From assembly GCA_022340745.1 (NCBI GenBank), contig JAJDNL010000133.1, forward strand, positions 5,315 to 69,314: a stretch of 64,000 bases of DNA. Direction: 5' to 3'. Under the pieces are notes generated by a model. The model was not told the origin of the DNA. It worked only from the letters and a program-made list of their open reading frames with translations, and did no database searches. The DNA comes from Deltaproteobacteria bacterium (GTDB taxonomy: Bacteria; Desulfobacterota; Syntrophobacteria; BM002). The position numbers and the translations under genes were made by a program. Each line of letters opens with the position of its first letter. The stretch's first letter is position 1. This document shows positions 1 to 64,000 of the stretch, in pieces.

Positions 1-2948
1 GTATCTTGTAGCGCTTGGCGATTTTTAGCTACCAGGGCCTGGAATTTCTTGAGGCAGCGAAGAACATACCCAGGAATTGTCTCCCCGGCGTGAGTGTCTT
101 TTGTCGGTTTGATTCTGTCAAGCTCCCAAAACTCGGTAAGAATGCGACGGCCAACACTTGGGCAGTGTTCGTGGATGATCTCCAAGGTGTCAAAAACTCG
201 TTGAGGCAGAAAAAGCTTCTGGGCAAAAAGTTCTTGGAGGCGAGAACAATAAAATTCGATTTCGGTTTTCAGCTGAGCCAATGATTCGGTGTCCATCCCT
301 GTTTCTTGGGTGAGCTTTTGCAGGTGTTGGTCGTAGCTGTATAGTTCCCGGAAGAGTCGATCGGTCTCTCTTAGCTCAGAGATAGGAATCTCAGGAATCA
401 AGCGGTTGCGAACGGACTGGAGGATAGGCTCCATTTTTATGAGGTTATCCATTACATCGATGAAGATGACTTCTGTGGTCTGATTCTGTGCGTTGTAGCG
501 AAGCTGAATGCCGCTGGTAAAAATAAAGGCTGGCAGTCCTTGGGAAAGTGTCTTCCTGATGCTCGTCAGGTAGTTAAAATGGAGTTGCTCAGGTACCAGA
601 GCTTCCAGTCCCTCCTTTACCTTCGCCAGTCCTTCTTCGCTGTCATGACGTTCGTAGCTGAGAAGTGGGTTAAAATTGATGACATTTCCCGGCGAGGCGC
701 TGATGGTGATCCAGAGAAGAATAAATCCCGCTCGGGTACCAAGCATTGGAAATATGTGGCCGGTGCCGTGGAACTGGCAGTTGAGCAATTTCCGAAAGAA
801 GTATGGCCGGCTGAAAAGTTCGCGCTCATAGAAGCGCTCCTTGAATTCGTTGGTAATACTGATGAGCGCTATTACTTGATCAATCTGTTCCAGCTTCTTG
901 GAACTGTAGTGGGCCAGGGCCTCCTTTTGAAATGGGCCCTTGTCTGCAATATCAGTCCAAGAATCTAAATATTCAAAGAGATTAAAGAGCTTGAGCATCT
1001 GGCGGACGGCCAAGTTCTGCGCCCCACCCAGGTCTGCGATCTTCTGGTCATGAAGGATTTCCCAATCCAGCAGCGGATCAGCGGCTATCCAGATGGCCTG
1101 ATCATAGAGGCTGAAAAGCTCTTTTCCCTGTTCCTTGGTGAGTTTGTCGCGCAGTGAGGCGGCAATTTCTGACATGCTCAACAAACGAATGATTCTGAGC
1201 AAATCAGCCACCTCCTCCAAACTCTTGTGTTTGGCTTGGTCAGTGATTGACTTCAGGGTTTTTTCAGGGAGTTTCCCAAAGGTGATTCGCCCCATCGTGG
1301 TGTGACCTACCACAATCAGGTAAATTTCCCTGAGGAGGGCCGGTGGTAAACCAAGAAGCGACAACTTCTCGATGTTTTCCAAGACCTTTGTACGGGGTCC
1401 CTCGATGGCGTCAGGGTTGAGGAGTTTTTCCAACCTGCCCAGGCGACTGGTCTGCTTCATCAACTTTTTCACGTGGTTGAAGGCACGGTATCTATTTTTC
1501 GGGGCCTCGAAGGGATTATGCAGCCGGTTTAGCTCGAGTTCGGACAATCGGCCGAATCGCTTCTCGCGGATTTCCTCCAGCATCTGCAGCACCGCATAGA
1601 CATAGTCGAAAGTGTTCTTGTAGTCCGCCACCAGGGCAAGAGAACATCCGGCCATGCCACTAAGCCGCTCTTCTTGCTCTAGTCGCTCGAGGAGTAGCGA
1701 GGGTTCACGCTTGCGACCAACGTAGATCTGCAGGTTGTCCGGAAGCTCTCCTTCGACGATATAGTTTCTCTCCCAGTTTCTCTTCAGTGATGGGGACAGC
1801 TTGGAATGGCAGGTACTTTTTAGAAAGAATGGTTTCAATACCCTGTCCCATCTGGCCTCCAAATCAACGGGCTTGGCACTGGAGATTTTTAAATCCAACC
1901 GAGGCAAACGGTCAATTTGCTCTACGGTAAGCTGCATCAGATCCTGTTCGCCAACGATTTTTTTCAAATCCTCGCGGTAGACGAAAATTCCGCTTAGGTA
2001 ATTGTAAAAATCTGAAAGATGGACCCGAAGGAGACTGCCGCTCTTGCCACGGTATCTCTTTTTGGAACGAAACACATGGGTAAAAAGGAGGAAATTTCGC
2101 AAATCAGTCGGGTTCAGAAATTCCACCCAGACCTCTTCATTGGTGCGGGGAAACTGTCTGCTGGCAATAATGCAGAGTTCGCAATCGGCCACTAGAAGGT
2201 CATAGATCTTGCCAGCCACATACGTACCGTGGGTGATGAAGGTTTTCTGGGTTAGCCTCGGGCCAGTCAATCCCTGAATGGACAAGGACAAGAGCAGATC
2301 ATCCATGTCTTGCGGGATAACAATGAGATCGAATGGTCCACTGGCCTCACGGAGCATTTCTACAGAGTCGATAATCACAAATTCCTGCGCCGCCATTCTA
2401 CCGGTGATCTCATGCACAATGAGGTCGTTGGGAGCTGTGAGGAGGACGACATTGAGCTTTTCTTTCTTGCGGCGATGAGCTTGCTCGAGGAGGACTCGCT
2501 CGATCTCATCCACTTTGTCTTTGATGTCTTCCAAGGAGTGAGACAGCCAATTTATTGGAATGAGAAAGTAACGCTTCCCGTGTTTGCTGAACCGCATCAA
2601 TAACCCCAGTTTCCGGTATATGCTATTGATACGGCGGTAGTTTTTCCTGAGGATCTTTGGGTCGCCAAGATCCACGCTTTCAAGAAAGTCAAGCTCTCCG
2701 ACTCCCAATTTATCCTGCAGTTCCATGATGCCAAGGCCGTAGGCGTTACCGCCATAGCGACTGGCAAGGAAAGGGGGATGATCTTCAGCCACAAATGTAC
2801 CCACGGGAATATCTTGAGGGTCGATTCCCAAGGAGGCGAAATTCTCGGGCCGGACGATGCGGTAGGAAATATCGAAGGTATGAATACGATCGGGTAGCGG
2901 TGGGCCGGCTGGTAAGCTAGAAGATGGGGTTTCGCTCTTAAGGCTCAT
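1..2948 (-). CDS. large multidomain hypothetical protein, N-terminal ~980 aa (C-terminus lies beyond window start)
   Basis: Uninterrupted minus-strand frame from ATG 2948..2946 (alternative in-frame ATG 2984..2982) to position 1. Absent from ORF track because it runs off the edge. Hand translation of several segments is coherent (MSLKSETPSS..DRIHTFDISYRIV..; ..LNVVLLTAPNDLIVHEITG..FDLIVIPQDMDDL.., receiver-like but no phospho-Asp context; ..GMAGCSLALVADYKNTFDYVYAVLQMLEEIREK..). No family recognised. Confidence 0.6.
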   Translation of the reverse strand, partial: MSLKSETPSSSLPAGPPLPDRIHTFDISYRIVRPENFASLGIDPQDIPVGTFVAEDHPPFLASRYGGNAYGLGIMELQDKLGVGELDFLESVDLGDPKILRKNYRRINSIYRKLGLLMRFSKHGKRYFLIPINWLSHSLEDIKDKVDEIERVLLEQAHRRKKEKLNVVLLTAPNDLIVHEITGRMAAQEFVIIDSVEMLREASGPFDLIVIPQDMDDLLLSLSIQGLTGPRLTQKTFITHGTYVAGKIYDLLVADCELCIIASRQFPRTNEEVWVEFLNPTDLRNFLLFTHVFRSKKRYRGKSGSLLRVHLSDFYNYLSGIFVYREDLKKIVGEQDLMQLTVEQIDRLPRLDLKISSAKPVDLEARWDRVLKPFFLKSTCHSKLSPSLKRNWERNYIVEGELPDNLQIYVGRKREPSLLLERLEQEERLSGMAGCSLALVADYKNTFDYVYAVLQMLEEIREKRFGRLSELELNRLHNPFEAPKNRYRAFNHVKKLMKQTSRLGRLEKLLNPDAIEGPRTKVLENIEKLSLLGLPPALLREIYLIVVGHTTMGRITFGKLPEKTLKSITDQAKHKSLEEVADLLRIIRLLSMSEIAASLRDKLTKEQGKELFSLYDQAIWIAADPLLDWEILHDQKIADLGGAQNLAVRQMLKLFNLFEYLDSWTDIADKGPFQKEALAHYSSKKLEQIDQVIALISITNEFKERFYERELFSRPYFFRKLLNCQFHGTGHIFPMLGTRAGFILLWITISASPGNVINFNPLLSYERHDSEEGLAKVKEGLEALVPEQLHFNYLTSIRKTLSQGLPAFIFTSGIQLRYNAQNQTTEVIFIDVMDNLIKMEPILQSVRNRLIPEIPISELRETDRLFRELYSYDQHLQKLTQETGMDTESLAQLKTEIEFYCSRLQELFAQKLFLPQRVFDTLEIIHEHCPSVGRRILTEFWELDRIKPTKDTHAGETIPGYVLRCLKKFQALVAKNRQALQD

Positions 2949-2987
2949 AAGTAAACCATTCCCAAAAAACTCAATTATATACATTTT

Positions 2988-3174
2988 GGATGTGAGATCT
3001 GGGATCTATGCATTCAGGAATTGCGAATTAAGGGATTAAGGAATTGAGTTTGGTCTCGAAAATCCCTGAATTCTTCGCGCTCGCTGCGCTCCGCTCAGTC
3101 CCCACACTTTCAGGGCGGGGCCCCGGTTTCCTCAATCCCTAAATTCCTGAATTTGAATCTCACATCCCAGATCT
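2988..3174. repeat. ~187 bp imperfect palindromic word-repeat element (GATGTGAGAT / ATCTCACATC, ATTCAGGAATT..AGGGATT arms) in leader of the large gene
   Basis: Left arm ggatgtgagatctgggatctatgcattcaggaattgcgaattaagggattaaggaattgag. Right arm ctcaatccctaaattcctgaatttgaatctcacatcccagatc is its approximate reverse complement. Related words recur at 27376..27460 and 45875..45900. Confidence 0.6.
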
Positions 3175-3223
3175 TCATCGCTTGGTATCTTGGCGATGAA
3201 GGGCTTGCAAGAAACACCTCACT

Positions 3224-3862
3224 TTACTTGGGCCCTTTCGCATTACCCAACCCATGTCGAGCCTTGAGGCGCAACAAGCCCGGGCTCCGGTGAAGGTACA
3301 TCAGGGGGCTGTCGAAACCAGCTGCGACGAAGTAGGCCTCCAACTCATCAAAAAGTACCGGTCGAGTCGGCCAGGTATATCGACGTTCTCGTTGACGGAG
3401 TGTTTTCCACTGGGAGTTCAAGGCCTCGTTGTTGTCGAGCACGAGGTTCCTGGCGTGCTCGCAGAGAAACATCTCGCAGACAATGGGTTTGGCCCGCCAG
3501 AGACAACCTGTGTTATGCAAATAGACACAATTCGATCCACCTGTGTCTGTGTCGAGAGTATCCAGCAAAACATCGATTTCTTGCTGGGTGGAAAGCAGCA
3601 CATTGACCACAACATCAGCAAAAAAGGTGATAATTCCTTCCCGACCACAACAAGCACTCGTAGAGCTCGTGAAGCATTTTGCCGAGCAGAGATCAGCAAA
3701 GTGCATCTCTTGAAAAGATGCTACAGCCTCTCGAAATACCAGGTACGAATTGATTCGTTGTTTCAGTCTGCGTAGTTGAGATACGGGAAGCCCCGACAGA
3801 TGCTGGCGCACCATGAGAAGGGCCTCCTCCTGTTGCTGATTGTATTCGCTCTTCACTGACAT
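3224..3862 (-). CDS. YkgJ-family cysteine-cluster protein (COG0727-like, putative Fe-S/zinc-binding)
   Basis: 212 aa. Motifs CSAKC..SACCG and CVYLHNTGCLWRAKPIVCEMFLCE resemble the YkgJ C..G.C.iY..RP..C..FPC signature. Confidence 0.5.
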   Translation of the reverse strand: MSVKSEYNQQQEEALLMVRQHLSGLPVSQLRRLKQRINSYLVFREAVASFQEMHFADLCSAKCFTSSTSACCGREGIITFFADVVVNVLLSTQQEIDVLLDTLDTDTGGSNCVYLHNTGCLWRAKPIVCEMFLCEHARNLVLDNNEALNSQWKTLRQRERRYTWPTRPVLFDELEAYFVAAGFDSPLMYLHRSPGLLRLKARHGLGNAKGPK

Positions 3863-4085
3863 TTTGTTTCTTCTAGTCCCAAGTGTGATTCATAGAATCC
3901 AGGAGTCAGAATCAAGAATTCAGGAGGCTTAGAGCAGAAGGCATAGATCATAGAGTAAAAAAAATCAGATTTCCCTCAGCCCCTGTTCCTTTCTTGCTTA
4001 GTGTCAGTGTTTAGTTCCTAGTTCCTAATTTTATTTGCGGCCCGCTGCCAGCTGCCAGCTATATTTCTCCATGCCTTGTGCCGTA

Positions 4086-4574
4086 TTATAACTCATAGAG
4101 CTTGTCATCCTTCCTGGGTGGAACCTTCCGGCGACCGGTCTTCTTTTGTCCTTGAAAAACCAGGGGATCTTCCTCTTCCAGTAAATCACCCATTTCTGCT
4201 TCAATCTGCTCAGGGTCTTCACCGGCCTCCATTCTTCGTAGGGCCTCTTCCATACCCGAACCCAACTCAAGACCCGTCATTTGAGTAAGCTTGCGCATCA
4301 ATTGGGCCGCCTGTTTTGGATCATCCTCATTGATGCGCTCAGCTTCACCGGCGAGAGCGGTCATGGCCTTCTCCAGTTTAGACTCATCAATGTCAGGGAG
4401 GCCATCGTCCTGATTCTCCTTAGCACCGCGAAGCACTGCGAAAGCGGACATCTGTCGATCCAGCTTCGAACGATTGCACCTGGGACAGTCCGGTATCTTT
4501 TCAGTATTGATTGTACGGGAGAAAAAGTTGAAAATCATGTGGCAATCCGGGCAATAGAATTCATAAATCGGCAT
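4086..4574 (-). CDS. FmdB-family zinc-ribbon protein
   Basis: N-terminus MPIYEFYCPDCHMIFNF...IPDCPRCN matches the FmdB/TIGR02605 zinc-ribbon signature (MPIYEY.C..C...F....CP.CG). Confidence 0.7.
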   Translation of the reverse strand: MPIYEFYCPDCHMIFNFFSRTINTEKIPDCPRCNRSKLDRQMSAFAVLRGAKENQDDGLPDIDESKLEKAMTALAGEAERINEDDPKQAAQLMRKLTQMTGLELGSGMEEALRRMEAGEDPEQIEAEMGDLLEEEDPLVFQGQKKTGRRKVPPRKDDKLYEL

Positions 4575-4853
4575 AACAATGTACCTCCAGTCCTCTCTCC
4601 CAAATCACAATTAGGAATATTCGCTGTAGTCCTCTGCATTTGGTAAAGAATTTCAGCACAAAAGTCAACGGTAACCACGGATCAGCAAGCAGAAAACAGC
4701 GGACAGCAGGCAGCATGAGCTAGACTCGGAACATGGAGGCGCAGAGCTAAGGCCATTGCAGATTGTAGATTGCGGATTGCAGATTGTGTCAATCTAAAAT
4801 CTCAAATCTGAGATCAACAATCGCTAAAACTTCAATACTCCCAGGATGCTGCA

Positions 4854-4882
4854 TTGACTTGATGAACGATGTGACTTAGGAT
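4854..4882 (+). promoter_or_regulatory. sigma-70-like promoter for rdgB
   Basis: TTGACT (4854-4859), 17-nt spacer, TAGGAT (4877-4882). ATG of rdgB at 4921 preceded by GAGG. Confidence 0.45.
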
Positions 4883-4920
4883 AGCTACCTCCCATGATCA
4901 AACATTGAGGCGAGGTTTAT

Positions 4921-5565
4921 ATGGATCGAATACCATTGGTTATAGCCACGAGGAATAAGGGCAAAACCGAGGAGATCAGGGCGCTGCTGATCGATTTTCC
5001 TGTGGACATCAAGGATCTAGCTGACTTTGGGCCAACGCCGACAACCGAGGAGGATGGCGAAACATTTGAAGACAATGCAGTAAAAAAGGCGCGCTTCACC
5101 GCCAAGATTCTGGGATTACCTGCTCTTGCCGATGACTCTGGTCTGATGGTAGAAATTCTGGGCGGTGCTCCAGGAGTTCGGTCTGCCCGCTACGCAGGAG
5201 AAAACGCCAGCGATAAGGCAAATAACACCAAACTGCTCCAAGAACTTGAGAGTGCTGAAAATCGCAATGCCGCTTTTGCTTGTGTTATCGCTATAGCAGT
5301 TCCTTGGGGTCCGGCTCTCGTATACGAAGGACGCTGCGAAGGGATTATTACGAAAGAAGGGGTTGGAAGCCAGGGGTTCGGTTACGACCCGGTTTTTTAT
5401 TATCCACCGTTGGAAAAAACCTTCGCGCAACTCAATACCGAGGAGAAGAATCGGGTGAGTCATCGGGGACAGGCTCTGGGTCATTTACACGATGAGTTCG
5501 ATAAGGTACTAATCTGGCTGCGGCAAAGGCTGTTGGAGTCCGGCTGGCAGTGGTTGAAGGAATGA
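4921..5565 (+). CDS. rdgB: RdgB/HAM1 non-canonical purine NTP pyrophosphatase (dITP/XTP pyrophosphatase)
   Basis: 214 aa. VIATRNKGKTEEIRALL.. Ham1 signature, ..FGYDPVF.. Confidence 0.85.
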   Translation: MDRIPLVIATRNKGKTEEIRALLIDFPVDIKDLADFGPTPTTEEDGETFEDNAVKKARFTAKILGLPALADDSGLMVEILGGAPGVRSARYAGENASDKANNTKLLQELESAENRNAAFACVIAIAVPWGPALVYEGRCEGIITKEGVGSQGFGYDPVFYYPPLEKTFAQLNTEEKNRVSHRGQALGHLHDEFDKVLIWLRQRLLESGWQWLKE

Positions 5566-5615
5566 AAAAAGCCGACTCCCCACAGTGGAGTCGGCTTTTC
5601 TAGCGTCAGCGTATT

Positions 5616-5927
5616 CTAACAGCTGCAAGAACCGCAAGCGTCTGGTTGGGAAAGCGTTGAGGTAATAGAAAAACCCGAACAGTGAGCGTCTTCCATGTAA
5701 TCTACCTTTATGGGCTTAGCCTGATTCATTAAAGTGGTATCAACAAGATAGGTAAGACCGTCAAGTTCGACAACCTGATCTTTCTCGTTTGGCTCATCCA
5801 GAGCCATTCCCAATGAGGGGCCCCCTCAACCAACTTGGGAGACAAAAATACGAATTGCAGATTCGATCTCACGCTCTTCCAGGTACTCCTTCAGTTTCTC
5901 TGTCGCTTTTTCAGTAACCTCGATCAT
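5616..5927 (-). CDS. HesB/IscA-like A-type carrier selenoprotein (Sec encoded by in-frame UGA at 5828..5826)
   Basis: ORF track lists only the TTG-started 65-aa C-terminal fragment (5616..5813). The same frame continues upstream through TGA (5826..5828 on plus) to ATG 5927..5925, preceded by SD agagggag. Product: MIEVTEKATEKLKEYLEEREIESAIRIFVSQVG-U-GGPSLGMALDEPNEKDQVVELDGLTYLVDTTLMNQAKPIKVDYMEDAHCSGFSITSTLSQPDACGSCSC (103 aa). It aligns with IscA: the ..SGCSG.. first conserved Cys is replaced by U, DEP motif retained, C-terminal Cys pair retained. Confidence 0.75.
5791..5828 (-). other. UGA-Sec codon plus putative bacterial SECIS hairpin
   Basis: mRNA 3' of UGA reads GAGGGGGCCCCUCAUUGGGAAU-GGCUC-UGGAU-GAGCC. 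There is a perfect 5-bp stem with 5-nt G/U-containing loop (plus 5805..5791), about 20 nt downstream of UGA. A second GC palindrome lies directly after the UGA. Confidence 0.55.
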
Positions 5928-6233
5928 GCTGACTCCCTCTCTTTATTGATTTATCTGGTAATATATTCACTGCACAATTTTATGCCAGACTTTCTATTTT
6001 AAGGATCCTCTTCGTGGGTGTCAAGACCTCAGTGTAAGGTCTGGTACCCTTCCCAACCAAACACTCAAGAATCACAGTTACCCAATTTCTCTGGCTGTGG
6101 TTTGAGGCTGGGGAGATTGGCCAGATAAACCCCAAGCAGCAAAAGACGAGTCACCACGTAAAAGATGTTTCGCTCTCGGGATTAAGCATTTTCCAAGTGG
6201 AAACACAAAGTAAACCATGTTAAGAAAAGGGCC

Positions 6234-7415
6234 ATGGTCCGTTTTCTCATAACCTTCCTTTCCGTCTACGGCGCCGTCCATCTCTACTTGTTCCTGAAAG
6301 CGAGGGCCGCATTATCGCCTGGGGTTGGGCTCAGTCTAGTGATGGCGCTGTTTTTAGTGGCCATGGTGGTTGCGCCCATAGCCGTGCGGTTACTCGATCG
6401 TCACGGACTGCCTCTGGCTAGTCGCTATCTCGCCTATATTTGCTATACCTGGATGGGACTGCTCTTCTTTTTCTTCTGGATGAGTATTTGCCTGGATGTG
6501 TTCAATGTGAGCATGCGGATTTTGGCTTTCCTCCCGGGATCTGCCACCAGCCGTTTTGTCTGGACCGGGAAGAGTAGCTTTGTGTTTCTAACACTTGCTG
6601 TTGTCATGCTGGGAGTTTGGTCTGCATTGAGTGCCTGGCAGATTCGCTTGGATAGGGTTGTGCTGCACACCACAAAACTGCCTGCCGGCAAGAGCACGTT
6701 AACCATTGCGCAAATATCTGATGTACACTTGGGACTGATGGTGGGGGAGAAGAAAATATCCCGCATTATCAGGCTGTTGGAACGAGCTAAGCCGGACGTC
6801 CTGGTTTGCAGCGGTGATCTTGTAGATGCCCAGATGGAACGGTTCGACAACCTGGCAGCTATGTTGGCAAAGATAAAGGCCCCATTGGGGAAATTCGCCG
6901 TCATGGGCAATCATGAATTCTATGCAGGGGTTCGTCAAAGTGAGGGGTTTCTGAAGGCTGCGGGATTTAAACTGTTGCGGAATCAAGAGTATGGTCTAGA
7001 CGATCTATTTCGTATTGTGGGGATTGATGACCCTGTGGGAAGAAACCGCTATAAGGAAGAGGCTGCAGGCAACCAAAGCGAAAAAGATTTGCTTGCTCGT
7101 TCCAACTCACAAGTATTCACTATCTTGCTGAAACATCGACCGACGGTGGAGAGTGAATCCCTGGGACACTTTGATCTGCAATTGAGTGGCCACACTCATG
7201 GGGGGCAGATATTTCCTTTCAATCTGGTGGTACAACACTTCTACCCCAAACAGAACGGACTTTACCGTCTGGACAAAGGCAGTACACTCTATGTAAGCCG
7301 GGGGACCGGAACCTGGGGCCCGCCCATGCGTTTTCTTTCTCCTCCACAGGTAACACTTATTACACTCGAGAAGGTTGGAGATGGATCAGGTGGGCGCGAA
7401 AATGAGGTTCGTTAA
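6234..7415 (+). CDS. membrane-anchored metallophosphoesterase (calcineurin-like, YkuE-type)
   Basis: 393 aa. N-terminal TM helices, then GDLVD..MGNHEF..GHTHGGQ metallophosphatase motifs. Confidence 0.8.
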   Translation: MVRFLITFLSVYGAVHLYLFLKARAALSPGVGLSLVMALFLVAMVVAPIAVRLLDRHGLPLASRYLAYICYTWMGLLFFFFWMSICLDVFNVSMRILAFLPGSATSRFVWTGKSSFVFLTLAVVMLGVWSALSAWQIRLDRVVLHTTKLPAGKSTLTIAQISDVHLGLMVGEKKISRIIRLLERAKPDVLVCSGDLVDAQMERFDNLAAMLAKIKAPLGKFAVMGNHEFYAGVRQSEGFLKAAGFKLLRNQEYGLDDLFRIVGIDDPVGRNRYKEEAAGNQSEKDLLARSNSQVFTILLKHRPTVESESLGHFDLQLSGHTHGGQIFPFNLVVQHFYPKQNGLYRLDKGSTLYVSRGTGTWGPPMRFLSPPQVTLITLEKVGDGSGGRENEVR

Positions 7416-8434
7416 CGAATGATTTCCACGATATCAGTTCTCTTTACGGTAAAGCTGTACCTGCCACCAAAGCGGAAACTCTCAAGAGTGATAGAGCTGT
7501 CGTCTTCAGCAATGACCACACCTTTGTGGAGGGCGCCGTTTTTCATCTTGATATACACGGTGCTACCGACCAAGTAGTCTCTTTTCTTTTCAATACTCTT
7601 CTCAAGTTGTTGTTCCAATTTCTCGATAGAAACACCCGAGGTTGCCGAAGTGGCCCCATCACCATAACTGTCCACAATGGCGGTGTAATAGGGTTGCAGT
7701 TTTGCGAACTCTTGTTTCGAGGCTATCAGTCTAACGATAAAATACCTGTCAGGCTGATTCTCAAAAATGCTGATGGCCATACGTTTATCAGCCAGGGCTC
7801 CAGTTATTTGCGAGACATCGCGCTGGTTGAGCTGCTTGCTCTCTGCTTTGACCTTGGTATAGCCTCCTCTTTTCAGCGTATCTTTCAAGGCTTGGGCGTA
7901 ATTGTCCCCAACTTCTCTACTCCGAGTGTAGCACTTAAAGCTTGCTTTACTGTCGGGCGCTTGCAGACGAATGCCATGGATAATGCTATTTTCCGAATCC
8001 ACTTCACTTTGGCTCCAGTCAGTGGGAAAGGAAATATGGGAGCCATCCGGAAATGTAAGACTCTTCCAAGTGCTAACGTCAAGTTTGTTATCGGGAGCAG
8101 GCTTGGTCTTTTCGGCCACCTTTTTCGTTGGTTCCACCTGTTTTGGGGCTTCCTGCTTCGGAGCTGGAACAGGTGCTTGCTTCTCAGCAGGAGGTTTTTT
8201 CCTGGGTCCTCGAGCCTTTCTTACCTGCTCCACTGTAGGCTTGGCGGCAGCCCGTTTCTCAGGACCACTGGTAATATCCTTATACATTACAACCAGGAAG
8301 TAGATACCGTATCCCAGAACCATCACCCCGATTACCAGATAAAGCCCCAGAATGCGGTTTTTCCGGACATCTTCAGTGACAAATTTTTTCAGTCTCTGGA
8401 TGATCTCAGTGAGCTTGCCTGCCCGAGCTCCCAT
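7412..8434 (-). CDS. hypothetical membrane-anchored protein with Pro/Ala/Lys-rich linker
   Basis: 340 aa. One N-terminal TM helix, a PAK-rich low-complexity linker, and a globular C-terminal region. The antisense 314-aa ORF (7526..8470) looks like junk composition. Confidence 0.5.
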   Translation of the reverse strand: MGARAGKLTEIIQRLKKFVTEDVRKNRILGLYLVIGVMVLGYGIYFLVVMYKDITSGPEKRAAAKPTVEQVRKARGPRKKPPAEKQAPVPAPKQEAPKQVEPTKKVAEKTKPAPDNKLDVSTWKSLTFPDGSHISFPTDWSQSEVDSENSIIHGIRLQAPDSKASFKCYTRSREVGDNYAQALKDTLKRGGYTKVKAESKQLNQRDVSQITGALADKRMAISIFENQPDRYFIVRLIASKQEFAKLQPYYTAIVDSYGDGATSATSGVSIEKLEQQLEKSIEKKRDYLVGSTVYIKMKNGALHKGVVIAEDDSSITLESFRFGGRYSFTVKRTDIVEIIR

Positions 8435-8605
8435 GGTCTCAGCCTTCCGTTTAGCCCATCAGAACCATAATCTTGAAAGGTAGTGGTCAGTACAAAGTAT
8501 GAGCCTGCTCAATGTAACTCACTACGTGCCGGTCCAATCAATGATGGAAACAAGCAAAGAGCATGCCAGCCAGATGGCAAAATCTCATGGTTCGGGAAGC
8601 TTTGA

Positions 8606-10870
8606 TCAAGAGTATGGTGACATCCCTCTACCAGTAGTGGAAACCCACTGTCGGAATACCCTCACGTACTTTTCCACCTCTGGGTCTTGCCACAGTTCTT
8701 CCAGTGTATAGTTCATCTTTGTGGACCAATTGGAATGCTCTGTGACTGTTCCAGGCACATTCTGTTGCCGGGTATCCCTGAACAAGTCCTCTTGACTTAT
8801 AACCACCAACTTTGCCGGGGTTGACAACAAGAAACCGATGATACCGCTGTGAAGTTCATCGCTTATTTCAGCTTGCAACGCCAAATCGTTACCCACTTCC
8901 GTCCCCAGGAAACCCGAGGCGGTAAGTCGTTGGACGATCTCCTCTTTTTCGTGCGTCCGTCTCTGCAAAGCAGCATGAAATTGATCTTCGCTGGGGAAAA
9001 GGCCCAAACTGTTACGCAAGGAAAGATCTTCTCCTGTCCAAAATCCTGCCAGGGTGGGAAGATCGTGGGTGCTCACCGCAGCCAGAGCGTAGGGCGGATA
9101 CGATCCCGGGTCCCTCAAACCACCCTGGTCGTCTCTTTCAAAGTAGAAAAGGCGGTAGGAGAATATACGGAAATACGCTAAGACATCCCTTACCTGAGGA
9201 GGAACCGTGCCCAGATCCTCGCCAATGATTAGGGTCTTGGCTCGGTCACTTTCAAGCGCCAAGATTTTAAGGAGATCCTGGTAGTAGTCTTCCACATAGG
9301 TTCCATTCTTCGCTCGCTGTCCTTGAATGATCCAGAAGAGACGAAAAAACCTCATTATGTGATCAATTCTTAGTGCCCCAGCCGCTTGACAGTTCTTTCT
9401 GATCTCTTGAACGAACAGGGAGTAGCCGTCGCTGCGGTACTTTTCTCTGTGGGGCGGATGAAAGCCCCAGTCCTGACCTTCAAGGGCAAAATCATCAGGT
9501 GGTGCCCCCACCGTGACTCCCGGAACAAAGAAATCCGAGTAGGCCCAGTTGTCGGCCCCGCCAGGGTCACTACCCAAAGCAAGGTCGTGGTAAAGACCAA
9601 CACTTGCTCCCATTGATTGAGCCAGATCCTGTGCTTCCTTCAGTTGCTCCTCCACCTGCCATTGCAAGTACTTATGGAAAAGTATACTTTGCCAGTGGTT
9701 TTGTTGAAACTCTTGCACCTCCTGAGATGCAGGGTTCTGAAAAGGCTCCGGCCATTGCCTCCAGGCCCATGCATCAGGGGCCTTCTGACGAAAAGAATCC
9801 TCAAGGGCGCAGAAGGTAGCGAAATAGTCTAACAAGGCGGTTTCCTTTTGGAGGTAAGCTTGAAATTGCCGGGAGTGTTCCGTCATACCTGCCTTGTCGA
9901 GCCAATGGACATCAAGAAATGTTTGGAATACCCTCTCGAGCACTTGGAGTTTCAAGGTGGCCACTCGCTCGTACTGCACCAACTCAGAGGCGCGAAGGTC
10001 GGCCAGTAGATTCTGGGTCGCTGCAGCCTGCACAAACTCATTTGCCGCGGGAGAAGAGCGAAAATCCTCCATCGCGGCAATATCGAGATAGATATAATTT
10101 CGATAAAATCGGCTGGAGGGAAAATAGGGACTGATGTTGTAAGGCTGCCGATTGGGGATGGCGTGCAGAGGATTCAGGCCGATCACATCCACGTGGAGAG
10201 AGCCGATTGCCCAGCGAATGAATTCCTTGAGGTCACCAAAGTCTCCCACCCCCCAATTGTGTTGCGAGCGAAGGCCATACAGAGAAATGGCTATTCCGGC
10301 TCTCTTACCATCTCCTTGGAGAGCCGGCGGCAGATAGGCCTGCCCTGGACAAATAGCAACCAGAGTTGTTTGTTGATGCTTGTGGTTATCATATGCAACA
10401 GTAAGTTTGAAATGGTAATAGCCAGTGGACAGTGCAGTGGGGAAAGGAAAGGACCAGCACTCATAGGTGATGTCATCAAGCTGGTGATCCTTTTTGAAGT
10501 TCAGCTGTTCTAAATGATAGGAGTGGTTGATTGGGGAGGTGTTTTCGCCGGTAATCTCCAACCGAACCTGAAGTTTCTTCTCCGCCACTGCGCCGGGAGA
10601 ACTGTTGGATGGAACTTGAAAAAGAAAATCGGCGGGTAGTTGATTGATTGATACCACCAGTACCGGTGGGGCTAGTTGATTCCAGGCACGATGTTCTACA
10701 TCCCGTAAAACCTCTCGCGGATTGCTGACATCCACTCCCATGGCCCCCAGCAGCAGTTCCAGTGTCTCAGGTGCAACGGTATAGGTATTACCCCAGATGT
10801 CCGAATAAGACGGCTGGATTCCGAAGGCTGTTGCTAAGACCTCAATATCTACTTTTTCCTGTTCGACCAT
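8606..10870 (-). CDS. malQ: 4-alpha-glucanotransferase (amylomaltase, GH77) with N-terminal extension
   Basis: 754 aa. ..GVGDFGDLKEF..LHVDVIGLNPLH.. and GEDLGTVPPQVRD motifs of GH77. Confidence 0.85.
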   Translation of the reverse strand: MVEQEKVDIEVLATAFGIQPSYSDIWGNTYTVAPETLELLLGAMGVDVSNPREVLRDVEHRAWNQLAPPVLVVSINQLPADFLFQVPSNSSPGAVAEKKLQVRLEITGENTSPINHSYHLEQLNFKKDHQLDDITYECWSFPFPTALSTGYYHFKLTVAYDNHKHQQTTLVAICPGQAYLPPALQGDGKRAGIAISLYGLRSQHNWGVGDFGDLKEFIRWAIGSLHVDVIGLNPLHAIPNRQPYNISPYFPSSRFYRNYIYLDIAAMEDFRSSPAANEFVQAAATQNLLADLRASELVQYERVATLKLQVLERVFQTFLDVHWLDKAGMTEHSRQFQAYLQKETALLDYFATFCALEDSFRQKAPDAWAWRQWPEPFQNPASQEVQEFQQNHWQSILFHKYLQWQVEEQLKEAQDLAQSMGASVGLYHDLALGSDPGGADNWAYSDFFVPGVTVGAPPDDFALEGQDWGFHPPHREKYRSDGYSLFVQEIRKNCQAAGALRIDHIMRFFRLFWIIQGQRAKNGTYVEDYYQDLLKILALESDRAKTLIIGEDLGTVPPQVRDVLAYFRIFSYRLFYFERDDQGGLRDPGSYPPYALAAVSTHDLPTLAGFWTGEDLSLRNSLGLFPSEDQFHAALQRRTHEKEEIVQRLTASGFLGTEVGNDLALQAEISDELHSGIIGFLLSTPAKLVVISQEDLFRDTRQQNVPGTVTEHSNWSTKMNYTLEELWQDPEVEKYVRVFRQWVSTTGRGMSPYS

Positions 10871-10875
10871 ATTCT

Positions 10876-11040
10876 TTCAACATTGAAAACCTGGTCCTTA
10901 GAGCCAGGTCAGAGTTCAATGGCTTTGCCAGCAAAAGAGGTTTCAGTTTTCAGTTTTTTGTTTTTCTTTCCTGACACCTGACACCCGACACCTGACACCC
11001 TGAGTTTGGGTCCTTTGAGTCCGGATTCTTTACTAACTGC
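10876..11040 (+). repeat. REP-like dispersed element, family TTCGAAAACCTGGTCC..CCTGACACCTGACACC..CCGGATTCTTTACT (copy 1)
   Basis: ttcaacattgaaaacctggtccttagagccaggtcagagttcaatggctttgccagcaaaagaggtttcagt...cctgacacctgacacccgacacctgacaccctgag...ccggattctttact. It contains a CTGGTCC/GGACCAG-type hairpin. Seven copies in this window, all in the same orientation. Confidence 0.7.
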
Positions 11041-11053
11041 CAAGCTGTCCACA

Positions 11054-12700
11054 TTAGTTGTCAAATTTTGCGGCGATTGGCATTCTCCTACCCATTCCAA
11101 AGGCCTTGGAGGTAACCTTCAGTCCCGGAACTGCTTGCCTGCGCTTGTACTCGTTTCGGTCCACTGTTTGAATTACCCATTTGACTGTTTCAGGGTCGAA
11201 ATTGTGTTGGAGAAGGTCAGCCATGGAGTAATGCTCGTCCACGTAGTAGTGCAGAATTTCGTCCAGCACCTCATAGGGTGGGAGGGTGTCCTGATCGGTT
11301 TGATTTTCTCTCAATTCCGCTGAGGGCGATTTATTGACAATCTCCTCCGGAATTATGGTGGAGTCTCGATTTATGTACCGCGCCAGTTCGTACACCATTG
11401 TTTTGGGGACATCGGCAATAACACTCAGCCCGCCGCTCATATCGCCATACAAGGTGCAATAGCCAACTGCAAGTTCGCTCTTGTTGCCAGTGGAAAGCAC
11501 CAGATGGCCAAATTTGTTTGAAAGTGCCATGAGGATGTTGCCTCGAATCCTAGCCTGAAAGTTCTCTTCGGTGATGTCAGGTTCTCTCCCCTTGAAATGG
11601 TCCTGGAGGGACTTCATATAAGCCTCGTAGGCAGGAGAAATTGGTATGACTTCGAACCTGATAGCAAGGTTCTCCGCCAGCTTCCTCGAATCTTCGATGC
11701 TACCCGTTGAAGAGTAAGGTCCAGGCATGGTGACTGCGACAACGTTTTTAGCTCCAATTGCCTCTATGGCTATACAACAGGTCACCGCAGAGTCAATGCC
11801 GCCGGAGAGGCCAACAAGAGCCGAGGTGAAACCACATTTTCGCATGTAGTCCCGAACGCCCAAAACAAGCGCCTGATAAACACTTGCAATCTCTTCTTGG
11901 GGGACATACGAGTCTGGGATACCATCACGGTCCACAGAAATTGTCTGCACGTGCTCCTCGAAGGGAGGAAAAACCACAAAAGGATCACCCGCCCCATCTA
12001 CACCTACACTCCTGCCGTCAAAGATTAGCTCGTCGTTAGCACCCACCTGGTTAATGAAAAGAAATGGAATGCGGTGCTTGGTTGCATGGCTCCGGACAAT
12101 GTTGTATCTCAGCGTTTCTTTGCCTCGATAGAAAGGGGAAGCAGCAATATTAATAATCAGGTTCGCACCCTTTTCGGCCAGAACCTCGATAGGATCATAG
12201 GAATACGTGGGCAGGTGCCATAGGGCCGGGTCATTCCAGGCATCTTCACAGATGGATATTCCCAGGATCTTGTCCTTGAATTGTACTACCGGATCCTCCG
12301 TAGCTGGGTCAAAGTACCTAGGTTCGTCAAAAACGTCATAAGTAGGCAGCAGGGATTTGTGCTGAGTAAAGAGGATTCGGCCTTGATAAAGCAGCAGCGC
12401 TGAATTGTGTAGGCCTTTGCCGGTGGATTGCTGCCCAGGTTGAGGAGCGCCCACAATGATGCCCGTATGCGGGTACTTCTGCGAAACCTCAGAGAGCTCT
12501 CGGATTGCCTCGTTCGTCCTGGCGATAAAAGAAGGTCTCTCCAGGAGGTCCCTGGGTGGATAGCCGACGAGAAAGAGTTCCGGGAAAACAACCAGGTCGG
12601 GAGAGTCCTTCCTGCACTGTGATAGCGTCTGCGTTACCTTGGCCACATTGCCGCAAATATCGCCAACGGTCGGATTCAGTTGTGCCAGTGTAATTTTCAT
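11054..12700 (-). CDS. nadE: glutamine-dependent NAD+ synthetase (N-terminal nitrilase/CN-hydrolase domain plus NAD synthetase domain)
   Basis: MKITLAQLNP.. typical start (upstream ATG at 12721 also possible). PP-loop LVGLSGGIDSAV. Confidence 0.85.
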   Translation of the reverse strand: MKITLAQLNPTVGDICGNVAKVTQTLSQCRKDSPDLVVFPELFLVGYPPRDLLERPSFIARTNEAIRELSEVSQKYPHTGIIVGAPQPGQQSTGKGLHNSALLLYQGRILFTQHKSLLPTYDVFDEPRYFDPATEDPVVQFKDKILGISICEDAWNDPALWHLPTYSYDPIEVLAEKGANLIINIAASPFYRGKETLRYNIVRSHATKHRIPFLFINQVGANDELIFDGRSVGVDGAGDPFVVFPPFEEHVQTISVDRDGIPDSYVPQEEIASVYQALVLGVRDYMRKCGFTSALVGLSGGIDSAVTCCIAIEAIGAKNVVAVTMPGPYSSTGSIEDSRKLAENLAIRFEVIPISPAYEAYMKSLQDHFKGREPDITEENFQARIRGNILMALSNKFGHLVLSTGNKSELAVGYCTLYGDMSGGLSVIADVPKTMVYELARYINRDSTIIPEEIVNKSPSAELRENQTDQDTLPPYEVLDEILHYYVDEHYSMADLLQHNFDPETVKWVIQTVDRNEYKRRQAVPGLKVTSKAFGMGRRMPIAAKFDN

Positions 12701-12731
12701 TTTATTAGTCCACCCATGCAACCATTATTAC

Positions 12732-13340
12732 CTAATAACCAGATTCTTTGCCGGTCATACTTTCTATTTCAACCTTTATGATAACGGTGCTTTTCACGGC
12801 AGGCTCATCATATTCAAAAGATCTGCCTGCATAATGCTGCATAATTGCATCGAGTCCTTTTTTCTTCTCTTGGAGATTGTCAACCAGTGAACCCTTACCA
12901 AATGCTATAACACTGCGGTATTTCATGCCCCACTTGCACGGATTGTCGTCCTGAATGACCTTTTGGTCCAGGTCGAATTGAAGCTCCCTGCAGCAAGCTG
13001 CAAGGAATCTTCGACTGTAAGGAATTAGTCTATTTTATAAAGTTCGCTCGCTAACCCCGCAGCCCCGGCGACGGGATTTCCGCTCCGCTCCAACAAGCTG
13101 CGGGGAATGCGCTCGCTGGTTCAGTTCAACACAGACGTTGGGATTGTGTTGGAGTATCTCTAATTTCAAACCGTCGCCTGCGGAGTGAAAATAAAGCGTA
13201 TTATTGCTGTAAGCAAAACAGAGAGGAACAACATAGGGTTGATCATTTCTAGACATACCCAGACGACAAACCAATGAGTTGCCGATAACCTCTTCAATCA
13301 AGGCAGTATCGGCAATTTCTCTATCTTTCCTACGCATCAA
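12732..13340 (-). pseudogene. pyridoxamine 5'-phosphate oxidase-family (PNPOx-like FMN-binding) gene interrupted by an in-frame 141-nt repeat element carrying a TAA stop
   Basis: ORFs 13035..13340 (MMRRKDREIADTALIEEV..NPNVCVELNQ) and 12732..12926 (..KYRSVIAFGKGSLVDN..) are in the same frame. They are separated by 47 codons, including TAA at 13037..13035, that exactly span the repeat element. Deleting 12975..13115 gives ..NPNVCVELNQ|DLDQKVIQDDNPCKWGMKYRSVIAFGKG.., a normal PNPOx core. Confidence 0.6.
12975..13118 (+). mobile_element. ~140 bp two-hairpin intergenic element, copy A (MITE-like or structured RNA; inserted in PNPOx gene)
   Basis: gaattgaagct-CCCTGCAGcaagCTGCAAGG-gaatcttcga..gttcgctcgctaa-CCCCGCAGC..GCTGCGGGG-aatgcgctcgctg. 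Copies at 16228..16373 and 24223..24350 share the flanks. The hairpin stems differ between copies with compensatory changes. Confidence 0.65.
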
Positions 13341-13343
13341 CTC

Positions 13344-14345
13344 CTACCTCCCCAAATCCACAATCACTCTCCCTTTCTGCTTTCCAGCCAGGATGCGATC
13401 TATTTCGGAGTCCAGCTCTTCTAAGGAGCACACGGAAGTCTGCCTATCCAGGTTGTCCAGTTTCCACTCACTGGCAATTTTTTCCCATGTTCGGCGCCGA
13501 AAGGTCATTGGAAAGCTCTGGGAATCAATGCCCACAAGAGAGATACCCCTCAAGATGAAGGGATAGACGTTAATATGCAAGTCAGGCGATGCCACATTGC
13601 CGCAGCAGGTAACCGCGCCGTGGAGTTTGGTGGATCTGATGGCTGTTGATAGGATCTCACCCCCTACCGCGTCTACTACCCCAGCCCAACGGCCTTTCAA
13701 AAGGGGCTTTCCCGAGGTGTCTGTCGCCTCAGCTCTGGAGATGACTTCTTTGGCGCCAAGATCGACAAGAAACTGCTTCTCATCCATCTTTCCGGTTACT
13801 GCAATCACTTGATAGCCTATTCTGGCAAGCATTGCCACGGCAAAACTCCCAACTCCACCGGTGGCTCCTGTAACCAATATCTCTCCCTGATCGGGAGTGA
13901 TGCCATGCTCTTGGAGCTTAAAGATGCAAAATCCGGCCGTAAGACCGGCTGAACCATATGCCATGCTTTCTTTTGGTGAGAGATTCTCCGGAAGCGGCAC
14001 CACCCAACCGGCCGGTACTCTAATGTATTGTCCAAAACCACCTGGGGTGTTCATACCAAGATCATAACTGGTGACAATTACCTGGTCCCCAGGCTGAAAC
14101 GCTTCACTATGGCTTTCTTCTACAACACCGGCGGCATCTACTCCCGGCGTGTGTGGATAATGCTTGGTGACCCCCCTGTGACCAGTGGCTGAAAGTCCGT
14201 CTTTGTAATTTAGTGATGAATAGTGAACCCGGATCAATACTTCACCTGCTGGCAAATCATCCAGTGATTTCTCGGCAATCCGCCTGGTATATGTGCCAGC
14301 CGCTGTTTCTTGCACTACCATGGCTTTGAAAGGTTTACTGTCCAT
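13344..14345 (-). CDS. YhdH/YhfP-family MDR quinone oxidoreductase (AcuI-like)
   Basis: 333 aa. ..GEVLIRVHYSSLNYKDGLS.. and a GG..G Rossmann motif, typical of the YhdH family. Confidence 0.75.
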   Translation of the reverse strand: MDSKPFKAMVVQETAAGTYTRRIAEKSLDDLPAGEVLIRVHYSSLNYKDGLSATGHRGVTKHYPHTPGVDAAGVVEESHSEAFQPGDQVIVTSYDLGMNTPGGFGQYIRVPAGWVVPLPENLSPKESMAYGSAGLTAGFCIFKLQEHGITPDQGEILVTGATGGVGSFAVAMLARIGYQVIAVTGKMDEKQFLVDLGAKEVISRAEATDTSGKPLLKGRWAGVVDAVGGEILSTAIRSTKLHGAVTCCGNVASPDLHINVYPFILRGISLVGIDSQSFPMTFRRRTWEKIASEWKLDNLDRQTSVCSLEELDSEIDRILAGKQKGRVIVDLGR

Positions 14346-14594
14346 AGTTATCTTCCCTTTCGATTACAGATCCTCTCGCCAGATAAGTCTAACATGAGCT
14401 TATTCTCGCTTCCCGTTGCAGTCAAGAAGTAAGTATGTAGATGAGCTTTCAGCAATCGGCGCTCAGCGCTCAGCGGTCAGTGAACAACAATCAGGAGTGT
14501 ATCATTGGAATGCTGTAAAAATGGATAACCTCTTAGGGATGGGTACAGGAAGAAAGGCGTAGACTACTGCAGACCGCTCTAAAGAAAACGGGAC

Positions 14595-14662
14595 TAGCCC
14601 CTAACCCCAAACTTCCCTCTCCCCTGGGGGAGAGGGTTAGGGTGAGGGGGATATTTTTTGAA
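14595..14662. terminator. GC-rich extended hairpin with T-run, possible bidirectional terminator between convergent/tandem genes
   Basis: cccctaacccc..CCCTCTCCCC-tgg-GGGAGAGGG-ttagggtgaggggg-atatttttt. A 9-bp perfect stem inside a longer imperfect palindrome. T6 on plus. Confidence 0.4.
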
Positions 14663-14700
14663 AGATTCTGGAAGTTCCGACCTTAGGCCGGAGAGATTAA

Positions 14701-15801
14701 CTAAGGTTTTAGCAGAATTTTTCCGAATAACCCTTTTCCGGTGAGCATCTTTGTGTGGGCTTCTGCTGCCTCTTCAAAGGGATACACTGAGTCAATTGCA
14801 GCCTTTATCTTCCCCTGAGACATCCAGTAGAATCCCTGTTCTACCTCTGCCTTTGTGCCCTGACTTGAGCCAAGGATGTTGGTTCCTTTGAAGAAGATAT
14901 GTCTTAGGTCTGCTTTGGCATCGTAGCCTGTGGTGGCGCCGCATTGAACCAGGGTTCCGCCATATTTGAGCAGAGTAAGCTGCTTGTTGAAGTGGGTCTC
15001 GCCGATGTGATCAAAAGATACATCGATTCCCGGAGATACCCCAGTCTTTTGAGAGATTTCCTTGGACAAACCCCGGACTTCCTTGTGCCAGTCATCCTTC
15101 CTATGATCCACGGCGTAATCGGCACCAAGTTCGAGACATCTGTCTAGTTTATCAGGACTCGCTGTTGCAATCACCGTACAGTTGTAGAGTTTCGCAATCT
15201 GGATTCCAAAGCTACCAACACCGGAACCCCCTCCCATTACCAGTACGGTTTGTCCTGGTTTAATCTTGGCCCTGCCTACAAGCATGTGCCAGGAAGTGAG
15301 CAGGGTCATTGAGGCTGCCGCCGCCTCATCGAAGCTGACGTTATCTGGAATCTTGATGACGTTTACTTCCGGAAGATGGGTAATCTCCGAAAACCCACCC
15401 CACAGGGGGCCGGTCTCGAAACCCCAGATCGTCCGCTTATTACAGTCATACTCACGACCGTCAGTACAGGCAGAACAAACTCGGCATGACATATTAGAGT
15501 GGGATACAACTCTGTCCCCAACGTTGATTCTGGCTACATCCTCCCCCACGGCGATTACTTCACCGGCTGCATCAGAGCCTGAAATGTGGGGCAACGGGAC
15601 CGGTATGGGAGTTCCTCTCATTCCCCAAATATCGTTGTAATTCAATGCAGCTGCTTTGACTTGAAAAACTACCTCGTTTGGTTTTGGTTTTGGATCGTCT
15701 ACATCTTTTACCTGCAAGATGCGCTTAAAATCATCATCCGGAGCATACTCTTCGTAAACCACAGCTTTCATCTGTGCTTCTCCTTTCTTTGTTTCATTCA
15801 A
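14701..15801 (-). CDS. zinc-binding MDR-superfamily dehydrogenase / enoyl reductase (crotonyl-CoA reductase-like)
   Basis: 366 aa. ..AAALNYNDIWGMRG.. and GGGSGVGS nucleotide-binding motif. Probable true start MKAVVYEEY (15771). Confidence 0.65.
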   Translation of the reverse strand: MNETKKGEAQMKAVVYEEYAPDDDFKRILQVKDVDDPKPKPNEVVFQVKAAALNYNDIWGMRGTPIPVPLPHISGSDAAGEVIAVGEDVARINVGDRVVSHSNMSCRVCSACTDGREYDCNKRTIWGFETGPLWGGFSEITHLPEVNVIKIPDNVSFDEAAAASMTLLTSWHMLVGRAKIKPGQTVLVMGGGSGVGSFGIQIAKLYNCTVIATASPDKLDRCLELGADYAVDHRKDDWHKEVRGLSKEISQKTGVSPGIDVSFDHIGETHFNKQLTLLKYGGTLVQCGATTGYDAKADLRHIFFKGTNILGSSQGTKAEVEQGFYWMSQGKIKAAIDSVYPFEEAAEAHTKMLTGKGLFGKILLKP

Positions 15802-15872
15802 AATCAGAAATTTATTCCTCAGGGCCAGTCCACGATCCCGCCCTGCGGGGGTCAGAGTTCAATGGCCTCGAG
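15797..15872 (+). repeat. REP-like element (copy 2, partial) overlapping start codon of the MDR gene
   Basis: ttcattcaaaatcagaaatttattcctcagggccagtccacgatcccgccctgcgggggtcagagttcaatggc. Confidence 0.55.
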
Positions 15873-16227
15873 GGTAAAGATTGCGACCTGTTCTGGAGCA
15901 CTGGAGCACGTATGATTTATGATTGCAGATTGAGGTGTATGCACTCTTCTCCGGTTGGTCTAAAGCTTTTAAATCTAAAATCTGCATTCTAAAATCTAAA
16001 ATCACTGAACTCCATGACTCTAGCAGATTTCCGCAAGCGGGGGAAGAGCATTCAAGCTCCCTCCTTGATACGCCATAGTCACGCCCTAGCCTGACGACTG
16101 CGGTAGGGGCCAGCCCCAAGGCTTTCCCTTTGTGCCGGATTCTTTACTAATCTATGCACCAATACGTTTTCATATCCTTGCAAGGAAGTATGAAAACTGG
16201 CATGATTACAGCCTATATGAGGATACA

Positions 16228-16373
16228 AATTGAAGCTTTCTGCAGTCCCGCTACAGCGGGACAGGGAATCTTCGAAAGGTAAGGAAGTGATTCCATTTTA
16301 TTGTAGCTCGCTCGCTAACCCCGTCCGCCTCCGGCGGACTACGGGGAATACGCTCGCTGTAGCATTTTCAAAT
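16228..16373 (+). repeat. two-hairpin element copy B, 28 nt upstream of UbiA-family gene
   Basis: aattgaagctttc-TGCAG-TCCCGCTacAGCGGGA-caggg-aatcttcgaaaggtaaggaagtgattccattttattgtagctcgctcgctaa-CCCCGTCCGCCtccGGCGGACtACGGGG-aatacgctcgctgtagcattttcaaa. The ORF track 16230 start is read-through of this element. Confidence 0.65.
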
Positions 16374-16400
16374 ATCCATTCTCAAAGGAGCTCCACTTCG

Positions 16401-17303
16401 ATGAGTAATACCCTGAGAGCGGTGATATTTGGCCCCATGCGTTTACCCTTTCTCATCCTGACTCCGGCATGTGTAATGCTGGGTGCAGCCACCGCAGCTT
16501 GGTCAGGATCTGAACTCAAGCTGTATTATCTTGCTCTTACATTTGCCGGTGCGTTGGCGGCCCACATAAGCGTTAATGCCCTGAATGAGTACGATGATTG
16601 TAAAAGTGGTCTTGATTTCAATACCCAACGCACTCCCTTCAGCGGCGGCAGCGGCACCCTGCCCCAGAGCCCTGACAAGGCCCATGTAGCACTGATTACC
16701 GGTCTCTGCAGCCTGGTTGTCACGGCTATTGTGGGCCTGTACTTTCTCTCTATCCGGGGACTGTGGCTTTTACCCGTGGGCCTTGTCGGCCTGGTGATTA
16801 TAGTTGTCTATACAAAGTGGATTACCAAAAACGCCGTTTTCTGTTTAGTAGCGCCCGGGCTTGGTTTTGGCCCCTTGATGGTAATGGGAACTGACTTCGC
16901 TTTAAGTGGTTCCTATTCGTGGACCTCATTTGTAGCTTCCCTGGTTCCATTTTTCCTAGTGAGTAATTTATTGCTACTCAACCAGTTTCCAGATGTGGAA
17001 GCGGATAGAGGGGTGGGCAGGCACCATTTCCCCATCGCCATCGGCAGAGAGGCCAGTGTAAGATTATACGTGTTATTCCTTGCAGGTGCCTATCTGGCGG
17101 TTATCTTCGGTTATATAAGCGGCTGCCTTCCGCTGGCAGGCTTCTTGGCCCTTGGCTCACTTATCATTGCCGTTCCTACTGTCAAGGGTATCGCCAGGTT
17201 CGCAGAAGATATGGACAGCCTGATACCCTATATGGGCAGGAATGTCGTAGTAATCATTTTGACGCCGGTGTTGCTTGCTATTGGTCTCTTTATTTCGTCT
17301 TAG
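16401..17303 (+). CDS. UbiA-family prenyltransferase (MenA/UbiA-like, menaquinone-type)
   Basis: N..NEYDDCKSGLD Asp-rich motif, about 8 TM helices. SD AAGGAG before ATG 16401. Confidence 0.75.
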   Translation: MSNTLRAVIFGPMRLPFLILTPACVMLGAATAAWSGSELKLYYLALTFAGALAAHISVNALNEYDDCKSGLDFNTQRTPFSGGSGTLPQSPDKAHVALITGLCSLVVTAIVGLYFLSIRGLWLLPVGLVGLVIIVVYTKWITKNAVFCLVAPGLGFGPLMVMGTDFALSGSYSWTSFVASLVPFFLVSNLLLLNQFPDVEADRGVGRHHFPIAIGREASVRLYVLFLAGAYLAVIFGYISGCLPLAGFLALGSLIIAVPTVKGIARFAEDMDSLIPYMGRNVVVIILTPVLLAIGLFISS

Positions 17304-17365
17304 AAAACCTTGTCCTCAGGGCGAGACTAAATCGCATAGAGCATGGCGCATAGAGCATAGCGCAC
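17299..17365 (+). repeat. REP-like element (copy 3, short variant)
   Basis: tcttagaaaaccttgtcctcagggcgagactaaatcgcatagagcatggcgcatagagcatagcgcac. Confidence 0.5.
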
Positions 17366-17427
17366 AAATCCAGGGATTCGTGACATTGAAACTTTTTTGC
17401 TTTGCGCTCTGCGCCAAGCGCTTTGCT

Positions 17428-18300
17428 TTATCTTTCGGGCCCAATCAACTCAATTTCAAAGAGTTTAGGCCACAGTTTTCCGGTTACGAACAAGCGATCA
17501 TTTTTGACGTCGTAGGCAATGCCATTGAGGACGTCGACCCGGCGATCGCGATCTTCAGGTCTTAGAAGTCCTTCCAGGTCTATCCACCCTATCACTTCAC
17601 CGCTCTCAGGGGAGATTTTTGCAATGCGGTCTGTTTGCCAAACATTCGCGTAGATCTCCCCTTGAACGTATTCCAGTTCATTGAGTCTGGACACGGGACC
17701 CTCTCTGGTGTGGACTTTAAGCCGGTGGACTTCCTGAAAGGTCTGAGGATCTAGAAAGTACAATGTTGAGGTGCCGTCACTCATGATGAGAGACCTGCCG
17801 TCGTGGGTTATGCCCCAACCCTCGGTAGGATAGGTAAATGTGTCCAGCAATTGAAAGGTTTCTCTGTGGTAAACAAAACCTACCCTCGAGCGCCAGGTCA
17901 ATTGAATGACTCGGTTGCCGTAGATTGTGATCCCTTCACCGAAAAACTGGGCTGAGAGTCGCCGGACTCGAAGGATATTCCCGGTCTTTAGGTCAACCTT
18001 CCTCAGGCTGGAATGACCTCGCAGCCCTGTCCCTTCGTAGAGGAAGTCGTCTGCAAAAACCAATCCCTGGGTGAAAGCGTTTCGGTCATGAGGATAGGTA
18101 TTAACGATCCTATAACTTACAACCGGAGCAGGATCAGGTGTTGCGGGTTGGGTGGAGTTTGTTACAGCAGGAGCGATTGCCTCAGCTGAACTATGCCGGC
18201 CTGTCTCTGCGGAAAATACCGTGGTTGGGACCAACAAAATCCAAGAGAAAAACAGGAAGAGTCCAACAAGAGAATACATTCGGGCAAGCAAGCTCTTCAT
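17428..18300 (-). CDS. glutaminyl-peptide cyclotransferase (beta-propeller type), secreted
   Basis: 290 aa. Signal peptide, ..YRIVNTYPHDRNAFTQGLVF..DFLYEGTGL.. Confidence 0.75.
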   Translation of the reverse strand: MKSLLARMYSLVGLFLFFSWILLVPTTVFSAETGRHSSAEAIAPAVTNSTQPATPDPAPVVSYRIVNTYPHDRNAFTQGLVFADDFLYEGTGLRGHSSLRKVDLKTGNILRVRRLSAQFFGEGITIYGNRVIQLTWRSRVGFVYHRETFQLLDTFTYPTEGWGITHDGRSLIMSDGTSTLYFLDPQTFQEVHRLKVHTREGPVSRLNELEYVQGEIYANVWQTDRIAKISPESGEVIGWIDLEGLLRPEDRDRRVDVLNGIAYDVKNDRLFVTGKLWPKLFEIELIGPER

Positions 18301-18304
18301 CTCA

Positions 18305-18877
18305 TTACTCGATAAGACTAATCAGTTGTTCAACCGATACACCTAAATTAGGACTGTTGTGCAAGGAGTTGCCAGGTCGCAAGACCTGTTCAGGAATGAA
18401 ACCAGGCAAATGAAAGTTGCACGACACAACCACAGTCCCGGGCTTGAGATTGGCTTCGAGCTTCGCTGCCAAATCCCTCATTACATCCGGAAAGAGATAG
18501 CGGAAAACAACGTCGGCCGCCGACAGATCTTCTGTCCAAAAGTTGCGCCATATTACCTCTACGTTTTGCGGACCAAGGCGCAGGAGTTTGGCCTTCAAAT
18601 AGGCCAGGAGATTCAGGTCGTATCCAAGCTCTCTCGCACCATATCTTTTCCGCACCTTGCGAAGAACTCACCAGTCTCCGCAACCAATGTCGACGAGGAG
18701 TTGGCCTGATTGTGTGGGTACCGCGTCCATAAAGGCGGTAATTCTTACCCGGGAGGTTGAGACGTACAGTGCTCCTCGAGTAATAGGAAGAAGCAGGGCA
18801 GTGCAAAAGACGTACGCAAGTTTGAGCACGATGAAAACTGCAGCGACAGTTAAGCATATCAGAAGCCACGTGTACAT
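18305..18877 (-). pseudogene. class I SAM-dependent methyltransferase with in-frame TGA after motif I (nonsense pseudogene, split gene or recoding)
   Basis: ORFs 18668..18877 (..LVDIGCGDW*) and 18305..18655 (GTG-started VLRKVRKRYGAREL..) are the same frame separated only by TGA at 18668..18670. The combined 190-aa product is a normal Rossmann MTase. Confidence 0.5.
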
Positions 18878-18895
18878 TTCCCGGGCCTGGATTCT

Positions 18896-19126
18896 TTACT
18901 CTTCGCTCTTGTTCTGTTTTGATATTTTTCGGGCTTTATTGACTTCACCACTCAAGTCAATAGTCCCGCAATCCAAACACATGGTTGAAAAAATGGGAAC
19001 ATGCCCTGTGAGAGCAGTTAAAAAACGTGGATCATCAAAATGAAAGTTTACCCGACCCGTGGACTGAACCCGGCCAGGTTCCAGGTTTGAGCCTCCACAG
19101 CGAGAACAGGTCTTGGAATCACTCAT
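18896..19126 (-). CDS. small zinc-ribbon protein
   Basis: 76 aa. MSDSKTCSRCGG...CLDCG. Strong SD AAAGGGGAG before ATG 19126. The longer 97-aa ORF start lacks an SD. Confidence 0.5.
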   Translation of the reverse strand: MSDSKTCSRCGGSNLEPGRVQSTGRVNFHFDDPRFLTALTGHVPIFSTMCLDCGTIDLSGEVNKARKISKQNKSEE

Positions 19127-19216
19127 AGTTACTCCCCTTTCTTCAGATGAAATAGTAGGGCCTGCATACTCACCGAGATATCTATGCAAAAATTATCCCA
19201 AAACAAGGTCTACTCA

Positions 19217-19330
19217 ACTTCGAAAACCTGGTCATTGGAGCCAAGTCAAAGCTCCCTGGTTTTGCCGGCAGAAGAGGTTTCAGCTCCTATGTTTCTTTTG
19301 CCTGACACCTGACACCTAAAACCCTGGGAT
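19217..19330 (+). repeat. REP-like element (copy 4)
   Basis: cttcgaaaacctggtcattggagccaagtcaaagctccctggttttgccggcagaagaggtttcagctcctatgtttcttttgcctgacacctgacacctaaaaccctggg. Confidence 0.65.
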
Positions 19331-19390
19331 TTCAGACGGGAGGAGAGGTTCAGCTTGGAAAACCTGGGACAAGGATGCAGGTGTAGCAAT

Positions 19391-19756
19391 TTATTGCGGC
19401 AAATCAACGATCATGACTTTCCCTCCATATCCGTGGACCGAATCGTGGGCTCGAATGGTTACCCGGTGAATTTCTTGGGGTATCTTTACTCCTGACAGGC
19501 TCCTTGTGAATGGTTGTTCCTGGACATGTGGGTGGTAAAGAGTACGAGTGCCAAGAATGGTCCCGTCCGGAGCAACAACATCCCACTTGTTCGCATAGTG
19601 ATTCCAGCCTTCGTCTTTGTGAGTAACAGTAACGTCAAAATCATAAACATTGTCGCCACTGCGGTTTACCTTTACCTGCAAGACATCCACTTCGCCAGCA
19701 TAGGTTACGGCACATGAAAAGAGAAAAATCAACACCAGAACCTGAAACGTCTTCAC
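19391..19756 (-). CDS. secreted hypothetical protein
   Basis: 121 aa with clear signal peptide MKTFQVLVLIFLFSCAVTYA. Confidence 0.5.
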   Translation of the reverse strand: MKTFQVLVLIFLFSCAVTYAGEVDVLQVKVNRSGDNVYDFDVTVTHKDEGWNHYANKWDVVAPDGTILGTRTLYHPHVQEQPFTRSLSGVKIPQEIHRVTIRAHDSVHGYGGKVMIVDLPQ

Positions 19757-19892
19757 TTTTCGAGACCTCGGGTTGAAAAACGGATCAGTGCTTCATTCCA
19801 ATCATTGAAGCAACAGGTCCTATGGATCGAACGACTATTAACTTAGCTCCGCAAGAATCTATTGTACCCTGGGCACCATGTCACAATTCGCC

Positions 19893-20160
19893 CAACACGT
19901 CATTCCGGACGAGGCCGCCCAAGGCAGGCGAGATCCGGAATCCACAAATACAGGTTAATAAATGATGCCTGGATTCCCGCCTGCGCGGGAATGACGTGAT
20001 TACATGAGCCCGTCATTCCGGAATTCGCTGCAGGCGGATGTCCGGAATCCAGAAAACCTACAATGACCTCATTTGGTGCCTGGTTCCCCGCCTTCGCGGG
20101 GACGTTGTCTGGATCCCGGCTCGCGTCCCGCTTTGCAGGACTTGGCCGGGATGACGCATT
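19893..20160. repeat. tandem array of five non-identical hairpin units (ATTCCGGA/TCCGGAAT, ATTCCCGC/GCGGGAAT, TTCCCCGC/GCGGGGA, ATCCCGGC/GCCGGGAT)
   Basis: Units are ~45-70 bp. Each is flanked by cctgg..gacg or cgtcattcc.. and carries an 8-9 bp stem; loop length alternates 24/4/18/4/24 nt. Stem sequences covary between units. Not CRISPR, since the units are not identical direct repeats. Confidence 0.6.
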
Positions 20161-20226
20161 GCGACACAGCACCTCAAAGTGAAAAGCACTTTTTTCGGAG
20201 TTAAGGGCATAGGCGTATTGATCATT

Positions 20227-20733
20227 TCACCGAGATTTATCGTTCTCTTGAAAGGTGATTCCTCTGATGATGCTGTCTTTGGCAACCTTGAAGGTAGAAG
20301 AGAACTCCAGCACCGGTCTTTCAGCTTCATTGTAAACAGTTGCCTGCCCTTGCAGTATTCTTCCTTCTTGTTGCAGGACTTTTGCTCTGGCGGTAACGAC
20401 CCCTTGTTTGACAGGATAAAGAAATTTTGACTCCAGAGCAATTGTGGCAAAGTGAGTTTGAACCGGAGCCAAACTCTTGATGGCCATGACAACCGCGGTG
20501 TCGGCCAGGCTAATCAGAGCACCACCGTGCAAGAGCCCGGCTCCTTGAGCGAGGTCGATAAGAAAAGGCATGGTCAAGGTGGCCCGACCGTCAGAGGCTT
20601 CGACGATCTCCATGTGCAACAATCGCTCAAAGGGCGCACAACTAATCCAGCCGTCCATATCAAATTTATGTGGGCCAGTGTATCGATCCATGGCTACAAT
20701 CCTCTCCTCCGTGGCATCCTGGTTATTCAACAT
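20227..20733 (-). CDS. PaaI-family hotdog-fold thioesterase
   Basis: 168 aa. ..LLHGGALISLADTAVVMA.. is a 4HBT/PaaI signature. Confidence 0.75.
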   Translation of the reverse strand: MLNNQDATEERIVAMDRYTGPHKFDMDGWISCAPFERLLHMEIVEASDGRATLTMPFLIDLAQGAGLLHGGALISLADTAVVMAIKSLAPVQTHFATIALESKFLYPVKQGVVTARAKVLQQEGRILQGQATVYNEAERPVLEFSSTFKVAKDSIIRGITFQENDKSR

Positions 20734-20900
20734 CGAAAATCTGGTCCATAGGACCAGTCCACGATCCCGCCTTGCGGAGATCAGAGTTCAATGACTTTGC
20801 CGGCAGAAGAGGTTTCAGTGTTCTTGTTTTTCTTCCCTGAGACCTGACACCCGACACCTGAAACCCTGAAATTTGGGTCCGGATTTTTTACTCTCCCACT
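20727..20900 (+). repeat. REP-like element (copy 5, full length) overlapping PaaI start codon
   Basis: ttcaacatcgaaaatCTGGTCCatAGGACCAGtccacgatcccgccttgcggagatcagagttcaatgactttgccggcagaagaggtttcagt..ccctgagacctgacacccgacacctgaaaccctgaaatttgggtccggattttttact. Confidence 0.7.
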
Positions 20901-21637
20901 ACTCTGACCCACAAAGCGGAGCTCCTTTGAATGAGTTCCGGCCAGATCTCAGAGGGAGTTTTATCGAAAACACTTTCTTCATCGGCCGATAAAATATGCC
21001 AGCCGCCTCTTGACACTTCATGGTCCAATTGCCCAGGGGCCCAACCGGCATAACCCGCATAAACACGAAATCTTTCTGGGGTGTCGGGATTGTCGATCAT
21101 TTTCTCAATGATCGCGTGACTGGAGCTGAGGTAGATGTCCTTGAATACGAGGCGAGATCCCTCAGGTGGACTGCTGGTTTTTATGAGAAGCATCAACTGA
21201 TTCTTGGCCACAGGGCCGCCCAGATAAATGGTGTCAGACCGTTTCTGCAAACCCTCTATCTCCGGCAACACCTTTGAAAGTTTGACCGTGGTGGGTCGAT
21301 TAATTACTAGTCCCATGGCACCCTGGGTATCATACTCAAGCAGGAGTACGACCGTTTCAAAAAATTGCGGATCTCTCAGCTGTTTGCTGGCGACCAGAAA
21401 TTTCCCTTTTGACAGCTTGATCTGGGGCCGTGACTGATCCGATGTGTGGAAGATAAGGGGACCCTCAAACGATGGCAAGGTAGAGATGTGGCTGGAAAAA
21501 GCCGTATTCATCAACACCATGTCAGCCACTGGTGAGATGAGAATCAATAGGACCGTAAGTGCAACAATAGCCCACCACTTAGGGATTCGCCTGTACTCAC
21601 TCGATGTGGAATGCAGGGTCACAAAAGCCTCTTCCAA
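20888..21637 (-). CDS. YqgE/AlgH-family protein (UPF0301) with N-terminal membrane extension
   Basis: ..FFETVVLLLEYDTQGAMGLVINRPT..YLGGPV.. is a DUF179 signature. Confidence 0.7.
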   Translation of the reverse strand: MEEAFVTLHSTSSEYRRIPKWWAIVALTVLLILISPVADMVLMNTAFSSHISTLPSFEGPLIFHTSDQSRPQIKLSKGKFLVASKQLRDPQFFETVVLLLEYDTQGAMGLVINRPTTVKLSKVLPEIEGLQKRSDTIYLGGPVAKNQLMLLIKTSSPPEGSRLVFKDIYLSSSHAIIEKMIDNPDTPERFRVYAGYAGWAPGQLDHEVSRGGWHILSADEESVFDKTPSEIWPELIQRSSALWVRVVGE

Positions 21638-21744
21638 TCTGCTGAAGGTTTTCTCCCGTGCTTCCTGTTTTTCGAGCTTGGTTGCTTCAGAGATTGCGCT
21701 TCGCTCTTCCAGAGTTTTCGGAATGACACTGGTTGGGGTGCAGA

Positions 21745-22167
21745 TTAGTTAAAACCCTCATATCTGTCAAAAAAGGAATGAATTCCATCTTCAGAAAACC
21801 AAACCGGGTCCCATGGCTCGTCTTCCACTAAATCTCTATACCGTTCTTTAAAGACATAAACCCAGGCTGTAATGGTGCGTCCGTCAGTCAACCCACATTC
21901 GACCATTTCCTTTTGATAATATTCCCCCTCGAATGCATCCAATGTCTTCACGTCGCTCTTGCTCACATTCAGGTAGATAATACCATCAACATAATCTCGG
22001 CTCGTCCCAGGAAGTACCGTCGGATATATCTCACCCCGTATTTTCCTCCTCTTGTAGCCATACAATCTTGCGCCTACCTTTTCGTGCATACCACCCACCA
22101 CTTTCGACCAAACTCGATGGAACATGAGGGAACCGTATGTAAAAACATGCAGACTCATAAGCATCAA
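21745..22167 (-). CDS. gamma-glutamylcyclotransferase-like (AIG2/GGCT fold) protein
   Basis: HVFTYGSLM.. N-terminal signature. Confidence 0.65.
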   Translation of the reverse strand: MMLMSLHVFTYGSLMFHRVWSKVVGGMHEKVGARLYGYKRRKIRGEIYPTVLPGTSRDYVDGIIYLNVSKSDVKTLDAFEGEYYQKEMVECGLTDGRTITAWVYVFKERYRDLVEDEPWDPVWFSEDGIHSFFDRYEGFN

Positions 22168-22213
22168 TGTAATATTAACGATTGAGCTAACCGGTTCATC
22201 ATATATCGACCAG

Positions 22214-23362
22214 TTACGATGACATCTCCTCTAACTCCTTCAGTTTGGCAATACCCCATCGTATTTCTTCTGGCTCGTAGGCGGGAAAAGTCAAACGCGT
22301 AAACAAGCCGTCCTTACGCTTTTTCTCTCTCAAATTAGGAGCGACAGCATCCCAGGCCGCAGCGATACCAACGCCGGCTTCTTTGGCAGCTTGGATGAAT
22401 GCTTCTTCTTTTTCTGATGTTATTTTCTGCAAGCTGATACTCGCAAAGAAGCCGCCGCTGATATCAACAGAAGAGACTTCCGGAAAATGAGCATAAAGCG
22501 ACACATTAAGTGCCTCCATTTTCGGTTTATAAAGAGCACGTAGATAGTCCAGAAAGTCTGCATACTTACCAGATTCAATGAAATCGGCTATGAATGCCTG
22601 CGTTGGTAGGTTGGGATTGATCCGGCTGTTGGCAACAACCTTACCCATGTGTTCTACATAGTCTTTGGGCAGAACGATGTATCCACACTTCGTCCCCGGA
22701 GAAACAGTTTTGGTAAAGGAACTCATCAAAATAGGTCCCCATTCTGAAACCGTAATAGAGGTATTTTGATTGCCGTCATAGCGCAGCAGTTCATAGCAAA
22801 TATCCCAAGCGCACAGGATGGACTGTTCTCTGCATATCTGTTCCACAGCCTGCCGATTCTCTTCAGAGTAATTGATACCAGTGGGATTTTGATGAAACGG
22901 GATTCCGTAAAAAACTGCGGCTGGGATTTTATTCGCCACTTCTTTGAATTGATCGAGATTTATTCCAGTCGATGTCAATTCGACTCCGATCAGATTATGC
23001 CCGTACCGTTCTGCATCGAACAGGAAGCGATCATATGTTGCTTCCTCAACAATAATATTGCTTGCTCGCGGGATTGACTTGAGAAAAAGTGAAATCACTT
23101 CCATGCCGCCATTGCCAACAATGACTCGTTCCGGATCAACCTGATGTGACTGGCCCATGAGTTCTCGCAAAGGCTTAAAGCCATTGATATGACCGTACTG
23201 AAGCACATCTGTTCCATATCTTTGTATCGCTTTTTCATAGCCCTCGGATGCCATTGGTATGAGGCGGGAAAGTGCTTCTTCAGCAGGAATACCCCGCAAG
23301 AAATTGATTGATCTTTGTTCGCGTGCTTTACCCACTGTACAATCCTCCCTTTTTTCATTCAT
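22214..23362 (-). CDS. PLP-dependent aminotransferase (class I/II fold)
   Basis: ..MSSFTKTVSPGTKCGY.. Lys region. Internal start MNEKRED (23362) chosen because the long ORF N-terminus overlaps the upstream ACT-domain gene. Confidence 0.65.
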   Translation of the reverse strand: MNEKREDCTVGKAREQRSINFLRGIPAEEALSRLIPMASEGYEKAIQRYGTDVLQYGHINGFKPLRELMGQSHQVDPERVIVGNGGMEVISLFLKSIPRASNIIVEEATYDRFLFDAERYGHNLIGVELTSTGINLDQFKEVANKIPAAVFYGIPFHQNPTGINYSEENRQAVEQICREQSILCAWDICYELLRYDGNQNTSITVSEWGPILMSSFTKTVSPGTKCGYIVLPKDYVEHMGKVVANSRINPNLPTQAFIADFIESGKYADFLDYLRALYKPKMEALNVSLYAHFPEVSSVDISGGFFASISLQKITSEKEEAFIQAAKEAGVGIAAAWDAVAPNLREKKRKDGLFTRLTFPAYEPEEIRWGIAKLKELEEMSS

Positions 23363-23438
23363 TTTGATGCAAGATGTGAATAGCACAGCATTGGGGCGGG
23401 AACAAGGGAAAAAGGGTGAGAACAGAGAGATATCCAGG

Positions 23439-23837
23439 CTATACAAAGCGGTGTCCAGCATGCGACAGTGCCTGGACAGCACTATCCACCTGTGCTTCCT
23501 TGACCAGCAGATAGTCGGTATCAAAGGTAGATATTGCCAGAACGCTGATACCGGCCTGGGCCAGAGGCATCGTTAATGAGGACAGGATTCCAGTCAAAGA
23601 AAAGTCCAGAGGCCCCCCCACCTTGAAACAGCGAAAGCCTTTCTCACAACGAGTCCCTTGAGGTATTGTTTCCTGTAGACATAAAAGTGAGAGTTCTTCC
23701 TTTGTCCGGGTAACAGAGAAGAAATCCCCGGCCAGGACCCAAGAGGGAATGTCTTCCTCGGGTCCCAGTCTACAAATGGCAAAAGTGTCAGATAACAATG
23801 AGAGAGCAAGGTTGGTGTGGCTCATGCCGTTCTCCAC
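23439..23837 (-). CDS. ACT-domain-containing small regulatory protein
   Basis: 132 aa. beta-alpha-beta-beta-alpha-beta-like pattern. ..GILSSLTMPLAQAGISVLAISTFDTDYLLV.. is typical of an ACT ligand-binding fold. Confidence 0.5.
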   Translation of the reverse strand: MENGMSHTNLALSLLSDTFAICRLGPEEDIPSWVLAGDFFSVTRTKEELSLLCLQETIPQGTRCEKGFRCFKVGGPLDFSLTGILSSLTMPLAQAGISVLAISTFDTDYLLVKEAQVDSAVQALSHAGHRFV

Positions 23838-23940
23838 TTGTCAAAGGCAACTCAAATAGCGTGTTTACCATTTACATTTCAACCCAGAAAACATCAAATT
23901 GATCATTACCATGTACCCTGCTAAGATCAGAGGCAATTTA

Positions 23941-24000
23941 TTTCGTCTTGAAAACCTGGTCCTCAGGGCCAGTCCAGAGCACAAAGAGCATAGCGTAAAA
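23941..24000 (+). repeat. REP-like element (copy 6, short)
   Basis: tttcgtcttgaaaacctggtcctcagggccagtccagagcacaaagagcatagcgtaaaa. Confidence 0.55.
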
Positions 24001-24222
24001 ATACAGGGAGCTTTGGCATTGACAGTTTTTCGCTTTGCGCAAAAAATACAAGAGTACTGGAGTGAACCCGAGACTATTGTGCACATTTGGGGGCACGGGG
24101 ACAAGGGGGTATTGAGTCAGGCAAGCAACCTTTTAGGAGAGCTTGAGTAAAGTGATTGTACTCCACAGATCTGCTCGAGACTTGGAAATATGATTGTGTT
24201 GTGGTAGATTCACCCGTTCGCG

Positions 24223-24350
24223 AATTGAAGCTCCCTGCAGCAAGCTGCAGGGAATCTTCGAAATGTAAGGAAGTGGTTCCATTTTGTTGTAGTTCGCTCG
24301 CTAACCCCGCAGCAAGCTACGGGGAATACGCTCGCTAGAGCATTTTCAAA
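24223..24350 (+). repeat. two-hairpin element copy C, 50 nt upstream of cNMP-binding gene
   Basis: aattgaagct-CCCTGCAGcaagCTGCAGGG-aatcttcgaaatgtaaggaagtggttccattttgttgtagttcgctcgctaa-CCCCGcagcaagctaCGGGG-aatacgctcgctagagcattttcaaa. Confidence 0.65.
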
Positions 24351-24400
24351 GGCTGAGGCGACCATTTTGCAGGGCACCAAGGGATGTACGAGGAGAAGTT

Positions 24401-24847
24401 GTGATCCCGATTGACGAACTCAAGAAGTACGAAATCTTGGCTGAACTGGATCCGGCTGAATTGAAATTCCTGTCCGGGATGGCCGAGGTCACCCATGCCC
24501 AGGAGGGTGAGGTGCTGATACAGGCTGGACTTCCGGCTCGCACGCTCTATATCCTCCAAGAAGGAAATCTCATGGTGGCCTTTCCTGATGGTCGCGCTAT
24601 TACATTGCACAAACCCGGTGGGGTGGTGGGTTGGTCGGCACTGGTCAGTCCAACACGTTACACGGCATCGGTTACCTGCCTGACGGACTGTACGCTCATT
24701 ACCTTTCCAGGCAGCGAGCTCTTACGTCTGGTCCAAAGAAACGTGGTGATGGGAACCAAAATCATGCGCAACATTTCCAAGGTGCTCGGCCGCCGGCTCC
24801 CTTTTTTGCAAGAAGAAGACAGGCAAAGACTGAGAGAGAAGAGGTAA
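24401..24847 (+). CDS. cyclic-nucleotide-binding (cNMP/Crp-like effector) domain protein
   Basis: 148 aa. GTG start with SD GGAGAAG. ..GEVLIQAGLPARTLYILQEGNLMV.. beta-barrel cNMP-binding pattern. Confidence 0.65.
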   Translation: MIPIDELKKYEILAELDPAELKFLSGMAEVTHAQEGEVLIQAGLPARTLYILQEGNLMVAFPDGRAITLHKPGGVVGWSALVSPTRYTASVTCLTDCTLITFPGSELLRLVQRNVVMGTKIMRNISKVLGRRLPFLQEEDRQRLREKR

Positions 24848-24851
24848 ACCC

Positions 24852-25316
24852 ATGGGTGGATTTTCTGCAATTAGCGTTGGCAATGGCTGGCTGATCGCTG
24901 CCCTGGGAATCTCTGTGGTTTTTTTCGGGCTTGCAGCCCTCGCGTTTATTATCACCTATTTCCCTCGGGCAATCCGCTGGTGGAATGACCATGCTGAAAA
25001 ACCCAAATATACCATTGAACTGCTGAGGAGTCTTTTCAGCAAGCGCGAGACCGAGACACCCATAAGCGCAGATACTGGGGAGGGCCATGGACCTGGCGGA
25101 CTCGATGACGTAGAAGAAGCTCTGCGCTTGCTCACTACTCATATGAAGGAGCCATTCAAGCTTCCCCGGCTTATTGAGGTGGCCGAGCAGCGAGGACTGG
25201 CCAGGGTTCACTCAACCATTAATCGTTTACTTGTAAAGGGCACGATGGTCGGTGAGACAGATGGCCTGTTCCGCTGGGCAAAGGGAAGCAAGAAGGAGGG
25301 AAATCCGCATAGTTAA
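24852..25316 (+). CDS. small membrane protein, possible OadG-like gamma subunit
   Basis: 154 aa. Single N-terminal TM helix (LIAALGISVVFFGLAALAFIITYF) immediately upstream of oadB. Confidence 0.3.
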   Translation: MGGFSAISVGNGWLIAALGISVVFFGLAALAFIITYFPRAIRWWNDHAEKPKYTIELLRSLFSKRETETPISADTGEGHGPGGLDDVEEALRLLTTHMKEPFKLPRLIEVAEQRGLARVHSTINRLLVKGTMVGETDGLFRWAKGSKKEGNPHS

Positions 25317-25665
25317 CGAGGGTTCGGCACAGCCTCAAAAAGATATAAAGGTGGTACCACTGAGACAGAGAAGAGTAGCTGCACTCAAATTCGAAATCCG
25401 AATTCCGAAGCACGAAATGGTTCGACAAGCCGTTCGACAGGCTCACGGTCCTGAGCGGAGTCGAAGGACTCACCACCCTGAGCCAAGTCGAAGGGCAAAT
25501 ACAAAATCCTAATGTTTAAATGTTCAAAACGTGACCACTCTCTCAGAATTATCTGGCGTTTCTGTCATTTGAATTTTGGGAATTCGAATTTGTTTCGGAT
25601 TTAGATATTCGAATTTCGGATTTAACCAACTCTTTGATGAACGAAGAAAGAAAACAAGGATTGTT

Positions 25666-26790
25666 ATGGAGCTCCTAATAGACTTTTTTCAAAATACCGG
25701 TTTTGGTATGGCTGACTATCGCCACTTTGTCATGATCGGTGTGGGGCTAATCTTCATTTATCTCGGTATTGCCAAACATTACGAACCGCTGCTTTTGGTC
25801 CCCATTGGCTTCGGTATTCTGGTTGGTAACGTCCCGGTTTTCAAAGGTCTGGGCCTGGGCATCTATGAGAAAGGTTCGGTGCTCAACTACCTCTACTTTG
25901 GAGTGAGCCAGGGTATTTATCCTCCGTTGATCTTTTTGGGTATCGGTGCCATGACAGATTTCTCCACACTTCTGGCCAGGCCAAAACTCATTTTGCTGGG
26001 GGCAGCTGCGCAACTAGGTGTTTTTATGACATTTTTAGGGGCTCTATTTCTGGGTTTTGTTCAAAGAGAGGCAGCGTCTATAGGCATCATTGGAGGTGCA
26101 GACGGCCCTACCGCCATCTTTTTGTCGGCCAAGTTGGCACCGCACCTGGTAGGACCCATTGCCATCGCAGCCTATTCATATATGGCCTTGGTGCCGGTTA
26201 TCCAGCCACCCATTATGAGACTGCTCACCAGCCGAGAAGAACGTCTCATCAAAATGAGTGATCCCAGAGAGGTGAGTTCGCAAGAGAAGATCCTCTTCCC
26301 CATCGTGGGCTTCTTGTTTTGCTGCTTCTTGGCGCCTGCCGCCCTGCCATTGCTTGGCATGCTCTTTTTTGGCAATCTTTTAAAGGAATGTCTGGTTACC
26401 GACCGGTTGGCGAGAACTGCCAGAACTGCTGTGGTTGATACAGTAACAATTGTTCTCGGGCTCACCGTAGGTGCCAGCACCCAGGCTGATGTATTTCTTA
26501 CTGCCAAGTCCGTAGGTATCTTTATCCTTGGCGCCTGCTCCTTCATGGTGGCCACGGCAGGTGGGGTGCTTTTTGCGAAACTGATGAACTTTTTTAGCCG
26601 CGACAAAATTAACCCTCTGCTCGGTGCAGCCGGAGTGTCGGCGGTGCCGGACTCGGCCCGAGTAGTGCAAATGGTAGGCAACGCAGAGGATCCGAGTAAC
26701 TATCTGCTCATGCACGCCATGGCGCCAAATGTTGCGGGGGTTATCGGTTCTGCCATAGCCGCCGGTGTTCTCTGGAGTTTCATTGGTTGA
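25666..26790 (+). CDS. oadB: sodium ion-translocating decarboxylase beta subunit (OadB/GcdB/MmdB family)
   Basis: MELLIDFFQNTGF..HFVMIGVGLIFIYLGIAKHYEPLLLVPIGFG.. is the hallmark OadB N-terminus. Multi-TM. SD AAGGA before ATG 25666. Confidence 0.8.
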   Translation: MELLIDFFQNTGFGMADYRHFVMIGVGLIFIYLGIAKHYEPLLLVPIGFGILVGNVPVFKGLGLGIYEKGSVLNYLYFGVSQGIYPPLIFLGIGAMTDFSTLLARPKLILLGAAAQLGVFMTFLGALFLGFVQREAASIGIIGGADGPTAIFLSAKLAPHLVGPIAIAAYSYMALVPVIQPPIMRLLTSREERLIKMSDPREVSSQEKILFPIVGFLFCCFLAPAALPLLGMLFFGNLLKECLVTDRLARTARTAVVDTVTIVLGLTVGASTQADVFLTAKSVGIFILGACSFMVATAGGVLFAKLMNFFSRDKINPLLGAAGVSAVPDSARVVQMVGNAEDPSNYLLMHAMAPNVAGVIGSAIAAGVLWSFIG

Positions 26791-27268
26791 CAGACTAAAA
26801 GGACATCCCTGGAAAACCGCGTCGGTGGGGGACGAGACCGACTCCATCTGTCCCCGTTGTGATGATGAGACCATTCACCGGGTGGTGGCCATGAAAGATA
26901 AAAAGATTCACCTGGTGATTTGCCGCCGTTGCAACAGCCAACACCGCTACCGACCCTCACTGGCTACCATAACCAAGAAGGTTCCTCTTCCATCCGAACG
27001 CCAAGCAAAGGTGTTGAAGAAAGTTGGGTCAGTCAGAACCTCTCGTCCCCAGGTGTCCTTGAACGAGTGGCAAGCACTCAAGGAGATAGCCGGCGACAAG
27101 GAGCCTCTGCCATACGACCCGACCGTTTCTTACCGTGAAAAACAGATCGTGTCCCATCGAATCTTCGGACTTGGCTTCGTGCGCAAGGTGATTGACAAAT
27201 CGAAGATCGAGGTGGTTTTCGAGCACGAGGTCAAGATTCTGGCTATGAGCAGACCGAGGCGAGATTAG
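26765..27268 (+). CDS. hypothetical zinc-ribbon protein
   Basis: CPRCDDE...CRRCNS ribbon. Start uncertain (overlaps oadB end). Confidence 0.4.
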   Translation: MFSGVSLVDRLKGHPWKTASVGDETDSICPRCDDETIHRVVAMKDKKIHLVICRRCNSQHRYRPSLATITKKVPLPSERQAKVLKKVGSVRTSRPQVSLNEWQALKEIAGDKEPLPYDPTVSYREKQIVSHRIFGLGFVRKVIDKSKIEVVFEHEVKILAMSRPRRD

Positions 27269-27375
27269 GCGCTGACGGAGAGTGGTCAGTAGCCAGCAGG
27301 AATTGAGAATAGAGCAGAAGACAGGCTGAGTATCAAATGCGAAATTCTAAGCACGAAACAAATTCTGAGCAACAG

Positions 27376-27460
27376 ATGTGGGATGTGCGATATGTGATGT
27401 GAGATTCAACATTTCTCCCGGGATTCAGTATCCCACATCTCAGATCTCACATCTCACATC
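27376..27460. repeat. palindromic word repeat (TGTGGGAT..ATCCCACA, GATGTGAGAT..ATCTCACATC) between convergent genes
   Basis: Same word family as 2988..3174. Confidence 0.55.
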
Positions 27461-27513
27461 AAAATTGGGGTTGTTTGGAATCTATCTTTTTGCCCGATGC
27501 CTCATGGTTGTTT

Positions 27514-29799
27514 CTAGGAACGTGTGCTCAGTATTGCAGTGATGAAGGGCAAAATGGCCGTCAGATTTAGCAAAGCAAGAATAAAGAGCGTCTGATAAAT
27601 TCCCACCGTAGGTATAAAAACGAGTCCCACCAAGAGACAGCCCAGGCAGGATCCCAGAAGATCAACACCATATAGTAAACCCGAGATTGGGCCGACTTGC
27701 GGTAGCTCCTCCAGCAATATCCGGTTGGCCAGTGGAAAGTGAACCCCGCCGAGAAAACCCGCTACCAAACTTACTACAGAGAATGCTTCCCGGTACATGA
27801 ATTCGTGATGGCCAAAGCTCAGCCAATGGGAATAATGAACAAAAATGAAAGCCAAACCGAGACAGAAGCAGGCCAGGACGAACTGGAAGGTGACGAGGGT
27901 TCTAATCTGTAGGGGTCTATTTCTGGGGTAGTAACTAAAGGTGAAACTCCCCATAGCCAACCCTATCATGAAGAGAGCTAACAGAATCCCGATCTGATAG
28001 TAGACATAGCCGAAGAATACTTGGAAGGCAAAAACGATAAGAATTTCCAGGGATATTCCAGTAAGGCCAAAGACAGTAACAGTGTAGAGTATTCTGCTTT
28101 TTGGAATCTGGGAAGCACCGGATCGAAAGCCTTTGGTACAGCTAGTAACTGCAACAACGAGGCAAAAGAGAAGCATGCCTATCCAGATGGTACGCTTGCT
28201 CAACGCTGAGAAGGCTTTTGCTATTATGGGCGAGTAGTGCGAGCCCCAAAGGAGGAGATTATAGGAATAGGCTCTGGGGTTAAGATCACTGTTTTCTTGG
28301 TTTTCGTCTGCTTCCTCGATCATGGCCATGAAACTTTCTTGTCGCAAAGGCGAAAGATCCCAGAGTATATAGTGATCTTGTACGTAGAGGAGATCCAGCT
28401 GGCGCTGGCGCATTCTTGCCACCAAGGTCTCCGGTTGTTTGGTTAGGATGCCTGGAGAATTTGAGCAAAAGAAACGGGCAGTTTGGCCAGGGAATACCAC
28501 CACTTCAGCGAAAACGCTGGATGCAGTTCGATAGAGGAGTTTCAAGTACCTAGCCTGAATAGGACCGAGTGCAGTCTCAGCTGCACTGGCAGTAAAAAAG
28601 AAAACGCCACCAGCACGCATCTTACTAGCGGCCAGGCGGAAAAATTCTTGGGTGTAAAAGCGGTTTATCTGTGCGGTAAAAGGTTCGGGAAGATTTAGCA
28701 AAATAACGTCGAACTTGTTAGATGTACGAGAAAGATAGCTTCGCCCATCTTCATAGAGGACTCTGGCCCGGCCGTCTTGCAGGGCAGCAGTCACATCCCC
28801 CGGCAGATATTTTTCCCCCAACTGGATGAGTGCGGGATCCAGTTCCACGTACTCTACCTTGAGAACACTCGGATGTAAGAGCAACTGCGCCAGAGATCCG
28901 GAGACCCCACCTCCGATGAGAAGTACACTCTCAGGCTGTGGATGTTGTAAAAGTCCATAGTGAACCGCCTCTTCAGCGCTCAATTCATCTGGGACTGTAA
29001 AGTTCCAGAGACCGTTTTCAAAGAAGGTGATCTGGTTCTCTCTGGCTACTACAACGATGTGACCGTAGATGGTTTCTTGAGAGTCGAAAAGGCGGAATCC
29101 GGACCATTGCCATTGGCGACTGGCCCTGTCCATATCTGTACTTCGGTATTGCACGGTGGCAAGGCCAAGGAAAAGACATGCAAAAATCAAAATATCAACC
29201 TGGCGGTTTCGGACGGCCTGTAGGGCGATTAAAAACCCTGCAGAGCAGAGAAGGAGCCCGATGGAGCTAGCGATCTGTAGTGCACTGAAATGGTGAATCA
29301 ATATGAGGGTAAAAAGGAGTCCTCCGATACCAGCCCCCAAGCCCTCCAGAAAGTAAACCAGACCGGGAGACCTCGTCCAGGCTGGTATTTGAGCAGCCAA
29401 GAGAGAACAAGCCAGACTGAACAACAACCCGGAGATCAGACAGAAGGGTGCAAGAGTGAGAAAAGAAATTGCCAGCATCTGCCCCAAGGTGACTAGCTCT
29501 CCGGCGCCGACCTGAAAAAGAGTACGCGCCGCCCTGATAAGGAAGATAGTCGAGACAAGGATGAGACCGCTGCCCCCCTGAAGGTAGCCAAACAAGAGCA
29601 GGCTGCCGCCATAATACTGTGACAGTTTGCTGCCTAGCAGTCCGCCAAGGGCCGTCCAAAAAAGCCAGGCAGCAAGGACGATGGCCACTGCCAATTCAGT
29701 GCCGGAAAAAACGGTGAGCAATTCTCGCAGTACAAGAATTTGACCAATGGTGGCCGCAAAACCTAGGAGGACAAAAGCGAGGATGGTGGTCACTTTCAT
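27514..29799 (-). CDS. membrane-embedded spermidine synthase-like protein (polyamine aminopropyltransferase domain fused to multi-TM regions)
   Basis: 761 aa. About 7 N-terminal and about 6 C-terminal TM helices. Central ..VLLIGGGVSGSLAQ..VEYVELDPALI..DVILLNLPEP.. spermidine synthase motifs. Confidence 0.7.
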   Translation of the reverse strand: MKVTTILAFVLLGFAATIGQILVLRELLTVFSGTELAVAIVLAAWLFWTALGGLLGSKLSQYYGGSLLLFGYLQGGSGLILVSTIFLIRAARTLFQVGAGELVTLGQMLAISFLTLAPFCLISGLLFSLACSLLAAQIPAWTRSPGLVYFLEGLGAGIGGLLFTLILIHHFSALQIASSIGLLLCSAGFLIALQAVRNRQVDILIFACLFLGLATVQYRSTDMDRASRQWQWSGFRLFDSQETIYGHIVVVARENQITFFENGLWNFTVPDELSAEEAVHYGLLQHPQPESVLLIGGGVSGSLAQLLLHPSVLKVEYVELDPALIQLGEKYLPGDVTAALQDGRARVLYEDGRSYLSRTSNKFDVILLNLPEPFTAQINRFYTQEFFRLAASKMRAGGVFFFTASAAETALGPIQARYLKLLYRTASSVFAEVVVFPGQTARFFCSNSPGILTKQPETLVARMRQRQLDLLYVQDHYILWDLSPLRQESFMAMIEEADENQENSDLNPRAYSYNLLLWGSHYSPIIAKAFSALSKRTIWIGMLLFCLVVAVTSCTKGFRSGASQIPKSRILYTVTVFGLTGISLEILIVFAFQVFFGYVYYQIGILLALFMIGLAMGSFTFSYYPRNRPLQIRTLVTFQFVLACFCLGLAFIFVHYSHWLSFGHHEFMYREAFSVVSLVAGFLGGVHFPLANRILLEELPQVGPISGLLYGVDLLGSCLGCLLVGLVFIPTVGIYQTLFILALLNLTAILPFITAILSTRS

Positions 29800-30056
29800 G
29801 TCTTGATCAATACACTATTTTGTCAGGCCAATCCAAGGGTTTTCATATTTAAAAGCAAGAAGACAGGAGACAGGAGACAGGAGTCAGGAGTCAGAATGAA
29901 AAATCAAATAGCGAATACCTCTTTTCTACTGACTACTGGCTATTTAGTTTCTTCGTTTTGCCTCCAACCTAAAGCGCAGCGCTCCTCCAACCTCCAACCC
30001 TATGCTCTATGCTTCTTGCCGTGTGCCTTCAAAGCTGACAGCTTCGAAATTTGCCC

Positions 30057-30085
30057 TTGACAAAAACATTCGTCCCAGCTACTAT
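30057..30085 (+). promoter_or_regulatory. sigma-70 promoter for fur
   Basis: TTGACA (30057-62), 17-nt spacer, TACTAT (30080-85), 27 nt before ATG 30113. Confidence 0.5.
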
Positions 30086-30112
30086 CGCAAATCGTTCTCA
30101 ATAAGGATCAAC

Positions 30113-30547
30113 ATGAAAAGTGAAATTGAGGTATTCAGAGAATTCATTCGCAATAAGGGTTTAAGAAAAACACCCGAGCGTGAACAGGTTGTCAGAGCGG
30201 TATTTGCCATCCACGACCATTTTGACGTGGATGAACTTTACGTGCTACTCCGGCGCGAGAACGAGAAAATCTCCAAAGCTACGATTTACCGTACTATTCC
30301 CCTGCTGCTTGAGAGCGGCCTCATCCAGGAAGCCTACTTCGAGGATGGGCATCTGCATTACGAACATATCTATGGGCATGAGCACCACTGCCACCTTCGT
30401 TGTCTAGAATGTGGTCAAATTATTGAATTTACAGAAGAAATTGTCAGAGATGTAGAGGAAAAGGTCGGTGAGCGTTATGATTTTCTTGTAACTGGACACA
30501 AACTCGAAGTGTATGGGCATTGTGTCAAATGTAAGGTGCACAGGTGA
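30113..30547 (+). CDS. fur: Fur-family transcriptional regulator
   Basis: 144 aa. ..KGLRKTPEREQVVRAVF..HHCHLRCLECGQIIEF..HKLEVYGHCVKC.. Confidence 0.8.
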   Translation: MKSEIEVFREFIRNKGLRKTPEREQVVRAVFAIHDHFDVDELYVLLRRENEKISKATIYRTIPLLLESGLIQEAYFEDGHLHYEHIYGHEHHCHLRCLECGQIIEFTEEIVRDVEEKVGERYDFLVTGHKLEVYGHCVKCKVHR

Positions 30548-30621
30548 GTAACAGCGCAAATGGCAAAAGTGTGCGACAGATTCGCGACGAAATGGTGCTT
30601 AGATAAGGGAGTCGAGGCTCG

Positions 30622-31320
30622 ATGGAACGGTTACACCAATACGAGAAAGATGAATTCATCCACATCTGCAAAGAGCATGGCCTGAACTATAGCGATAAGA
30701 GGTTGCTGGTGCTCGAGGCATTCTTGGGGACAACAGAGCACCTCACTGTTGCCGCTATCAAGGAGGAGCTCGAAAGCCAAGGCCAGCAATTGGCCAGCGA
30801 CTTTATTGGCGAGACCTTGGATCTTCTCTGCCGCTATGGCTATGCTTACAAGACGGAATTTGAGGGCCAGGAGGTCCAGTATGAACATCGCCACATAGGT
30901 TGGCATCATGACCATCTCATATGCGCCGACTGCGGCAAAATTCAGGAGTTCCACAACAGAGAGATTGAAGCATTGCAGCGACAAATCGCCCAGGATAGAT
31001 ATTTTACCTTGCTGCATCATAAAATGGAGCTCTACGGCATTTGTGGAGAGTGCCGGAAACAGCGGCGACCTGGTATTCCTTTATCTTATGTACTTCCTGG
31101 AGAGGAAGTTGTTATCGAGCGATTGCTCGGTGGGAAACAGGTTCAACAGCGATTGGCTGACATGGGACTTATCCCCGGAACAACTGTAGAAGTTATAAAA
31201 GCAAGCGGACCCGGCCCTATCATCGTTGCCTTCCGAGGCAGCAGAATCGCCCTGGGGCGCGGCCTCAGCCAGAAAGTGCTCGTCTCTACCAATAACAACC
31301 CTGCCAAAGACACTGGCTGA
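30622..31320 (+). CDS. Fur-family regulator fused to C-terminal FeoA domain
   Basis: 232 aa in one uninterrupted ORF. Fur core (..HDHLICADCGKIQEF..HKMELYGICGEC..) followed by LSYVLPGEEVVIERLLGGKQVQQRLADMGLIPGTTVEVIKASGPGPIIVAFRGSRIALGRGLSQKVLV, a FeoA SH3-like domain. Confidence 0.7.
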   Translation: MERLHQYEKDEFIHICKEHGLNYSDKRLLVLEAFLGTTEHLTVAAIKEELESQGQQLASDFIGETLDLLCRYGYAYKTEFEGQEVQYEHRHIGWHHDHLICADCGKIQEFHNREIEALQRQIAQDRYFTLLHHKMELYGICGECRKQRRPGIPLSYVLPGEEVVIERLLGGKQVQQRLADMGLIPGTTVEVIKASGPGPIIVAFRGSRIALGRGLSQKVLVSTNNNPAKDTG

Positions 31321-31416
31321 GGAGTTCCTCTCATATTGGTTCCCGGTTACAATCCTTATCATCTCTGCAGACGAGGGTGAATTTGGTGGGACACTTTATA
31401 GGTCGAATTTGGAGCT

Positions 31417-31665
31417 ATGGTGATGATTCCATTGAGTGAGTTCAAAGAAGGTGAGCGAGGTGTGATCAGACAATTGAACGGCAGTGGCACCTTTCGCAAG
31501 AGACTGCAGGAGATGGGCTTTATCAGGGGATCTGAGGTATTCGTTGAAAAATATGCTCCTCTGCGAGATCCAATTGAACTGGTGATCAAAGGCTACCACG
31601 TGTCGCTACGGATGGATGAGGCGTCCCAGATAATGATGGAAAAGCTGGAGCAAGAACAAAAGTGA
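31417..31665 (+). CDS. feoA: FeoA-family protein
   Basis: 82 aa. ..LSEFKEGERGVIRQLNGSGTFRKRLQEMGFIRGSEVFV.. Confidence 0.8.
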   Translation: MVMIPLSEFKEGERGVIRQLNGSGTFRKRLQEMGFIRGSEVFVEKYAPLRDPIELVIKGYHVSLRMDEASQIMMEKLEQEQK

Positions 31666-33845
31666 AGAAAGAAACCATTACTGTTGCCCTGACCGGCAAC
31701 CCGAACTCTGGCAAGACCACCATTTTCAATAATCTTACAGGTACTCGCCAGCATGTGGGAAACTGGCCGGGGGTGACGGTAGAGAAGAAGATGGGAACCG
31801 TGCTCCATAACGACCACCGGTTGCAGGTGGTTGACCTGCCGGGGACTTACAGTCTTACCGCATATTCCATCGAAGAAATCGTGGCCCGCAGTTTTCTGGT
31901 TGACTCGAAGCCGGATGTGGTTGTGGATATTGTGGATGCCTCCAATCTGGAGAGAAATCTCTACCTCGCCACCCAGCTTATAGAGATGGGGGTAAAGCTT
32001 ATTCTGGCCCTTAACATGGCTGATGTGGCCCAGTCACGCGGCCACCAGATTGACGCTGAGAGTCTGGGTACTCTCCTGGGTGTGCCTGTGGTTTTCACTA
32101 TCGGTACCAAGAATCAGGGGATGAAGGAACTACTGGACAAAGTGCTGGAAGTGGTGGAGGACAGGGATACGGTGAGCCGGCACATCCACATTTCTTACGG
32201 CCACGAGATGGAGAAAGAGATCAAGAAGATCCAGGACGTTATCTGGAAGGATCCCTCAGTTGGCGAGCGCTTTTCAACCCGCTGGTTGGCCGTGAAATTG
32301 TTGGAAAATGATGCAGCCGTGCAAGAGAGGGTACGATCGTTCGGGGAGATCGGCGAAGAAATTTTGGCTCAAGCTGAGGCGAGTCGCGAGCGGTTGGTTG
32401 AGTTTTATAAGGACGACGCTGAAATGGTACTCACAGACCAGCGTTATGGCTTTATTGGGGGGGCTCTCAAGGAGGTCCTTAAAGTCTCCACCAAAAGCAA
32501 ACTTGATCTCTCCAGGCAGGTAGATCTGTTTCTTACCAATAGGATTCTGGGTTTTCCCGTCTTCATTTTCTTCATCTGGGCCATGTTTCAGCTGACCTTT
32601 ACCGTGGGGGCCTATCCAATGGAATGGATAGACGCCGGGGTGACCTGGCTCGGGGCCGTTGTGACTGCGCTGCTGCCGGCGGGACTCCTACAGGACCTAC
32701 TGGTCAACGGCATCATAGCCGGAGTGGGTAGTGTAATTATTTTCTTGCCCAACATTTTGATTCTTTTTTTCTGTATTGCCGTGTTTGAGGATACAGGCTA
32801 CTTGGCGAGAGCCGCCTTTATCATGGACAGGGTAATGCATGTCATTGGTCTGCACGGCAAGTCGTTTATTCCCCTGCTCATGGGTTTTGGTTGCAACGCT
32901 CCGGCGATCATGGCTACTCGCACCCTCGAAAGCGAGCGTGATCGGTTGCTGAGCATCCTGATCAACCCTCTGATCAGTTGCTCAGCCCGATTACCCGTGT
33001 ATATACTGCTGGCCGGCACATTTTTCGGAGCCAGTGCTGGCAACGTCATCTTCAGTATCTATGGGCTCGGCATTGCTCTGGCCATAGCCATGGGCAAGCT
33101 CTTCAGTGTGACTCTTTTTCGGGGTGACATCGCTCCCTTTGTAATGGAACTTCCCCCCTATCGGGCGCCAACATTGAAGAGTTTGCTGATTCACATGTGG
33201 GATCGCAGTCAGATTTTCTTGCGTAAAATGAGTGGAGTGATCCTGGTAGGTTCCATCCTGGTCTGGGTCCTCAGCAGTTTCCCACGAAGCCCCGATCTGC
33301 TCCGGGGCCAGGCTGTGGAGACAGGGGCCACGAGTGCCACCCAGGAACGGGTGCTCACCGCTGCTGAATCCCAACGATCAGCGTCGGCCTCGATGGTGGA
33401 CGAGAATCTGAAGAGTTCGGTAGCAAACATTGAAATGGCAAGGCTGGAAAATAGCTTTCTCGGGAGGTTGGGCCATTTCATTCAACCAATCTTTGCTCCC
33501 TTGGGTTTTGACTGGCGAACGAGTGTTGCCGTGCTCACAGGATTTGTGGCAAAAGAGATTGTGGTGAGCACGCTTGGAGTATTGTATGCAGCCGGAGCCG
33601 ATGTGAACGAGGAGAGTGAAGCCTTGCGCCGGTCCTTGCGGGCCTCAGGCATGACTGCTCTCGGGGCATACACCCTCATGGCTTTTGTGCTTATTTACAT
33701 TCCGTGTTTGGCTACGGTGGCGGTGATTCGGCGCGAGACCAATTCCTGGAAGTGGACCGGGTTTAGTATTGGCTATTCTCTGGTCCTGGCATGGATGGTC
33801 TCCTTCCTAATCTATCAAGGCGGGAAGATTGCTGGGCTGGGATAG
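31662..33845 (+). CDS. feoB: ferrous iron transporter FeoB
   Basis: 727 aa. GTG start overlapping feoA TGA (GTGA). G-domain ALTGNPNSGKTTIFNNLTG, gate motifs and multi-TM region. Confidence 0.9.
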   Translation: MKKETITVALTGNPNSGKTTIFNNLTGTRQHVGNWPGVTVEKKMGTVLHNDHRLQVVDLPGTYSLTAYSIEEIVARSFLVDSKPDVVVDIVDASNLERNLYLATQLIEMGVKLILALNMADVAQSRGHQIDAESLGTLLGVPVVFTIGTKNQGMKELLDKVLEVVEDRDTVSRHIHISYGHEMEKEIKKIQDVIWKDPSVGERFSTRWLAVKLLENDAAVQERVRSFGEIGEEILAQAEASRERLVEFYKDDAEMVLTDQRYGFIGGALKEVLKVSTKSKLDLSRQVDLFLTNRILGFPVFIFFIWAMFQLTFTVGAYPMEWIDAGVTWLGAVVTALLPAGLLQDLLVNGIIAGVGSVIIFLPNILILFFCIAVFEDTGYLARAAFIMDRVMHVIGLHGKSFIPLLMGFGCNAPAIMATRTLESERDRLLSILINPLISCSARLPVYILLAGTFFGASAGNVIFSIYGLGIALAIAMGKLFSVTLFRGDIAPFVMELPPYRAPTLKSLLIHMWDRSQIFLRKMSGVILVGSILVWVLSSFPRSPDLLRGQAVETGATSATQERVLTAAESQRSASASMVDENLKSSVANIEMARLENSFLGRLGHFIQPIFAPLGFDWRTSVAVLTGFVAKEIVVSTLGVLYAAGADVNEESEALRRSLRASGMTALGAYTLMAFVLIYIPCLATVAVIRRETNSWKWTGFSIGYSLVLAWMVSFLIYQGGKIAGLG

Positions 33846-33872
33846 CCACAAAGTGCCTGGCACTTTGTGGCA
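33846..33872 (+). terminator. perfect 13-bp palindromic hairpin directly after feoB stop (no T-run)
   Basis: GCCACAAAGTGCC-t-GGCACTTTGTGGC followed by agcaggcagg. Confidence 0.35.
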
Positions 33873-34084
33873 GCAGGCAGGAGTCAGCAAGCAGCAGGCA
33901 GTTTTCCGGTGAGCAGCCCTGGGTGGGGGCCTCGAGGTTGGGGGCAAATCGAAATGAAACGGAGAGGAGACGAGGAATACAGAGGCCAAGTGACAGAACG
34001 CAGCATCAGGAAAAGAAAAAGTCAAACGAGAATCTCTTAACTCCTGGATTCTGACTCCTGACTTCTGGCTCCTTTATTTTTATT

Positions 34085-34789
34085 ATGGCCATGAAAGACT
34101 ATCAAGTCAAAAGAATGTTCGAGACCATAGCCTTCTCCTATGACTTCCAGAACAGCTTTCTGTCATTAAGAAGGGATTCATATTGGAGGCGAGCCATGGC
34201 TCAGTGCCTTCGGTTGCCGACGGAAGCTCTTGTACTCGATATGGCCACGGGTACAGGTGAAGTAGCAATCGAGATTTGCAAACATCACCCGCGGGTCGGG
34301 GTTGTTGGGGTGGATTTCTCACCCAAGATGCTTAGATTTGGCAGGCGAAAGGGAAAGTTCAAGAGGTTCGACAGCCGTATTCACTTGAGTCTGGGCGATG
34401 GCCGTCACCTACCGTTAAAGAGTGCGTCCTTTGATGCAGCCACGATTGCATTCGGAATCAGGAACATTGAGGAACGAGACCAAGCGCTGGCAGAGTTCTA
34501 CCGTGTGCTCAAGCCAAAGGGGCAACTACTCATAATGGAGTTCGATATCCCTGACGATCCACTACTGGGGACCATATACAAACTTTACTTTGACTACCTT
34601 CTGCCTCCTCTGGGCAACTTGTTGTCGCGGACAAATTATGCTTACAGTTATTTAGCCACTTCCGTACACGGTTTTCCATCCGCACCAGAATTTTTGCAGG
34701 AAATGGGTAAAGCCGGATTTACTTCTTTGAGGATTAAGAAGCTTACTTACGGGGTTGCCAAGATATTCAGAGGAATCAAAAGCGCATAG
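34085..34789 (+). CDS. ubiE: demethylmenaquinone/ubiquinone C-methyltransferase (UbiE/MenG family)
   Basis: MAMKDYQVKRMFETIAFSYDFQNSFLSL.. is the UbiE N-terminal signature. LDMATGTGEVAIE SAM motif. Confidence 0.8.
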   Translation: MAMKDYQVKRMFETIAFSYDFQNSFLSLRRDSYWRRAMAQCLRLPTEALVLDMATGTGEVAIEICKHHPRVGVVGVDFSPKMLRFGRRKGKFKRFDSRIHLSLGDGRHLPLKSASFDAATIAFGIRNIEERDQALAEFYRVLKPKGQLLIMEFDIPDDPLLGTIYKLYFDYLLPPLGNLLSRTNYAYSYLATSVHGFPSAPEFLQEMGKAGFTSLRIKKLTYGVAKIFRGIKSA

Positions 34790-34962
34790 CGTATGAAGCA
34801 AGAAGGGTGGAAACGGAATATTAGCGTAGATGTTCCCGAAAAGTTAAAATGTTTCTCCTGAATTCTGACTCCTGGCTCCTTACTCTATGCTCCATGCCCC
34901 ATGCCCTATGCTTTTTCCCACGGACAACGGACGACCGACTACGGACCACCGGAAGGTGTTAG

Positions 34963-35556
34963 ATGAAAGTTAACTGGCCTGAAAGACTATGGGTTAACAG
35001 TCCATTGCGTTATCTAATCCTGCAGCGTGAAACCCAGTACCTCAAGAGGGTAAGGGATCTGGAGCCTGGGACTCGCTGTCTGGAGATTGGCTGTGGTCAC
35101 GGTGCGGGAGCCAGAATTATTTTAAGAACCTTTCAACCGGAGCGGCTGGATGGCTTAGACGTTGATCCGGCCATGATTCGCTTGGCCATAAAAAGACAGC
35201 CACATTGGACAGTTGATCGTCTTCTGTTTTTTGTTGGCGATGCACAGCAGCTGCCCTATGGTGATGGTAGCATGGATGCTGTGTTTAATTTTGGTATTAT
35301 TCATCATTTAGAAGATTGGGAGCAGGGGATAAGAGAGATCTGCCGGGTTTTAAAGAAGGGTGGCGGGTTTTATTTCGAAGAGATTTATCCTGCGCTTTAC
35401 GCCAATGTAATTACGCGCAGGTTGCTCGACCATCCAACTGAGAACCGTTTTTACGGCCCAGAGTACCGCGCGGCCTTGCAGCAGGGGGGTCTCAGGCTGC
35501 TTCCCGGGCACAAGGAAACGCGGTTTGCTATTCTGGGCGTGGCGGTGAAGGAGTGA
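34963..35556 (+). CDS. class I SAM-dependent methyltransferase (Methyltransf_11-like)
   Basis: RCLEIGCGHGAGAR motif I. Confidence 0.7.
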   Translation: MKVNWPERLWVNSPLRYLILQRETQYLKRVRDLEPGTRCLEIGCGHGAGARIILRTFQPERLDGLDVDPAMIRLAIKRQPHWTVDRLLFFVGDAQQLPYGDGSMDAVFNFGIIHHLEDWEQGIREICRVLKKGGGFYFEEIYPALYANVITRRLLDHPTENRFYGPEYRAALQQGGLRLLPGHKETRFAILGVAVKE

Positions 35557-35682
35557 GCAGGAAGCCCTTCGGCAAGCTCAGGGCCTGGCGGCAAGCAGCA
35601 GGCAGTAATAAACTGGGCAGTAAGAACTAAGCACTGGGCACCCACAAGTCATTACACTTCGCGCAGATGCGCTTCGTTGTCA

Positions 35683-35815
35683 ATTGGGCTGGCGGCCGTC
35701 ATTAGGCCTTACGGCCGTCATTAAGTCGTAACAACAAATGACCACAAATGACAGCGTAGCGTTGTGACGGCCACTTTCAGTGGCCAAATGACCATGAGTG
35801 ACAGCCAAAAGCTGA
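35683..35815. repeat. GTCATT/AATGAC word palindrome element (copy 1)
   Basis: gtcaattgggctggcggccgtcattaggccttacggccgtcattaagtcg...aaatgaccacaaatgacagc..GGCCACTttcAGTGGCC..aatgaccatgagtgacagcc. Shares gggctggcgSccgtcatta and ggccttacggccgtcat with 52850..53100. Confidence 0.6.
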
Positions 35816-35837
35816 TAGCTTCTAAAGGAGTTTACAC

Positions 35838-36170
35838 GTGAGTGCTGGCAAACTAAAAAACATAATGCCAAAACGGCCTCGGTACCATGACAGGTTGCCG
35901 AAAAGACTCAGTGGGCGGTTAGCCAAAATCTACCAGAGGCTTCAGGAAGTTCCATATATCAATAAGCAGCAAATGGAGAAATGGCAGGAACGATTCTGTT
36001 ATTCTCCAGAGCCGGAACGCGAGGTCGACATATGGGAATGGATGGCCAACGAGTATGAGAAACGTACGGCTGACATCGAGGACCAGCCAGAAAAGAACCG
36101 TATATTCAAGAGACTATTAAGTGAATCGGTAGACTATGAACCCCTAGGCGTGCGGAAGTTGCCGGAATAA
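35838..36170 (+). CDS. hypothetical protein
   Basis: 110 aa, charged, no recognised motif. Confidence 0.4.
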   Translation: MSAGKLKNIMPKRPRYHDRLPKRLSGRLAKIYQRLQEVPYINKQQMEKWQERFCYSPEPEREVDIWEWMANEYEKRTADIEDQPEKNRIFKRLLSESVDYEPLGVRKLPE

Positions 36171-36208
36171 AGAAGAGGCGCAAGGCACAAGGCTCGAGAT
36201 GGGTTGGA

Positions 36209-36406
36209 TCATTCGGCGCCGTTTTTTTCTCTCCGCGTCTCTTCTTCGCGTTCGGCCGCGAGCTCCTGCTGGGCTTTCCAGGCAGGGCAGTACTGGCCAT
36301 GCCAGGACATAACCTTGCCAAAACGGGTTTCCGGATTCTTCCTGGCATAATTACATAAAGGGCAGTTATCACAGACCTTACCCAGTGTGTGTTGAAAACG
36401 ATTCAT
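36209..36406 (-). CDS. small cysteine-rich hypothetical protein
   Basis: 65 aa. CDNCPLCN...CPAWK. Confidence 0.35.
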   Translation of the reverse strand: MNRFQHTLGKVCDNCPLCNYARKNPETRFGKVMSWHGQYCPAWKAQQELAAEREEETRREKNGAE

Positions 36407-36457
36407 AGCTCATATTCCTGCAAGGAGATAGAATCTAGGAGCCAGAAGTTAGGAGAA

Positions 36458-36817
36458 CTATTTCTTTTCCCTCATTGACTTCATGTAGGATTCTAACATA
36501 CGACCTATTTCTCCAAGGTCATCGTTCAGATCCATGGCATCTACATATTCCAGATCGTGCGCGAGAATAATATAGTATCTTACTTCTTCCAATGAACCTT
36601 GGGCAATGTTGAAGTAACGCAGCTTCTCGGGAATGGTAGCTCGCTTAAAACCTTCAACGATGTTTGCCGGGATGGATACTGCTGCTCGACGAAGTTGAGA
36701 GGTTAAGCCAAAGAGTTCGTCTCTAGGAAACCCCTTGCTCAATTTATAGATTTTTATGACAAGCCTATGCGCCTTCTGCCAAACTATCAAATCTTCAAAC
36801 TTTTTCGCTTTTGACAT
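36458..36817 (-). CDS. four-helix-bundle protein (TIGR02436, 23S rRNA intervening-sequence protein / bAvd-like)
   Basis: MSKAKKFEDLIVWQKAHRLVIKIYKLSKGFPRDELFGLTSQLRRAAVSIPANIVEG.. is the characteristic family signature. SD AAAGGGGG before ATG 36817. Confidence 0.75.
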   Translation of the reverse strand: MSKAKKFEDLIVWQKAHRLVIKIYKLSKGFPRDELFGLTSQLRRAAVSIPANIVEGFKRATIPEKLRYFNIAQGSLEEVRYYIILAHDLEYVDAMDLNDDLGEIGRMLESYMKSMREKK

Positions 36818-36905
36818 TTTGTGCCCCCTTTCCAAATGAATTTGATTGATACTACTTGATATACTCCTGACTCCTATCTCCTGACTTCTCCTTATAACTT
36901 TTTTC

Positions 36906-36934
36906 TTGACAATGTGAAAAGTTTATCATAATAT
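36906..36934 (+). promoter_or_regulatory. near-consensus sigma-70 promoter driving a non-coding transcript
   Basis: TTGACA (36906-11), 17-nt spacer atgtgaaaagtttatca, TAATAT (36929-34). No plus-strand gene follows. Confidence 0.55.
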
Positions 36935-36940
36935 CCGCTC

Positions 36941-37136
36941 GTCTCCTGCCAAAAAGGGGAATCTTTCCGAGGGAGACTCCTGCAGTTCTCATCAAAATAG
37001 CGGTTTTCAGTTCTTGTACACACGTTCGTGCTCGTATTGATGCGGTTGTTGGTTTGGCGTTGCTGGTCTGGACCCGTGCGGAAGTTCGAGTGACTATCCC
37101 GTTGGCGGAGTGACAACTTGGAAAGGTTCCCCTTTT
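36941..37136 (+). ncRNA. candidate ~190-nt small RNA (possibly 6S-like) between bAvd-like gene and dnaE
   Basis: Starts ~7 nt after the -10 and ends at small hairpin GGAAaggTTCC plus T6 (37121..37136). The 5' cgtctcctgcc can pair with the 3' ggcggagtgac as a closing stem. No SD-preceded ORF inside. Confidence 0.35.
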
Positions 37137-37273
37137 TTCAAATATATCCTCTAGCCCGGATATTTCAGCATTATACTGCTACTCACGTTGTTCCTAATCC
37201 CTCGTCCGTCGCATCTCATTTTTATTTCATCCACCATACGGCGCGTAGCTTTCCCACGGACAACGGACAACTA

Positions 37274-40200
37274 TCAACGGACACCGCCAGGATGGCGGTT
37301 TCGTCGATTGTTTCTATGATTGATCTTGGAATTTCGCACAGGGCCGGGTCCGTTTGACAGTACTGCAGAAACCACCTCAGCACCGAAGTACCGATTTACT
37401 TCTTCAACCAAACTCCGATCAGGTTTCACTCTAATTCTATCACCCAATCGTATGACGGCCTCACAGTGCTCGTCCGTGCACAGATGCACGTATGCCTTGC
37501 AATCGCCTTTGTGACGCCCCAAGATAGCTTTGAGATCAGCCAGATTTTCCTTGGTGACTGTTTGCGCCGGGAGTTTAATGTGAATTGCTTGGGTCATATG
37601 CTCCTTGGCTTCCAGGAGGGTGAGAATGCGCTGTGCTATGATCTTGGCTCCCTTCTCCTCCTGCTGTACAGTGCCCACAATCAGCAAGGGATCATCCACC
37701 TCAAGGAGGTGGCGGCTACTCTGATAGATGTCGCTAAAAATAACAACCTCCACAGTACCCTTGCGGTCTTCCAGGGTTAAAAAGGCCATACGGTCACCTC
37801 TTTTCGTGGTAATCTCCTTGAGATCGGCATTGAGACCACAGAGGATTATTTGGATTCCATCAGTCTTGTCCGCAATACTTGAGATATCCACTATGGCGAA
37901 GGCTTGCATCTCTTTTTCGTAAGCGTCAAGAGGATGACCGCTAAAGTAAAAACCGAGAGCCTCCTTTTCCATGGCAAATTTCTGTCGGTGGTTCCATTCA
38001 GGGATATTCGGTAAAGGGGGCTCGGAGTTACGCTGCTGCCCGGCAAAAGTGCCGAACATACTTATCTGGCCGCTCAAACGATCTTTCTGGATGGTTTGCG
38101 CCATCTCCATTGCCTCTTCCAGTGCGGCCATGGCTTGACTCCGAACAAGGTGAAGAGAATCAAAGGCGCCGCACTTGATGAGGCTTTCCACTACACGACG
38201 GTTGACGCGTTGCAGATCAACCCTTTCACTGAACTCATAGAGAGATGAGAAGGGGCCACCATCAGCCCTTGCCTCAACGATTGACTCGACTGCAGCCGCA
38301 CCCACGTTTTTTACCGCACCCAAACCGAAGCGAATACTATACCCTACTACAGTGAAGTCCCATGTGCTCAGATTTACATCAGGAGGAAGTATTTCCAGTT
38401 CCTTTTCCCGGCACTCATTCAGGAGTTTGACCAAGCTGTCGGAGTTGCTCAAAAAGCTATTCATCAGTGCCGCCATATACTCGAGAGGATAGTGGGCCTT
38501 GAGATAGGCTGTCTGGTAAGCTATAAGCGCATAGGCGGCACTATGGGATTTGTTGAACCCATAGCCGGCAAATTTTTCCATGAGATCAAAAATGTGCGCA
38601 GCTTTCTTGAGATCAATACCGTTTTCCTCGGCTCCTGCGAGAAAACGATCACGCTGTGCCGCCATCACCTTCGGGATTTTCTTGCCCATGGCCCGCCTCA
38701 GAATATCAGCCTCGCCGAGGCTATAATTGGCCAGGACACTGGCAATCTCCATTACCTGTTCCTGATAGAGAATGACCCCGTAGGTGTCCCGGAGAATGTC
38801 CCGCAGTTGCTCCAGTTCGTAGCTAACTTTTATATTGCCGTGCTTTCCGTTGATAAAGTCGTCCACCATACCGCTCTCGAGGGGACCGGGGCGGTAGAGA
38901 GCAACCAAGGCGGTTATGTCGTTGAAATTTTCAGGCCTAAGCCGTACAACCAAGTCGCGCATCCCGGAGCTTTCCAACTGGAACACACCGGTTGTATCCC
39001 CGCGGCTCAGGAGTTCAAACGTTTCCGGATCGTCCAGGGGCAGGTCACGCATGTCCAATTCGGCACCATTATTCTCCTTGATGAGTTTAACCGCATTGTC
39101 GATGACTGTAAGGTTACGGAGCCCCAAAAAGTCGAACTTGATAAGGCCGGCTTTTTCCACGTATTTCATTGGAAACTGAGTCACCACTTCGCCCTTGGAA
39201 CCCTTATAGAGAGGCATGTACTCGACGAGGGGAAGATCTGAAATGACAACGCCGGCTGCATGAGTGGAAGCATGACGTGTGAGGCCCTCCAGGGCCAGGG
39301 CCACATCGAAAAACTCTTGAAGCGCCGGATCTTTGCGAAGTTCCTTGAGGCGAGGCTCAGTCTTGAAGGCTTTTCTGAGCGTCATGTTGAGAACCGGAGG
39401 AATGAGCTTGGCAATCTTGTCAACCTCTCCATAAGCCATGCCGAGGGCGCGACCCACATCGCGGATAACAGCTCGCGCCTGCATAGTGCCGAAGGTGGTG
39501 ATTTGAGCAACCCGATCTTTGCCGAAATGTTCTGAAACATACTGCAGGACCCGGTCCCGGCCATTCATGCAGAAATCAACGTCGATGTCCGGCAGGCTAA
39601 GCCGTTCCACATTGAGAAAGCGTTCGAAGATCAGGCCATGATCTATGGGATCGAGATCAGTAATGCCAAGGCTATAAGCCACCAGGCTGCCAGCCGCAGA
39701 CCCCCTACCAGGGCCGACAGGTATCGCATTCTCTCTGGCAAACCGAACAAAGTCTGCGACTATGAGAAAGTAGGTGCTAAATCCCATCTTTTGGATGACC
39801 GAGATCTCGTGAGCCAGGCGCTGGCGATATTTTTCCTCTTCCTCCCCGCTGAACTCTGGGTGCTTCTTGCGAATTTCTGCAAGCCTTTTGGCAAAGCCCT
39901 CCTCGGTTTCCTTTTCAAAACGGGACTCTGCCGACTCACCCGGCTCAAGAGGGAACTCTGGGAAGTGAGGTTGACCAAGCTCCAAACTGACGTGGCAGCG
40001 TTCTGCTATTGAGAGGGTATTGTGCAAAGCGGCCGGGACATCCTGGAAGGTGGACCACATCTGCTCAGGAGATTTGAAATAGAGCTCACTGGTTGAAAAC
40101 CGCATACGCTCTTCATCCAGTACCGTCTTTCCTGTCTGGATGCAGAGCAGCACGTCGTGCGCCTTTGCATCTTCTGCTCTCAGGTAGTGGCAGTCGTTGG

Positions 40201-40819
40201 TTGCAACCAGAGGAATGCCGGTTTTTTCACTGAGGTGGATGAGATCACGGTTGACAATTTCTTGCTCTGATATGCCGTTTGCCTGCAGTTCCAGGAAGAA
40301 ATTATCCTTGCCGAAGATGTCGCGATACTCCATCGCAGCCTGTTCGGCGCGGGTATAACTGGCGGCCAACAGATGGGATGCCACCTCGCCATGTAAACAA
40401 GAAGAAAGGCCAATGAGCCCCTCGTGATACGTGGAGAGCAGCTCCTTGTCCACCCTGGGTTTGTAGTAGAAACCTTCAAAGTTGGCGAGAGTCAGCAGCT
40501 TGAGCAGATTTCGATAGCCCGTATTGTTCTCAGCCAAAAGAACAATGTGGTGGCTTCGGGCGCCACCGAGACCCTCGCCGCGGTCCCTTCGGCTTTTCGG
40601 CGCCACGTAAATCTCACAACCCAAAATGGGCTTGATCCCAAATTCGTTGGCTTTGACATAGAATTCAAGTGCGCCGTGCATGTTGCCGTGATCAGTGACG
40701 GCGACGGCAGGCATACCGAATCCAGCGGCGGTCCTGAGCACGTCAGTGATGCGGATGGCACCGTCTAGAAGGCTGTACTCGCTATGCACATGCAGGTGGA
40801 CGAATTCCTTTGACGACAT
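37274..40819 (-). CDS. dnaE: DNA polymerase III alpha subunit
   Basis: 1181 aa. PHP domain start MSSKEFVHLHVHSEYSLLDGA.., polymerase core, OB-fold. Confidence 0.95.
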   Translation of the reverse strand: MSSKEFVHLHVHSEYSLLDGAIRITDVLRTAAGFGMPAVAVTDHGNMHGALEFYVKANEFGIKPILGCEIYVAPKSRRDRGEGLGGARSHHIVLLAENNTGYRNLLKLLTLANFEGFYYKPRVDKELLSTYHEGLIGLSSCLHGEVASHLLAASYTRAEQAAMEYRDIFGKDNFFLELQANGISEQEIVNRDLIHLSEKTGIPLVATNDCHYLRAEDAKAHDVLLCIQTGKTVLDEERMRFSTSELYFKSPEQMWSTFQDVPAALHNTLSIAERCHVSLELGQPHFPEFPLEPGESAESRFEKETEEGFAKRLAEIRKKHPEFSGEEEEKYRQRLAHEISVIQKMGFSTYFLIVADFVRFARENAIPVGPGRGSAAGSLVAYSLGITDLDPIDHGLIFERFLNVERLSLPDIDVDFCMNGRDRVLQYVSEHFGKDRVAQITTFGTMQARAVIRDVGRALGMAYGEVDKIAKLIPPVLNMTLRKAFKTEPRLKELRKDPALQEFFDVALALEGLTRHASTHAAGVVISDLPLVEYMPLYKGSKGEVVTQFPMKYVEKAGLIKFDFLGLRNLTVIDNAVKLIKENNGAELDMRDLPLDDPETFELLSRGDTTGVFQLESSGMRDLVVRLRPENFNDITALVALYRPGPLESGMVDDFINGKHGNIKVSYELEQLRDILRDTYGVILYQEQVMEIASVLANYSLGEADILRRAMGKKIPKVMAAQRDRFLAGAEENGIDLKKAAHIFDLMEKFAGYGFNKSHSAAYALIAYQTAYLKAHYPLEYMAALMNSFLSNSDSLVKLLNECREKELEILPPDVNLSTWDFTVVGYSIRFGLGAVKNVGAAAVESIVEARADGGPFSSLYEFSERVDLQRVNRRVVESLIKCGAFDSLHLVRSQAMAALEEAMEMAQTIQKDRLSGQISMFGTFAGQQRNSEPPLPNIPEWNHRQKFAMEKEALGFYFSGHPLDAYEKEMQAFAIVDISSIADKTDGIQIILCGLNADLKEITTKRGDRMAFLTLEDRKGTVEVVIFSDIYQSSRHLLEVDDPLLIVGTVQQEEKGAKIIAQRILTLLEAKEHMTQAIHIKLPAQTVTKENLADLKAILGRHKGDCKAYVHLCTDEHCEAVIRLGDRIRVKPDRSLVEEVNRYFGAEVVSAVLSNGPGPVRNSKINHRNNRRNRHPGGVR

Positions 40820-40887
40820 AGAGGAGAATCCTTAAATGGAAGTAAGGGATTGAGAAATTATACTTCGTACAGACTTGAGGGAAAGTC

Positions 40888-41997
40888 TTAATTGTTGAAA
40901 TCCCTCAATTCCTTAATCTGCGTCAGGCTGTGACGCATTTCGTTCACGGGAACCGGATGAATAACCGCTCGTCCAATCTCAGCAAGAAGCACGAAGTGAC
41001 AGATGCCTGCTTGGATCTTTTTGTCTTTTTCCAGAGGGCCAAGTAGGGCTTGCGGATCTATGTTTTCGGGTATGTCTGTGGGCAGGCCTAATTTCTGGAT
41101 AAGATCCAGAGCACGAGCTGCCTCTTCCTTTGTGAGACCGGCCCACCGTTGGGAAAACCGGATGGCAACTGCCATTCCAGCAGCCACGGCCTGTCCGTGG
41201 GTTATGTTGTAATTGGCCGCAGCCTCTAGGGCATGCCCTAGAGTGTGACCAAAGTTTAAAACGCGCCGCAATCCACTTTCATGCTCGTCTCGATTCACCA
41301 CCCGGCACTTAACATCACAGGCCTTGGCTATGATCATTTCCAAAAGCGGATTGCTGGTGTTAAGAAGGTCAGCCCCTTCCTTTTCCAGAATTGAAAAGAG
41401 ATCAGGATCTTCGATGAGGGCTGCCTTGATAACCTCGGCGAACCCGTCGCGCTTGGCCTCAGAGGAAAGAGAGGCCAAAACATCAAGATCGGAGAGCACA
41501 AGTCGAGGTTGATGGAAGGCACCCAACAGATTCTTACCTGAAGGTAGATCGACACCGGTCTTTCCCCCAAGAGAGCTGTCCACTTGGGCGAGCAAGGTAG
41601 TGGGAACTTGAATGTAGGGGATCCCTCGCATATAGATAGCAGCAGCAAAGCCGGCGATATCACCAACAACACCGCCCCCAACAGCCAGTAGTAGACTTCT
41701 GCGGTCAAAACCCTGAGCAAGGAGCTGCTGACAGAGGTCGAGGACCGTTTCTATGGTCTTTGCGCTTTCACCCGGGGGTAAGGCAATTAAGGTGGTATCA
41801 ATGGAGTTAGACCGCAGTTGATTTTGAAGTGGTTCGGCCACCAGCGGTTTTACCACCTCATCAGTAATCAAGCCAAAAGATGAAAAGCGTCCCAACCGTT
41901 GTATTTCGCTGTGAAGACTAGCTAGAATACCCCTGCCCACCAATACGTCATATGAGCGATCAATATCTTTCTTTAGCTCCAGGCGGAGACGTTTCAT
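40888..41997 (-). CDS. aroB: 3-dehydroquinate synthase
   Basis: 369 aa. ..LLAVGGGVVGDIAGFAAA..LAQVDSSLGGKTGVD.. Confidence 0.9.
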   Translation of the reverse strand: MKRLRLELKKDIDRSYDVLVGRGILASLHSEIQRLGRFSSFGLITDEVVKPLVAEPLQNQLRSNSIDTTLIALPPGESAKTIETVLDLCQQLLAQGFDRRSLLLAVGGGVVGDIAGFAAAIYMRGIPYIQVPTTLLAQVDSSLGGKTGVDLPSGKNLLGAFHQPRLVLSDLDVLASLSSEAKRDGFAEVIKAALIEDPDLFSILEKEGADLLNTSNPLLEMIIAKACDVKCRVVNRDEHESGLRRVLNFGHTLGHALEAAANYNITHGQAVAAGMAVAIRFSQRWAGLTKEEAARALDLIQKLGLPTDIPENIDPQALLGPLEKDKKIQAGICHFVLLAEIGRAVIHPVPVNEMRHSLTQIKELRDFNN

Positions 41998-42146
41998 AGG
42001 CTCGCTCGTTTAGCTCGCCGCCTGGCGCATTGCGCTAAGCGCATGGCGACTGGTGAACATTGAACAATAAAGAGTTAAAGGAATCTCCCTGATGACTCAA
42101 CGTTCACCTTATCGTGCCAACTTGTGCCAAGCTAGTTGCGGGGCTG

Positions 42147-43196
42147 CTAGCTGCCGTCTGCCCGCTGGTTGCGGTCTTCAAGCAATCTCCTTCTTTGTTT
42201 CTCCGTAAGAATGGGGAGGATCTCATTGACCATCTGAGTGAATTGCGTAGGGAACAAAGCTTGCTGGCCGTCACTCAATGCCTTTTCTGGTTCATGGTGT
42301 ACTTCCACCATCAGACCATGGGTTCCGGCAGCCACAGAGGCCTTACTCATGGGAATCACCTGGTCCCGGCGGCCGCAGGCATGGCTCGGATCGGCAATAA
42401 CTGGAAGATGACTTTCTTGCTTAACCACCGGGATGGCACTCAAGTCCAGAGTGTTGCGGGAATGGTCGGCAAAAGTGCGGACGCCGCGCTCACAGAGAAT
42501 GACATTCCGATTTCCCTTGGCCATAATGTATTCGGCTGCCATGAGCCATTCTTGAATCGTTGCGGACAAACCACGCTTGAGAAGAACAGGTTTCCGAGCC
42601 TCGCCAGCCCGATTGAGCAAGGAGAAGTTCTGCATGTTCCGGGCGCCGATCTGGATGATGTCGGCATACTCTTCCACCAGATCGCACTGTTCGCGGTCCA
42701 TTGCCTCGGTGACAATGTATAACCCCGTTTCCTCCCGCACCTTGGCGAGGATCTTCAGCCCTTCTTCTCCCAAGCCCTGAAAACTGTATGGTGAAGTGCG
42801 AGGCTTATATGCACCGCCCCGGTAGAGACGGGCGCCTTGACTCCGAACTGCGCGGCCGATGGTGAGGGCCTGGGTCTCGCTCTCGACAGCGCAAGGTCCG
42901 GCAATGATCACGAAATGATCGCCGCCGATGGCAACATCCCCAAGGGTGACGATAGTGTCGGTTTGTTCGAACTCACGACTTACGAGCTTATAGGGTTTAG
43001 AAACAGGGATGGTCTCTTTTACTCCCGGCAGGAGCAGAAAAGGGGCGGGATCAACTGGTCCTCTGTTTTGAAGAATGCCTATGGCGGTACGCTCACCGCC
43101 CTGTATCACTCGGGCAACATTACCTTGTTGTTCAATGGCCATGACGACCTGAGCAATTTCTTCTTCGGTGGCATAGCTGCTCATAACCACCAGCAT
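42147..43196 (-). CDS. 3-deoxy-7-phosphoheptulonate (DAHP) synthase, type I-beta with N-terminal ferredoxin/ACT-like regulatory domain
   Basis: 349 aa. ~80-aa N-terminal domain then ..IIAGPCAVES..LYRGGAYKPRTSPYSFQG..KRG.. core. Confidence 0.8.
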   Translation of the reverse strand: MLVVMSSYATEEEIAQVVMAIEQQGNVARVIQGGERTAIGILQNRGPVDPAPFLLLPGVKETIPVSKPYKLVSREFEQTDTIVTLGDVAIGGDHFVIIAGPCAVESETQALTIGRAVRSQGARLYRGGAYKPRTSPYSFQGLGEEGLKILAKVREETGLYIVTEAMDREQCDLVEEYADIIQIGARNMQNFSLLNRAGEARKPVLLKRGLSATIQEWLMAAEYIMAKGNRNVILCERGVRTFADHSRNTLDLSAIPVVKQESHLPVIADPSHACGRRDQVIPMSKASVAAGTHGLMVEVHHEPEKALSDGQQALFPTQFTQMVNEILPILTEKQRRRLLEDRNQRADGS

Positions 43197-43472
43197 TTGA
43201 ATCTCCTTTCATTGGGAACCAAACCGAGCCTTGAGACGGTGTGGAGGGTTATAATGACCTGACGAAATTCCATCTCTAGCGGGTGAGCATCCCTCTAACA
43301 TACGGGTCCAGTTGGTGTCAACGGATTAAAAAGCTGACCTTCCTCTTTTGCCGTAAAGAGCATGAAAAGATAATTTCGGATTTCGGATTGCGGATTGCGA
43401 ATTTCGATAAGACGCAAGGAACAAAGTAATAGAAGACGTGATTTTTGCCTTGCGTCCTGAGCCTCTTATCTC

Positions 43473-44762
43473 TCACTGTGGATATAGGCCTCGAAGTAAC
43501 ATGGCCTCAGCCACCCGTTTCACCGCAACCATATACGAGGCCATCCGCATGTTTACCTTCTCAGTCTGGTATATATGCCAGACGTTCTCGAAGGCACGAT
43601 CCATTATTCCCTTGAGCTTAGAGTTTACTTCCTCTTCAGTCCAAAAATAACGTTCCAATCCTTGCACCCATTCAAAGTAGGAGACGGTAACCCCTCCCGC
43701 GTTGGCAAGTACGTCAGGCAGGTGATATTTGCCTCGGTCATAGAGGATCTCATCAGCGTCTGGGGAGGTGGGGCCATTGGCTCCCTCAGCAATGATCTCA
43801 GCCTTGATGCGGTCGGCATTTCGCGAGGTAATCACATTTTCTAATGCTGCGGGGATTAGAATAGAACAGTCAATCTCCAGCAGTTCTTCATTGGTAATAC
43901 TTTCTCCGTCAGGATACCCTTGCACTGAACCAGTTTCCGCCTTGTATTTTGCCAAGAGACGCGGGTCCAACCCTTTGGGATTATAAACCCCTGCTTTACT
44001 GTCACTGACGGCAATGACTTTGCCACCGTCATCGTGCAAAATCTCGGCAGCGTTATAGCCGACGTTGCCGAAACCTTGGATGGCGACTGTTTCATCATCT
44101 ACCCTACGATTCAACTTTTCAAGCAGCGAGTAAATGGCATATGCACAGCCACGGCTGGTTGCGCCAAATCTTCCCAGAGAACCCCCCACAGGTATGGGTT
44201 TGCCGGTCACCACACCGGGTTCGGCATAGCCAATGGACATGCTGTAGGTGTCCATGATCCAGGCCATTATCTGGGGATTCGTATAGACGTCCGGTGCCGG
44301 AATGTCAGTCCTGGGACCAAATACATTCACGAGTTCAGAGGTATAGCGGCGGGTCAAATGTTGCAGTTCACCCCGCGACATTTGCTTGGGATTACAGGCG
44401 ACTCCCCCCTTGGCTCCGCCATAGGGGATATCCACCACCGCACATTTCCAGGTCATCCACATGGAGAGGGCGGTTGTCTCGTCTAGGGTGACGTCAGGAT
44501 GGTAGCGAATGCCCCCTTTCGCAGGACCACGGGAGGTGTTGTGGTGTACACGATAGCCTGTAAAGACCTCAACGCTGCCGTCATCCATCCTTACCGGGCA
44601 GGCAACTATATAACATCGAGCCGGACTGCGAAGCCGCTTGTGAATGGCCGTATCCAAGTTGATTTGCTCGGCAACCATGTCAAGTTGGCGGACAGCAACG
44701 TCCAAGGCATTGTCTTTGTCGCTCATGGTTATGCTCCTTTCTAATAGTGAGCAGAGCGCCAA
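43473..44762 (-). CDS. gdhA: glutamate dehydrogenase (Glu/Leu/Phe/Val dehydrogenase family)
   Basis: ..PYGGAKGGV.. catalytic motif, GFGNVG Rossmann. Likely start MSDKDNALD (44726). Confidence 0.9.
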   Translation of the reverse strand: MALCSLLERSITMSDKDNALDVAVRQLDMVAEQINLDTAIHKRLRSPARCYIVACPVRMDDGSVEVFTGYRVHHNTSRGPAKGGIRYHPDVTLDETTALSMWMTWKCAVVDIPYGGAKGGVACNPKQMSRGELQHLTRRYTSELVNVFGPRTDIPAPDVYTNPQIMAWIMDTYSMSIGYAEPGVVTGKPIPVGGSLGRFGATSRGCAYAIYSLLEKLNRRVDDETVAIQGFGNVGYNAAEILHDDGGKVIAVSDSKAGVYNPKGLDPRLLAKYKAETGSVQGYPDGESITNEELLEIDCSILIPAALENVITSRNADRIKAEIIAEGANGPTSPDADEILYDRGKYHLPDVLANAGGVTVSYFEWVQGLERYFWTEEEVNSKLKGIMDRAFENVWHIYQTEKVNMRMASYMVAVKRVAEAMLLRGLYPQ

Positions 44763-44926
44763 GCGCTTGGCGCATAGCGTTTTGATTTCAAAAGGTCACT
44801 TCGTATCACTGCCATTTTGCCTTGAGCAAGAAGCATGAGACAAGCATATCAATTCTTTTACTCCATGCTCAATGCCCCATGCTCCATGCCAGAAATGAGG
44901 GCGAAAACAGATGATTTAAAGCCACG

Positions 44927-45616
44927 TTATCTTCCGAGTAGCCGATGCAGATTCTTCTCCTTCCACTCTTGCAGTCTGTGGTAATGGCGATACCGTGCTT
45001 CCAGTTGGCGGAACCTTCTGGTGTGGGCCATTTTGCGGCCATTGCGATGTACAACTCCCAGGTGATGGTGCAGCATCTCGTGGTAAACGATACCCATGAT
45101 CACATACTTTGGCACGTAGCTCTTATCCAACGCAGGATGGACGCGGATTGTTTTGGTTCTGTCAGAGTAGCTGGCAAGCTTAATGGAAATTTGGTTCCTG
45201 ACCCTCCTGTTGGCTCCCCAGGTGATAGGGCAGTCAAGCTGGTTTTCGAAGTATTCAGAGTTGACTTGGTGAAACAGATCATGGAGATCGAAGAAGCGCC
45301 CCTTCGAACGCACTATAGCCTGCCGGGACTTACGAGGAGATCGCTTTATCTTATCTGAGTTGTTGGCAACAAAGCTTCGTAAAACCGAAGGTGCTTTCCT
45401 ATTTCGACTCTTGACGAAGCGAGCCAGGGATCTCAAGACTCCAGTGTTTGCCTCGAGAAACATGTGATGGAGGCGCATTTTATAGCCACTGTTGGAAGGC
45501 CTGATGTGTATCATCGAGTGGGTGTTGTCGGTAATGGTGAGATGGACCGGTTTTTTAACCAGACGGGAGAGGTTCTGTTGGAGATGGCTGACATTCTTCC
45601 GGTTGAACTTTTCCAT
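44927..45616 (-). CDS. SprT-like zinc-metalloprotease-domain protein
   Basis: 229 aa. ..ITWGANRRVRN..IRVHPAL.. and HEMLHH (HExxH). Confidence 0.55.
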   Translation of the reverse strand: MEKFNRKNVSHLQQNLSRLVKKPVHLTITDNTHSMIHIRPSNSGYKMRLHHMFLEANTGVLRSLARFVKSRNRKAPSVLRSFVANNSDKIKRSPRKSRQAIVRSKGRFFDLHDLFHQVNSEYFENQLDCPITWGANRRVRNQISIKLASYSDRTKTIRVHPALDKSYVPKYVIMGIVYHEMLHHHLGVVHRNGRKMAHTRRFRQLEARYRHYHRLQEWKEKNLHRLLGR

Positions 45617-45712
45617 GCAGTTACCTAGACTTTTGTCTTGCCTCCTGCCGGACTTTTCTGTGCACTTCTAACAGAAAACGGATGACAAATGCCAGCATTA
45701 ATTTGTATTCAA

Positions 45713-45860
45713 TTATAGAAAACGAGGTCCTAAGGACCAAGTCAATATTCAGTGGGTTTGCTTGTGAAGATGGCGTACGGCTGAAGGTTTCAGTGCTCAG
45801 TGTTCAGGTTTCAGTTTCTCTGCCGCTTTTTCCTGACACCTGACACCTGACACCTTTCCC
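45713..45860 (+). repeat. REP-like element (copy 7)
   Basis: tagaaaacgaGGTCCtaaGGACCaagtcaatattcagtgggtttgc...ggtttcagt..cctgacacctgacacctgacacc. Confidence 0.6.
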
Positions 45861-45918
45861 TATGCTCTATGCCCAATCTCACATCACACATCAAAACATA
45901 GCTCTTGAGAGGTGACTC

Positions 45919-46341
45919 ATGGACCCAAGAATCAAAGAGGCGATGCAGAGACAGGTTGCTAGGGAACCCTTCGCCACGAAGCTCGGGCTCAAATTGATCG
46001 ACGTGGGCGAAGGTTATGCCCTAGTTGAAATGAAATGTACCAGAGAGATGGAAAACATTTTCCAAATGACTCACGGCGGGGCCATATTTACCCTGATCGA
46101 CGAGGCCTTCGAGATCTCGTGCAATTCACACGGCACCGTGGCCGTGGCGCTGAATGTAAATATTACCTACCACAAGGCTCCGTCCCCGGAAAGCACCCTG
46201 AGGGCTGAAGCCAAGGAGGTGGCGAAGACCCGGAGGACAGGCAATTACTACATCACCGTGAAAGATGAGAAAGACCATCTTATCGCTAGTTGCCAGGCCC
46301 TCGCATACAGGGTGGGGGAAAAGTTGCCCTTTCTTGAATAA
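45919..46341 (+). CDS. PaaI-family hotdog thioesterase
   Basis: 140 aa. ..MTHGGAIFTLIDEAF.. Confidence 0.75.
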   Translation: MDPRIKEAMQRQVAREPFATKLGLKLIDVGEGYALVEMKCTREMENIFQMTHGGAIFTLIDEAFEISCNSHGTVAVALNVNITYHKAPSPESTLRAEAKEVAKTRRTGNYYITVKDEKDHLIASCQALAYRVGEKLPFLE

Positions 46342-46636
46342 AAAGGGGGTGCCAATTCCTTGTCGTAAGCAAGAGAAAAGGCCACTATAATTATCGAAAG
46401 AAGAGCTCCTTCATCCACCTTCCGTTCGATTGCAAGCTACTCCTAATTCCAGATTCATCTGATTATAAGCCAAGATAGTAACTCCGAGGCATAGAGAAAG
46501 GTAGGGGTGAGAGGTCATTAGCATAGAAATTTCCTATTTGACTAATAGGGATCTTCGAGTAATAGTTGTTCCCATCCCGGCTGCCTGTTCGTGGAAGACC
46601 GAGAGTGAATACATTACAAACAGTGTGGAGGTATAT

Positions 46637-47206
46637 ATGAAGAAGAAATTACTACCACTGCTCATTTTGGCTTGGATTATCTTATTTTCTGCAGCTCTGG
46701 CAACAGCCGCCTCTAATGTGCCGAAGAAAAAACAAACGGTGTTAGGACTTTACCTGACTGCGAAGGATGCCTTTTCAAAATGGCATGTTGATGCCGACAA
46801 GGTTGTTGTCTTGGATGTAAGGACGCCGGAAGAATACATCTTTGTTGGCCATGCACCGATGGCCAGAAACATCCCCCTCAGTGTCTTGAACCAGGAATTG
46901 ACGGCTGAGAAAAGAAGACCTGTTATGGAGTTGAATCCTGGTTTTGTTTCTCAAGTCAAAAAGGACTACAAAATTACCGATACGATTCTGGTTATGTGCC
47001 GTTCGGGGGGCCGCAGCGCCAAGGCGGTCAACCTTCTAGCCGAGGCTGGATTCAAAAATGTCTACAATATCACAGACGGATTTGAAGGGGACTCAGTCAA
47101 GGACCCGCAGAGCTACTTCAACGGGAAAAGAGTGAAGAACGGGTGGAAGAATTCGGGAGCCCCCTGGACCTATGAGCTGGACCCCAACCTGATGTATCAG
47201 CCCTAA
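46637..47206 (+). CDS. secreted rhodanese-domain sulfurtransferase
   Basis: Signal peptide. Active-site CRSGGRS. SD GGAGG before ATG 46637. Confidence 0.75.
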   Translation: MKKKLLPLLILAWIILFSAALATAASNVPKKKQTVLGLYLTAKDAFSKWHVDADKVVVLDVRTPEEYIFVGHAPMARNIPLSVLNQELTAEKRRPVMELNPGFVSQVKKDYKITDTILVMCRSGGRSAKAVNLLAEAGFKNVYNITDGFEGDSVKDPQSYFNGKRVKNGWKNSGAPWTYELDPNLMYQP

Positions 47207-47571
47207 CCCGAATTTTACAAACTGAAACCGGACAAAATCGCTGCGTTCACACCATTGCACCGCCTTTGGCGGGACGGCTATGCTTGGCTCGGACAGGATC
47301 TCACCTACGGCCAAGGACGCTTCATCAGGTCCGAAGAAGCCGTACTACCTTCGTTTTTAAGGCCAATAATCTCCCTTTCCCTAACTCTATTCCCATAGAA
47401 TTTTCCGATATTAGTCATTGGTAAACATCAAAATTATCTATTTGACTTTTACGTACATTAGTCTTGTAATAGTGCAAATATTCACATTTCTTAAAAGGGT
47501 GAAATGCTGGCCGAATGAAATGATGGTGATGATTCGCCAAGGCTGGTGAACCGCTCAGAGAGGCGGGCTTC

Positions 47572-48273
47572 ATGCGCTACTTTCTAGCTGCCGCAATGCT
47601 AACGTGCACGTTTCTCCTGTTTTTTATCACCCCTAATGTCTTCGGGAGCTCACCTGCAATCCGTTTCCAGGAGAGTGTGTTCACCTTCCCGCCGGTTTTG
47701 GAGGGTGAATCAGTTGAGATCGCTTTTGAATTTTGTAATGCAGGTGGCGAGCCTCTGGTGATCCATGATGCCGTGACCTCGTGTGGTTGCACCACGGCAG
47801 ACTACCCAAGCTATCCTGTAAAAGCGGGAGAAAGTGGCAAGATCAGAACCATATTCAGGTCTGCAGGACATGGCGGTGAGAATGATATTGTGCTGCTCGT
47901 CAAGAGTAACGACCCCATTGCTTCGATAACGAAGTTGCGCATCCGGGGAACAGTGATACGCCAATGGCAAGCGCAGCCGGATCGATTCATTTTGACCAAC
48001 CTGAAGCCGAATCGTAGGTACACTCGGCGGCTGCAAATAGATAATTTCATGAAGGAATCACTACACATAAGACAACTAGTAGCTGGGAACCCTCACCTTC
48101 GCTTTCTCTCCAAGTCAAGGGAAGTAGCACCAGGAGGGGGGAAAATTATTGCCTTTGAAGTGAACACCAGGAATCTCGAGCCGGGGAGAATCGTTCAGTC
48201 TTCTATCCGGCTCGAAGTTGTTAATGCTGAGATGCAAGCGGTTGAGATCCCCGTACTCATAAGACTCAAATGA
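47572..48273 (+). CDS. secreted DUF1573-domain protein (CGC-motif Ig-like domain) with extra C-terminal domain
   Basis: ..VIHDAVTSCGCTTADYP.. is the DUF1573 hallmark. Confidence 0.65.
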   Translation: MRYFLAAAMLTCTFLLFFITPNVFGSSPAIRFQESVFTFPPVLEGESVEIAFEFCNAGGEPLVIHDAVTSCGCTTADYPSYPVKAGESGKIRTIFRSAGHGGENDIVLLVKSNDPIASITKLRIRGTVIRQWQAQPDRFILTNLKPNRRYTRRLQIDNFMKESLHIRQLVAGNPHLRFLSKSREVAPGGGKIIAFEVNTRNLEPGRIVQSSIRLEVVNAEMQAVEIPVLIRLK

Positions 48274-48295
48274 GTAAGGGAAAGGGAGGTGATCA

Positions 48296-48817
48296 ATGAG
48301 AAAGGTTATTGTATTTTTCTTGGTGGTTGTTGTGGTTGCGAGCCTTGGATTCCTTTCCGGCTGCGATAACTCCAAAAAAGTTGGTGTTAGCGAAGCCAAT
48401 GTGCAAGCAGAGTTCCTCGCGTTAAAAGCAGCCAGTGAGAAAGAACGCGGCAGCTACAAGCTCATCAGCCTAAAGGATTTGAAGGCAAAATTGGACGCCA
48501 AGGAGGATGTGCTTGTGGTTGACACCATGCCCTATGAGGCCAGCTACAAGAAACAGCACATTCCGACGGCAGTGCAATTCGAGTTCCCAATTCCCGAGAT
48601 GACGACCGTTGATCCGGAAATGGAAAAGCAATATGCTGACTTACTTGGTCCTGACAAGGACAAAGTGATTGTAGTCTACTGCGGCTTCGTAAAATGTGGC
48701 CGGAGCCACAACGGGGCCATGTGGGCAGTGAAACTAGGTTATACAAATGTATATCGGTGCTTGGGCGGTATCCGCGGCTGGAATGAGGCGGGCTATCCGG
48801 TAGAGGCGGTGAAATAG
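48296..48817 (+). CDS. rhodanese-domain lipoprotein
   Basis: Lipobox LSGC. Active-site CGFVKCGRS. Confidence 0.7.
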   Translation: MRKVIVFFLVVVVVASLGFLSGCDNSKKVGVSEANVQAEFLALKAASEKERGSYKLISLKDLKAKLDAKEDVLVVDTMPYEASYKKQHIPTAVQFEFPIPEMTTVDPEMEKQYADLLGPDKDKVIVVYCGFVKCGRSHNGAMWAVKLGYTNVYRCLGGIRGWNEAGYPVEAVK

Positions 48818-49087
48818 CGCTTTGCGCTATTTCCCAGCGGGCAGCAAGCAGGAGGCAGCAGGCAGCAGTATATTGATCTTTGGCGATGGCCTTGACTGCC
48901 AGCTGCTGGCTGCCTGCTGTGCGATTGTACATTGTACTATGTCACTTGTTATTATCTTCGACACTGCTTCGGTTGAAACACATCCTGCTTGTTCGGTAGG
49001 TCTCTTGACTTTTCAATTTCGCGAGTTACTCTCCAGGAGGTGGGTTAAAAACAAGGCCCCAGCGGAAGCAGAGGGGAGGCGATATAA

Positions 49088-49264
49088 ATGGCACAGTCAA
49101 GATCCGCCAGTGCTGGAGCGTGTTGCTTCAGTGAAAAACGGAGACTGGTAAAGGAGCTGAGCACCTGTGGCTATTGTTCCACCAGCTTCGAAGAGTATAA
49201 GCGTTGTAGGCAAGAGGCAAGTCGCGAGAGTGGCGAGCACTCTAAGGAATGCATGATTGCCTAA
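49088..49264 (+). CDS. unannotated 58-aa cysteine-rich small protein
   Basis: MAQSRSASAGACCFSEKRRLVKELSTCGYCSTSFEEYKRCRQEASRESGEHSKECMIA. SD GAGGGGAGG 8 nt before ATG. TAA at 49262. Strong intrinsic terminator 40 nt downstream. Below the 60-aa ORF-track cutoff. Confidence 0.45.
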   Translation: MAQSRSASAGACCFSEKRRLVKELSTCGYCSTSFEEYKRCRQEASRESGEHSKECMIA

Positions 49265-49304
49265 CTTCAGATAACCTCCAACAAATCGGAATCCACAGAA
49301 ATCA

Positions 49305-49340
49305 AGAAAGCCCGGACATGTTTCGGGCTTTCTTTTGTTC
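49305..49340 (+). terminator. rho-independent terminator
   Basis: AAGAAAGCCCG-gacatgttt-CGGGCTTTCTT followed by TTTGTT. Confidence 0.75.
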
Positions 49341-49502
49341 GGAGTGTTACCTGCGAATCTTACACCGTAAACTCGAGCTTGGCGGACCCATTCTCTCTAG
49401 CAATTGTTACGAAAAGAATATAAGCTCTAACAAAAAGAAAAGGAATGATTGAAGGGGAATGAAACGTTTCCATTTGAGTGGAGAGGTCACGGAGGTGAAA
49501 CC

Positions 49503-50129
49503 ATGAAGAGAAAATGTAAGCCCTCAAGTTTTCATAAGAGCATATCATTGGTCGCCATGATTTTTTTGTTGATTTCTTGCGCGGGACCTTCTGTAAAGCG
49601 GACAGAGGTAGATGAGACTATTGATCTGAGTGGCCGCTGGAACGATACCGATTCTAGACTGGTCTCAGAGGAAATGATTGAAGACTGCCTCAATCGTCCG
49701 TGGCTCCAGAGCTATCAGGGGAAGCATCAGGGCAATATGCCGACAGTGATTGTTGGCACCGTTAAGAACCAAAGCTACGAACACATCAACACCCAGGTTT
49801 TCATCAAGGATCTGGAGCGGGCCCTGATCAATTCGGGTCGGGTGCAATTCGTGGCCTCCCAAGATGAACGCATAGAATTGAGGCAAGAGAAGGCCGATCA
49901 GCAACAAGGGTTTACCGATCCGGAAACCCAGAAATCCATGTACAAAGAAGTGGGGGCGGACTTTATGCTTCAGGGCTCCATCAATGCGATCAAAGATGAA
50001 ATAAAAGGCAAATATGTAATGCTCTACCAGGTGAATCTTGAACTCATCCAATTGGAAACGAATGTGAAAGCGTGGATAGGTCAGAAGGAAATTAAGAAGG
50101 TGGTCAAGCGGAGTAGACTTAGCTGGTGA
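49503..50129 (+). CDS. lpoB: penicillin-binding protein activator LpoB-like lipoprotein
   Basis: Lipobox LLISC. TVIVGTVKNQSYEHINTQVFIKDLERALINSGRVQFV and ..DFMLQGSI...YVMLYQVNLELIQLETNVKAWIG parallel the E. coli LpoB C-terminal domain pattern. Confidence 0.6.
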   Translation: MKRKCKPSSFHKSISLVAMIFLLISCAGPSVKRTEVDETIDLSGRWNDTDSRLVSEEMIEDCLNRPWLQSYQGKHQGNMPTVIVGTVKNQSYEHINTQVFIKDLERALINSGRVQFVASQDERIELRQEKADQQQGFTDPETQKSMYKEVGADFMLQGSINAIKDEIKGKYVMLYQVNLELIQLETNVKAWIGQKEIKKVVKRSRLSW

Positions 50130-50211
50130 ACAAAGGCAGCAGGCACTCTAGTTGCAGATTAATGGGTCAAGAATTACAGACATGGTGGACAGTAAAGCTG
50201 AACAACTTTGT

Positions 50212-51606
50212 ATGAAGTCCTACAGTCGTAGGAAAGACGGTTTCGCCCTCCTGATAGTGCTCGCATCGGCATTCGTTTCTCTAGCCACTATCTCCGGTTG
50301 CGGCATGCCGCATCACCTCACCACCACGGTTGATGAGATGAGCGCTCGAGGGGAGTTTTCCCAAGCTCTCAGCTATGTAGAGGAACACGAGGAAGACTAT
50401 CAAAATCGCAATCGGTTGCTGTTTTATTTGGATGAAGGGATGCTTGCCTTTTGGGTTGGAGACTTCGAAAAAGCTATCCAGGCTTTCACTGCGGCAGAGC
50501 AACTTATGGAAGAACTGTACACCATCTCCATAAGTGGGGAGGCCACAACCTTCCTGATCAATGACAACACGGCTCCGTACCGGGGTGAGGATTTCGAGTC
50601 AGTAATGGTCAACCTTTTTCTGGCCCTGTCATACGCTAACCTTTCGAAGATTGAAGATGCCCTGGTGGAAGCACGGAAGATTGACAGTAAGCTGGCAACA
50701 ATCAACCTGCAATACGACGAGGAACACCAAAATGCCTACCGTGAAGACCCCTTTGCTCGAATGCTCATTGGAATTCTCTATGAGATGGGACAGACGAGCG
50801 CTGATTTGAATGATGCCTATATATCATACTACCTTGCCATTAGTGGGTACGAGTCGGAATACCAACGCTTCGGTTTAAGTGTTCCTGGAATCCTTGCGGA
50901 AAACGCTTTGTCAACCGCAGAGTTCATGGGGGGAGAACAACAAGATCAATTGCGGGAGCGCTTTCCGGCGCAGCAATTTCCAAGTCTGGCAGAACGCAAG
51001 GAGAAGGCGGAAGTATTTGGCCTGCACTTTAATGGTAGAGCCCCGGTTAAGGAACCGGCTACCATCGCTTTTCCGATGCCTGACGGATTTTTACTGAAAT
51101 TGGCTTTCCCAACCTACAAAGAGGTGGATAAACGTATCGTCGGCGGGCGACTTTACGCTAAACCGCCGGAAGAAGATAGGGCCTTTGATGCAGCGTTCAC
51201 CGTTGCTGAACCCATCGGCAAGATCGCCAAGGAGAACCTGGAAGACCGGAAGGGTCGGATTGTTGTAAAAACTGTTGCTAGAGTGACTGCTAAATATCTG
51301 GCTGTAAAAGCAGCACAGCACGCGGCAAAGGAGGCGGGTGGACGGGACTACGGGGCCCTGGCTGGTTTTCTCACGGGGATTACTGGGAATATACTTGCCT
51401 TTGCCAGTGAAGAACCGGATCTGCGATCATGGCGAACCTTGCCAGCGGAAATCTTGATCAGCAAGTTGACTTTGGAGCCGGGAACCTACGAGTTTTGGGC
51501 TGAATGTTACGATGCCTCTGGTAGGTTTATTCGGAAAGTGGAACTCGGAGAGAGAGAATTGGCACCAGGCGAGAAGATATTATTACAGTTTCGCACCACG
51601 GAATAA
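50212..51606 (+). CDS. hypothetical lipoprotein (TPR-like N-terminal region)
   Basis: Lipobox ATISGC after signal peptide. Co-oriented 20 nt after lpoB. Confidence 0.5.
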   Translation: MKSYSRRKDGFALLIVLASAFVSLATISGCGMPHHLTTTVDEMSARGEFSQALSYVEEHEEDYQNRNRLLFYLDEGMLAFWVGDFEKAIQAFTAAEQLMEELYTISISGEATTFLINDNTAPYRGEDFESVMVNLFLALSYANLSKIEDALVEARKIDSKLATINLQYDEEHQNAYREDPFARMLIGILYEMGQTSADLNDAYISYYLAISGYESEYQRFGLSVPGILAENALSTAEFMGGEQQDQLRERFPAQQFPSLAERKEKAEVFGLHFNGRAPVKEPATIAFPMPDGFLLKLAFPTYKEVDKRIVGGRLYAKPPEEDRAFDAAFTVAEPIGKIAKENLEDRKGRIVVKTVARVTAKYLAVKAAQHAAKEAGGRDYGALAGFLTGITGNILAFASEEPDLRSWRTLPAEILISKLTLEPGTYEFWAECYDASGRFIRKVELGERELAPGEKILLQFRTTE

Positions 51607-51699
51607 AGAAAAGGCATAAGGCACACGGCGGCGCAAGGCACAAGTAAAAAATAAACGAAATATCGGCTTACACCTTAAACCCTGAGCCTCAGTTACTGC

Positions 51700-52809
51700 C
51701 TACTGGCTTTTTCCTCTTGCGGCGATTTTGAATTCCTCCACCACCCTCCCTTCTCTTAGCCCATATGCCCTATCGAAGAGATTGACTACTGCACAGGCAT
51801 GGTTGGGAATGATTCGCACTCTGTCGCCGATATCTAGATCTTGATCTGGGTCAAGGTGCATAATACCGTGCTCTTCGGAAAGTCTTACCAATGTTGCATT
51901 CTTGCCCAACACTATGCCAAAGCCGGACGCCATCTCTTTCCCATGCGCCCCCCGATCCGAACTAAAAGCCTTGCTTCCTCCATCTATGACGGCCCGTTCT
52001 CGTGCAGGTCGGCTAATAACGGTTGCGACTATGGTCAAAGCGCATTCCTCTAGCGTCGCCGAGCCCAGAGACACCTGTATGGCATCGTGAAAAATATAGT
52101 TGCCCGGACGGATCTCATTGACAGCCTCATGCCCCTGCCAGACCTTCATCGTTGGAGTGGAGCCTACGGAGACAAAATCGGGAGAAGTTCCGACCTCCGC
52201 AAATGCTTGCGCGGTCTCGGCCATTATTGTGCTTTCATGGCGGCTGAATTCCTTTACTTCCGAGAGTGAATCTGCCCCATATACCTGACCGGCATGGGTG
52301 AAGATTCCCTTGAACCTGAGAGCGGGAAGGGTATCAACGGTTTGAAAGAGCTCCACTGCTTCATTCCCAGGTGAAACGCCACACCGATTCAGGCCACTGT
52401 TGATTTCAATGAGATATTCAATGCTGAGTCCGGAAGCAGCAAATACATCTGAGAGTTTGTGCGCTGCTGCGACGCTGTCCAGGCCTATTGATATGTTTAC
52501 TTCTTTTGAGAGGGCTGCGAGTCTAGTAAGCTTGTCTTTGCTCACAATCTGGTTGGCGACGAAAATGTTTGTAATTCCAGCCGCAGCCATGACTTCGGCT
52601 TCTGAAACCTTGGCGGCGCTAATCCCGCTTGCGCCCAGGCGCATTTGCAGAAGAGCCAGTTCGGGTATCTTGTGCGTCTTTATATGAGGACGGAGAGCTA
52701 CCCCGAATTTGTCGGCTCTTTGCTGCATCCGTTCAAGGTTGCGGTCAACTATATCGAGGTCGATTAATAAAGCGGGGGTATCAATGGAGGGTAGGCCTGA
52801 ATCCATCAT
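51700..52809 (-). CDS. alanine-racemase-fold PLP enzyme (D-Ser dehydratase / D-Thr aldolase DSD1 family)
   Basis: ..LRPHIKTHKIPEL.. PLP-Lys motif of alanine racemase N-terminal domain family. Confidence 0.7.
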   Translation of the reverse strand: MMDSGLPSIDTPALLIDLDIVDRNLERMQQRADKFGVALRPHIKTHKIPELALLQMRLGASGISAAKVSEAEVMAAAGITNIFVANQIVSKDKLTRLAALSKEVNISIGLDSVAAAHKLSDVFAASGLSIEYLIEINSGLNRCGVSPGNEAVELFQTVDTLPALRFKGIFTHAGQVYGADSLSEVKEFSRHESTIMAETAQAFAEVGTSPDFVSVGSTPTMKVWQGHEAVNEIRPGNYIFHDAIQVSLGSATLEECALTIVATVISRPARERAVIDGGSKAFSSDRGAHGKEMASGFGIVLGKNATLVRLSEEHGIMHLDPDQDLDIGDRVRIIPNHACAVVNLFDRAYGLREGRVVEEFKIAARGKSQ

Positions 52810-52849
52810 TTCACGGTTCTCAATCGTAATCGAGTCATTTGGCCACTTC

Positions 52850-53100
52850 CGTGGCCGTCACTACGCTGCGCTGTCATTACGCTCCGCTGTCATTGCGGCT
52901 GCGCCTGTCATTTGGCCTTACGGCCGTCATATGTGGTCATTTGGCTTCGCCGTCAATAGGGCTGGCGCCCGTCATTAAGTCGTTTCAAAGCCATAGTCAC
53001 AATTAACTATGAATGACAGCAAAGCGTAATGACCTAATGACTATAAATGACGCCGCAGGCATAATGACAGCCACTTTAGTGGCGTAATGACTACCTTATG
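52850..53100. repeat. GTCATT/AATGAC word palindrome element (copy 2, ~250 bp, left arm GTCATT x6, right arm AATGAC x6)
   Basis: ctgtcattacgctccgctgtcattgcggctgcgcctgtcatttggccttacggccgtcat..gggctggcgcccgtcattaagtcg | ..gaatgacagcaaagcgtaatgacctaatgactataaatgacgcc..ataatgacagccactttagtggcgtaatgac. Confidence 0.6.
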
Positions 53101-53115
53101 ACCTGCCTGCGGCAG

Positions 53116-54030
53116 CTAGGCAGCTAAGGTAGCCGTCGATCCCACACAGCTGACAGCAAAGGTTTCGCCCAATTCCTGACTCATGCGGATGTGGGGCCGA
53201 AAGCCGGTGCAATGGCCGGTGAGGGCGAGTTGAGCCCCGCAATCCTTGATGCCGTTGATGGTCTGGGTGAGGACCTCCTCGCCCACTTGAGCCAGGTGCA
53301 GACCTCCAATCACAGCATAGATTTGAGAGTTTCCTGTAATTTCCTGGGCGTATTGTATAGTATTCACGATTCCCGGATGAGAACAACCCGAAATAATTAC
53401 CAACCCCTTCTCACCTAAATTAACCACCAAGGCTTGCTCATCAACGAGAGGGTCGTCCATATCCTCACCGTTTTTGATGATTTTGGCCCCAGGCATGGGA
53501 GCTTCAAAATCAGTGCGGCGGGGAATTTCACCGGTAAGAAAGACACCTTCCTGCACTTGCTGAGCATCCGTAGCGCAGGTCAATTGAGCACCGGTTTTCT
53601 CTATCTTCTCACGTTCAAGTTTCCAGGGCCCCACTTTACCCCTCGGAGTCATGAGGTATTTGGGCCAGAAGACATCAGGGTGGCAGTAGATGGGCAGAGG
53701 TGTTCCCCGCCACTCCAAGAAACCGAGAAGCCCTCCATAGTGGTCAGGGTGCCCATGAGTCAGGAAAAGGGCATCAACCTCGGCGGGGGTCCGTCCCAAA
53801 GCTTCAAAGTTGTGTTTAAAGGGTTCAAAGGCATTGCCGGTATCCATGAGCAAGCAAAATGTGCTTTCACTCCGGCTGATGTCCACCAAATAAGAAAGTC
53901 CGTGACCCGCCAAGAGTGGTTTTTTTAGCTTGCCAGGAACTGCGCGCTCGACCAAGGGAGTGGAGGGTTCAAAAACGTCGATGTAGTTATCAACGACCGC
54001 GGTGACACTGACTTTTTCCGGTAGCGACAT
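53116..54030 (-). CDS. MBL-fold metallo-hydrolase
   Basis: ..LTHGHPDHYGG.. HxHxDH motif. Confidence 0.75.
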   Translation of the reverse strand: MSLPEKVSVTAVVDNYIDVFEPSTPLVERAVPGKLKKPLLAGHGLSYLVDISRSESTFCLLMDTGNAFEPFKHNFEALGRTPAEVDALFLTHGHPDHYGGLLGFLEWRGTPLPIYCHPDVFWPKYLMTPRGKVGPWKLEREKIEKTGAQLTCATDAQQVQEGVFLTGEIPRRTDFEAPMPGAKIIKNGEDMDDPLVDEQALVVNLGEKGLVIISGCSHPGIVNTIQYAQEITGNSQIYAVIGGLHLAQVGEEVLTQTINGIKDCGAQLALTGHCTGFRPHIRMSQELGETFAVSCVGSTATLAA

Positions 54031-54276
54031 AGCGAGCCTCCTCTAGCCGTTTCAAATAATAAAAAAAGGATTGATACTATTTCTCCCGAGCCGCAAAAAT
54101 ACAACTGAAAAACCCTCTTTCTTGCACGAGAAAAATGGCCGAAAGTGGAAGTGAATATTTCCAAGTCAACTGCCAACAGTTTATACCATTGTGCATTAAA
54201 GTGCAAAGTTTTTTGGCCTCGTCGGCTCCAGGAAATAATAGCAACTGCCTAATGGTTTCAGTTTACTCCTGTACTA

Positions 54277-54305
54277 TGGTATTATTTGTTGCAAGAGGTT
54301 GCAAC
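54277..54305 (+). promoter_or_regulatory. extended -10 promoter (TGgTATTAT) overlapped by inverted TTGCAA pair (operator) upstream of the sigma-54 activator gene
   Basis: atGGTATTATttGTTGCAAgagGTTGCAAC. Two palindromic TTGCAA hexamers 10 bp apart, at or just after the predicted TSS. Confidence 0.45.
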
Positions 54306-54393
54306 ATTAGGTTCTCGTGTTCGTTGCCAATAGTGACGCGGGCTAGGTTTCCAGGAGAACCGAACGGGTCAGAGGGAAAAGGGCTCCCAATCA

Positions 54394-56139
54394 ATGGTGA
54401 AAGAGAAACCGCCTTACAGCACAAACATCTTGCACGAACAATTCAGCCAGTTGCTCGAGAACCTTGGCATCGGCGTCTTCACTGTGAATAGGGAACGGCA
54501 GATCACCTCCTTTAATGAGACGGTGGAGCGGCTTACTGGCTTCCGTGAAGAAGAAGTACTTGGAAAAAAGTGCCACGAGATCTTTTTTAGTGATCTGTGC
54601 CATGGCAGGTGCATGTACCCGCAAGAGGTTGAGCTCGAAGGCAAACCGCATGTCTTTGAGATGGATATCTCCGATCAGGAAGGCAACCTGCACCGCATAA
54701 CCAAGCTGGTCTCTCCTCTCCTTGGTAGTGAAGGACAAGTCACGGGTTGCATCGAAGTCTTCCAAGATTTCTCAGTTTACAATCAACTGCTGGACCGAAT
54801 TCGATATGACGAGCATCGGCTCAAACTCATCCTTGACAACCTCGACATTGGGATTTTTACGGTAAACCGTGGTGGGCACATAACCTCATTCAACTCAATG
54901 GCCGAGAAAATCACGGGCTACCAGCGGCAAGAGATTGTGGGCCAGCATCACGCCAAACTCACGGGTTGCGATCGGCCTGGGGAGACGTGCAGCCTGAAGG
55001 AATCAATCAGCACGGGCAAGTCCCTTGCCAACCTCCACCGTCGATTATTTACCAAGGACGGGCGCAACCTACCCATCCGGGCAAGTTTTATGGCTCTCCG
55101 TAACGAAGCGGGAAATACTATCGGTGGGCTGGAGACCTTCCAGGATCTCTCCCTAATCCAACAGCTCAACCGTGCCATAAGCAATAAGTACTCCTTCGCC
55201 GATATGATCGGCAAGGATGGAGTAATGCAACAGATATTTGAAATTCTCCCGGTGGTGGCTGAAAGTGAAGCCAATGTTCTGGTAGAAGGGCCTACGGGTA
55301 CAGGAAAGGATCTGTTGGCCAAAATTATCCATAATGCTTCACAGCGAGGAGAAAAGCCTTTCGTAAAGGTCAATTGTGCAGCCTTGCCTGATAATCTTCT
55401 GGAATCAGAGATGTTTGGCTACGTCAAAGGTGCCTTCACCGGGGCGGATAGGGACAAACCTGGCCGTTTCCAGGAGGCGGACGGCGGTAGTATTTTTCTA
55501 GATGAAATTGGTGATTTACCCCTATCCTTGCAAGCGAAACTGCTGCGAGTATTGGAAGATAAGGAATTCTACCCCCTGGGGGGGCGTGAGCTTTGCCGAG
55601 TTGACGTGCGAATCATCGCCGCCACCAACCAGGTATTAGAAGATCTGGTGCGAGAAAAACGGTTCCGAGAAGATCTTTTCTATCGTCTCAATGTGATGCA
55701 GCTGGAACTTCCGCCTTTAAAAGAACGACGGGGCGATATACCTTTGCTCATAAGTAATTTTATTAAGAAACACAATGTTACCAAAGGATCTGCGGTGTCA
55801 CGAATTGATGAAGATGCAATGGACATACTGCTGAACTACCACTATCCTGGCAACATACGAGAACTGGAAAACATCATAGAGCACGCCGGAGTGCTATGCC
55901 AGGGAGAGCTCATTGAGCGGCGGCACTTGCCAATGTATATTCAGGAAATTACGGACCACAGGGGAGTAGATAGAATTGCCAGAGCCGAAGTTACAACCAG
56001 ACGAGATCAGCGGGAGAGGGAGGTCATTGTGGAGGTGTTGAAAAAAAACCGCTGGCAACGACAGAAAGCTGCCCAGGCCCTTGGTATGGATAGAACCACG
56101 TTGTGGCGCAAGATGAAGAAGTACGATATTTCTCCTTGA
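54394..56139 (+). CDS. sigma-54-dependent transcriptional activator with two N-terminal PAS domains (no receiver domain)
   Basis: 581 aa. PAS x2. AAA+ core with GTGKDLLA Walker A, GAFTGA loop, ..GGSIFLDEIGDL.. and C-terminal Fis-type HTH. Confidence 0.9.
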   Translation: MVKEKPPYSTNILHEQFSQLLENLGIGVFTVNRERQITSFNETVERLTGFREEEVLGKKCHEIFFSDLCHGRCMYPQEVELEGKPHVFEMDISDQEGNLHRITKLVSPLLGSEGQVTGCIEVFQDFSVYNQLLDRIRYDEHRLKLILDNLDIGIFTVNRGGHITSFNSMAEKITGYQRQEIVGQHHAKLTGCDRPGETCSLKESISTGKSLANLHRRLFTKDGRNLPIRASFMALRNEAGNTIGGLETFQDLSLIQQLNRAISNKYSFADMIGKDGVMQQIFEILPVVAESEANVLVEGPTGTGKDLLAKIIHNASQRGEKPFVKVNCAALPDNLLESEMFGYVKGAFTGADRDKPGRFQEADGGSIFLDEIGDLPLSLQAKLLRVLEDKEFYPLGGRELCRVDVRIIAATNQVLEDLVREKRFREDLFYRLNVMQLELPPLKERRGDIPLLISNFIKKHNVTKGSAVSRIDEDAMDILLNYHYPGNIRELENIIEHAGVLCQGELIERRHLPMYIQEITDHRGVDRIARAEVTTRRDQREREVIVEVLKKNRWQRQKAAQALGMDRTTLWRKMKKYDISP

Positions 56140-56149
56140 TTGACCCTTG

Positions 56150-56187
56150 TTGCAAAATGTTGCAAAATATGTTGCAATACGTTGCAA
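56150..56187. promoter_or_regulatory. four phased TTGCAA palindromes, candidate enhancer (UAS) for the adjacent sigma-54 activator
   Basis: cTTGTTGCAAAATGTTGCAAAATATGTTGCAATACGTTGCAAATAG. Hexamers at 56150, 56160, 56172, 56182 (spacing 10/12/10), ~170-200 bp upstream of the -24/-12 promoter. Confidence 0.55.
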
Positions 56188-56353
56188 ATAGAAATAAGAC
56201 TAAAAGATTTATTTATTATAGCTAGTTACAAAATTTTAGTCTGTCAAACGTTGCATGGCTGCAGCAATATCCCACCCATCTTTCAACCGCCTTCCGACTT
56301 AAATCCACCTTAACTAATTGAAATAATAAACATTTGTCTCTTGAGTTCCATTA

Positions 56354-56369
56354 TGGCACAGCACTGGCA
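56354..56369 (+). promoter_or_regulatory. sigma-54 (-24/-12) promoter for the sensor kinase operon
   Basis: TGGCACagcacTGGCA: GG (56355-56) and GC (56367-68) 12 nt apart, matching the TGGCAC-N5-TTGCA consensus. 38 nt before ATG 56407 (SD AGGAGAG). Confidence 0.65.
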
Positions 56370-56406
56370 TTGCCATCTGGGCACCCATCCCCAGGAGAGT
56401 GTGCTC

Positions 56407-58741
56407 GATGGCAGCGTCACAAAACAATCAGTCCGGCCGAGAAATCCTCAAAACCGTTCGGCGAAGCCTCAGTTTCAAGCTTGGCCTTGCGGTTGGTTTG
56501 ATTTTTCTGGCTGCGGTGCTTGCACTGACTTCTTACCTTGTCTCACTCCAGGAACAGCAGTCTTTTGAGCGAATGGAGGAAAATGTCAACCAATTTAGCG
56601 ACACGGTGAAACGTGGCACCCATTACAGCATGCTCAAGAATCAGCGCGAGAGCCTACACAAAATCATCGAGGCCATAGGCGCCCAGCCGGGAGTTGAAAA
56701 CATCCGCGTATTTAACAAAGATGGCGCCATCATGTTTGCCAGCCGGAAGGAGGACATCGGCAATTATGTTGACCTGCAGGCGGAGGCCTGTTACGCCTGC
56801 CACCGTCGTGATCAACCTCTTGAACGGCTGAGCATGAGCGACCGCAACCGTACCTACCTTAGTCCAGCCAATTATCGAGTGCTAGGGGTGATCAACCCCA
56901 TCTATAACGAATCCAGTTGTTGGCAGGCTGCATGTCACTACCACCCTGAGAAACAAAAGGTTCTTGGCGTGCTGGATATTGGTCTCTCCCTTGAATCCCT
57001 TGATCAAGAAATTCTGGCCACCAAGAAAAAGATTACCTTATTTGCTGCCATAATATTTCTGCTTGTTACCGTCATTGTGGCCGGCTGCATCCTCTACTTC
57101 GTTAAGCGGCCAATTAGCCGCTTGGTCTCGGCCACCAAACAGATTGCAAGCGGCGATTACGAGCAGGAGGTGACGGCCATCACTCAGGATGAGATTGGCG
57201 ATCTGTCCCTTGCCTTCGACGAGATGCGAAGAAATATTAGGGACCAGGCCCACGCCTACCAGAAGAGCAAAGAGGAATACCAGACCCTATTCGAACAAGT
57301 CCCCTGTCAGATCAGTGTGCAAGACCGGGATTTCCGCATTATCCAAGTAAACAGAGTCTTCCAAGAGCAGTTTGGCGAGCCACTCGGGGAATACTGCTAC
57401 AGAGCCTACAAGGGCAGGGATGAGGTCTGCCCCGTCTGTGCAGTTGAAAACACATTTCAGGATGGCAAGCCCCACTCCAGCGAGGAGGTGGGGCTGAGCA
57501 AGGACGGCACCCTCGTTCACATGCTGGTTTCAACTTCTCCCATCTTCAATGAAGAGGGCGAGGTGGTGGCCGCCATAGAGATGTCGACGGACATCACCCA
57601 GGTGCGGCTGCTGGAAGAAGAATTGAAACGCTCAGAAGAAAAGTACCGCACCCTATTCAACAGTGATCCCAACCCCATCTTTGTCTTGAACTTAGAAACC
57701 TTGGAGATCCAGGATGCCAACGACCGGGCTTTAAACTTTTACGGCTACGAAAAGGGCGAGGTCCTGGGAGGAAGCTTTCTTGATCTGGCCGATCCTCAAG
57801 AGTGGGACCGACTCAGGAAAGTCTCCTGGGATAAAGAGGGCGCTATCTTTAAGGTGAAGCACCACACCAAAGACAATGACTCGATCCATGTGAACATTCG
57901 TTACTCCAGTTTAAAGGACCTGGGCCAGGATACGGTGATTGTCACCACTTCCGATGTGACCGAACGGGTAAAGAGCGAAGCGCAGCTCATCCAGGCGAGC
58001 AAAATGGCCACTTTGGGAGAGATGTCTGCCGGCGTTGCCCACGAGTTGAACCAGCCGCTTTCCGTGATCAAGACCTCTGCCAGCTTTATAGCCAAAAAGA
58101 TAGATCGGAACGAACCGGTGGATCCGGACATTCTCCGAGAACTTGCTACGGAGATGGATAGCCAGGTGGACCGTGCCTCCTTGATCATCAATCATCTCCG
58201 CCAATTTGGCCGGAAGACCGATATTCGCAAGATGCATGTCCAGCTCAACGACTGCATTCGTGGAACCTTTACCGTCCTGGGACGCCAGCTCGAAGTGCAT
58301 GGCGTCAAGGTGGAGCTGCACCTGGAAGAAGAACTCCCGTCCATTAGAGGAGACAGCAACCGATTAGAACAGGTCTTTCTCAACCTCATTATGAACGCCA
58401 GAGACGCCATGGACGAAAAGGAAGCACTGGCGGGGAAAGGGGTTGAAAAGGTCTTGGAAATCTCCTCATTCCGAGAAAATGGTGAGGTGGTGGTGACCAT
58501 ATCCGATACCGGGTTAGGCATGAGCGAAGAGGTGAAGGAAAAGATATTCGAACCTTTCTTCACCACTAAACCAGTGGGAAAGGGAACCGGGCTTGGTCTG
58601 TCCATCAGTTTTGGCATCGTCCGGGACTACGACGGCAACATAGATCTGGAAAGCGTGGAGGGGCAGGGGACTACTTTCAGGATTAGGTTTCCAGCCGTAG
58701 AGGAGGAAACCCGGGAGCCGATGGAGGTGCTTGGTGGCTGA
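56407..58741 (+). CDS. sensor histidine kinase with periplasmic CxxCH (c-type haem) motif domain, HAMP, PAS x2, HisKA, HATPase
   Basis: TM1 and TM2 flank a ~165-aa periplasmic region containing EACYACH and SSCWQAACH. Then HAMP (..IASGDYEQEV..), PAS, H-box ..MATLGEMSAGVAHELNQPL.. and ..GTGLGLSIS.. ATPase motifs. Confidence 0.85.
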
Positions 58742-60341
58742 AACTAACCTGCACCGCGTCCTTTTGGTTGACGACGAAGAGGGTATCCGCAAGGTTGTGT
58801 CAATTGCCCTTAAGGATGCCGGCTATGAGGTTTGGACTGCCGAGAATGGCGAGCAGGGTCTGGACATCTTCAGACGCCAGCAGCCACCGCTCGTTCTTAC
58901 GGATATCAAGATGCCGGGCATAGATGGCATCGAGGTTCTACGTCGCATCAAGGCAATGGAGACCGATTCCGAAGTGATAATCATCACAGGCCACGGCGAG
59001 ATGGAACTGGCCATCAGCGCCCTGCAGCTGGAGGCCTCAGATTTTATTACCAAGCCGATTCATGATGAGGCCCTGTTCATTTCTCTAAAACGCGCCGAAG
59101 AAAAAATCTTTCTCAAAAGGCAACTCCGTGACTACACGGAGAACCTTGAACAGAAGGTCCAGGAGGCTACCGCTGAAATCCAACGTATTAGCGATTTTCA
59201 GGCCAATCTCATCGACAACTCTCTGGATGGGATAGTGGCCGGAAATAAGGAGGGAGAGATTGTTATCTTCAACAGTAGCGCCCAGCTGTTGACCGGTTAT
59301 TCGGAGGAGGAGGTGGTGGACAAGCTATCTCTGGGTGATATTTATGGTCCGGAGGTAGAAGAGAAATGGCGCACCAATTGGTGCGAGCTCAACAGAAACG
59401 CAGTGGAAGAGGCTGGCACCTATTTGGACACTACCATCCGAACCCGAGAAGGAGAGCAGATTCCAATTCGACTGACAGGCGTGAGGCTCCTTCAGGCTGA
59501 TCAGGTAATGGGCTGTGTTACCTTCTTTCAAGACTTGCGCGACATTCGCCGTCTTGAAAAACAGCTGGTGCAATCAGAGCGGATGGCGGCCATCGGCCAG
59601 ACCTCAGCCACTATCGCCCATGCCATAAAGAATATTGTCGGTGGGCTGAAAGGCGGGATGTTTGTGGTCAACAAGGGCTTCGAGTTGTCAAACCAGGACT
59701 ATCTTCAGAATGGCTGGGACATGGTGCAGCGCAACGTTAGCAAGATCTCCAGCCTGGCCATGGATCTGCTCACTTACTCCAAGGAGCGCAAACCTGAATA
59801 CCGCTTGGCTCAAGTTAATGAGGTTGCTGGGGAAGTGGTGGATCTCATGAAAGCGCGGGCAGAGGAATTCAAGGTCAATCTCATTCTGGATGCCACCGAT
59901 GGGTTGGAACCGGTGGCAATGGATGTAAGCGGTATTCATCAATGTTTGGTCAATCTGGTTAGCAATGCCATTGACGCCTGCTGGCCGGAAATCTGCGGTC
60001 ATGAACGGGGGCAGGTTGTGGTGCGCACGTGCCGCCACCCGGACTGGGCAGTTTGTGTGGAGGTTGAAGATAACGGTTGCGGCATTGAGGAGGGCGACAA
60101 GGAGAAGATCTTTACCACCTTTTTCAGCACCAAAGGTGCCGATGGAACAGGACTGGGCTTGATGAACGTCCAGAAAATAGCCCGAGAACATCAAGGACGC
60201 ATGGAGGTTGAATCCGTGCTGAATAAAGGCTCGTTATTCCGCCTGCTGCTACCTTCCGGGCCAGCCGAAGAGCGGCAAAATGGCAGTGAATCTGATCTGA
60301 GAGAGAATGCAAGCCTCGAACCGCCCTCGGCAGGGGCCTAA
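58731..60341 (+). CDS. response-regulator receiver fused to PAS and histidine kinase (hybrid REC-PAS-HK)
   Basis: TTG/GTG start overlapping upstream stop by 11 nt. REC (..LLVDDEEG..LVLTDIKMPGIDG..), PAS, H-box ..AAIGQTSATIAHAIKN.., ATPase G-boxes. Confidence 0.85.
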   Translation: MVAETNLHRVLLVDDEEGIRKVVSIALKDAGYEVWTAENGEQGLDIFRRQQPPLVLTDIKMPGIDGIEVLRRIKAMETDSEVIIITGHGEMELAISALQLEASDFITKPIHDEALFISLKRAEEKIFLKRQLRDYTENLEQKVQEATAEIQRISDFQANLIDNSLDGIVAGNKEGEIVIFNSSAQLLTGYSEEEVVDKLSLGDIYGPEVEEKWRTNWCELNRNAVEEAGTYLDTTIRTREGEQIPIRLTGVRLLQADQVMGCVTFFQDLRDIRRLEKQLVQSERMAAIGQTSATIAHAIKNIVGGLKGGMFVVNKGFELSNQDYLQNGWDMVQRNVSKISSLAMDLLTYSKERKPEYRLAQVNEVAGEVVDLMKARAEEFKVNLILDATDGLEPVAMDVSGIHQCLVNLVSNAIDACWPEICGHERGQVVVRTCRHPDWAVCVEVEDNGCGIEEGDKEKIFTTFFSTKGADGTGLGLMNVQKIAREHQGRMEVESVLNKGSLFRLLLPSGPAEERQNGSESDLRENASLEPPSAGA

Positions 60342-60358
60342 AGGGAGAGGAGGAAGCT

Positions 60359-60841
60359 ATGGTTAAATACAGCAACATTCTGTATTGCAGCGATTTTTCC
60401 GAAGAGTCGGAGATGGCATTCCACCATGCCGTTGACTTCTGCCAACGTTATGACGCCCGCCTTCACATAATTCACGTGCTGCACTCCGGTTACAAGTACA
60501 TGCGCCATGTAGTGAATGAATATGTGGAGGAAGGTAAAGAAGAAGACGTAGCAGATGAGGAACTTGTCGCCAAGGCAGAAACGGACCTCAAGGCACGATA
60601 TGGCGAGAAGTTAGAGGAGTGCAAGGAGGTAACCTTCGCAGCACGGGTCGGAGTTCCTTTTGTGGAGATTGTCCGTTACGCCAGAGAAAACAAGGTGGAT
60701 TTCATCGTCATGGGCGCCTCAGGGAGCTCTGAGTTGGACAAGCAAACTTTTGGCAGCACCGTGGAAAACGTCGCAAGACGGGCCCACTGTCATGTAATGG
60801 CCATCCGGAACCCAGAGATTGCCTTCAAGTTGCCCGGTTGA
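60359..60841 (+). CDS. universal stress protein (UspA family)
   Basis: ..ILYCSDFSE..ARLHIIHV..VMGASGSSELDKQTFGSTVENVARRAHCHVMAIR. SD GGAGAGGAGG. Confidence 0.85.
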   Translation: MVKYSNILYCSDFSEESEMAFHHAVDFCQRYDARLHIIHVLHSGYKYMRHVVNEYVEEGKEEDVADEELVAKAETDLKARYGEKLEECKEVTFAARVGVPFVEIVRYARENKVDFIVMGASGSSELDKQTFGSTVENVARRAHCHVMAIRNPEIAFKLPG

Positions 60842-60955
60842 GTCGGCAGACAACAGTCTTGGTCAGGTTGGAAGGTAAATCAGAGTGGCAGTGTATGGTC
60901 ACAAGACCAAGCCATTAAATAAAAAATAAATGATTCCAGTTAGAAGGAGAATGCC

Positions 60956-61354
60956 ATGAAGAAAAAGAAAATCTTGGTGGTGGATGATGAGCTGGACATG
61001 CGGACCTTCATCACCACTCTGCTGGAGACCAGTGGCTATAAGCCGATTATTGCCGTCAACGGAGAAGAGGGCATTCTGAAAGCCCGGGAGAAAAAGCCGG
61101 CGGCAATCATTCTAGATGTGATGATGCCTCGAGAGGGCGGGATTCAAATGTATCGGGAATTGAAAACTGACGAGGAACTCAAGGATATTCCGGTGATTAT
61201 GCTCTCGGCCATAGCCAAGAAGACCTTTTTCCATTCCCAACAAGTATTGAATACCTATCGGGGACAAAAGGTGCCTGAGCCGGCGGCCTATATCGAAAAG
61301 CCTCCGGAGACCGAGGAACTTCTACAGGTGCTAGAACAATGTATCGGTTGTTAA
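60956..61354 (+). CDS. single-domain response regulator (CheY-like receiver)
   Basis: MKKKKILVVDDELDMR..AAIILDVMMPREGG.. Confidence 0.85.
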   Translation: MKKKKILVVDDELDMRTFITTLLETSGYKPIIAVNGEEGILKAREKKPAAIILDVMMPREGGIQMYRELKTDEELKDIPVIMLSAIAKKTFFHSQQVLNTYRGQKVPEPAAYIEKPPETEELLQVLEQCIGC

Positions 61355-61422
61355 GCTTGAGCGGCTGGTGGTTTCTTATTCAACCAGTGCCAGGCGAAAT
61401 CATCTATCTGCGAGGTTAGACT

Positions 61423-64000
61423 ATGGCGGCGAAAATTGGAGTCTATATTTGTCATTGTGGAAGCAATATTGCTGGCAAGGTTGACCCTGGGGAAGTGGCA
61501 GAATTCGCCAAGGGTCTCAAGGATGTGGTGACGGCCAGGGATTACAAGTTTATGTGCTCAGATCCCGGGCAGGAGATGATCCAGGACGATATTAGGAACA
61601 TGGGACTCAACCGGGTGGTGGTGGCCTCCTGTTCCCCGAGGCTACACGAAAAGACCTTCCAGGGTGCCTGTCAGCGGGCAGGTATCAACCCTTATCTTTT
61701 CCAAATGGCTTGCATTCGTGAACACTGCTCCTGGGTCATCGAGGACAAGGATGAGGCTACCAGCAAGGCTAAAACCCTGGTGGCGGCAGCAGTAAGTCGG
61801 GTCAGTCATCATCAGAGTCTGGCGACTCGGGAAGTAGGTGTGCACCCGGATGTTTTGGTGGTAGGAGCTGGCATCGCCGGAATCCAGGCTTCCCTGGACA
61901 TTGCCAAGTCCGGCCACCAGGTCTATTTGGTAGAGAGAAACCCGTCAATTGGCGGGCACATGATGAAGTTTGACAAGACCTTTCCCACCCTGGACTGCGC
62001 CGCATGTATTTCAACACCGAAAACGGTGGCAGTGGCGCAAGAGCCTAATATTCATCTCTTTTCCTATAGTGAGGTGGCCGAGGTAGGCGGCTATGTGGGT
62101 AATTTCACTGTCAAGATCAAACGCAACGCGCGCTATGTCCGGGAGGATCAGTGTACCGGCTGTGGTCAGTGTGCTGAGGTCTGCCCGGTGTCGGTACCCA
62201 ACGAGTTTGATGAATACCTCAGCGAGCGCCAGGCCATTTATCGCTTCTTCCCCCAAGCAGTGCCCATAACCTTCTGCATTGAGAAAAAAGATCGAGCACC
62301 CTGCACCATTACCTGTCCAGCGGGCATAAACGTGCAAGGCTATGTCCAGCTCATTAAGCAGGGGAAGTATAAAGAAGCGGTCCAACTCATCATGGAGCGT
62401 TTACCCCTGCCAGGTGTTCTGGGCCGTGTCTGTCCTCACCCGTGCGAGTTCCAGTGTCGTAGGGCGGAGATGGATGAGGCCATTGCCATAAGGGACTTGA
62501 AGCGCTTTGCCGCTGACCAGGTAGATTTGGAAGCTCTGCCCTTGCCTGAAATCGAGGAAAAGCAGGAAAGAGTGGCGGTGGTGGGCTCGGGCCCCGCGGG
62601 ATTGACTGTGGCCTACGATCTGCGGCTCAAGGGTTATCAAGTCACCATCTTTGAAGCGCTCCCGGTGTTGGGCGGCATGCTGCGTGTGGGCATTCCCGAC
62701 TACAGGCTGCCTCCAGAGATTTTGGACCGAGAAATCCAGAACATTCTCAGGTTGGGCATCGACACTCAGACCGACAAGAGACTGGGATTCGATTTCACTC
62801 TGGATGACTTGAGGGAACAAGGTTACAAAGCTATTTTTCTGGGCATCGGTGCCCACCGAAGTTTGAAGCTGGGCATAAGTGGCGAGGAAGATTTCGAGGA
62901 CGTCCTGGATGCAGTGGATTTCCTTCGGGAGGTGAATCTCGGCGATCGGCAAAAGCCGGGTAGCCGGGTGGTCGTTGTTGGCGGGGGCAACGTGGCCATT
63001 GATGCTGCCAGAGGGGCGTTGCGACTCGGCTGTGAGCAAGTGGACATTGTCTACCGGCGAAGTCGCGAGGAGATGCCCGCCTATGCAGAAGAGATTGAGG
63101 GTGCTTTGTCCGAGGGAGTGAAGATCCACTATCTCACAGCACCTATGCGCATTGTGGGCGAAAACGGCAGGGTTACCGGATTTGAGTGTCTCCGAACCGA
63201 ACTGGGGCCACCGGATGAAAGCGGCAGGCGAAGGCCGGTGCCGGTGGAAGGCTCGGAGTTCATCATAGATTGCGACGCGGTCATACCGGCTATTGGCCAG
63301 CAGCCCGAGGTAGATTGGACTGTGGATCAGACTGATCTCGAGATCACCCGCCGGAACACATTAGTGGTAAGTCCAAACACCATGCAAACTGCTATCCCTG
63401 ATGTCTTTGGTGCTGGCGACGCGGTGAGCGGTCCGGCAACGGTAATAGAGGCGGTGGCTGCAGGTCATAAAGCGGCGGAAGCCATGCATCGCTACATTAA
63501 CGGGGAAGATCTCGACCTCTTGGCTGAAGAGTTGGTAGCCAAGGAGCCACCGGGGCAGGACTGGCAGGAGATTCCTGAAGATGCTGTCCCAGAGTCCAGG
63601 GCTCATCTGGCTCATCGGGATCCTCAGGAAAGCGCTTCTTCCTTTGACGAGGTAGCCCTGGGATTCAGCGAGGATGAAGCACAGCGGGAGGCGAGCCGCT
63701 GCATTAATTGTGGGATCTGCTGTGAGTGCATGGAGTGTGTTAGGGCCTGTGAAAGAGATGCGGTTGACCACCAAATGATTGAGGAAGAGGTCGAGATAAA
63801 GGTGGGTAGCATCGTCATGGCCACGGGATTCCAAACCCTGGACCCCACTCCAATGAAGCAATACGGGTACGGAGAATTTGATGAGGTTTACACCGGCTTG
63901 GAGTTTGAGCGGTTAAACAACGCGGTTGGACCCACAGGTGGGCAGATCCTGATGAAGAACGGCAAGGTACCGGAAAGCGTTGGCATCTTTCACTGTGTAG
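61423..64000 (+). CDS. hdrA: HdrA-like FAD/FeS flavoprotein with inserted GltD/NfnB-like NAD(P)H-binding domain (partial, continues beyond window end)
   Basis: Open frame from ATG 61423 to the window end (verified by hand, not in ORF track). MAAKIGVYICHCGSNIAG.. Cys-cluster, ..VLVVGAGIAGIQAS.. FAD motif, 2x[4Fe4S] ferredoxin CTGCGQCAEVCP, second Rossmann ..VAVVGSGPAGL.. (GltD-like), C-terminal CINCGICCECMECVRAC. Confidence 0.8.
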   Translation, partial: MAAKIGVYICHCGSNIAGKVDPGEVAEFAKGLKDVVTARDYKFMCSDPGQEMIQDDIRNMGLNRVVVASCSPRLHEKTFQGACQRAGINPYLFQMACIREHCSWVIEDKDEATSKAKTLVAAAVSRVSHHQSLATREVGVHPDVLVVGAGIAGIQASLDIAKSGHQVYLVERNPSIGGHMMKFDKTFPTLDCAACISTPKTVAVAQEPNIHLFSYSEVAEVGGYVGNFTVKIKRNARYVREDQCTGCGQCAEVCPVSVPNEFDEYLSERQAIYRFFPQAVPITFCIEKKDRAPCTITCPAGINVQGYVQLIKQGKYKEAVQLIMERLPLPGVLGRVCPHPCEFQCRRAEMDEAIAIRDLKRFAADQVDLEALPLPEIEEKQERVAVVGSGPAGLTVAYDLRLKGYQVTIFEALPVLGGMLRVGIPDYRLPPEILDREIQNILRLGIDTQTDKRLGFDFTLDDLREQGYKAIFLGIGAHRSLKLGISGEEDFEDVLDAVDFLREVNLGDRQKPGSRVVVVGGGNVAIDAARGALRLGCEQVDIVYRRSREEMPAYAEEIEGALSEGVKIHYLTAPMRIVGENGRVTGFECLRTELGPPDESGRRRPVPVEGSEFIIDCDAVIPAIGQQPEVDWTVDQTDLEITRRNTLVVSPNTMQTAIPDVFGAGDAVSGPATVIEAVAAGHKAAEAMHRYINGEDLDLLAEELVAKEPPGQDWQEIPEDAVPESRAHLAHRDPQESASSFDEVALGFSEDEAQREASRCINCGICCECMECVRACERDAVDHQMIEEEVEIKVGSIVMATGFQTLDPTPMKQYGYGEFDEVYTGLEFERLNNAVGPTGGQILMKNGKVPESVGIFHCV

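Follow-up and report, generated by a model that had tools for sequence, protein, structure and literature searches.

The question raised by this locus is how the cell reads a TGA codon that stands inside an otherwise continuous reading frame. In the window (here, the whole 64,000-nucleotide stretch of DNA that was analysed), the mechanical ORF list shows just a TTG-started 65-aa piece at 5616..5813, and the GenBank entry of the source genome, a MAG in which the window belongs to a 69.5-kb contig, has a 65-aa hypothetical protein (LJE87_07605 / MCG6945198.1). Read directly from the window, the frame on the minus strand extends from an ATG at 5927..5925 to a TAG at 5618..5616 and comprises 103 sense codons with a single internal stop; this sole in-frame stop is the TGA at 5828..5826, codon 34. 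The translation runs MIEVTEKATEKLKEYLEEREIESAIRIFVSQVG up to the TGA and GGPSLGMALDEP...CGSCSC beyond it. An earlier note on this DNA had described an ORF track limited to the 65-aa TTG piece, with a frame running upstream through one TGA to an ATG with a Shine-Dalgarno sequence, and had predicted mis-annotation of the locus as a truncated fragment; all of this is borne out, the prediction by LJE87_07605. We consider it very probable that the locus encodes a 103-residue selenoprotein of the IscA/HesB family (A-type Fe-S carrier-like), with SECIS-directed insertion of selenocysteine (Sec) at the UGA.

The complete coding sequence (5616..5927, minus strand; 103 residues and TAG, supported by HMM and PDB matches) is flanked by the signals expected of a gene in its own right. 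A Shine-Dalgarno-like GAGGGAG (5933..5939, minus strand, by direct sequence reading) lies 5 nt 5' of the ATG, and a promoter-like TTGACA-17 nt-TAAAAT (5996..6024, minus strand) is found ~70 nt upstream of the ATG; with 11 of 12 matches to the consensus, it is a candidate promoter for the gene. At the other end, an intrinsic terminator hairpin with a U-run (5565..5601, minus strand; dG -24.2 kcal/mol, z = -4.2, 0/200 shuffles as good) overlaps the 3' end of rdgB, a convergent gene (XTP/dITP diphosphatase; 4921..5565, plus strand, stop codon at 5563..5565) that adjoins the selenoprotein gene. Having an A-tract on one side and a U-tract on the other, and lying between the convergent hesB-like gene and rdgB, this terminator is probably bidirectional and serves both. 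It was missed by a simple pattern scan, apparently owing to pairing between the two tracts. Because the selenoprotein gene has its own promoter-like site and a strong terminator set directly against the end of rdgB, it appears to be monocistronic. Its further neighbours in the window are a divergent metallophosphoesterase gene and an FmdB zinc-ribbon gene.

Family searches, run with Sec written as Cys in the 103-aa product, match the entire frame, across the stop. The NCBIfam model NF038090 ("IscA_HesB_Se") is matched with 122.4 bits against a cut-off of 85 (E = 7.7e-36), residues 1-103 lying on model positions 1-101; its name denotes the IscA/HesB subfamily that contains selenium, and the model is a sister of TIGR01911. 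The generic A-type carrier model TIGR00049 (63.3 bits, cut-off 58.8) and Pfam PF01521 (34.0 bits, cut-off 26.3) are also matched above their cut-offs, and TIGR01911 ("HesB_rel_seleno") is matched below its own (49.8 bits, cut-off 66.35). Homology is not confined to the part downstream of the TGA: the 33 residues upstream of it, taken alone, match NF038090 at 3.2e-8. Among proteins of solved structure, Aq_1857 (1NWB) matches at 1.2e-11 over product residues 2-103, and HI1723 (2APN) and E. coli IscA (1S98/1R94) also align over the full length. In 1NWB, 2APN and 1S98 the GGCSG motif has its Cys in the column of residue 34, the UGA. The earlier note had proposed a complete A-type Fe-S carrier homologue with UGA at the first conserved Cys; the family HMM that spans the stop, the PF01521 alignment across it and the correspondence of Cys and Sec on the solved structures confirm that proposal. 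In the product, U34-G-G-P constitutes a UxGP motif with a single Sec.

A-type carriers have three conserved ligand cysteines, arranged as C-Xn-C-G-C (C35, C99 and C101 in E. coli IscA). The counterpart of the CGC ligands here, to go by homologue conservation and the 1NWB alignment, is a C-terminal cluster, C98-G-S-C101-S-C103 (5619..5636, minus strand): the CGSCSC tail aligns with the C-terminal SCGC of 1NWB, and among 39 homologues C101 is invariant, with C98 and C103 each kept in at least 90%. The column shared by the UGA and the Cys of GGCSG, together with the C-terminal Cys pair, corresponds to the cluster-ligand positions of A-type carriers. The resulting ligand set, Sec at the first position followed by CGSCSC, is chemically equivalent to C-Xn-C-G-C, not identical with it. 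With Sec34 at the first ligand position and C98, C101 and C103 at the others, the protein would therefore be expected to bind or transfer an Fe-S cluster (or iron), a selenolate being among its ligands.

The same alignments weigh on the notion that translation of the locus yields two small products, with a 33-aa peptide terminated at the UGA and a 63- or 65-aa protein initiated at an internal ATG or TTG. Such internal starts do exist (the ATG of M41 and the TTG at 5813), and gene callers choose them; no Shine-Dalgarno-like sequence has been noted before either, however, and the two halves jointly make up one A-type carrier domain, which HMMs and PDB proteins match across the junction. Homologues with Cys at the UGA position are, moreover, single polypeptides. 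That the locus yields two separate proteins is highly improbable.

The protein search returns three kinds of homologue: many "fragments" of 63-65 aa, full-length forms with Cys, and full-length forms with "W". When GTDB genomes, one for each species, were scanned for the degenerate peptide pattern GPSLG[ML][AV]LDE, 80 loci emerged, all but a few of which are labelled Desulfobacterota or Deltaproteobacteria (one is labelled Gaiellales). They include Syntrophobacterales, Desulfatiglandales, Syntrophorhabdus, Smithella and Desulfobacteraceae, as well as the cultured Desulfogranum mediterraneum DSM 13871. Of these 80 species loci, 76 have TGA at the codon two places ahead of GPSLG and the other 4 have TGT or TGC there; protein identity to the window product ranges over 42-96%. 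At the TGA loci, a conserved N-terminal extension of 32-33 codons begins at Met, and the frame is conserved on both sides of the TGA; the N-terminal Met occupies an equal position in the 80 related loci. Metagenomes supply 36 further Cys loci. In a motif check of the NF038090 type, the window reads G-U-G-GPSLGMALDE, and the same column holds TGA or Cys in 84 loci. Wherever the codon is not TGA, the homologous residue is Cys, never Trp. A stop codon retained in 76/80 species at such divergence has therefore been under selection across a phylum.

This conservation also disposes of one alternative, that the locus is an ordinary Cys-type IscA/HesB gene put out of action by a nonsense mutation. GenBank treats the locus as a 65-aa fragment, as it would a damaged gene, and the window does hold one gene that looks like a true TGA pseudogene (a methyltransferase gene at 18305..18877, described below). 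A nonsense mutation would not be phylum-wide, however, nor would it come with an RNA structure specific to TGA forms; the start, the Shine-Dalgarno-like site and the terminator are intact, and purifying selection is evident on both sides of the TGA. Because the TGA is conserved throughout the phylum with selection on either side, inactivation is effectively refuted.

The "W" at the Sec position in metagenome gene calls (P0001-P0003, P0011, P0013, P0022, P0036 and others; loci L001-L003) comes from the genetic code used. For three "W" forms the contig itself was inspected, and in each the W codon is TGA at the DNA level; the "W" entries are evidently translations of short contigs with code 4 (TGA=Trp). 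Dozens of other public metagenome entries of the HesB-like family are fragments of 63-65 aa.

Conservation of the codon is accompanied by conservation of RNA structure 3' of it. With the U of UGA numbered 0, 77 distinct TGA-form sequences align gap-free from -12 to +68, and RNAalifold, applied to 78 sequences, recovers exactly two helices. Helix 1, CCC-UCAUU-GGG in the window (+9..+19; 5809..5819, minus strand), pairs C9-C10-C11 with G17-G18-G19 around a 5-nt loop (CCC-N5-GGG). Helix 2, GGCUC-UGGAU-GAGCC (+23..+37; 5791..5805, minus strand), pairs G23-G24-C25-U26-C27 with G33-A34-G35-C36-C37 and closes a loop, UGGAY, whose GG is invariant in 77/77 Sec forms. In this alignment 99.7% of cells are standard-paired, a share that drops to 7-54% if the 3' partners are shifted 1-3 columns. 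The covariation score is reached by 0/500 shuffles and derives from two informative pairs, the other six being dictated by the residues encoded (Pro, Gly, Met-Ala-Leu-Asp-Glu-Pro). The first of the two, +11/+17, is the only pair of helix 1 free of codon constraint: it is C-G in 73/77, and the remainder comprise A-U, G-C and G-U double changes and one mismatch. The second, +25/+35, is C-G in 73, U-A in 3 and U-G in 1 of the 77 Sec forms. The three U-A variants (L035, L048 and L082) have 47-58% mutual identity and each has a C-G form as its nearest relative, which points to more than one independent event in the origin of the U-A changes.

Because the amino-acid sequence fixes most of the pairs, synonymous sites are more telling than the pairs themselves. 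All 77 Sec forms agree at synonymous sites +26, +27 and +29, and the neighbouring synonymous sites +5, +8, +14, +20 and +38 vary freely. Comparison with 31 distinct Cys forms (4 from genomes, the rest from a metagenome scan with the degenerate pattern) shows what these sites do when no UGA needs to be served. The Ala/Val codon is GCU in 73 and GUU in 4 of the 77 Sec forms, with no other codon used, against all four Ala codons in the Cys forms; the Leu codon is CUG in 77/77, against five Leu codons; the Glu codon is GAG in 74/77 Sec forms, against GAA in 19/31 Cys forms; and the Pro codon is CCC in 74/77 against 19/31. The three Sec forms with GAA are the compensated ones. Helix 2 is intact in 76/77 Sec forms and 5/31 Cys forms (Fisher 6e-19, relatedness ignored), and helix 1 in 76/77 and 17/31, respectively (Fisher 2e-8, relatedness likewise ignored). 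The contrast is large, and the two helices belong to the UGA form of the gene.

The five distinct Cys-form sequences in which helix 2 is still intact (L087/L106/L117, L088/L098, L110 and L111) form a small class of their own. The exact GGCUCUGGAYGAGCC is present in four of the five, and L088/L098 have a premature stop shortly after. Their retained hairpins suggest fossil SECIS elements left by recent conversion of Sec to Cys. The same conversion with a kept hairpin appears in the Desulfitobacterium HesB-like protein, according to the legend of Fig. 4 of Zhang et al. 2006 (PMC1794560).

What distinguishes the hairpin from chance is the comparative data, not the thermodynamics of one sequence. 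The fold energy of the single window sequence is no better than that of shuffles (z = -0.54, with 55/200 shuffles folding as well), and single-sequence folding 3' of the UGA, in which hairpins do appear, was dropped as stand-alone evidence. Rfam gives no match at the gathering threshold anywhere in the window and, at E<=10 on 5700..5950, one chance lncRNA match only. The minimum free energy fold of the window contains another hairpin, UGAGGG-GGC-CCCUCA (5814..5828, minus strand), which includes the UGA itself. The earlier note had counted this GAGGGGGCCCCUC palindrome, preceding the GGCUC-UGGAU-GAGCC hairpin, as part of the SECIS-like fold. The palindrome is confined to the window's close relatives, and because +3..+5 vary freely across the family (as does +14), it lies outside the conserved element and was rejected as a part of it; the conserved upstream element is CCC-N5-GGG. 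Thus, of the fold that the earlier note drew, the hairpin ~20 nt after the UGA stands, as conserved, covarying and specific to TGA forms, and the palindrome is a lineage-specific feature. The single-sequence fold bears out the presence of both in the minimum free energy structure, with an energy no better than that of shuffled sequence.

Recognition of bacterial SECIS elements relies on a hairpin that closely follows the UGA and has guanosine in a small apical loop (PMC1088965). The helix at +23..+37, with its UGGAY loop and invariant GG, its covariation and its specificity for UGA forms, has these features. This evidence bears directly on the proposal that the UGA is recoded as something other than Sec, with the hairpins promoting read-through by some other factor or by a near-cognate tRNA for Trp or Cys, to give W34 or C34. 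Such recoding would fit the observations that Sec machinery was not found in the 64-kb window and that several metagenome pipelines already give W at the codon. The latter, however, are code-4 calls on short contigs in which the DNA reads TGA, and the forms that lack TGA have Cys at this place and never Trp. Moreover, TGA terminates 12 of 35 genes in the window, the alternation of UGA with Cys and a G-containing apical loop are the standard signature of SelB-dependent decoding (PMC1088965), and the host phylum is rich in selenoproteins (PMC1794560). Non-Sec recoding is accordingly very unlikely.

The use of TGA as the normal stop of 12/35 window genes means that there is no reassignment of the genetic code in the window. 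What the window holds of the Sec-decoding apparatus is a separate matter. There is no tRNA of any kind in its 64 kb (60 related loci have tRNA-Ala only), and an NCBIfam scan of its 30 largest ORFs gave no match to SelA, SelB or SelD. Motif regexes for SelA, SelB and SelD found nothing in the window or in 1.1 Mb of related loci, which is weak negative evidence. Nor does the 64-kb window contain a second selenoprotein gene that would confirm the trait independently. We infer, as the earlier note did, that the source organism decodes UGA as Sec because of the locus itself and because of the selenoprotein richness of its phylum: Syntrophobacter fumaroxidans has 31 selenoproteins and Syntrophus aciditrophicus 19, each including one HesB-like protein (PMC1794560).

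A scan of the window for further genes with an in-frame TGA gave one plausible candidate, rejected as a selenoprotein gene: the methyltransferase gene at 18305..18877 (minus strand), which encodes a class I SAM-dependent enzyme and has an in-frame TGA at codon 70, within the SAM-binding motif. The window reads DIGCGDW*VLRK (asterisk, stop), against DIGCGDGRVLRK in homologues of 182-184 aa; at the W-stop position these have Arg (GDGRVLRK), and the C-terminus diverges too. Because the stop replaces Arg, not Cys, the gene looks like a pseudogene and not like a selenoprotein gene. Two further assemblies (ENA ERZ27251468 and Logan SRR9045291) carry the gene truncated in the same way, and GenBank annotates the locus as a 116-aa fragment (LJE87_07660).

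The decoding of the IscA/HesB-family gene as a selenoprotein can be put together as follows. Translation would begin at the ATG at 5927 and, on reaching the UGA at 5828..5826, the ribosome would put in Sec and not terminate. The mRNA 3' of the UGA is predicted to fold into a bacterial SECIS composed of helix 1 (+9..+19) and the main hairpin (+23..+37), with GG in the apical loop; the folded element would recruit SelB-GTP-Sec-tRNA(Sec). Sec34 would then replace the first of the three cluster-ligand cysteines, the others being supplied by C98, C101 and C103, and the predicted product would hold an Fe-S cluster (or iron), or pass it on, by way of a selenolate ligand. The sequence comparisons show the structure of the gene, its family, the conserved UGA and the helices specific to UGA forms; dependence on SelB, incorporation of selenium and the Fe-S function of the product are inferred.

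In E. coli fdhF the SECIS hairpin lies 11 nt after the UGA, and the main hairpin here lies 20 nt after it, a longer spacing that counts against the SECIS reading. Unlike fdhF, which has one long helix, the element here has two short ones. Like the fdhF paradigm and the bacterial consensus (PMC1088965), it is a hairpin within the coding sequence, close behind the UGA and with guanosine in its small apical loop, and it is essentially restricted to UGA forms, as bacterial SECIS elements are. The putative SECIS lies in the codons for M-A-L-D-E-P, the best-conserved peptide motif of the protein.

The predicted protein is, by its match, an ordinary member of the curated family NF038090: the match is full-length, above the curated cut-off and inclusive of the 33 residues before the UGA, and no difference is detected. 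A 2006 table of 25 bacterial selenoprotein families includes the HesB-like proteins (Zhang et al., PMC1794560), and a 2026 review lists HesB-like selenoproteins with the motif UxGP and the model TIGR01911 (PMC13188914). An archaeal HesB-like member, that of M. maripaludis, has been verified by 75Se labelling, and its function is stated to be unclear (PMC11097638). The window protein resembles the HesB-like family of the literature (TIGR01911) in being a small HesB/IscA-related protein with one Sec in U-x-G-P at the first conserved Cys, in having Cys homologues, some with a fossil SECIS-like hairpin, and in host groups in common (Syntrophobacter, Syntrophus, Geobacter, Desulfovibrio). It differs in falling below the TIGR01911 cut-off (49.8 vs 66.35) and in its C-x-x-C-x-C tail. 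With IscA, SufA and ErpA (TIGR00049, PF01521; 1NWB, 2APN, 1S98/1R94, 1X0G) it shares the full-length domain and conserved ligand positions. Unlike in these, the first ligand is Sec and not Cys, the local motif is G-U-x-G-P-S-L-G-M-A-L-D-E and not G-C-S-G, and the C-terminal motif is CGSCSC and not CGC; the gene lies outside any isc, suf or nif operon, apparently monocistronic between rdgB and the metallophosphoesterase gene.

HesB-like UxGP selenoproteins have been listed since 2005-2006, and the locus is an annotation correction, not a discovery. Its wider use lies elsewhere. The locus implies decoding of UGA as Sec in the organism, and Sec-aware re-annotation of the whole genome is warranted. 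The comparative description of the SECIS (two helices, the near-invariant 15-mer GGCUCUGGAYGAGCC, covariation) may be mildly useful, as a DNA signature with which Sec forms of the HesB-like family could be detected. A bolder interpretation, which we hold to be unlikely, takes the 76/80 species count to mean an A-type carrier clade that is almost obligately Sec-containing in the Desulfobacterota. Its Sec would serve as a selenolate ligand or relay in a role distinct from that of housekeeping IscA/ErpA, for example in very-low-redox cluster delivery or in Se/S trafficking, and the two-helix SECIS would be locked into the GPSLGMALDE codons, with RNA and protein constraints co-evolving. Only the Sec/Cys ratio and the frozen codons speak for this.

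Across 81 loci (L004-L083 and the window), rdgB adjoins the selenoprotein gene in 38 and yggS does so in 22; in 20 the neighbour is a ttcA-like gene, a tRNA thiolation gene of an Fe-S enzyme family. These adjacencies may reflect synteny alone or a functional link, and the neighbourhood offers no lead on function. Across the related loci no isc, suf, nif or sel genes stand next to the selenoprotein gene. In 19 loci a 144-aa Cys-rich unannotated ORF lies just downstream on the opposite strand.

Two other regions of the window touch on selenium or iron. A 233-aa protein encoded at 47572..48273 (plus strand) matches the model NF041425, "OS_HP2 family (seleno)protein", with 70.4 bits, below the cut-off of 100, and carries the Cys version of the motif (VTSCGCTT). 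It is thereby a homologue, with Cys in place of Sec, of a different selenoprotein family, and its gene adjoins that of a rhodanese-domain protein (46538..47206, plus strand). At 30002..33845 (plus strand), two tandem Fur-like genes lie directly upstream of feoB (31662..33845); the one at 30622..31320 matched Fur/PerR models, and the one at 30002..30547 was assigned by sequence only. Together the three genes make up a regulatory cluster for iron uptake, ~25 kb away from the gene of the Fe-S carrier.

Follow-up and report, generated by a model that had tools for sequence, protein, structure and literature searches.

An interrupted flavoprotein gene

The window, by which we mean the whole stretch of 64,000 nucleotides that was analysed, carries on its minus strand a gene for a PNPOx/NimA-like flavoprotein, whose neighbours are a quinone-oxidoreductase-like gene (13344-14345) and nadE (11054-12721). 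The gene is split into two open reading frames that share one frame, 13035-13340 and 12732-12926, as the original prediction had stated. A single-frame reading from 13340 to 12732 gives a PNPOx-like N-terminus, 49 foreign codons that include the predicted in-frame TAA, and a PNPOx-like C-terminus. The order oxidoreductase-PNPOx-NadE is common to the orthologue loci L002-L007. The features of the split gene and of its insert are collected in Table 1, together with the two further copies of the inserted element.

Table 1. Features of the interrupted gene, its insert and the other element copies, in window coordinates
Feature	Positions	Strand	Basis
Disrupted PNPOx/Pyridox_ox_2 (NimA-like) gene; ATG 13337, native stop 12732-12734	12732..13337	-	PF12900, P0001, synteny
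Native codons 1-71 (..NPNVCVE)	13125..13337	-	orthologue alignments
Native codons 72-152 and stop (FDLDQKV..GKESGY, then stop)	12732..12977	-	orthologue alignments
Inserted 147-nt element	12978..13124 (2-nt ambiguity: up to 12980-13126)	-	empty site in L001/L002; cmsearch 116.6 bits, E=4e-25
In-frame TAA stop in the A-rich middle of the element	13035..13037	-	reading of frame
Target motif TTGAA in left flank (transposon-adjacent motif); orthologues TCGAA	13125..13129	-	empty-site alignment
P1 5' strand ACTG (last A of the target and first 3 nt of the element)	13122..13125	-	covariation
Putative left guide CATT, element +16 to +19, directly 5' of the hairpin 1 foot	13106..13109	-	IS608 rule, PMC5934647, PMC3201880
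Hairpin 1 (CCCCGCAGC...GCTGCGGGG), 31-nt nested module in its tip at 13063-13093	13055..13105	-	folding, covariation
P1 3' strand CAGT	13014..13017	-	covariation
P3a GAAG arm; last base G shared with the right guide GATT	13009-13012	-	
Putative right guide GATT, directly 5' of the hairpin 2 foot	13006..13009	-	IS608 rule
Hairpin 2 (CCTTGCAGC TT GCTGCAGGG)	12986..13005	-	folding, covariation
P3a 3' arm CTTC	12980-12983	-	
Terminal TCAA (transposon-encoded motif)	12978..12981	-	TCAA in 154/174 copies
Second copy, 137 nt, intergenic; both hairpin tips replaced by other small GC hairpins	16230..16366	-	
Third copy, 120 nt, intergenic, canonical form	24225..24344	-	

The DNA of two orthologues, L001 and L002, provides the empty site. 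Both read GTCGAA^TTCGAC (the caret marks the junction), and the window has GTTGAA, 147 nt and TTCGAC at the same place. The comparison with orthologues that had been proposed as a check therefore finds the extra codons absent from them. The insertion amounts to 147 nt (49 codons), with an AA/TT junction ambiguity of 2 nt, and alignments of orthologue DNA and protein place it at 12978-13124 instead of the 12975-13115 (141 nt) first given. After removal of the 147 nt, the protein is 152 aa long and 94% identical to the orthologue P0001 without a gap; it runs through ..NPNVCVE^FDLDQKV.., and not through ..VELNQ^DLDQ.. as had been proposed. Target-site duplication, which had been suggested, was looked for at the junctions in the DNA alignment with the orthologue empty site, and there is none.

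Protein comparisons lead to the same boundaries. When the window protein is aligned with 13 relatives, a single extra block of 49 residues stands between ..NPNVCVE and FDLDQ.. The search of 5.8 billion proteins returned 1126 relatives; of the best 120, nearly all are 152 aa long, and more than 100 syntenic orthologues have this length and VCVE^FDLDQ at the site. Once repaired, the window protein matches Pfam PF12900 over residues 13-150 (profile positions 4-139 of 140, E=5e-23) and the NimA-like structure PDB 2fg9 (E=4.5e-31). The element sits between the nearly invariant E71 and the invariant F72, inside the conserved motif NVCVEFD, and this position does not agree with the loop that had been assumed. 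An AlphaFold model of the orthologue puts the site in a strand, at a confidence (pLDDT 53) too poor to settle the secondary structure.

Since the in-frame TAA truncates the PNPOx protein, the gene is inactivated. Between this stop and the native FDLDQ there are zero in-frame ATG, GTG or TTG codons. The original prediction had allowed for re-initiation of the C-terminal half at ATG 12926, and that start yields a 64-aa ORF without the first 17 native residues of this half. The exact 100-aa truncated product and its junctions recur on five contigs, each assembled separately, from the samples ERZ27251468 and ERZ27251469 (ENA) and 3300057015, 3300031665 and 3300057054 (JGI); these contigs are 97.7-100% identical to the window over gene and insert, and the TAA is present in all five. 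Contig L128 shows 14 differences, all of them in the C-terminal half and most of them towards orthologue residues; this looks like recombination, not decay. An allele reading GTTGAA^TTCGAC, whether pre-insertion or excised, was absent from the JGI metagenome contigs searched. The simplest reading of the break is a fairly recent inactivating insertion into a dispensable gene. This agrees with the recent insertion and pseudogene originally proposed, given the orthologue empty site, the in-frame stop and the lack of a restoring start codon. The PNPOx case is in itself mundane, a recent hit by a mobile element; annotation pipelines would call two small ORFs here.

A two-hairpin repeat family

The DNA between the two halves had been described as one copy of a two-hairpin repeat with two further copies in the window, and cmsearch bears this out. 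It found exactly three copies, all on the minus strand, at 12972-13132 (116.6 bits), 24219-24351 (117 bits) and 16224-16373 (64 bits). A second repeat family of the window (GAAAACCTGGTCC...) was considered as a relative; it has the TTGAA/TTCAAT ends in one copy only and was treated as unrelated.

Outside the window, the core 16-mer CGGGGTTAGCGAGCGA occurs at no fewer than 113 loci in species-representative genomes, with the full element in nearly every locus listed, and the right-end 22-mer at no fewer than 120 metagenome loci, with 99 full copies among the matches listed. In all, more than 200 loci of Desulfobacterota, Nitrospirota, Fibrobacterota and further phyla carry the family, mostly between genes; complete genomes with many copies include CP070843.1 and OY761459.1. 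The hosts of the family include Desulfobacterales, Syntrophobacterales, Syntrophales, Desulfobulbaceae, Nitrospirota, Nitrospinota, Fibrobacterota, Chitinivibrionales, Gemmatimonadales and others. Six viral contigs also carry matches to the element, and these gave no pointer to an autonomous parent or partner. The canonical length is about 114 nt, which the PNPOx copy exceeds because the tip of its hairpin 1 carries a 31-nt nested module; the same module recurs in the hairpin tips of 10 copies from other genomes. Head-to-tail tandem copies are present (L107), and derivatives with one hairpin are frequent. Copies with only the left or only the right end were considered as ends of an autonomous parent and proved to be truncated or deletion derivatives. 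Many MAG contigs stop inside the element, as is expected of a multicopy repeat.

When copies were excised in silico, 15% of them left a frame that stays open for at least 150 nt in both directions, compared with 68% of random positions in the same loci. This indicates that the family is overwhelmingly intergenic and that insertions into genes are selected against. Orientation relative to the neighbouring gene (48% on the same strand) shows no clear bias and is a weak proxy for the direction of replication. Local GC skew follows gene orientation and gives no replication direction. Searches of Rfam returned nothing relevant, either at the gathering threshold for the whole window or at E<=10 for the insert. 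Full-text search with core strings of the element found no paper, and neither the family nor a TTGAA-targeting IS appeared in our other literature searches; as far as these searches show, the family is hitherto undescribed.

We define the top strand of the element as the one that reads TTGAA...TTCAA, which is the minus strand of the window. From the left, the flank TTGA is followed by the 5' arm of a helix P1 (4-5 nt from the flank's last A), AGCGAGCGC, ATT, hairpin 1, TTA and GCGAGCGAAT. The right part consists of an A-rich variable stretch, CCTTA, the 3' arm of P1, C, GAAG, ATT, hairpin 2, two nucleotides, CTTC and AA, after which the flank usually begins with T. The two hairpins are paralogous (ATTCCCYGNNGCTTGCNNCRGGG), lie in direct orientation on the same strand and both covary. 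P1 exists in at least 10 complementary versions, among them AAATG/CATTT, ACTG/CAGT, ACCG/CGGT, ATCC/GGAT, ATTG/CAAT, AACG/CGTT, AGTG/CACT, ATCCC/GGGAT and ATAGC/GCTAT.

A covariance model with this structure was built and 108 copies were aligned to it. Paired cells make up 92.5% of this alignment, compared with 82.5% after shuffling and 36-54% with slid partners, and both sides have changed in 20 of the 29 pairs, values that are somewhat inflated by the fitting of the alignment to the structure; the observed measures were reached by 0 of 500 shuffles. The pair types in P1 are CG 52 and AU 17, CG 37 and UA 35, and GC 66 and CG 6, and, independently of the fitting, the P1 variants are visible in the raw sequences. 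U-G pairs are frequent (37 sequences at one position, 21 at another), and G-U pairs are confined to one strand. Their abundance identifies the TTGAA..TCAA strand as the strand that folds. Thermodynamic folding of the PNPOx copy recovered both hairpins and P3a and missed the short P1.

Target, ends and the mode of insertion

The family inserts beside a conserved target. Of about 165 correctly anchored copies, 146 have TGAA directly before the element; 99 of these 146 have T at -5, and the terminal TCAA is conserved as well (Table 1). The +1 base is T in 143 of 175 copies, and sequence outside the target, end and +1 positions is random (about 165-175 usable copies). CATT stands at the left guide position in 121 of 148 copies, and throughout the family TGAA and AGCGAGCG are 6-8 nt apart. 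For the PNPOx copy, the distance is 19 nt from the junction to the foot of hairpin 1 and 8 nt from hairpin 2 to the right end.

A second, independent empty site comes from holA, the gene for DNA polymerase III delta, which is essential in model bacteria. The holA copy of a Desulfobacteraceae MAG (L072) is 117 nt long, in frame and free of stops, and it adds 39 residues in a low-complexity linker, so that HolA with the element has 530 aa, and its orthologues have 490-492 aa. With the element the site is GATGAA^element^TCTCCC, and without it, in the orthologue, GAAGAA^TCTTCC; here too there is no duplication. At PNPOx and holA alike, the T at -4 (that of TGAA) is found only in the insertion-bearing lineage, through a change of GTC to GTT in the PNPOx gene. 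This fits a requirement for TGAA, and the two empty sites confirm that the motif derives from the target.

The two genes also bear on why the PNPOx insert is divisible by three, an observation of the original prediction that holds for the corrected 147 nt as well. Element lengths leave a remainder of 0, 1 or 2 in 41, 21 and 24 copies, respectively, and this skew arises because subfamilies of 114 and 138 nt dominate. Since the PNPOx copy contains a stop, keeping the frame brings no benefit, and divisibility by three is best explained as chance. A selected in-frame element, the other possibility raised at the outset, is not supported for the PNPOx copy, given this stop, family lengths that are not restricted to multiples of three and the depletion in coding sequence. 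In-frame, stop-free translation as part of a host protein was seen only for the holA copy in L072, and not for the PNPOx copy with its TAA in five of five alleles. The holA case shows the survivorship side: in this gene, which model bacteria cannot do without, the only copy seen is in frame, free of stops and placed in a low-complexity linker.

The arrangement of target, ends and hairpins can be compared with that of IS608, for which a pair between guide position 4 and cleavage-site position 4 is known from structures. IS608 is cut after TTAC at its left end, 19 nt away on the 5' side of the hairpin there, and after TCAA at its right end, 10 nt away on the 3' side of the second hairpin; its 4-nt guides AAAG and GAAT, immediately 5' of the hairpin feet, read these sites (PMC3201880, PMC5934647). 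The pairing at the left end is crossed, the first guide base with the second base of the cleavage site and the second guide base with the first (PMC5934647). Transposition proceeds without duplication and with a preference at +1, seen in TTAC^C for IS608 and TTGAT^G for ISDra2 (PMC3201880, PMC5934647). Applied to CATT with TGAA and to GATT with TCAA, the three pairs of this rule (the two from PMC5934647 and the 4:4 pair) are canonical at both ends, and the motifs are nearly invariant. The G versus C by which TGAA and TCAA differ is mirrored by C versus G in the putative guides. Variants keep the pairing, with GATA accompanied by TCAT in a Nitrospira subgroup and TATT by TAAA at L079 and L044. 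CTAA, which replaces CATT in 9 of 148 copies, extends hairpin 1 to a fully palindromic form and does not obey the guide rule. A strong covariation test would need more variation than the target and guide motifs show.

The 19-nt spacing, the putative guides, TCAA, the +1 T and the variants that keep the pairing lead us to read the family as a PATE moved by peel-and-paste. We put at roughly 65% the probability that it is a non-autonomous IS200/IS605-type element moved in trans, of which a 147-nt copy inactivated the PNPOx gene with an in-frame length that is due to chance. A Y1 (HUH) transposase supplied in trans would bind both top-strand hairpins and cut after TGAA and after TCAA, so that a single-stranded circle would be released and the donor resealed. 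The circle would then be inserted after another TGAA in single-stranded DNA. In the PNPOx gene, insertion would have taken place between codons 71 and 72, 3' of TTGAA and 5' of T, without duplication of the target. The covarying helix P1, stacked next to P3a, may hold both junctions together, although it and the GAAG/CTTC helix could just as well serve an RNA function.

No Y1 transposase was detected by phmmer with the IS608 TnpA sequence (checked against PDB 2a6m) as query, at E<=10, among the ORFs of at least 60 aa in the window and in about 1.5 Mb around some 250 copies. Nor was a full-length parent with the same ends seen in about 250 sampled loci. Clustering of the ORFs around the 113 genome loci gave only housekeeping families and no recurrent partner protein, and plasmids of Candidatus Manganitrophus carry the element with no transposase nearby. 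Since no transposase was found, membership of the IS200/IS605 group is unproven, and we infer it on good support. The one-hairpin derivatives would not be expected if the element needs both hairpins, and may be remnants of deletions.

Alternative readings of the element

The element may instead be the gene of a structured RNA that is incidentally mobile, for example an omega-RNA-like scaffold with its end at the right boundary and with the 3' flank serving as guide for a TnpB-type nuclease encoded elsewhere. A length of about 114 nt falls within the range of omega-RNA scaffold sizes. The covariation of P1, P3a and the hairpins would then reflect RNA function and not recognition by a transposase, and mobilisation by TnpA would be compatible with this. 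Strong covariation that extends to a long-range helix unexplained by the IS608 DNA mechanism, G-U pairs on one strand only, and the fact that PATEs often encode omega-RNAs according to Meers et al. (PMC10055086) all point in this direction. However, hairpins in single-stranded DNA would yield the same covariation, Rfam has no match even at E<=10, and co-orientation with upstream genes is no higher than 58%; we regard an RNA gene as unlikely. A classical MITE is considerably less likely still. It would be moved by a DDE transposase, with a 2-bp (AA) target duplication hidden in the junction ambiguity, and the AA ambiguity at the PNPOx junction does permit a 145-nt element flanked by AA..AA; in addition, TTGAA and TTCAA are mutually reverse complementary. 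Yet apart from TTGAA, which belongs to the flank, the element lacks terminal inverted repeats, neither of the two empty sites has a duplication, the first bases of the element differ between subfamilies while the flank is conserved, and the two hairpins are direct, not inverted. The guide complementarity and the 19-nt spacing would have to be coincidental. The original remark that the element is unusual for a simple MITE was right in so far as it has neither terminal inverted repeats nor target duplication and resembles IS200/IS605 elements; the 141-nt boundaries, the loop and the suggested duplication that went with it did not hold.

We think it highly improbable that the insertion is tolerated or functional, with removal at the RNA level in the manner of an intron, or with two expressed halves that assemble into a working PNPOx protein. 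The allele is found in at least four samples without any additional nonsense mutation or frameshift in its two halves, P1 and P3a would draw the junctions together, and the sister copy in holA is read through in frame. Against this stand the TAA in five of five alleles, the absence of an in-frame start before FDLDQ, the location inside a conserved motif and the lack of similarity to ribozyme or intron families in Rfam, and clean splicing would not lead one to expect the depletion in coding sequence. The chance that a sequencing or assembly artefact misplaced the repeat into the gene is negligible. The element is multicopy and many MAG contigs break in it, but the exact 100-aa product and the junctions on five independent contigs from ENA and JGI exclude an assembly error. 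A further set of readings, which we hold to be quite unlikely, consists of a self-organising single-strand element in which P1 on P3a would join the junctions and which an enzyme other than a classical TnpA would move, a trans-acting guide-RNA gene, or an element removed from the transcript. If any of these were true, it would explain both the missing parent among about 250 copies and the persistence of the broken PNPOx allele without further decay.

Other classes of element were also considered and rejected. A self-splicing intron or ribozyme has no Rfam hit and does not suit the scarcity of copies in coding sequence (15% against 68% at random positions). The core motifs, size or insertion pattern of integron attC sites, IS91, IS110 bridge-RNA elements and group I or II introns do not fit.

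If the family is of the IS200/IS605 type, as we prefer to read it, its target TTGAA^T and its guide logic are readable straight from the sequence. In uncultured sediment bacteria they could lead to the cognate TnpA and possibly also to a TnpB that has TTGAA as its motif. The additional helix between the ends is a testable addition to the peel-and-paste model. In practical terms, the element lies unannotated in intergenic DNA, breaks MAG assemblies and now and then lengthens a protein, as with the 39 extra residues of HolA.

Comparison with known systems

Several classes of small repeats share some of these features. REP/BIME sequences with their RAYT proteins are likewise short hairpin repeats, rich in GC and present between genes in very many copies, and there too the transposase gene lies outside the repeat and a Y1 enzyme presumably acts in trans. 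However, REPs are single hairpins with a conserved 5' tetranucleotide and often form inverted pairs, whereas the present element has two direct hairpins, defined ends and precise insertions; no flanking RAYT was seen around its copies. The palindromic elements of Rickettsia (RPE) are repeats of about 100-150 nt that lie in frame inside protein genes, and the holA copy in L072 is a parallel to them. The PNPOx copy differs in that it has a stop and breaks the gene, and the present family is overwhelmingly intergenic; a sequence relationship is not apparent, and the two are set apart here by description. Classical MITEs such as Correia, ERIC and Nezha are also small, non-coding, multicopy and occasionally gene-disrupting. 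In contrast to them, the family described here has no terminal inverted repeats or target duplication and inserts strand-specifically beside a fixed motif.

The closest resemblance is to PATEs, the non-autonomous derivatives of IS200/IS605, a group whose paradigms are IS608 and ISDra2. With these the family has in common insertion 3' of a 4-5 nt motif that is kept in the left flank, without target duplication, and two subterminal hairpins on the same strand in place of terminal inverted repeats. Also shared are the 19 nt from the left cleavage to the hairpin foot, TCAA at the right end a few nucleotides past the second hairpin, and a preference for the +1 base; the putative 4-nt guides 5' of the hairpin feet would follow the same crossed rule. 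The right spacing differs, with 8 nt in the PNPOx copy and 10 nt in IS608. The IS608 mechanism as described includes neither P1 nor the GAAG/CTTC helix, and both are present in this family, P1 as a long-range helix from the extreme 5' end to the region upstream of the right guide, and the GAAG/CTTC helix with part of the terminal motif in it. Unlike PATEs, the family has nested modules in its hairpin tips and is spread over several phyla with high sequence conservation. With its extra helix, which the IS608 mechanism does not explain, it is best filed as a new addition to the non-autonomous elements of the IS200/IS605 type.

Insertions within coding sequences

In a Desulfobacteraceae MAG, a copy of the two-hairpin element lies inside holA, the gene for DNA polymerase III delta, and the reading frame is kept with no stop within the insert. 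A low-complexity linker of HolA is thereby lengthened by 39 residues (PKQRAHSP...CGGELQ), and the protein (P0121) is 530 aa long compared with 490-492 aa for its orthologues. The empty holA site is present in an orthologue (L134).

At the PNPOx insertion, all close orthologues read GTC where the window reads GTT; this synonymous substitution, at window position 13128 (minus-strand position -4 of the target), yields the TGAA motif adjoining the insertion. The holA site shows the same pattern, with GAA replaced by GAT. The broken PNPOx allele also exists in a variant form (L128, a metagenome locus) with 14 differences, all of them in the C-terminal half and none in the N-terminal half or in the element; this distribution is suggestive of recombination with its breakpoint close to the insertion.

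Structural variation of the element

In several genomes the 31-nt module TTGGAGCGGAGCGGAAATCCCGYNNNCGGGG recurs within the tip (GCTTGC) of either hairpin 1 or hairpin 2, and 16-nt GC hairpins, for example TCCCGCTTCAGCGGGA, occupy other element hairpin tips. Nested mini-insertion and tip replacement are both possible sources of these modules. One-hairpin derivatives are of two kinds, both frequent and both found in several subfamilies: in derivatives of ~55 nt the two hairpins are fused, and in those of ~75 nt hairpin 1 has been lost between AGCGAGCG direct repeats. The tandem copies in a Nitrospiria MAG have junctions common to neighbours (..GCTTAA|ATCCAGG..); an element whose own end is similar to the motif it targets would be expected to give such an arrangement.

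Plasmid copies and a second repeat family

The window also holds a second intergenic repeat family, GAAAACCTGGTCCTNAGGGCCAG..., which is unrelated to the element; some of its copies have a second hairpin, and heptamer runs (e.g., CTGACAC) usually come next. The element copies on Candidatus Manganitrophus plasmids are without annotation and are flanked on one side by a TMEM165/GDT1 gene and on the other by a TPR gene.

Coordinates of element copies, derivatives and repeats (L-numbers, genome or metagenome loci)
Feature	Locus	Position
117-nt element copy inside holA	L072, RPRI01000306.1	1407-1523
Variant broken PNPOx allele	L128, JGI 3300057015	2251-2859
Three element copies, head-to-tail tandem	L107	1396-1747
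Element on Candidatus Manganitrophus (Nitrospirota) plasmids, PLSDB	CP114554.1; CP114557.1; CP114562.1	27764-27868; 17602-17706; 52780-52884
31-nt module	window	13063-13093
31-nt module	L033, L049, L051, L062, L066, L088	
One-hairpin derivatives	L068; L090; L014; L028	23-75; 6575-6625; 421-484; 6222-6263
One-hairpin derivatives	L147, L164, L176, L181, L208, L225, L233, L244	
Second intergenic repeat family	window	10877-11010, 15796-15864, 17303-17407, 19214-19334, 20725-20876, 23950-24040, 45710-45872

Follow-up and report, generated by a model that had tools for sequence, protein, structure and literature searches.

A gene-less two-hairpin repeat family of Desulfobacterota is probably a miniature derivative of an IS200/IS605-type insertion sequence

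Gene-less derivatives of IS200/IS605 insertion sequences are known as palindrome-associated transposable elements (PATEs). In IS608 of Helicobacter pylori, the left cleavage site CL lies 19 nt 5' of IPL and the right cleavage site CR lies 10 nt 3' of IPR (PMC3201880, PMC3597680), and a guide is located 5' of each hairpin foot, namely GL (AAAG) for CL (TTAC) and GR (GAAT) for CR (TCAA) (PMC3201880). In the pairing of the two, the partner of C-3 is the first guide base and that of T-4 is the second (PMC3201880). The left end of IS200/IS605 elements always inserts 3' of the target, and an orientation bias toward the lagging-strand template has been reported (PMC5027513).

Here we describe a family of short two-hairpin repeats, present in three copies in the window (the whole 64-kb stretch of DNA analyzed), which we consider probably to be a gene-less, non-autonomous miniature derivative of an IS200/IS605-family insertion sequence, that is, a PATE. 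Like IS608 and ISDra2, the family has subterminal hairpins of ~20 nt, on one strand and at both ends, and shows neither real terminal inverted repeats nor a target duplication. In both IS608 and the family, a fixed tetra- or pentanucleotide adjoins the left end (TTAC in IS608; TGAA or TTGAA in the family), the left linker is 19 nt long, 4-nt guides with complementarity to the cleavage sites in a c2-g1/c1-g2 scheme lie 5' of the hairpin feet, and the right cleavage site is TCAA, whereas the right linker measures 10 nt in IS608 and 8 nt in the family. Unlike IS608, the family (i) carries neither tnpA nor tnpB, with no parent element found in the sequences searched; (ii) has hairpins that stand on longer, interrupted helices, with loops that host recurrent nested modules; and (iii) commonly occurs in one-hairpin deletion forms. 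The ends of the family have no sequence similarity to those of IS608.

The first-pass annotation had described three two-hairpin repeats on the plus strand, and all three are present there, essentially where it had placed them. The right edge of copy A had to be moved, as this copy reaches 13124, beyond the figure first given, and is followed by a target pentamer at 13125-13129. A 16-mer from the conserved flanks occurs exactly three times in the window, against 0.31 occurrences expected, and an nhmmer profile search of the 64 kb returned the three known copies and no fourth. The copies and their parts are as follows (hairpins are numbered in plus-strand order and carry no strand).

12732 to 13340, minus strand: gene of the pyridoxamine 5'-phosphate oxidase family, interrupted by copy A; its N-terminal part ends at 13125 and its C-terminal part resumes at 12977
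12978 to 13124, minus strand (the putative active, or top, strand): copy A, 147 nt, within the Pyridox_ox_2 gene; nhmmer match
12986 to 13005: hairpin 1 of copy A, the right-end hairpin on the top strand, CCCTGCAG-CAAG-CTGCAAGG
13055 to 13105: hairpin 2 of copy A, the left-end hairpin on the top strand, bearing the 31-nt tip module X (13064 to 13094)
13125 to 13129, minus strand: target pentamer of copy A, reading TTGAA, gene sequence that predates the insertion (codons GTT GAA)
16230 to 16366, minus strand: copy B, 137 nt, in a divergent intergenic region 5' of a UbiA-family gene (ATG at 16401)
16237 to 16268: hairpin 1 of copy B, with tip module Z (16245 to 16262), GTCCCGC-TACA-GCGGGAC
16319 to 16346: hairpin 2 of copy B, with tip module W (16323 to 16339), GTCCGCC-TCC-GGCGGAC
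16367 to 16371, minus strand: target pentamer of copy B, again TTGAA
24225 to 24344, minus strand: copy C, 120 nt, canonical form, 5' of a cNMP-binding gene (GTG at 24401)
24233 to 24252: hairpin 1 of copy C, CCCTGCAG-CAAG-CTGCAGGG; AATC lies directly 3' on the plus strand and reads as the candidate guide GATT on the top strand
24305 to 24324: hairpin 2 of copy C, CCCCGCAG-CAAG-CTACGGGG; its loop (24315/24316) is the site of module V in three other datasets
24345 to 24349, minus strand: target pentamer of copy C, again TTGAA

Copies B and C had been placed a short distance upstream of same-strand genes, and the spacing is right: copy B stops 28-35 nt short of the ATG at 16401, and 50-57 nt separate the end of copy C from the GTG at 24401. 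The mis-extension of the UbiA open reading frame through copy B, also pointed out earlier, is real, since the ORF list holds 16230..17303, and translation from the ATG at 16401 (with AAGGAG upstream) yields a 300-aa product exactly as called on an ENA contig. Copy B is also present in ENA contig L001, which is 99.3% identical to the window. Near-identical strains, found by exact-protein look-up, all carry copies A, B, and C, and the organism is otherwise represented by metagenome contigs. Copies B and C belong to a subfamily shared with the MAGs BM002, bin435, and D0606S20remetaG_Bin_93. We regard their location before the UbiA and cNMP-binding genes as incidental, these being insertion sites at which effects on the genes, if any, are a by-product.

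Both hairpins fold in all of the window copies, on either strand, with z-scores of -1.8 to -4.2. The earlier claim that the stems change while pairing is kept holds for the family as a whole; within the window, the stem differences are mostly swapped or inserted tip modules rather than single compensated base changes, namely GTCCCGC..GCGGGAC and GTCCGCC..GGCGGAC in copy B and the 31-nt insert of copy A. In an alignment of 67 distinct canonical copies, hairpin 1 is paired at 94.7% and hairpin 2 at 83%. Four pairs of hairpin 1 are doubly changed, in 8-25 sequences each, with CG replaced by UA in 13, 22, and 8 sequences and AU by GC in 22. The covariation score was matched by none of 500 shuffles, slid controls were only 33-51% paired, and RNAalifold independently found hairpin 1 and, for hairpin 2, its outer helix. 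This outer helix exists in four mutually compensated versions: GCTCGC (the standard), GCTCGCT/AGCGAGC (L019), GGGCGGGC/GCCCGCCC (L102), and GCGCGTC/GACGCGC (Manganitrophus). On these 67 copies and 500 shuffles, the argument from covariation to selection on a folded single strand is sound. The folded strand is most likely single-stranded DNA as seen by a transposase, with the complement of the strand noted earlier as the active one. Mismatches of the G.T and A.C kinds number 98 and 75, respectively, and favor neither strand, the comparison being dominated by two fixed positions that point in opposite ways, and co-variation between hairpins 1 and 2 within a copy is weak (21 identical versus 14.5 expected).

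To delimit the family, one genome per species was scanned with a 19-base pattern from the inter-hairpin segment, which returned at least 112 stretches; the matches listed are all the same element, except for one chance archaeal match. Among these listed matches, the element occurs in ~50 MAGs labeled Desulfobacterales, Desulfobacteraceae, Desulfobacteria, Syntrophobacteria, or "Deltaproteobacteria", as well as in a Nitrospirae MAG. Moreover, Candidatus Manganitrophus (Nitrospirota) has one copy in the plasmid-labeled records CP114557.1 (L118, 6001-6107), CP114554.1, and CP114562.1, and the family therefore crosses phyla. The Manganitrophus copy, whose hairpin 2 has the GCGCGTC/GACGCGC outer helix, sits between a TPR gene and a TMEM165/GDT1 gene. 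Several genomes hold multiple copies at unrelated loci with shared genome-specific variants, such as the four loci on CAWGLD010000001.1. The element had no match in a phage collection, and we found no description of such an element in the literature on Desulfobacterales repeats.

The standard form of the element has two hairpins and measures ~125 nt. A shorter form of ~90 nt lacks hairpin 2 and one flanking CGCTCGCT repeat, and in another, of ~57 nt, hairpin 1 contributes its left arm and hairpin 2 its right arm to one chimeric hairpin. These one-hairpin forms look like deletions between internal direct repeats, and under a single-strand transposition model they should be immobile. About 6 of the at least 112 copies lie in long open frames. 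Two copies are in frame and free of stops, one at L075 2938-3090 within an 820-aa TPR membrane protein and the other at L050 6513-6632 near the C-terminus of a 587-aa secreted protein, and both may be in-frame insertions that are tolerated.

Read on the minus strand of the window, the element has a constant order: an NTGAA target, a 19-nt left linker ending in CATT, a hairpin, a core of ~45 nt, GATT, a second hairpin, and a right linker of ~8 nt ending in TCAA. At the left end of the top strand (n = 85), the pentamer is TTGAA in 53 copies, ATGAA in 14, CTGAA in 11, and GTGAA in 3, with TGAA in 81 of the 85. Of 85 copies, 72 have a left linker of 19 nt; right linkers measure 7-9 nt, and 84 of 87 copies have GATT as the right guide. 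The two similar hairpins lie near both ends in direct orientation, and the sole inverted terminal match is TTGAA/TTCAA; the flanks of 89 copies showed no real terminal inverted repeats, one half of this pentamer match being target DNA.

The guide rule of IS608 holds for these ends: under the same scheme, with pairing predicted from the letters alone, TGAA/CATT and TCAA/GATT would pair entirely by Watson-Crick matches. The left and right cleavage sites differ only by a G versus a C, and the guides differ complementarily, by a C versus a G. In copies B and C of the window, the left guide is TATT (AATA on the plus strand), which would form a G.T wobble with the target G rather than a G-C pair. 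Both hairpins are extended by longer, interrupted helices, TTGAAG/CTTCGA and CGCTCGC/GCGnnCGC, without a counterpart in the IS608 model; these would compete with guide pairing and count against the IS200/IS605 reading.

In most bacteria, the G-rich strand is the lagging-strand template. The top strand of the element lies on the locally G-rich strand at 62 of 93 loci (p = 0.0017, from a noisy 8-kb local skew), which is the direction of the bias reported for IS200/IS605 elements (PMC5027513). A second, small, independent sample gave 11:8, leaning the same way but not significantly.

Taken as an IS200/IS605 derivative, the family would move as single-stranded DNA by a peel-and-paste route that relies on a Y1 HUH transposase (TnpA) encoded elsewhere in the genome, with the minus strand of the window as the active top strand. 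Cleavage would occur after the NTGAA target, which would be followed by the left linker, whose last four bases, CATT, would be the left guide; the right cleavage site would be TCAA, closing the 8-nt right linker, with GATT as the right guide. Hairpin 2 would then be the left hairpin and hairpin 1 the right one, both bound by the transposase as folded single strands, and the cut sites would be located through base pairing between guides and cleavage sites. Stems that keep pairing while their sequence drifts, alongside conserved unpaired flanks, would follow from the need of such a transposase for folded hairpins and guide pairing. The enzyme, the single-stranded intermediate, and the current activity of the family are parts of this model that we infer.

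The same chemistry, with a Y1 HUH enzyme and a hairpin with a 5' guide, would also serve a REP/REPIN-type repeat kept by a single-copy domesticated RAYT (TnpA-REP), in which case the family would not be a true IS derivative. REP, BIME, and REPIN repeats resemble the family in being short, hairpin-forming, high in copy number, and mostly extragenic, with a guide 5' of the hairpin foot (PMC6006769), and both are probably handled by a Y1 HUH enzyme. The high copy number of the family, its mainly intergenic location, and its lack of a linked transposase are as expected with one distant RAYT gene (PMC6006769), and partial one-hairpin forms exist as well. REPs, however, have a GT[AG]G head, pair in inverted orientation, and lack both a fixed target beside them and a difference between left and right ends, whereas no GT[AG]G or CnGA head lies 5' of the family hairpins, the heads there being CATT and GATT; the hairpins are direct rather than inverted, and both the asymmetry of 19 versus 8 nt and the insertion 3' of a fixed tetranucleotide are IS-like. 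Further, the sole RAYT among the loci, in L086, is flanked by its own, different REPs. We therefore consider a RAYT-maintained repeat unlikely.

Neither tnpA nor tnpB adjoins any copy, and the window and ~1.5 Mb of fetched loci yielded no full-length parent element. A tblastn probe made from a consensus IS200 TnpA, which recovered PDB TnpAs at E-values of 1e-28 to 1e-33, gave no match to the window or to the 0.8 Mb of loci searched first, and one match in another 0.6 Mb, an IS200-type tnpA (L184, 115-475) with an apparent frameshift, which we rejected as a partner on account of this frameshift and of unrelated end hairpins. At L086 3240-4140, a 175-aa RAYT-like gene lies amid several copies of another REP (GTAGGATGGGTTGAGCGCAGCGAAGCCCATC), forming a classical REPtron alongside the two-hairpin family in one genome; the gene too was rejected as a partner, being flanked by its own unrelated REPs. 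Lone half-elements were likewise dismissed as autonomous copies, the 3' halves being one-hairpin deletion forms and the 5' halves decayed remnants or contig ends.

Two readings had been offered by the first-pass annotation, a structured MITE and a cis-regulatory RNA. The former stands in a refined form, as a non-autonomous element of the IS200/IS605 type, whereas the latter falls to the random orientation of the copies relative to genes. In an orientation check proposed beforehand as a possible refutation, the downstream gene was on the same strand in 30 cases and on the opposite strand in 32, and the neighbor configurations were -/- in 20, -/+ in 18, +/+ in 12, and +/- in 12 (both from at least 112 copies, with crude gene calls). 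A functional structured RNA, such as a leader element or a small RNA selected at the RNA level, would account for the covarying stems alongside conserved unpaired segments, and copies B and C do lie 28-57 nt 5' of same-strand genes, with weak promoter-like hexamers farther upstream. Such hexamers, however, occur at chance frequency. The genes flanking family copies are unrelated to one another; a constant sense orientation before a coherent gene set was not seen, one copy (copy A) lying inside a coding sequence and breaking it, and others falling among the open-frame insertions described above. Deletion forms and nested insertions are common, and orthologous intergenic regions of related genomes are without the element. 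A search against Rfam 15 gave no window match at the gathering score, and none for copy C at E ≤ 10. Taken together, an RNA-level function for the family appears very improbable.

Copy A provides the one site whose state before insertion can be reconstructed. The halves of the Pyridox_ox_2 gene on either side of it share one reading frame, which is interrupted by an in-frame stop within the copy, and the split gene is found in an identical state in JGI contig L117. In silico removal of 147 nt (12978-13124) yields a 152-aa protein that matches PF12900 (1.3e-23) and aligns free of gaps across the junction (...NPNVCVE|FDLDQ...) with PDB 2fg9 (E-value of 4.5e-31), 2hti, 2hq9, and 3u0i. Because the rejoined protein aligns gap-free to its homologs, the pre-insertion site reads as GTTGAA^TTCGAC, and because excision restores VCVE|FDLD, copy A would have entered 3' of TTGAA with nothing duplicated save a 2-nt AA ambiguity. 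As judged from this single empty site, reconstructed via protein homology and subject to that 2-nt ambiguity, copy A appears to be without a target-site duplication. Since one pentamer was target gene DNA beforehand, the apparent TTGAA/TTCAA inverted repeat is not element-borne. A direct search of JGI metagenomes for the empty allele of copy A gave 0 matches. In the fetched genomes (L022/L048 and others), orthologous loci with and without the element have intergenic DNA that is 68-70% identical, a divergence too great for a precise empty site to be obtained from them.

The 2-nt AA ambiguity could also be read as a 2-bp duplication, and TTGAA/TTCAA does resemble a 5-bp terminal inverted repeat, as would fit a classical cut-and-paste MITE that has very short terminal repeats, duplicates 2 nt (AA/TT) of its target, and is moved by a DDE transposase. 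One of the pentamers, however, was already in the target gene before the insertion, and the guide/cleavage complementarity and the 19/8-nt geometry would be coincidence. Neither terminal inverted repeats of ≥10 bp, in the flanks of 89 copies, nor a fixed-length duplication, at the one empty site, was found. To our knowledge, no DDE family makes an AA duplication, and we give this reading little credence.

Compensation could, in principle, arise with no selection at all, if intrastrand template switching (quasipalindrome correction) kept the palindromes perfect, in which case the covariation would be uninformative on function. In L002, L019, L023, and L034, hairpin 2 has become a perfect long palindrome, GCTAACCCCG...CGGGGTTAGC, by extension, and the left guide is lost, as such a process would produce. 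It leaves unexplained, however, the conservation of the unpaired guides, the lengths of the linkers, the choice of target, and the orientation bias; as a full account it is highly unlikely, and it can instead be a process contributing beside the main explanation rather than an alternative identity.

Among other known repeats, the Correia elements of Neisseria have 26-bp inverted repeats and a TA duplication, and pneumococcal BOX elements have a boxA-B-C module order. Both are small, intergenic, structured, and modular, with length variants, as is the family, but they are without its guide/target logic. A cyanobacterial origin, hinted at by heptamer repeats, was rejected since HIP1 is not enriched, and readings as an integron attC, a sigma-54 site, or an IHF site were dropped by eye for unmet consensus motifs.

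The hairpins of this probable IS200/IS605 derivative host recurrent loop inserts, which we term X, Y, Z, W, and V, in both hairpins and in many genomes. Module X reads CCCGnnnnCGGGATYTCCGCTnCGCTCCRAC, and module Y reads CCGCGAAGCACTGCCGTCAGGCAGAAC and occurs once outside a hairpin tip (L041, 37-62). Module V is a 27-nt micro-hairpin, GACYTGTCGACGAGCTCARGTCGAGTC (also written GACTTGTCGACGAGCTCAAGTCGAGTC). In the hairpin 2 loop of copy C (24315/24316), V is absent from the window and present in three other datasets (L114, 83-109; L115, 2889-2915; and L226) with flanks that are otherwise identical. A metagenome scan (L120-L239) placed V in at least 120 stretches, with an abundance in sediment metagenomes. 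In 99 distinct contexts, V is followed by GCT in 94 and preceded by CAA, TGA, CGA, or CAG, flanks that equal those of an insertion in the center of (R)AG^CT. At least four kinds of host carry V, among them family-type hairpins (12), other hairpin-like repeats, and V itself (14).

Small dispersed repeats (SDRs) of Nostoc punctiforme, as reportedly described by Elhai et al. in 2008, are 21-31 nt long, form their own hairpin, and lie inside palindromes and their own copies. They are said to occupy several host contexts and to have been described only in a subgroup of cyanobacteria. The tip modules, rather than the whole element, resemble SDRs in size, in having their own hairpin, in nesting in palindromes and in themselves, and in having several hosts. 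Unlike SDRs, they occur in Desulfobacterota, in transposon hairpin loops, and V is apparently centered in (R)AG^CT. We tentatively suggest that the 27-31-nt tip modules may themselves be mobile elements of very small size and may correspond, in Desulfobacterota, to the cyanobacterial SDRs.

The intergenic DNA of this genome is unusually repeat-rich. Other small repeat families occupy 10877-11010, 15796-15864, 17303-17407, 19214-19334, 20725-20876, 23950-24040, and 45710-45886 of the window. A hairpin unit, GAAAACCTGGTCCTYAGRGCCAGKYC, lies directly downstream of the UbiA stop codon (17303) and recurs elsewhere in intergenic DNA, accompanied by units bounded by TTGAA...TTCAA and by the tandem heptamers CCTGACA and GAGCATA/GCGCATA. 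Between the window (19989-20030) and L001 (4909-4978), contigs that are 99.3% identical, a rearranged or indel segment lies beside another repeat unit.

For annotation, these elements cause open reading frames to be mis-extended, as for UbiA, and contigs to break, and they can pass for regulatory RNAs, so that their recognition as transposon relics averts false riboswitch and small-RNA calls in Desulfobacterota. With hundreds of copies in several phyla and many stem variants, the family forms a large natural data set of IS200/IS605-type ends, and its reproduction of the guide/cleavage logic of IS608 with another target (TGAA) can help in understanding single-strand transposases and in re-programming them. 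A further question that it raises is which enzyme sustains so abundant a gene-less family. Independent mobility of the nested tip modules, if real, would place them among the smallest known mobile DNAs, with the transposon hairpins serving as both vehicle and landing pad, and would carry beyond cyanobacteria a phenomenon whose descriptions to date are confined to that group.

Follow-up and report, generated by a model that had tools for sequence, protein, structure and literature searches.

What does a protein do that joins a Fur fold to a FeoA domain, and that is encoded between a standalone fur gene and feoA-feoB? The question is raised by a locus in the window (the whole stretch of 64,000 nucleotides that we analysed), for which a preliminary description had proposed the gene order fur / fur-feoA / feoA / feoB, a complete Fur domain and a complete FeoA domain in one open reading frame (ORF), and a physical coupling of Fur-type iron sensing to FeoB.

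The locus and the fusion protein

ORF positions and profile matches agree on the proposed gene order, and the locus comprises the following features:

30057..30085, + strand: promoter-like site TTGACA-17-TACTAT, 5' of fur (10/12 match)
30113..30547, + strand: fur, a standalone canonical Fur-family regulator of 144 aa (FUR, 101.5 bits)
30622..31320, + strand: the fur-feoA fusion gene (ORF, Pfam, AF2, fold matches and a conserved family)
30679..30876, + strand: winged-helix (former DNA-binding) region of the fusion (HMMER alignment to 8j6w and C. jejuni Fur; family table, n=81)
30739..31053, + strand: complete Fur metal-ligand set of the fusion (13 positions, invariant in 81/81 family members)
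31078..31287, + strand: FeoA domain of the fusion, residues 153-222 (PF04023, 70 bits; 3e19 match)
31417..31665, + strand: standalone feoA, 82 aa (FeoA, 75 bits)
31662..33845, + strand: feoB, a ferrous-iron transporter of 727 aa with an N-terminal G-domain (TIGR00437, 645 bits)

The fusion ORF encodes 232 aa and runs from ATG to TGA without interruption. Its Pfam matches are to FUR (PF01475; residues 19-138, 83.0 bits versus a cutoff of 23.1, over positions 2-121 of the 121-position model) and to FeoA (PF04023; residues 153-222), and the motifs HDHLICADCG and ELYGICGEC were both found in the protein. The two complete domains proposed for this ORF are thus borne out, and the C-terminal domain passed, with 70 bits versus a cutoff of 23, the FeoA threshold that had been named beforehand as a refuting test: the window protein is confirmed as a genuine fusion of a Fur fold and FeoA. 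It failed the NCBIfam Fur/PerR/Zur equivalog test (best match 71 bits, to a Helicobacter-type Fur, versus a cutoff of 200). Along the chain, an N-terminal helix (residues 1-18) is followed by a degenerate winged-helix (19-85), the Fur dimerisation/metal domain (86-148), a short linker, the FeoA SH3-like domain (153-222) and a disordered tail (226-232).

The reference structures of Fur were those of E. coli Fur (8j6w), Magnetospirillum gryphiswaldense Fur (MgFur; 4rb1/4rb3), C. jejuni Fur (6d57) and H. pylori Fur (2xig). The AF2 model of the fusion (pLDDT 87.1, pTM 0.69) and Foldseek both recovered the winged-helix N-domain and the alpha/beta dimerisation fold of the Fur family. The Fur part of the model matched 8j6w at an rmsd of 2.9 A and 2xig at a TM of 0.74, and Foldseek gave TM values of 0.72-0.76 (target-normalised) to holo-Fur of E. 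coli, H. pylori and M. gryphiswaldense. Holo/closed Fur structures gave the best superposition (2.9-3.3 A on holo Fur). The fusion thus resembles Fur in its two-domain fold, its Cys4 Zn site and its full S2 and S3 ligands, but differs from it in the replacement of K14/K15, T54, Y56 and R57, in an acidic recognition helix and in the additional C-terminal FeoA domain.

The FeoA part matched 3e19 with E=9e-15, 40% identity, a TM of 0.89 and an rmsd of 1.2 A; all matches of the C-terminal domain were FeoA chains, and no DtxR-family chain was found even at E<=1. Aligned to Bacteroides fragilis FeoA (BfFeoA, 7r7b), whose hydrophobic clamp consists of F23, I27, M30, I59 and L61, the fusion retains a clamp made of V174, L178, M181, I209 and L211, of which L178 is invariant in the fusion family, with M181 and L211 each found in 90% or more of its members. 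Our comparison of FeoA residues was confined to the BfFeoA clamp, and PMC10353542 contains no experimentally defined FeoA residues for FeoB binding. To judge from sequence and fold matches, the C-terminal domain is a true FeoA. It shares the Pfam match, the fold and the clamp with free FeoA (3e19, 7r7b), and in the window its gene lies directly upstream of feoA-feoB; unlike free FeoA, it forms one chain with a dimeric metal-sensing module, and half of the family members have genes that lie apart from feoB. At about +3 to +4, the domain is more basic than the FeoA encoded beside it, with which it shares 32% identity.

The ORF lister placed the start of the standalone fur at 30002, whereas its homologues begin at MKSEIE, i.e., at 30113. 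Its product shares 28% identity with the Fur domain of the fusion. The residues for reading DNA (R, T, R, T, Y, R), the S2 site and the Zn site are all kept in it; of the S3 ligands, however, two are missing (D89 replaced by C, E108 by R). The feoA gene may start at a conserved ATG at 31423, and the GTG start of feoB overlaps its stop codon by 4 nt. The site at 30057..30085 is probably the promoter of a fur/fur-feoA/feoA/feoB operon, judged by its -35 and -10 elements, which are kept in the upstream alignment of loci L001-L003 together with a conserved element, ATCGCAAA...TCTCAATAAGGA, downstream of the site; no convincing + strand terminator was found inside the cluster. The upstream alignment of the fur promoter region showed no clear palindrome, and no match of at least 13/19 to the canonical Fur box GATAATGATAATCATTATC was found near the promoter. 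A single 7-1-7 Fur-box match (11/14, at 31347 in the spacer between the fusion gene and feoA) is not kept in L001-L004. These scans gave neither a conserved canonical Fur box nor an assignable operator at the locus, a result that does not by itself decide whether the protein binds DNA.

A conserved family in Desulfobacterota

The window gene is a member of a conserved, uncharacterised family of Desulfobacterota, bacteria of the sulfate-reducing type. Database searches with the fusion retrieved 340 proteins at E<=1e-5 (37-92% identity), nearly all with both domains, and matches occur in at least 594 species genomes, nearly all of them Desulfobacterota. The family falls into about 237 clusters at 50% identity. 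Full-text searches and targeted reading yielded no description of a Fur-FeoA protein, and in a published survey of Feo architectures DtxR and 'other non-Feo' fusions were removed by hand. Database names of the family members are 'transcriptional repressor' and 'Fur family transcriptional regulator'.

Among the 72 loci with an informative context, 38 have the fusion gene directly upstream of feoA-feoB, the stop and start codons in many cases overlapping, and this linkage is present across the deepest branches of the family tree. The remaining 34 are not beside feoB; here the settings are recN/SH3b/pfkB or RIO-like kinase/MBL. The complete genome of Desulfoluna limicola (NZ_AP024488.1), for example, has a recN-linked copy, and an orthologue is also present in NaphS2. 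The standalone fur beside the fusion holds for the window clade and some other members but not as a feature of the family, most members of which have no neighbouring fur and about half of which do not lie next to feoB at all.

Several variants of the architecture were found. Natural Fur-FeoA-FeoA fusions are encoded directly upstream of feoB, and variants composed of DtxR_N, DtxR_C, Fur and FeoA, in which a separate DNA-binding module is supplied, head a feo operon. The DtxR-type HTH (PF01325) and the DtxR metal-binding/dimerisation domain (PF02742), neither of which was detected by Pfam in the window protein, are present only in the distant variants P0183, P0195, P0213, P0217, P0191 and P0241. 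One variant, a single cluster, carries at its N-terminus a transmembrane helix whose CGGCGGCGG motif is typical of the FeoB-associated membrane peptide (Pfam 24.1 bits, below the cutoff of 27). Several relatives carry His-rich C-terminal tails.

Metal sites and DNA-reading residues

All ligands of the three metal sites of Fur are present in the fusion: H40, E88, H96, H98 and E109 for S2, H95, D97, E116 and H133 for S3, and C101, C104, C141 and C144 for structural Zn. In the family residue table, which covers 81 members, these 13 positions are invariant (81/81); H89 and H91 are invariant as well, and H5 and E8 nearly so. From this conservation, the fusion protein is predicted to bind metal.

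The residues with which Fur reads DNA show the reverse pattern. In the winged-helix region of the window protein (L1 loop G20-R27; recognition helix S59-Y71, SDFIGETLDLLCRY), alignment with E. coli Fur (8j6w) and C. jejuni Fur by HMMER revealed that K14 is replaced by N22, T54 by F61, Y56 by G63 and R57 by E64, while R19 is retained as R27. By the DNA-reading residues of the Fur family (Lys15, Thr54, Tyr56 and Arg57 in MgFur numbering) the window protein does not qualify. The replacements are systematic in the family: the K14 position is D in 59/81 members and K in one, the T54 position is F in 75/81, Y is absent from the Y56 position (0/81), which is R or K in 38/81, and the R57 position is E, D or Q in 66/81 and R in one; R19 is retained in 74/81. 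In MgFur, K15A weakens DNA binding about 11-fold, Y56A leaves weak binding and R57A none.

Relatives that lack FeoA differ from the fusions in this respect. Standalone Furs of the same loci retained the DNA-contact residues in 14 of 15 cases, and in an exhaustive search 15 of the 16 nearest Fur-only relatives retained GLKxTxQR and ATVYRTL, whereas every FeoA-fused member was degenerate at these motifs. The recognition helix has a mean net charge of -1.5 in the fusion family and a charge of -3 in the window protein versus +1.8 in the standalone Furs encoded at these loci, and in the window clade it contains no basic residue ahead of R72; the wing, by comparison, is more basic than in standalone Furs. 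The net charge of the whole domain was rejected as a discriminator (mean -2.8 in the fusion family versus -1.8 in standalone Furs), the value of the window protein (-8) being extreme; it is the charge of the recognition helix alone that sets the two groups apart.

These replacements suggest that the fusion has lost DNA binding, although a non-canonical mode of binding is possible because R or K occupies the Y56 position in nearly half of the members and because the wing is more basic. Of the 'DNA-binding metalloregulator' that the preliminary description saw in the N-terminal part, the Fur fold therefore stands, and the DNA-binding label is doubtful. Judged by a mean pairwise identity of 42% and the retention of H40 and R27, the winged-helix fold is still under selection.

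A proposed sensor acting on FeoB and its alternatives

We favour, at an even balance of probability, the explanation that the fusion is an Fe2+-sensing, cytoplasmic accessory subunit of the Feo transporter, of FeoA type, that acts on FeoB. A Fur-like dimer would bind Fe2+ at S2 and S3, both of them intact, and then undergo the usual open-to-closed domain movement of Fur, which would alter the way in which the attached FeoA domains and the second FeoA encoded at the locus jointly engage the N-terminal G-domain of FeoB, so that transporter activity would be tuned post-translationally to cytosolic iron. Transcriptional control would be left to the canonical Fur encoded just upstream or, in some relatives, to the DtxR-type module. 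Contact between the fusion and FeoB is presumed here, as is the direction of the effect, namely inhibition at high iron. More specifically, the Fur fold may tentatively be regarded as repurposed into an allosteric Fe2+ sensor that no longer binds DNA and that gates or assembles FeoB via the tethered FeoA. The coupling of Fur-type iron sensing to FeoB envisaged at the outset is plausible, and it gains strength from the loss of the DNA-reading residues, from a genuine FeoA domain that retains its clamp, from the linkage of the gene to feo and from the existence of fusions that carry a second FeoA.

Two known systems offer parallels. In FeoA-FeoB fusions such as FeoAB of B. fragilis, FeoA is covalently tethered to its partner, a natural precedent for such tethering, and its contact with the N-terminal domain of FeoB (NFeoB) is nucleotide-dependent, the GTP-bound form being stabilised; the fusion in the window, however, links FeoA to a sensor domain instead of the transporter. 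FeoC is a winged-helix protein. It was once thought to be a regulator, but it interacts with NFeoB and is needed for transporter function, and its deletion in Vibrio cholerae left feoB expression unchanged. FeoC of Gammaproteobacteria would thus offer a functional analogue of a winged-helix that acts on Feo without binding DNA. There is no sequence relationship (no FeoC Pfam match in the fusion protein at E<=0.01): FeoC has a Cys-rich Fe-S motif, whereas the fusion has Fur-type His/Glu sites and, outside the Zn site, only C16 and C71, which form no FeoC-like motif.

The main rival, which we regard as possible though unlikely, is that the fusion is a metal-dependent repressor of the Fur family with an altered operator specificity, whose FeoA/SH3 domain serves intramolecular control or dimer-dimer oligomerisation on DNA, as in DtxR/MtsR, without contacting FeoB. 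FeoA on a metalloregulator, initially taken for an arrangement unknown from described systems, is in fact standard in the DtxR/MntR family: most DtxR/IdeR/MntR/MtsR regulators have a C-terminal FeoA/SH3-like domain, which is required for structure, metal binding and DNA binding and mediates oligomerisation on promoters, with no known contact to FeoB. DtxR, IdeR, MntR, MtsR and SloR share the logic of the fusion (winged-helix, metal-binding dimerisation domain and FeoA, in this order), so a precedent for FeoA domains inside transcription factors exists. The full Fur fold, the invariant S2 site connecting winged-helix and dimerisation domain, the retained R19, the R or K at position 56, the more basic wing, the loci without feo linkage (34/72) and the database name 'transcriptional repressor' are also consistent with a repressor. 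Against it stand the replacement, often with reversal of charge, of K14, T54, Y56 and R57, two of which in MgFur abolish (R57A) or nearly abolish (Y56A) DNA binding when mutated, the acidic recognition helix of the window clade and the lack of a conserved canonical Fur box at the locus. DtxR proteins, moreover, have intact DNA-reading helices, unlike the fusion family; the N-terminal fold of the fusion is PF01475 and not PF01325/PF02742, and its C-terminal domain resembles free FeoA rather than the SH3 domains of DtxR. As a repressor, the DtxR-fused variants would also hold two DNA-binding domains.

It is improbable that the protein is a metallochaperone-like iron acceptor or buffer, which would dock on FeoB via FeoA, take up Fe2+ at the Fur-type sites and pass it on or buffer it without any regulation. 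Two labile metal sites per monomer with invariant ligands, the conservation of H89, H91, H5 and E8, the His-rich tails of several relatives, the FeoA domain and the feo linkage would fit such a role, but Fur sites are of the sensor type and without precedent for metal transfer, and the conservation of the winged-helix, the acidic selection on the former DNA-binding face and the DtxR-fused variants would be left unexplained.

An anti-Fur or decoy function, in which the fusion would tune the Fur regulon by forming heterodimers via its dimerisation domain or by mimicking DNA with its acidic winged-helix, appears very improbable. The fur gene directly upstream in the window clade and some others, together with the acidic face, points in this direction, and protein antagonists of Fur do exist (a YlaN-Fur model is among the fold matches); however, the identity to the adjacent Fur is low, a neighbouring fur is absent from most family members, and neither the conserved FeoA domain nor the FeoA-FeoA fusions would have a role. 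Finally, an assembly or frameshift error that joined separate fur and feoA genes, for which no support was found, is ruled out by the same continuous two-domain ORF in 80/80 independent loci that we fetched, complete genomes of isolates included, and by its recurrence across the 50% identity clusters; the short junction is flanked by conserved residues (R148 in 90% or more of members, L154 invariant), and the sole truncated close relative is P0039 (188 aa, Fur only, 90% identity).

The role of FeoA and the control of FeoB activity are long-standing questions about the most widespread bacterial system for Fe2+ uptake, and a FeoA tethered to a Fur-type sensor offers the hypothesis that FeoA relays cytosolic iron status to FeoB. 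If the fusion is indeed an iron-sensing FeoA-type subunit that acts on FeoB, it would provide direct post-translational feedback on ferrous-iron uptake and a natural hint at the function of FeoA, and would be an example of a Fur-family fold at work outside transcription; where the module is fused to DtxR domains, as in some relatives, it could link a transcription factor with the transporter. Because the annotation of the family is uniform ('Fur family transcriptional regulator'), predictions of regulons may mis-assign it in hundreds of species of Desulfobacterota, including cultured isolates. Even if the protein were a repressor, the Fur and DtxR families would have acquired the FeoA domain independently.

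The fusion gene and its neighbourhood

The open reading frame of 232 aa that the preliminary description presented as a Fur-FeoA fusion runs from ATG to TGA without a break, and both domains are complete as claimed: in Pfam searches FUR (PF01475) covers residues 19-138 of the window protein with 83.0 bits (cutoff 23.1), and FeoA (PF04023) residues 153-222 with 70 bits (cutoff 23). The standalone fur expected before the fusion gene and the feoA and feoB expected after it were all found in place.

Features of the fur/feo region
27514..29799, -, divergent from the fur operon, polytopic membrane protein of 761 aa, spermine/spermidine synthase domain in its centre (85.9 bits)
30057..30085, +, promoter-like TTGACA-17-TACTAT, near-consensus, conserved in the closest relatives (loci L001-L003)
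30057..30112, +, promoter followed by a conserved element, ATCGCAAA...TCTCAATAAGGA
30113..30547, +, standalone Fur, 144 aa, FUR 101.5 bits
30622..31320, +, Fur-FeoA fusion, 232 aa
31417..31665, +, feoA, Pfam match
31662..33845, +, feoB, TIGR00437, 645 bits
34085..34789, downstream of feoB, UbiE/COQ5-type methyltransferase
34963..35556, second SAM methyltransferase

No convincing + strand terminator was found within the fur/fusion/feoA/feoB cluster, which together with the promoter-like site makes a single operon likely. Homologues confirm MKSEIE as the true start of the standalone Fur, and the GTG start of feoB overlaps the feoA stop. For feoA there are two in-frame start candidates (ATG 31417 and ATG 31423), and because the second, inside GATGATTCC, is the one kept in L001-L003, the protein may have 80 aa, not 82 aa. 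The ATCGCAAA...TCTCAATAAGGA element overlaps the likely transcription start and shows no resemblance to the canonical Fur box; its version in the related locus L004 is an inverted repeat, TATTGAG-N7-CTCAATA, and it is possibly an operator for some regulator.

Fold, metal sites and DNA-reading residues

AlphaFold2 modelled the fusion with confidence (pLDDT 87.1, pTM 0.69; 101-sequence alignment). The structures on which the N-terminal 148 residues of the model fit best are closed Furs with bound metal (E. coli 8j6w, rmsd 2.9 Å; H. pylori 2xig, TM 0.74; MgFur-DNA complexes, ~0.72); the fit is poor, with rmsd of 14-17 Å, on open or apo-type forms (CjFur 6d57/4ets, PerR-Zn 2fe3, and a single chain of apo-MgFur 4ray). 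When 81 family members were aligned with E. coli Fur, all ligands of the two regulatory metal sites (S2 and S3) and of the structural zinc site were invariant (81/81). The fusion thus has the fold and the metal sites of the Fur family; it reaches none of the Fur, PerR or Zur equivalog cutoffs.

Metal ligands of E. coli Fur and their equivalents in the window protein
S2: H33, E81, H88, H90, E101; window protein H40, E88, H96, H98, E109
S3: H87, D89, E108, H125; window protein H95, D97, E116, H133
Zn: C93, C96, C133, C138; window protein C101, C104, C141, C144

Mean pairwise identity reaches 0.65 in the dimerisation domain, 0.49 in FeoA and 0.42 in the winged-helix domain; since the winged-helix domain is still conserved and its S2 ligand, H40, is invariant, metal-driven domain movement still seems to be important. 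Five residues beyond the canonical Fur sites are also conserved, H89 and H91 (YEHRH) without exception and H5, E8 and F12 of the N-terminal helix almost so (the five span 30634..30894); they might constitute an extra metal site or an interaction surface.

Although it shares fold and metal sites with Fur, the fusion differs in the residues that read DNA. A study of Fur-DNA co-crystals assigned DNA reading to Lys15, Tyr56 and Arg57, the mutants binding very weakly (Y56A), not at all (R57A) or ~11-fold more weakly (K15A), and backbone contacts to Thr17, Gln19, Arg20 and Thr54 (PMC4506495). HMMER aligned 'ATVYRVL' of E. coli Fur, ungapped, with 'SDFIGETL' of the window protein, which by its DNA-reading residues does not conform to the Fur family.

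DNA-contacting positions of E. coli Fur in the fusion family (n=81) and the window protein
K14: D 59, K 1; window protein N22
R19: retained in 74/81; window protein R27
T54: F 75; window protein F61
Y56: R 26, K 12, A 8, E 7, G 5 and others, Y never; window protein G63
R57: E 36, D 20, Q 10, R 1; window protein E64

A first control comprised 15 standalone Furs, namely E. coli Fur, that of the window and 13 encoded at fetched loci, and 14 of the 15 retain K/R14, T16, R19, S/T54, Y56 and R57; their recognition helix has a net charge of +1.8, compared with -1.5 for the fusion family and -3 for the window protein. In the second, which took the 16 Fur-only proteins closest to the family in the exhaustive search, 15 retain 'GL[KR]xTxQR' and 'ATV[YHQ]R', the single exception resembling a truncated family member, and the DNA-reading residues are degenerate in every FeoA-fused protein of the same comparison. 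Both controls therefore indicate that loss of the reading residues goes with FeoA fusion. In the window's standalone Fur the DNA-reading residues, S2 and the Cys4 Zn site are all present, and two ligands of S3 are missing (D89->C, E108->R; motif HEHHCH); D89->C is common to 13/15 control Furs, mostly from related loci. The window's standalone Fur reaches none of the NCBIfam cutoffs for Fur, PerR and Zur (best 98.7 bits vs 220).

The FeoA part of the model matches the crystal structure of free FeoA 3e19 (TM 0.89, 1.2 Å, 40% identity), and this domain alone, searched against all PDB sequences, retrieved FeoA proteins only (3e19 at E=9e-15, then 2k5i, 7r7b, 2k4y, 2h3j, 2k5l and 2k5f), with no DtxR-family chain even at E<=1. 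The hydrophobic 'clamp' of B. fragilis FeoA (F23, I27, M30, I59, L61; PMC8980893) corresponds to V174, L178, M181, I209 and L211 of the window protein, L178 being invariant and M181 and L211 present in at least 90% of family members. Identity with the downstream-encoded FeoA is 32%. In sequence, fold, clamp and context, the C-terminal domain is FeoA proper.

Distribution, gene context and natural variants

A word-indexed search of 5.8 billion proteins yielded 340 matches (E<=1e-5, 37-92% identity), nearly all with both Pfam domains and annotated solely as 'Fur family transcriptional regulator' or 'transcriptional repressor', and an exhaustive profile search of 1.84 billion representatives yielded 237 clusters at E<=1e-30. 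Scanning one genome per species revealed at least 594 encoding loci, most of them from MAGs. The best 80 of these belong almost all to Desulfobacterota, with Desulfobacterales, Desulfosarcina, Desulfotignum, Desulfobacula, Desulfatiglandales and Desulfarculaceae represented; they include cultured strains (e.g., Desulfoluna limicola ASN36 and strain NaphS2), and the closest is the 'Deltaproteobacteria bacterium bin435' chromosome (93% identity). The earlier premise that FeoA on a metalloregulator is unknown was wrong for the DtxR family, where such domains occur; an InterPro-based survey of Feo architectures took out DtxR and other non-Feo fusions by hand. The fusion is a member of neither the DtxR family nor FeoC, and full-text literature searches and papers on Feo evolution and architecture gave no description of a Fur-family protein with a FeoA domain. 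It is an uncharacterised, widespread architecture of known domains.

Linkage of the family to feo is strong, not universal: the fusion is followed directly by feoA-feoB or feoB on the same strand in 38/80 loci, often with overlapping stop and start codons (e.g., L005, L007, L008, L014), feoB is absent within ~6 kb in 34/80, and the contig is too short for a context call in 8/80. In a neighbour-joining tree (~225 columns), the deepest branches and most clades are Feo-linked, and the non-Feo contexts form two derived clades. The first has a conserved, non-iron neighbourhood (L016, L025, L028, L039, L041, L042, L047, L058, L061, L069 and others) with a RecN-like ATPase upstream, the fusion, a secreted protein that has a pair of bacterial SH3 domains (SH3b) and whose gene begins ~70 nt downstream of the fusion, and a PfkB-family kinase; a sigma-54 response regulator and a histidine kinase lie nearby. 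In the second, an MBL-fold hydrolase and a RIO-like kinase flank the fusion. A standalone fur adjoins the fusion mainly in the window's clade.

Fur-FeoA-FeoA proteins of 314-357 aa, encoded directly upstream of feoB (loci L013, L024, L036, L045, L052, L066, L067; proteins P0103, P0060, P0067, P0122), are the fusion gene merged with the following feoA gene, and the likeness of their second FeoA to the separate FeoA of the window provides a Rosetta-stone link. Six clusters (P0183, P0195, P0213, P0217, P0191, P0241; locus L081 5001..6302) join a DtxR HTH and a DtxR dimerisation domain to Fur and FeoA, with the same degenerate Fur helix; at L081 this gene is first in an operon, before an OprB porin, feoA, feoB and a 48-aa ORF. 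Such a chain carries the metal-binding modules of two different metalloregulators, and many end in Arg/His-rich tails. One cluster (P0215; L082 1066..2103) is membrane-anchored: its chain starts with a transmembrane helix and has a CGGCGGCGG motif (CGGCGGCGGSC) typical of the FeoB-associated Cys-rich membrane peptide, with 24.1 bits against PF12669, below the cutoff of 27. The P0215 gene, on a contig of 2.4 kb, is not near feoB. An extra, conserved N-terminal helix is shared by P0197 and P0240, which lack the anchor.

A possible role at FeoB

The family thus combines a conserved Fur-fold metal-binding module, lost DNA-reading residues and a genuine FeoA with its clamp. Judging how the protein would bind metal, DNA and FeoB by its sequence and predicted structure, we give even chances to an Fe2+-sensing, FeoA-type adaptor on FeoB that would tune uptake post-translationally. 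FeoA is required for assembly of the Feo complex and stabilises GTP-bound FeoB, which makes this a plausible output for the fusion's FeoA domain. An atypical repressor with a DtxR-like accessory FeoA domain is possible, at clearly lower probability: in MtsR, FeoA domains drive oligomerisation on DNA, in DtxR the FeoA domain binds the linker, and it would suit such a protein that the Fur fold and R19 are retained, that 38/81 members have R/K at position 56, that the wing is more basic and that some loci lie apart from feo, but charge reversals at DNA-reading positions, the DtxR-fused variants and the FeoA-proper character of the C-terminal domain argue against it. An iron acceptor or buffer docked on FeoB is improbable, and a modulator of canonical Fur slightly more so. 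The suspicion that assembly error or a frameshift had joined fur and feoA can practically be dismissed, because the family is large and conserved and the continuous two-domain ORF recurs in 80/80 fetched loci.

As an adaptor on FeoB, the fusion would be a dimeric cytosolic Fe2+ sensor, and metal-dependent closure would shift the position that its FeoA domains, along with the co-encoded FeoA, take up on the G-domain of FeoB; that the effect is inhibition when iron-replete is our guess. Transcription would be left to the adjoining canonical Fur, or to the DtxR module in some relatives, and uptake would be matched to iron status after translation. The fusion family offers evidence of neofunctionalisation.
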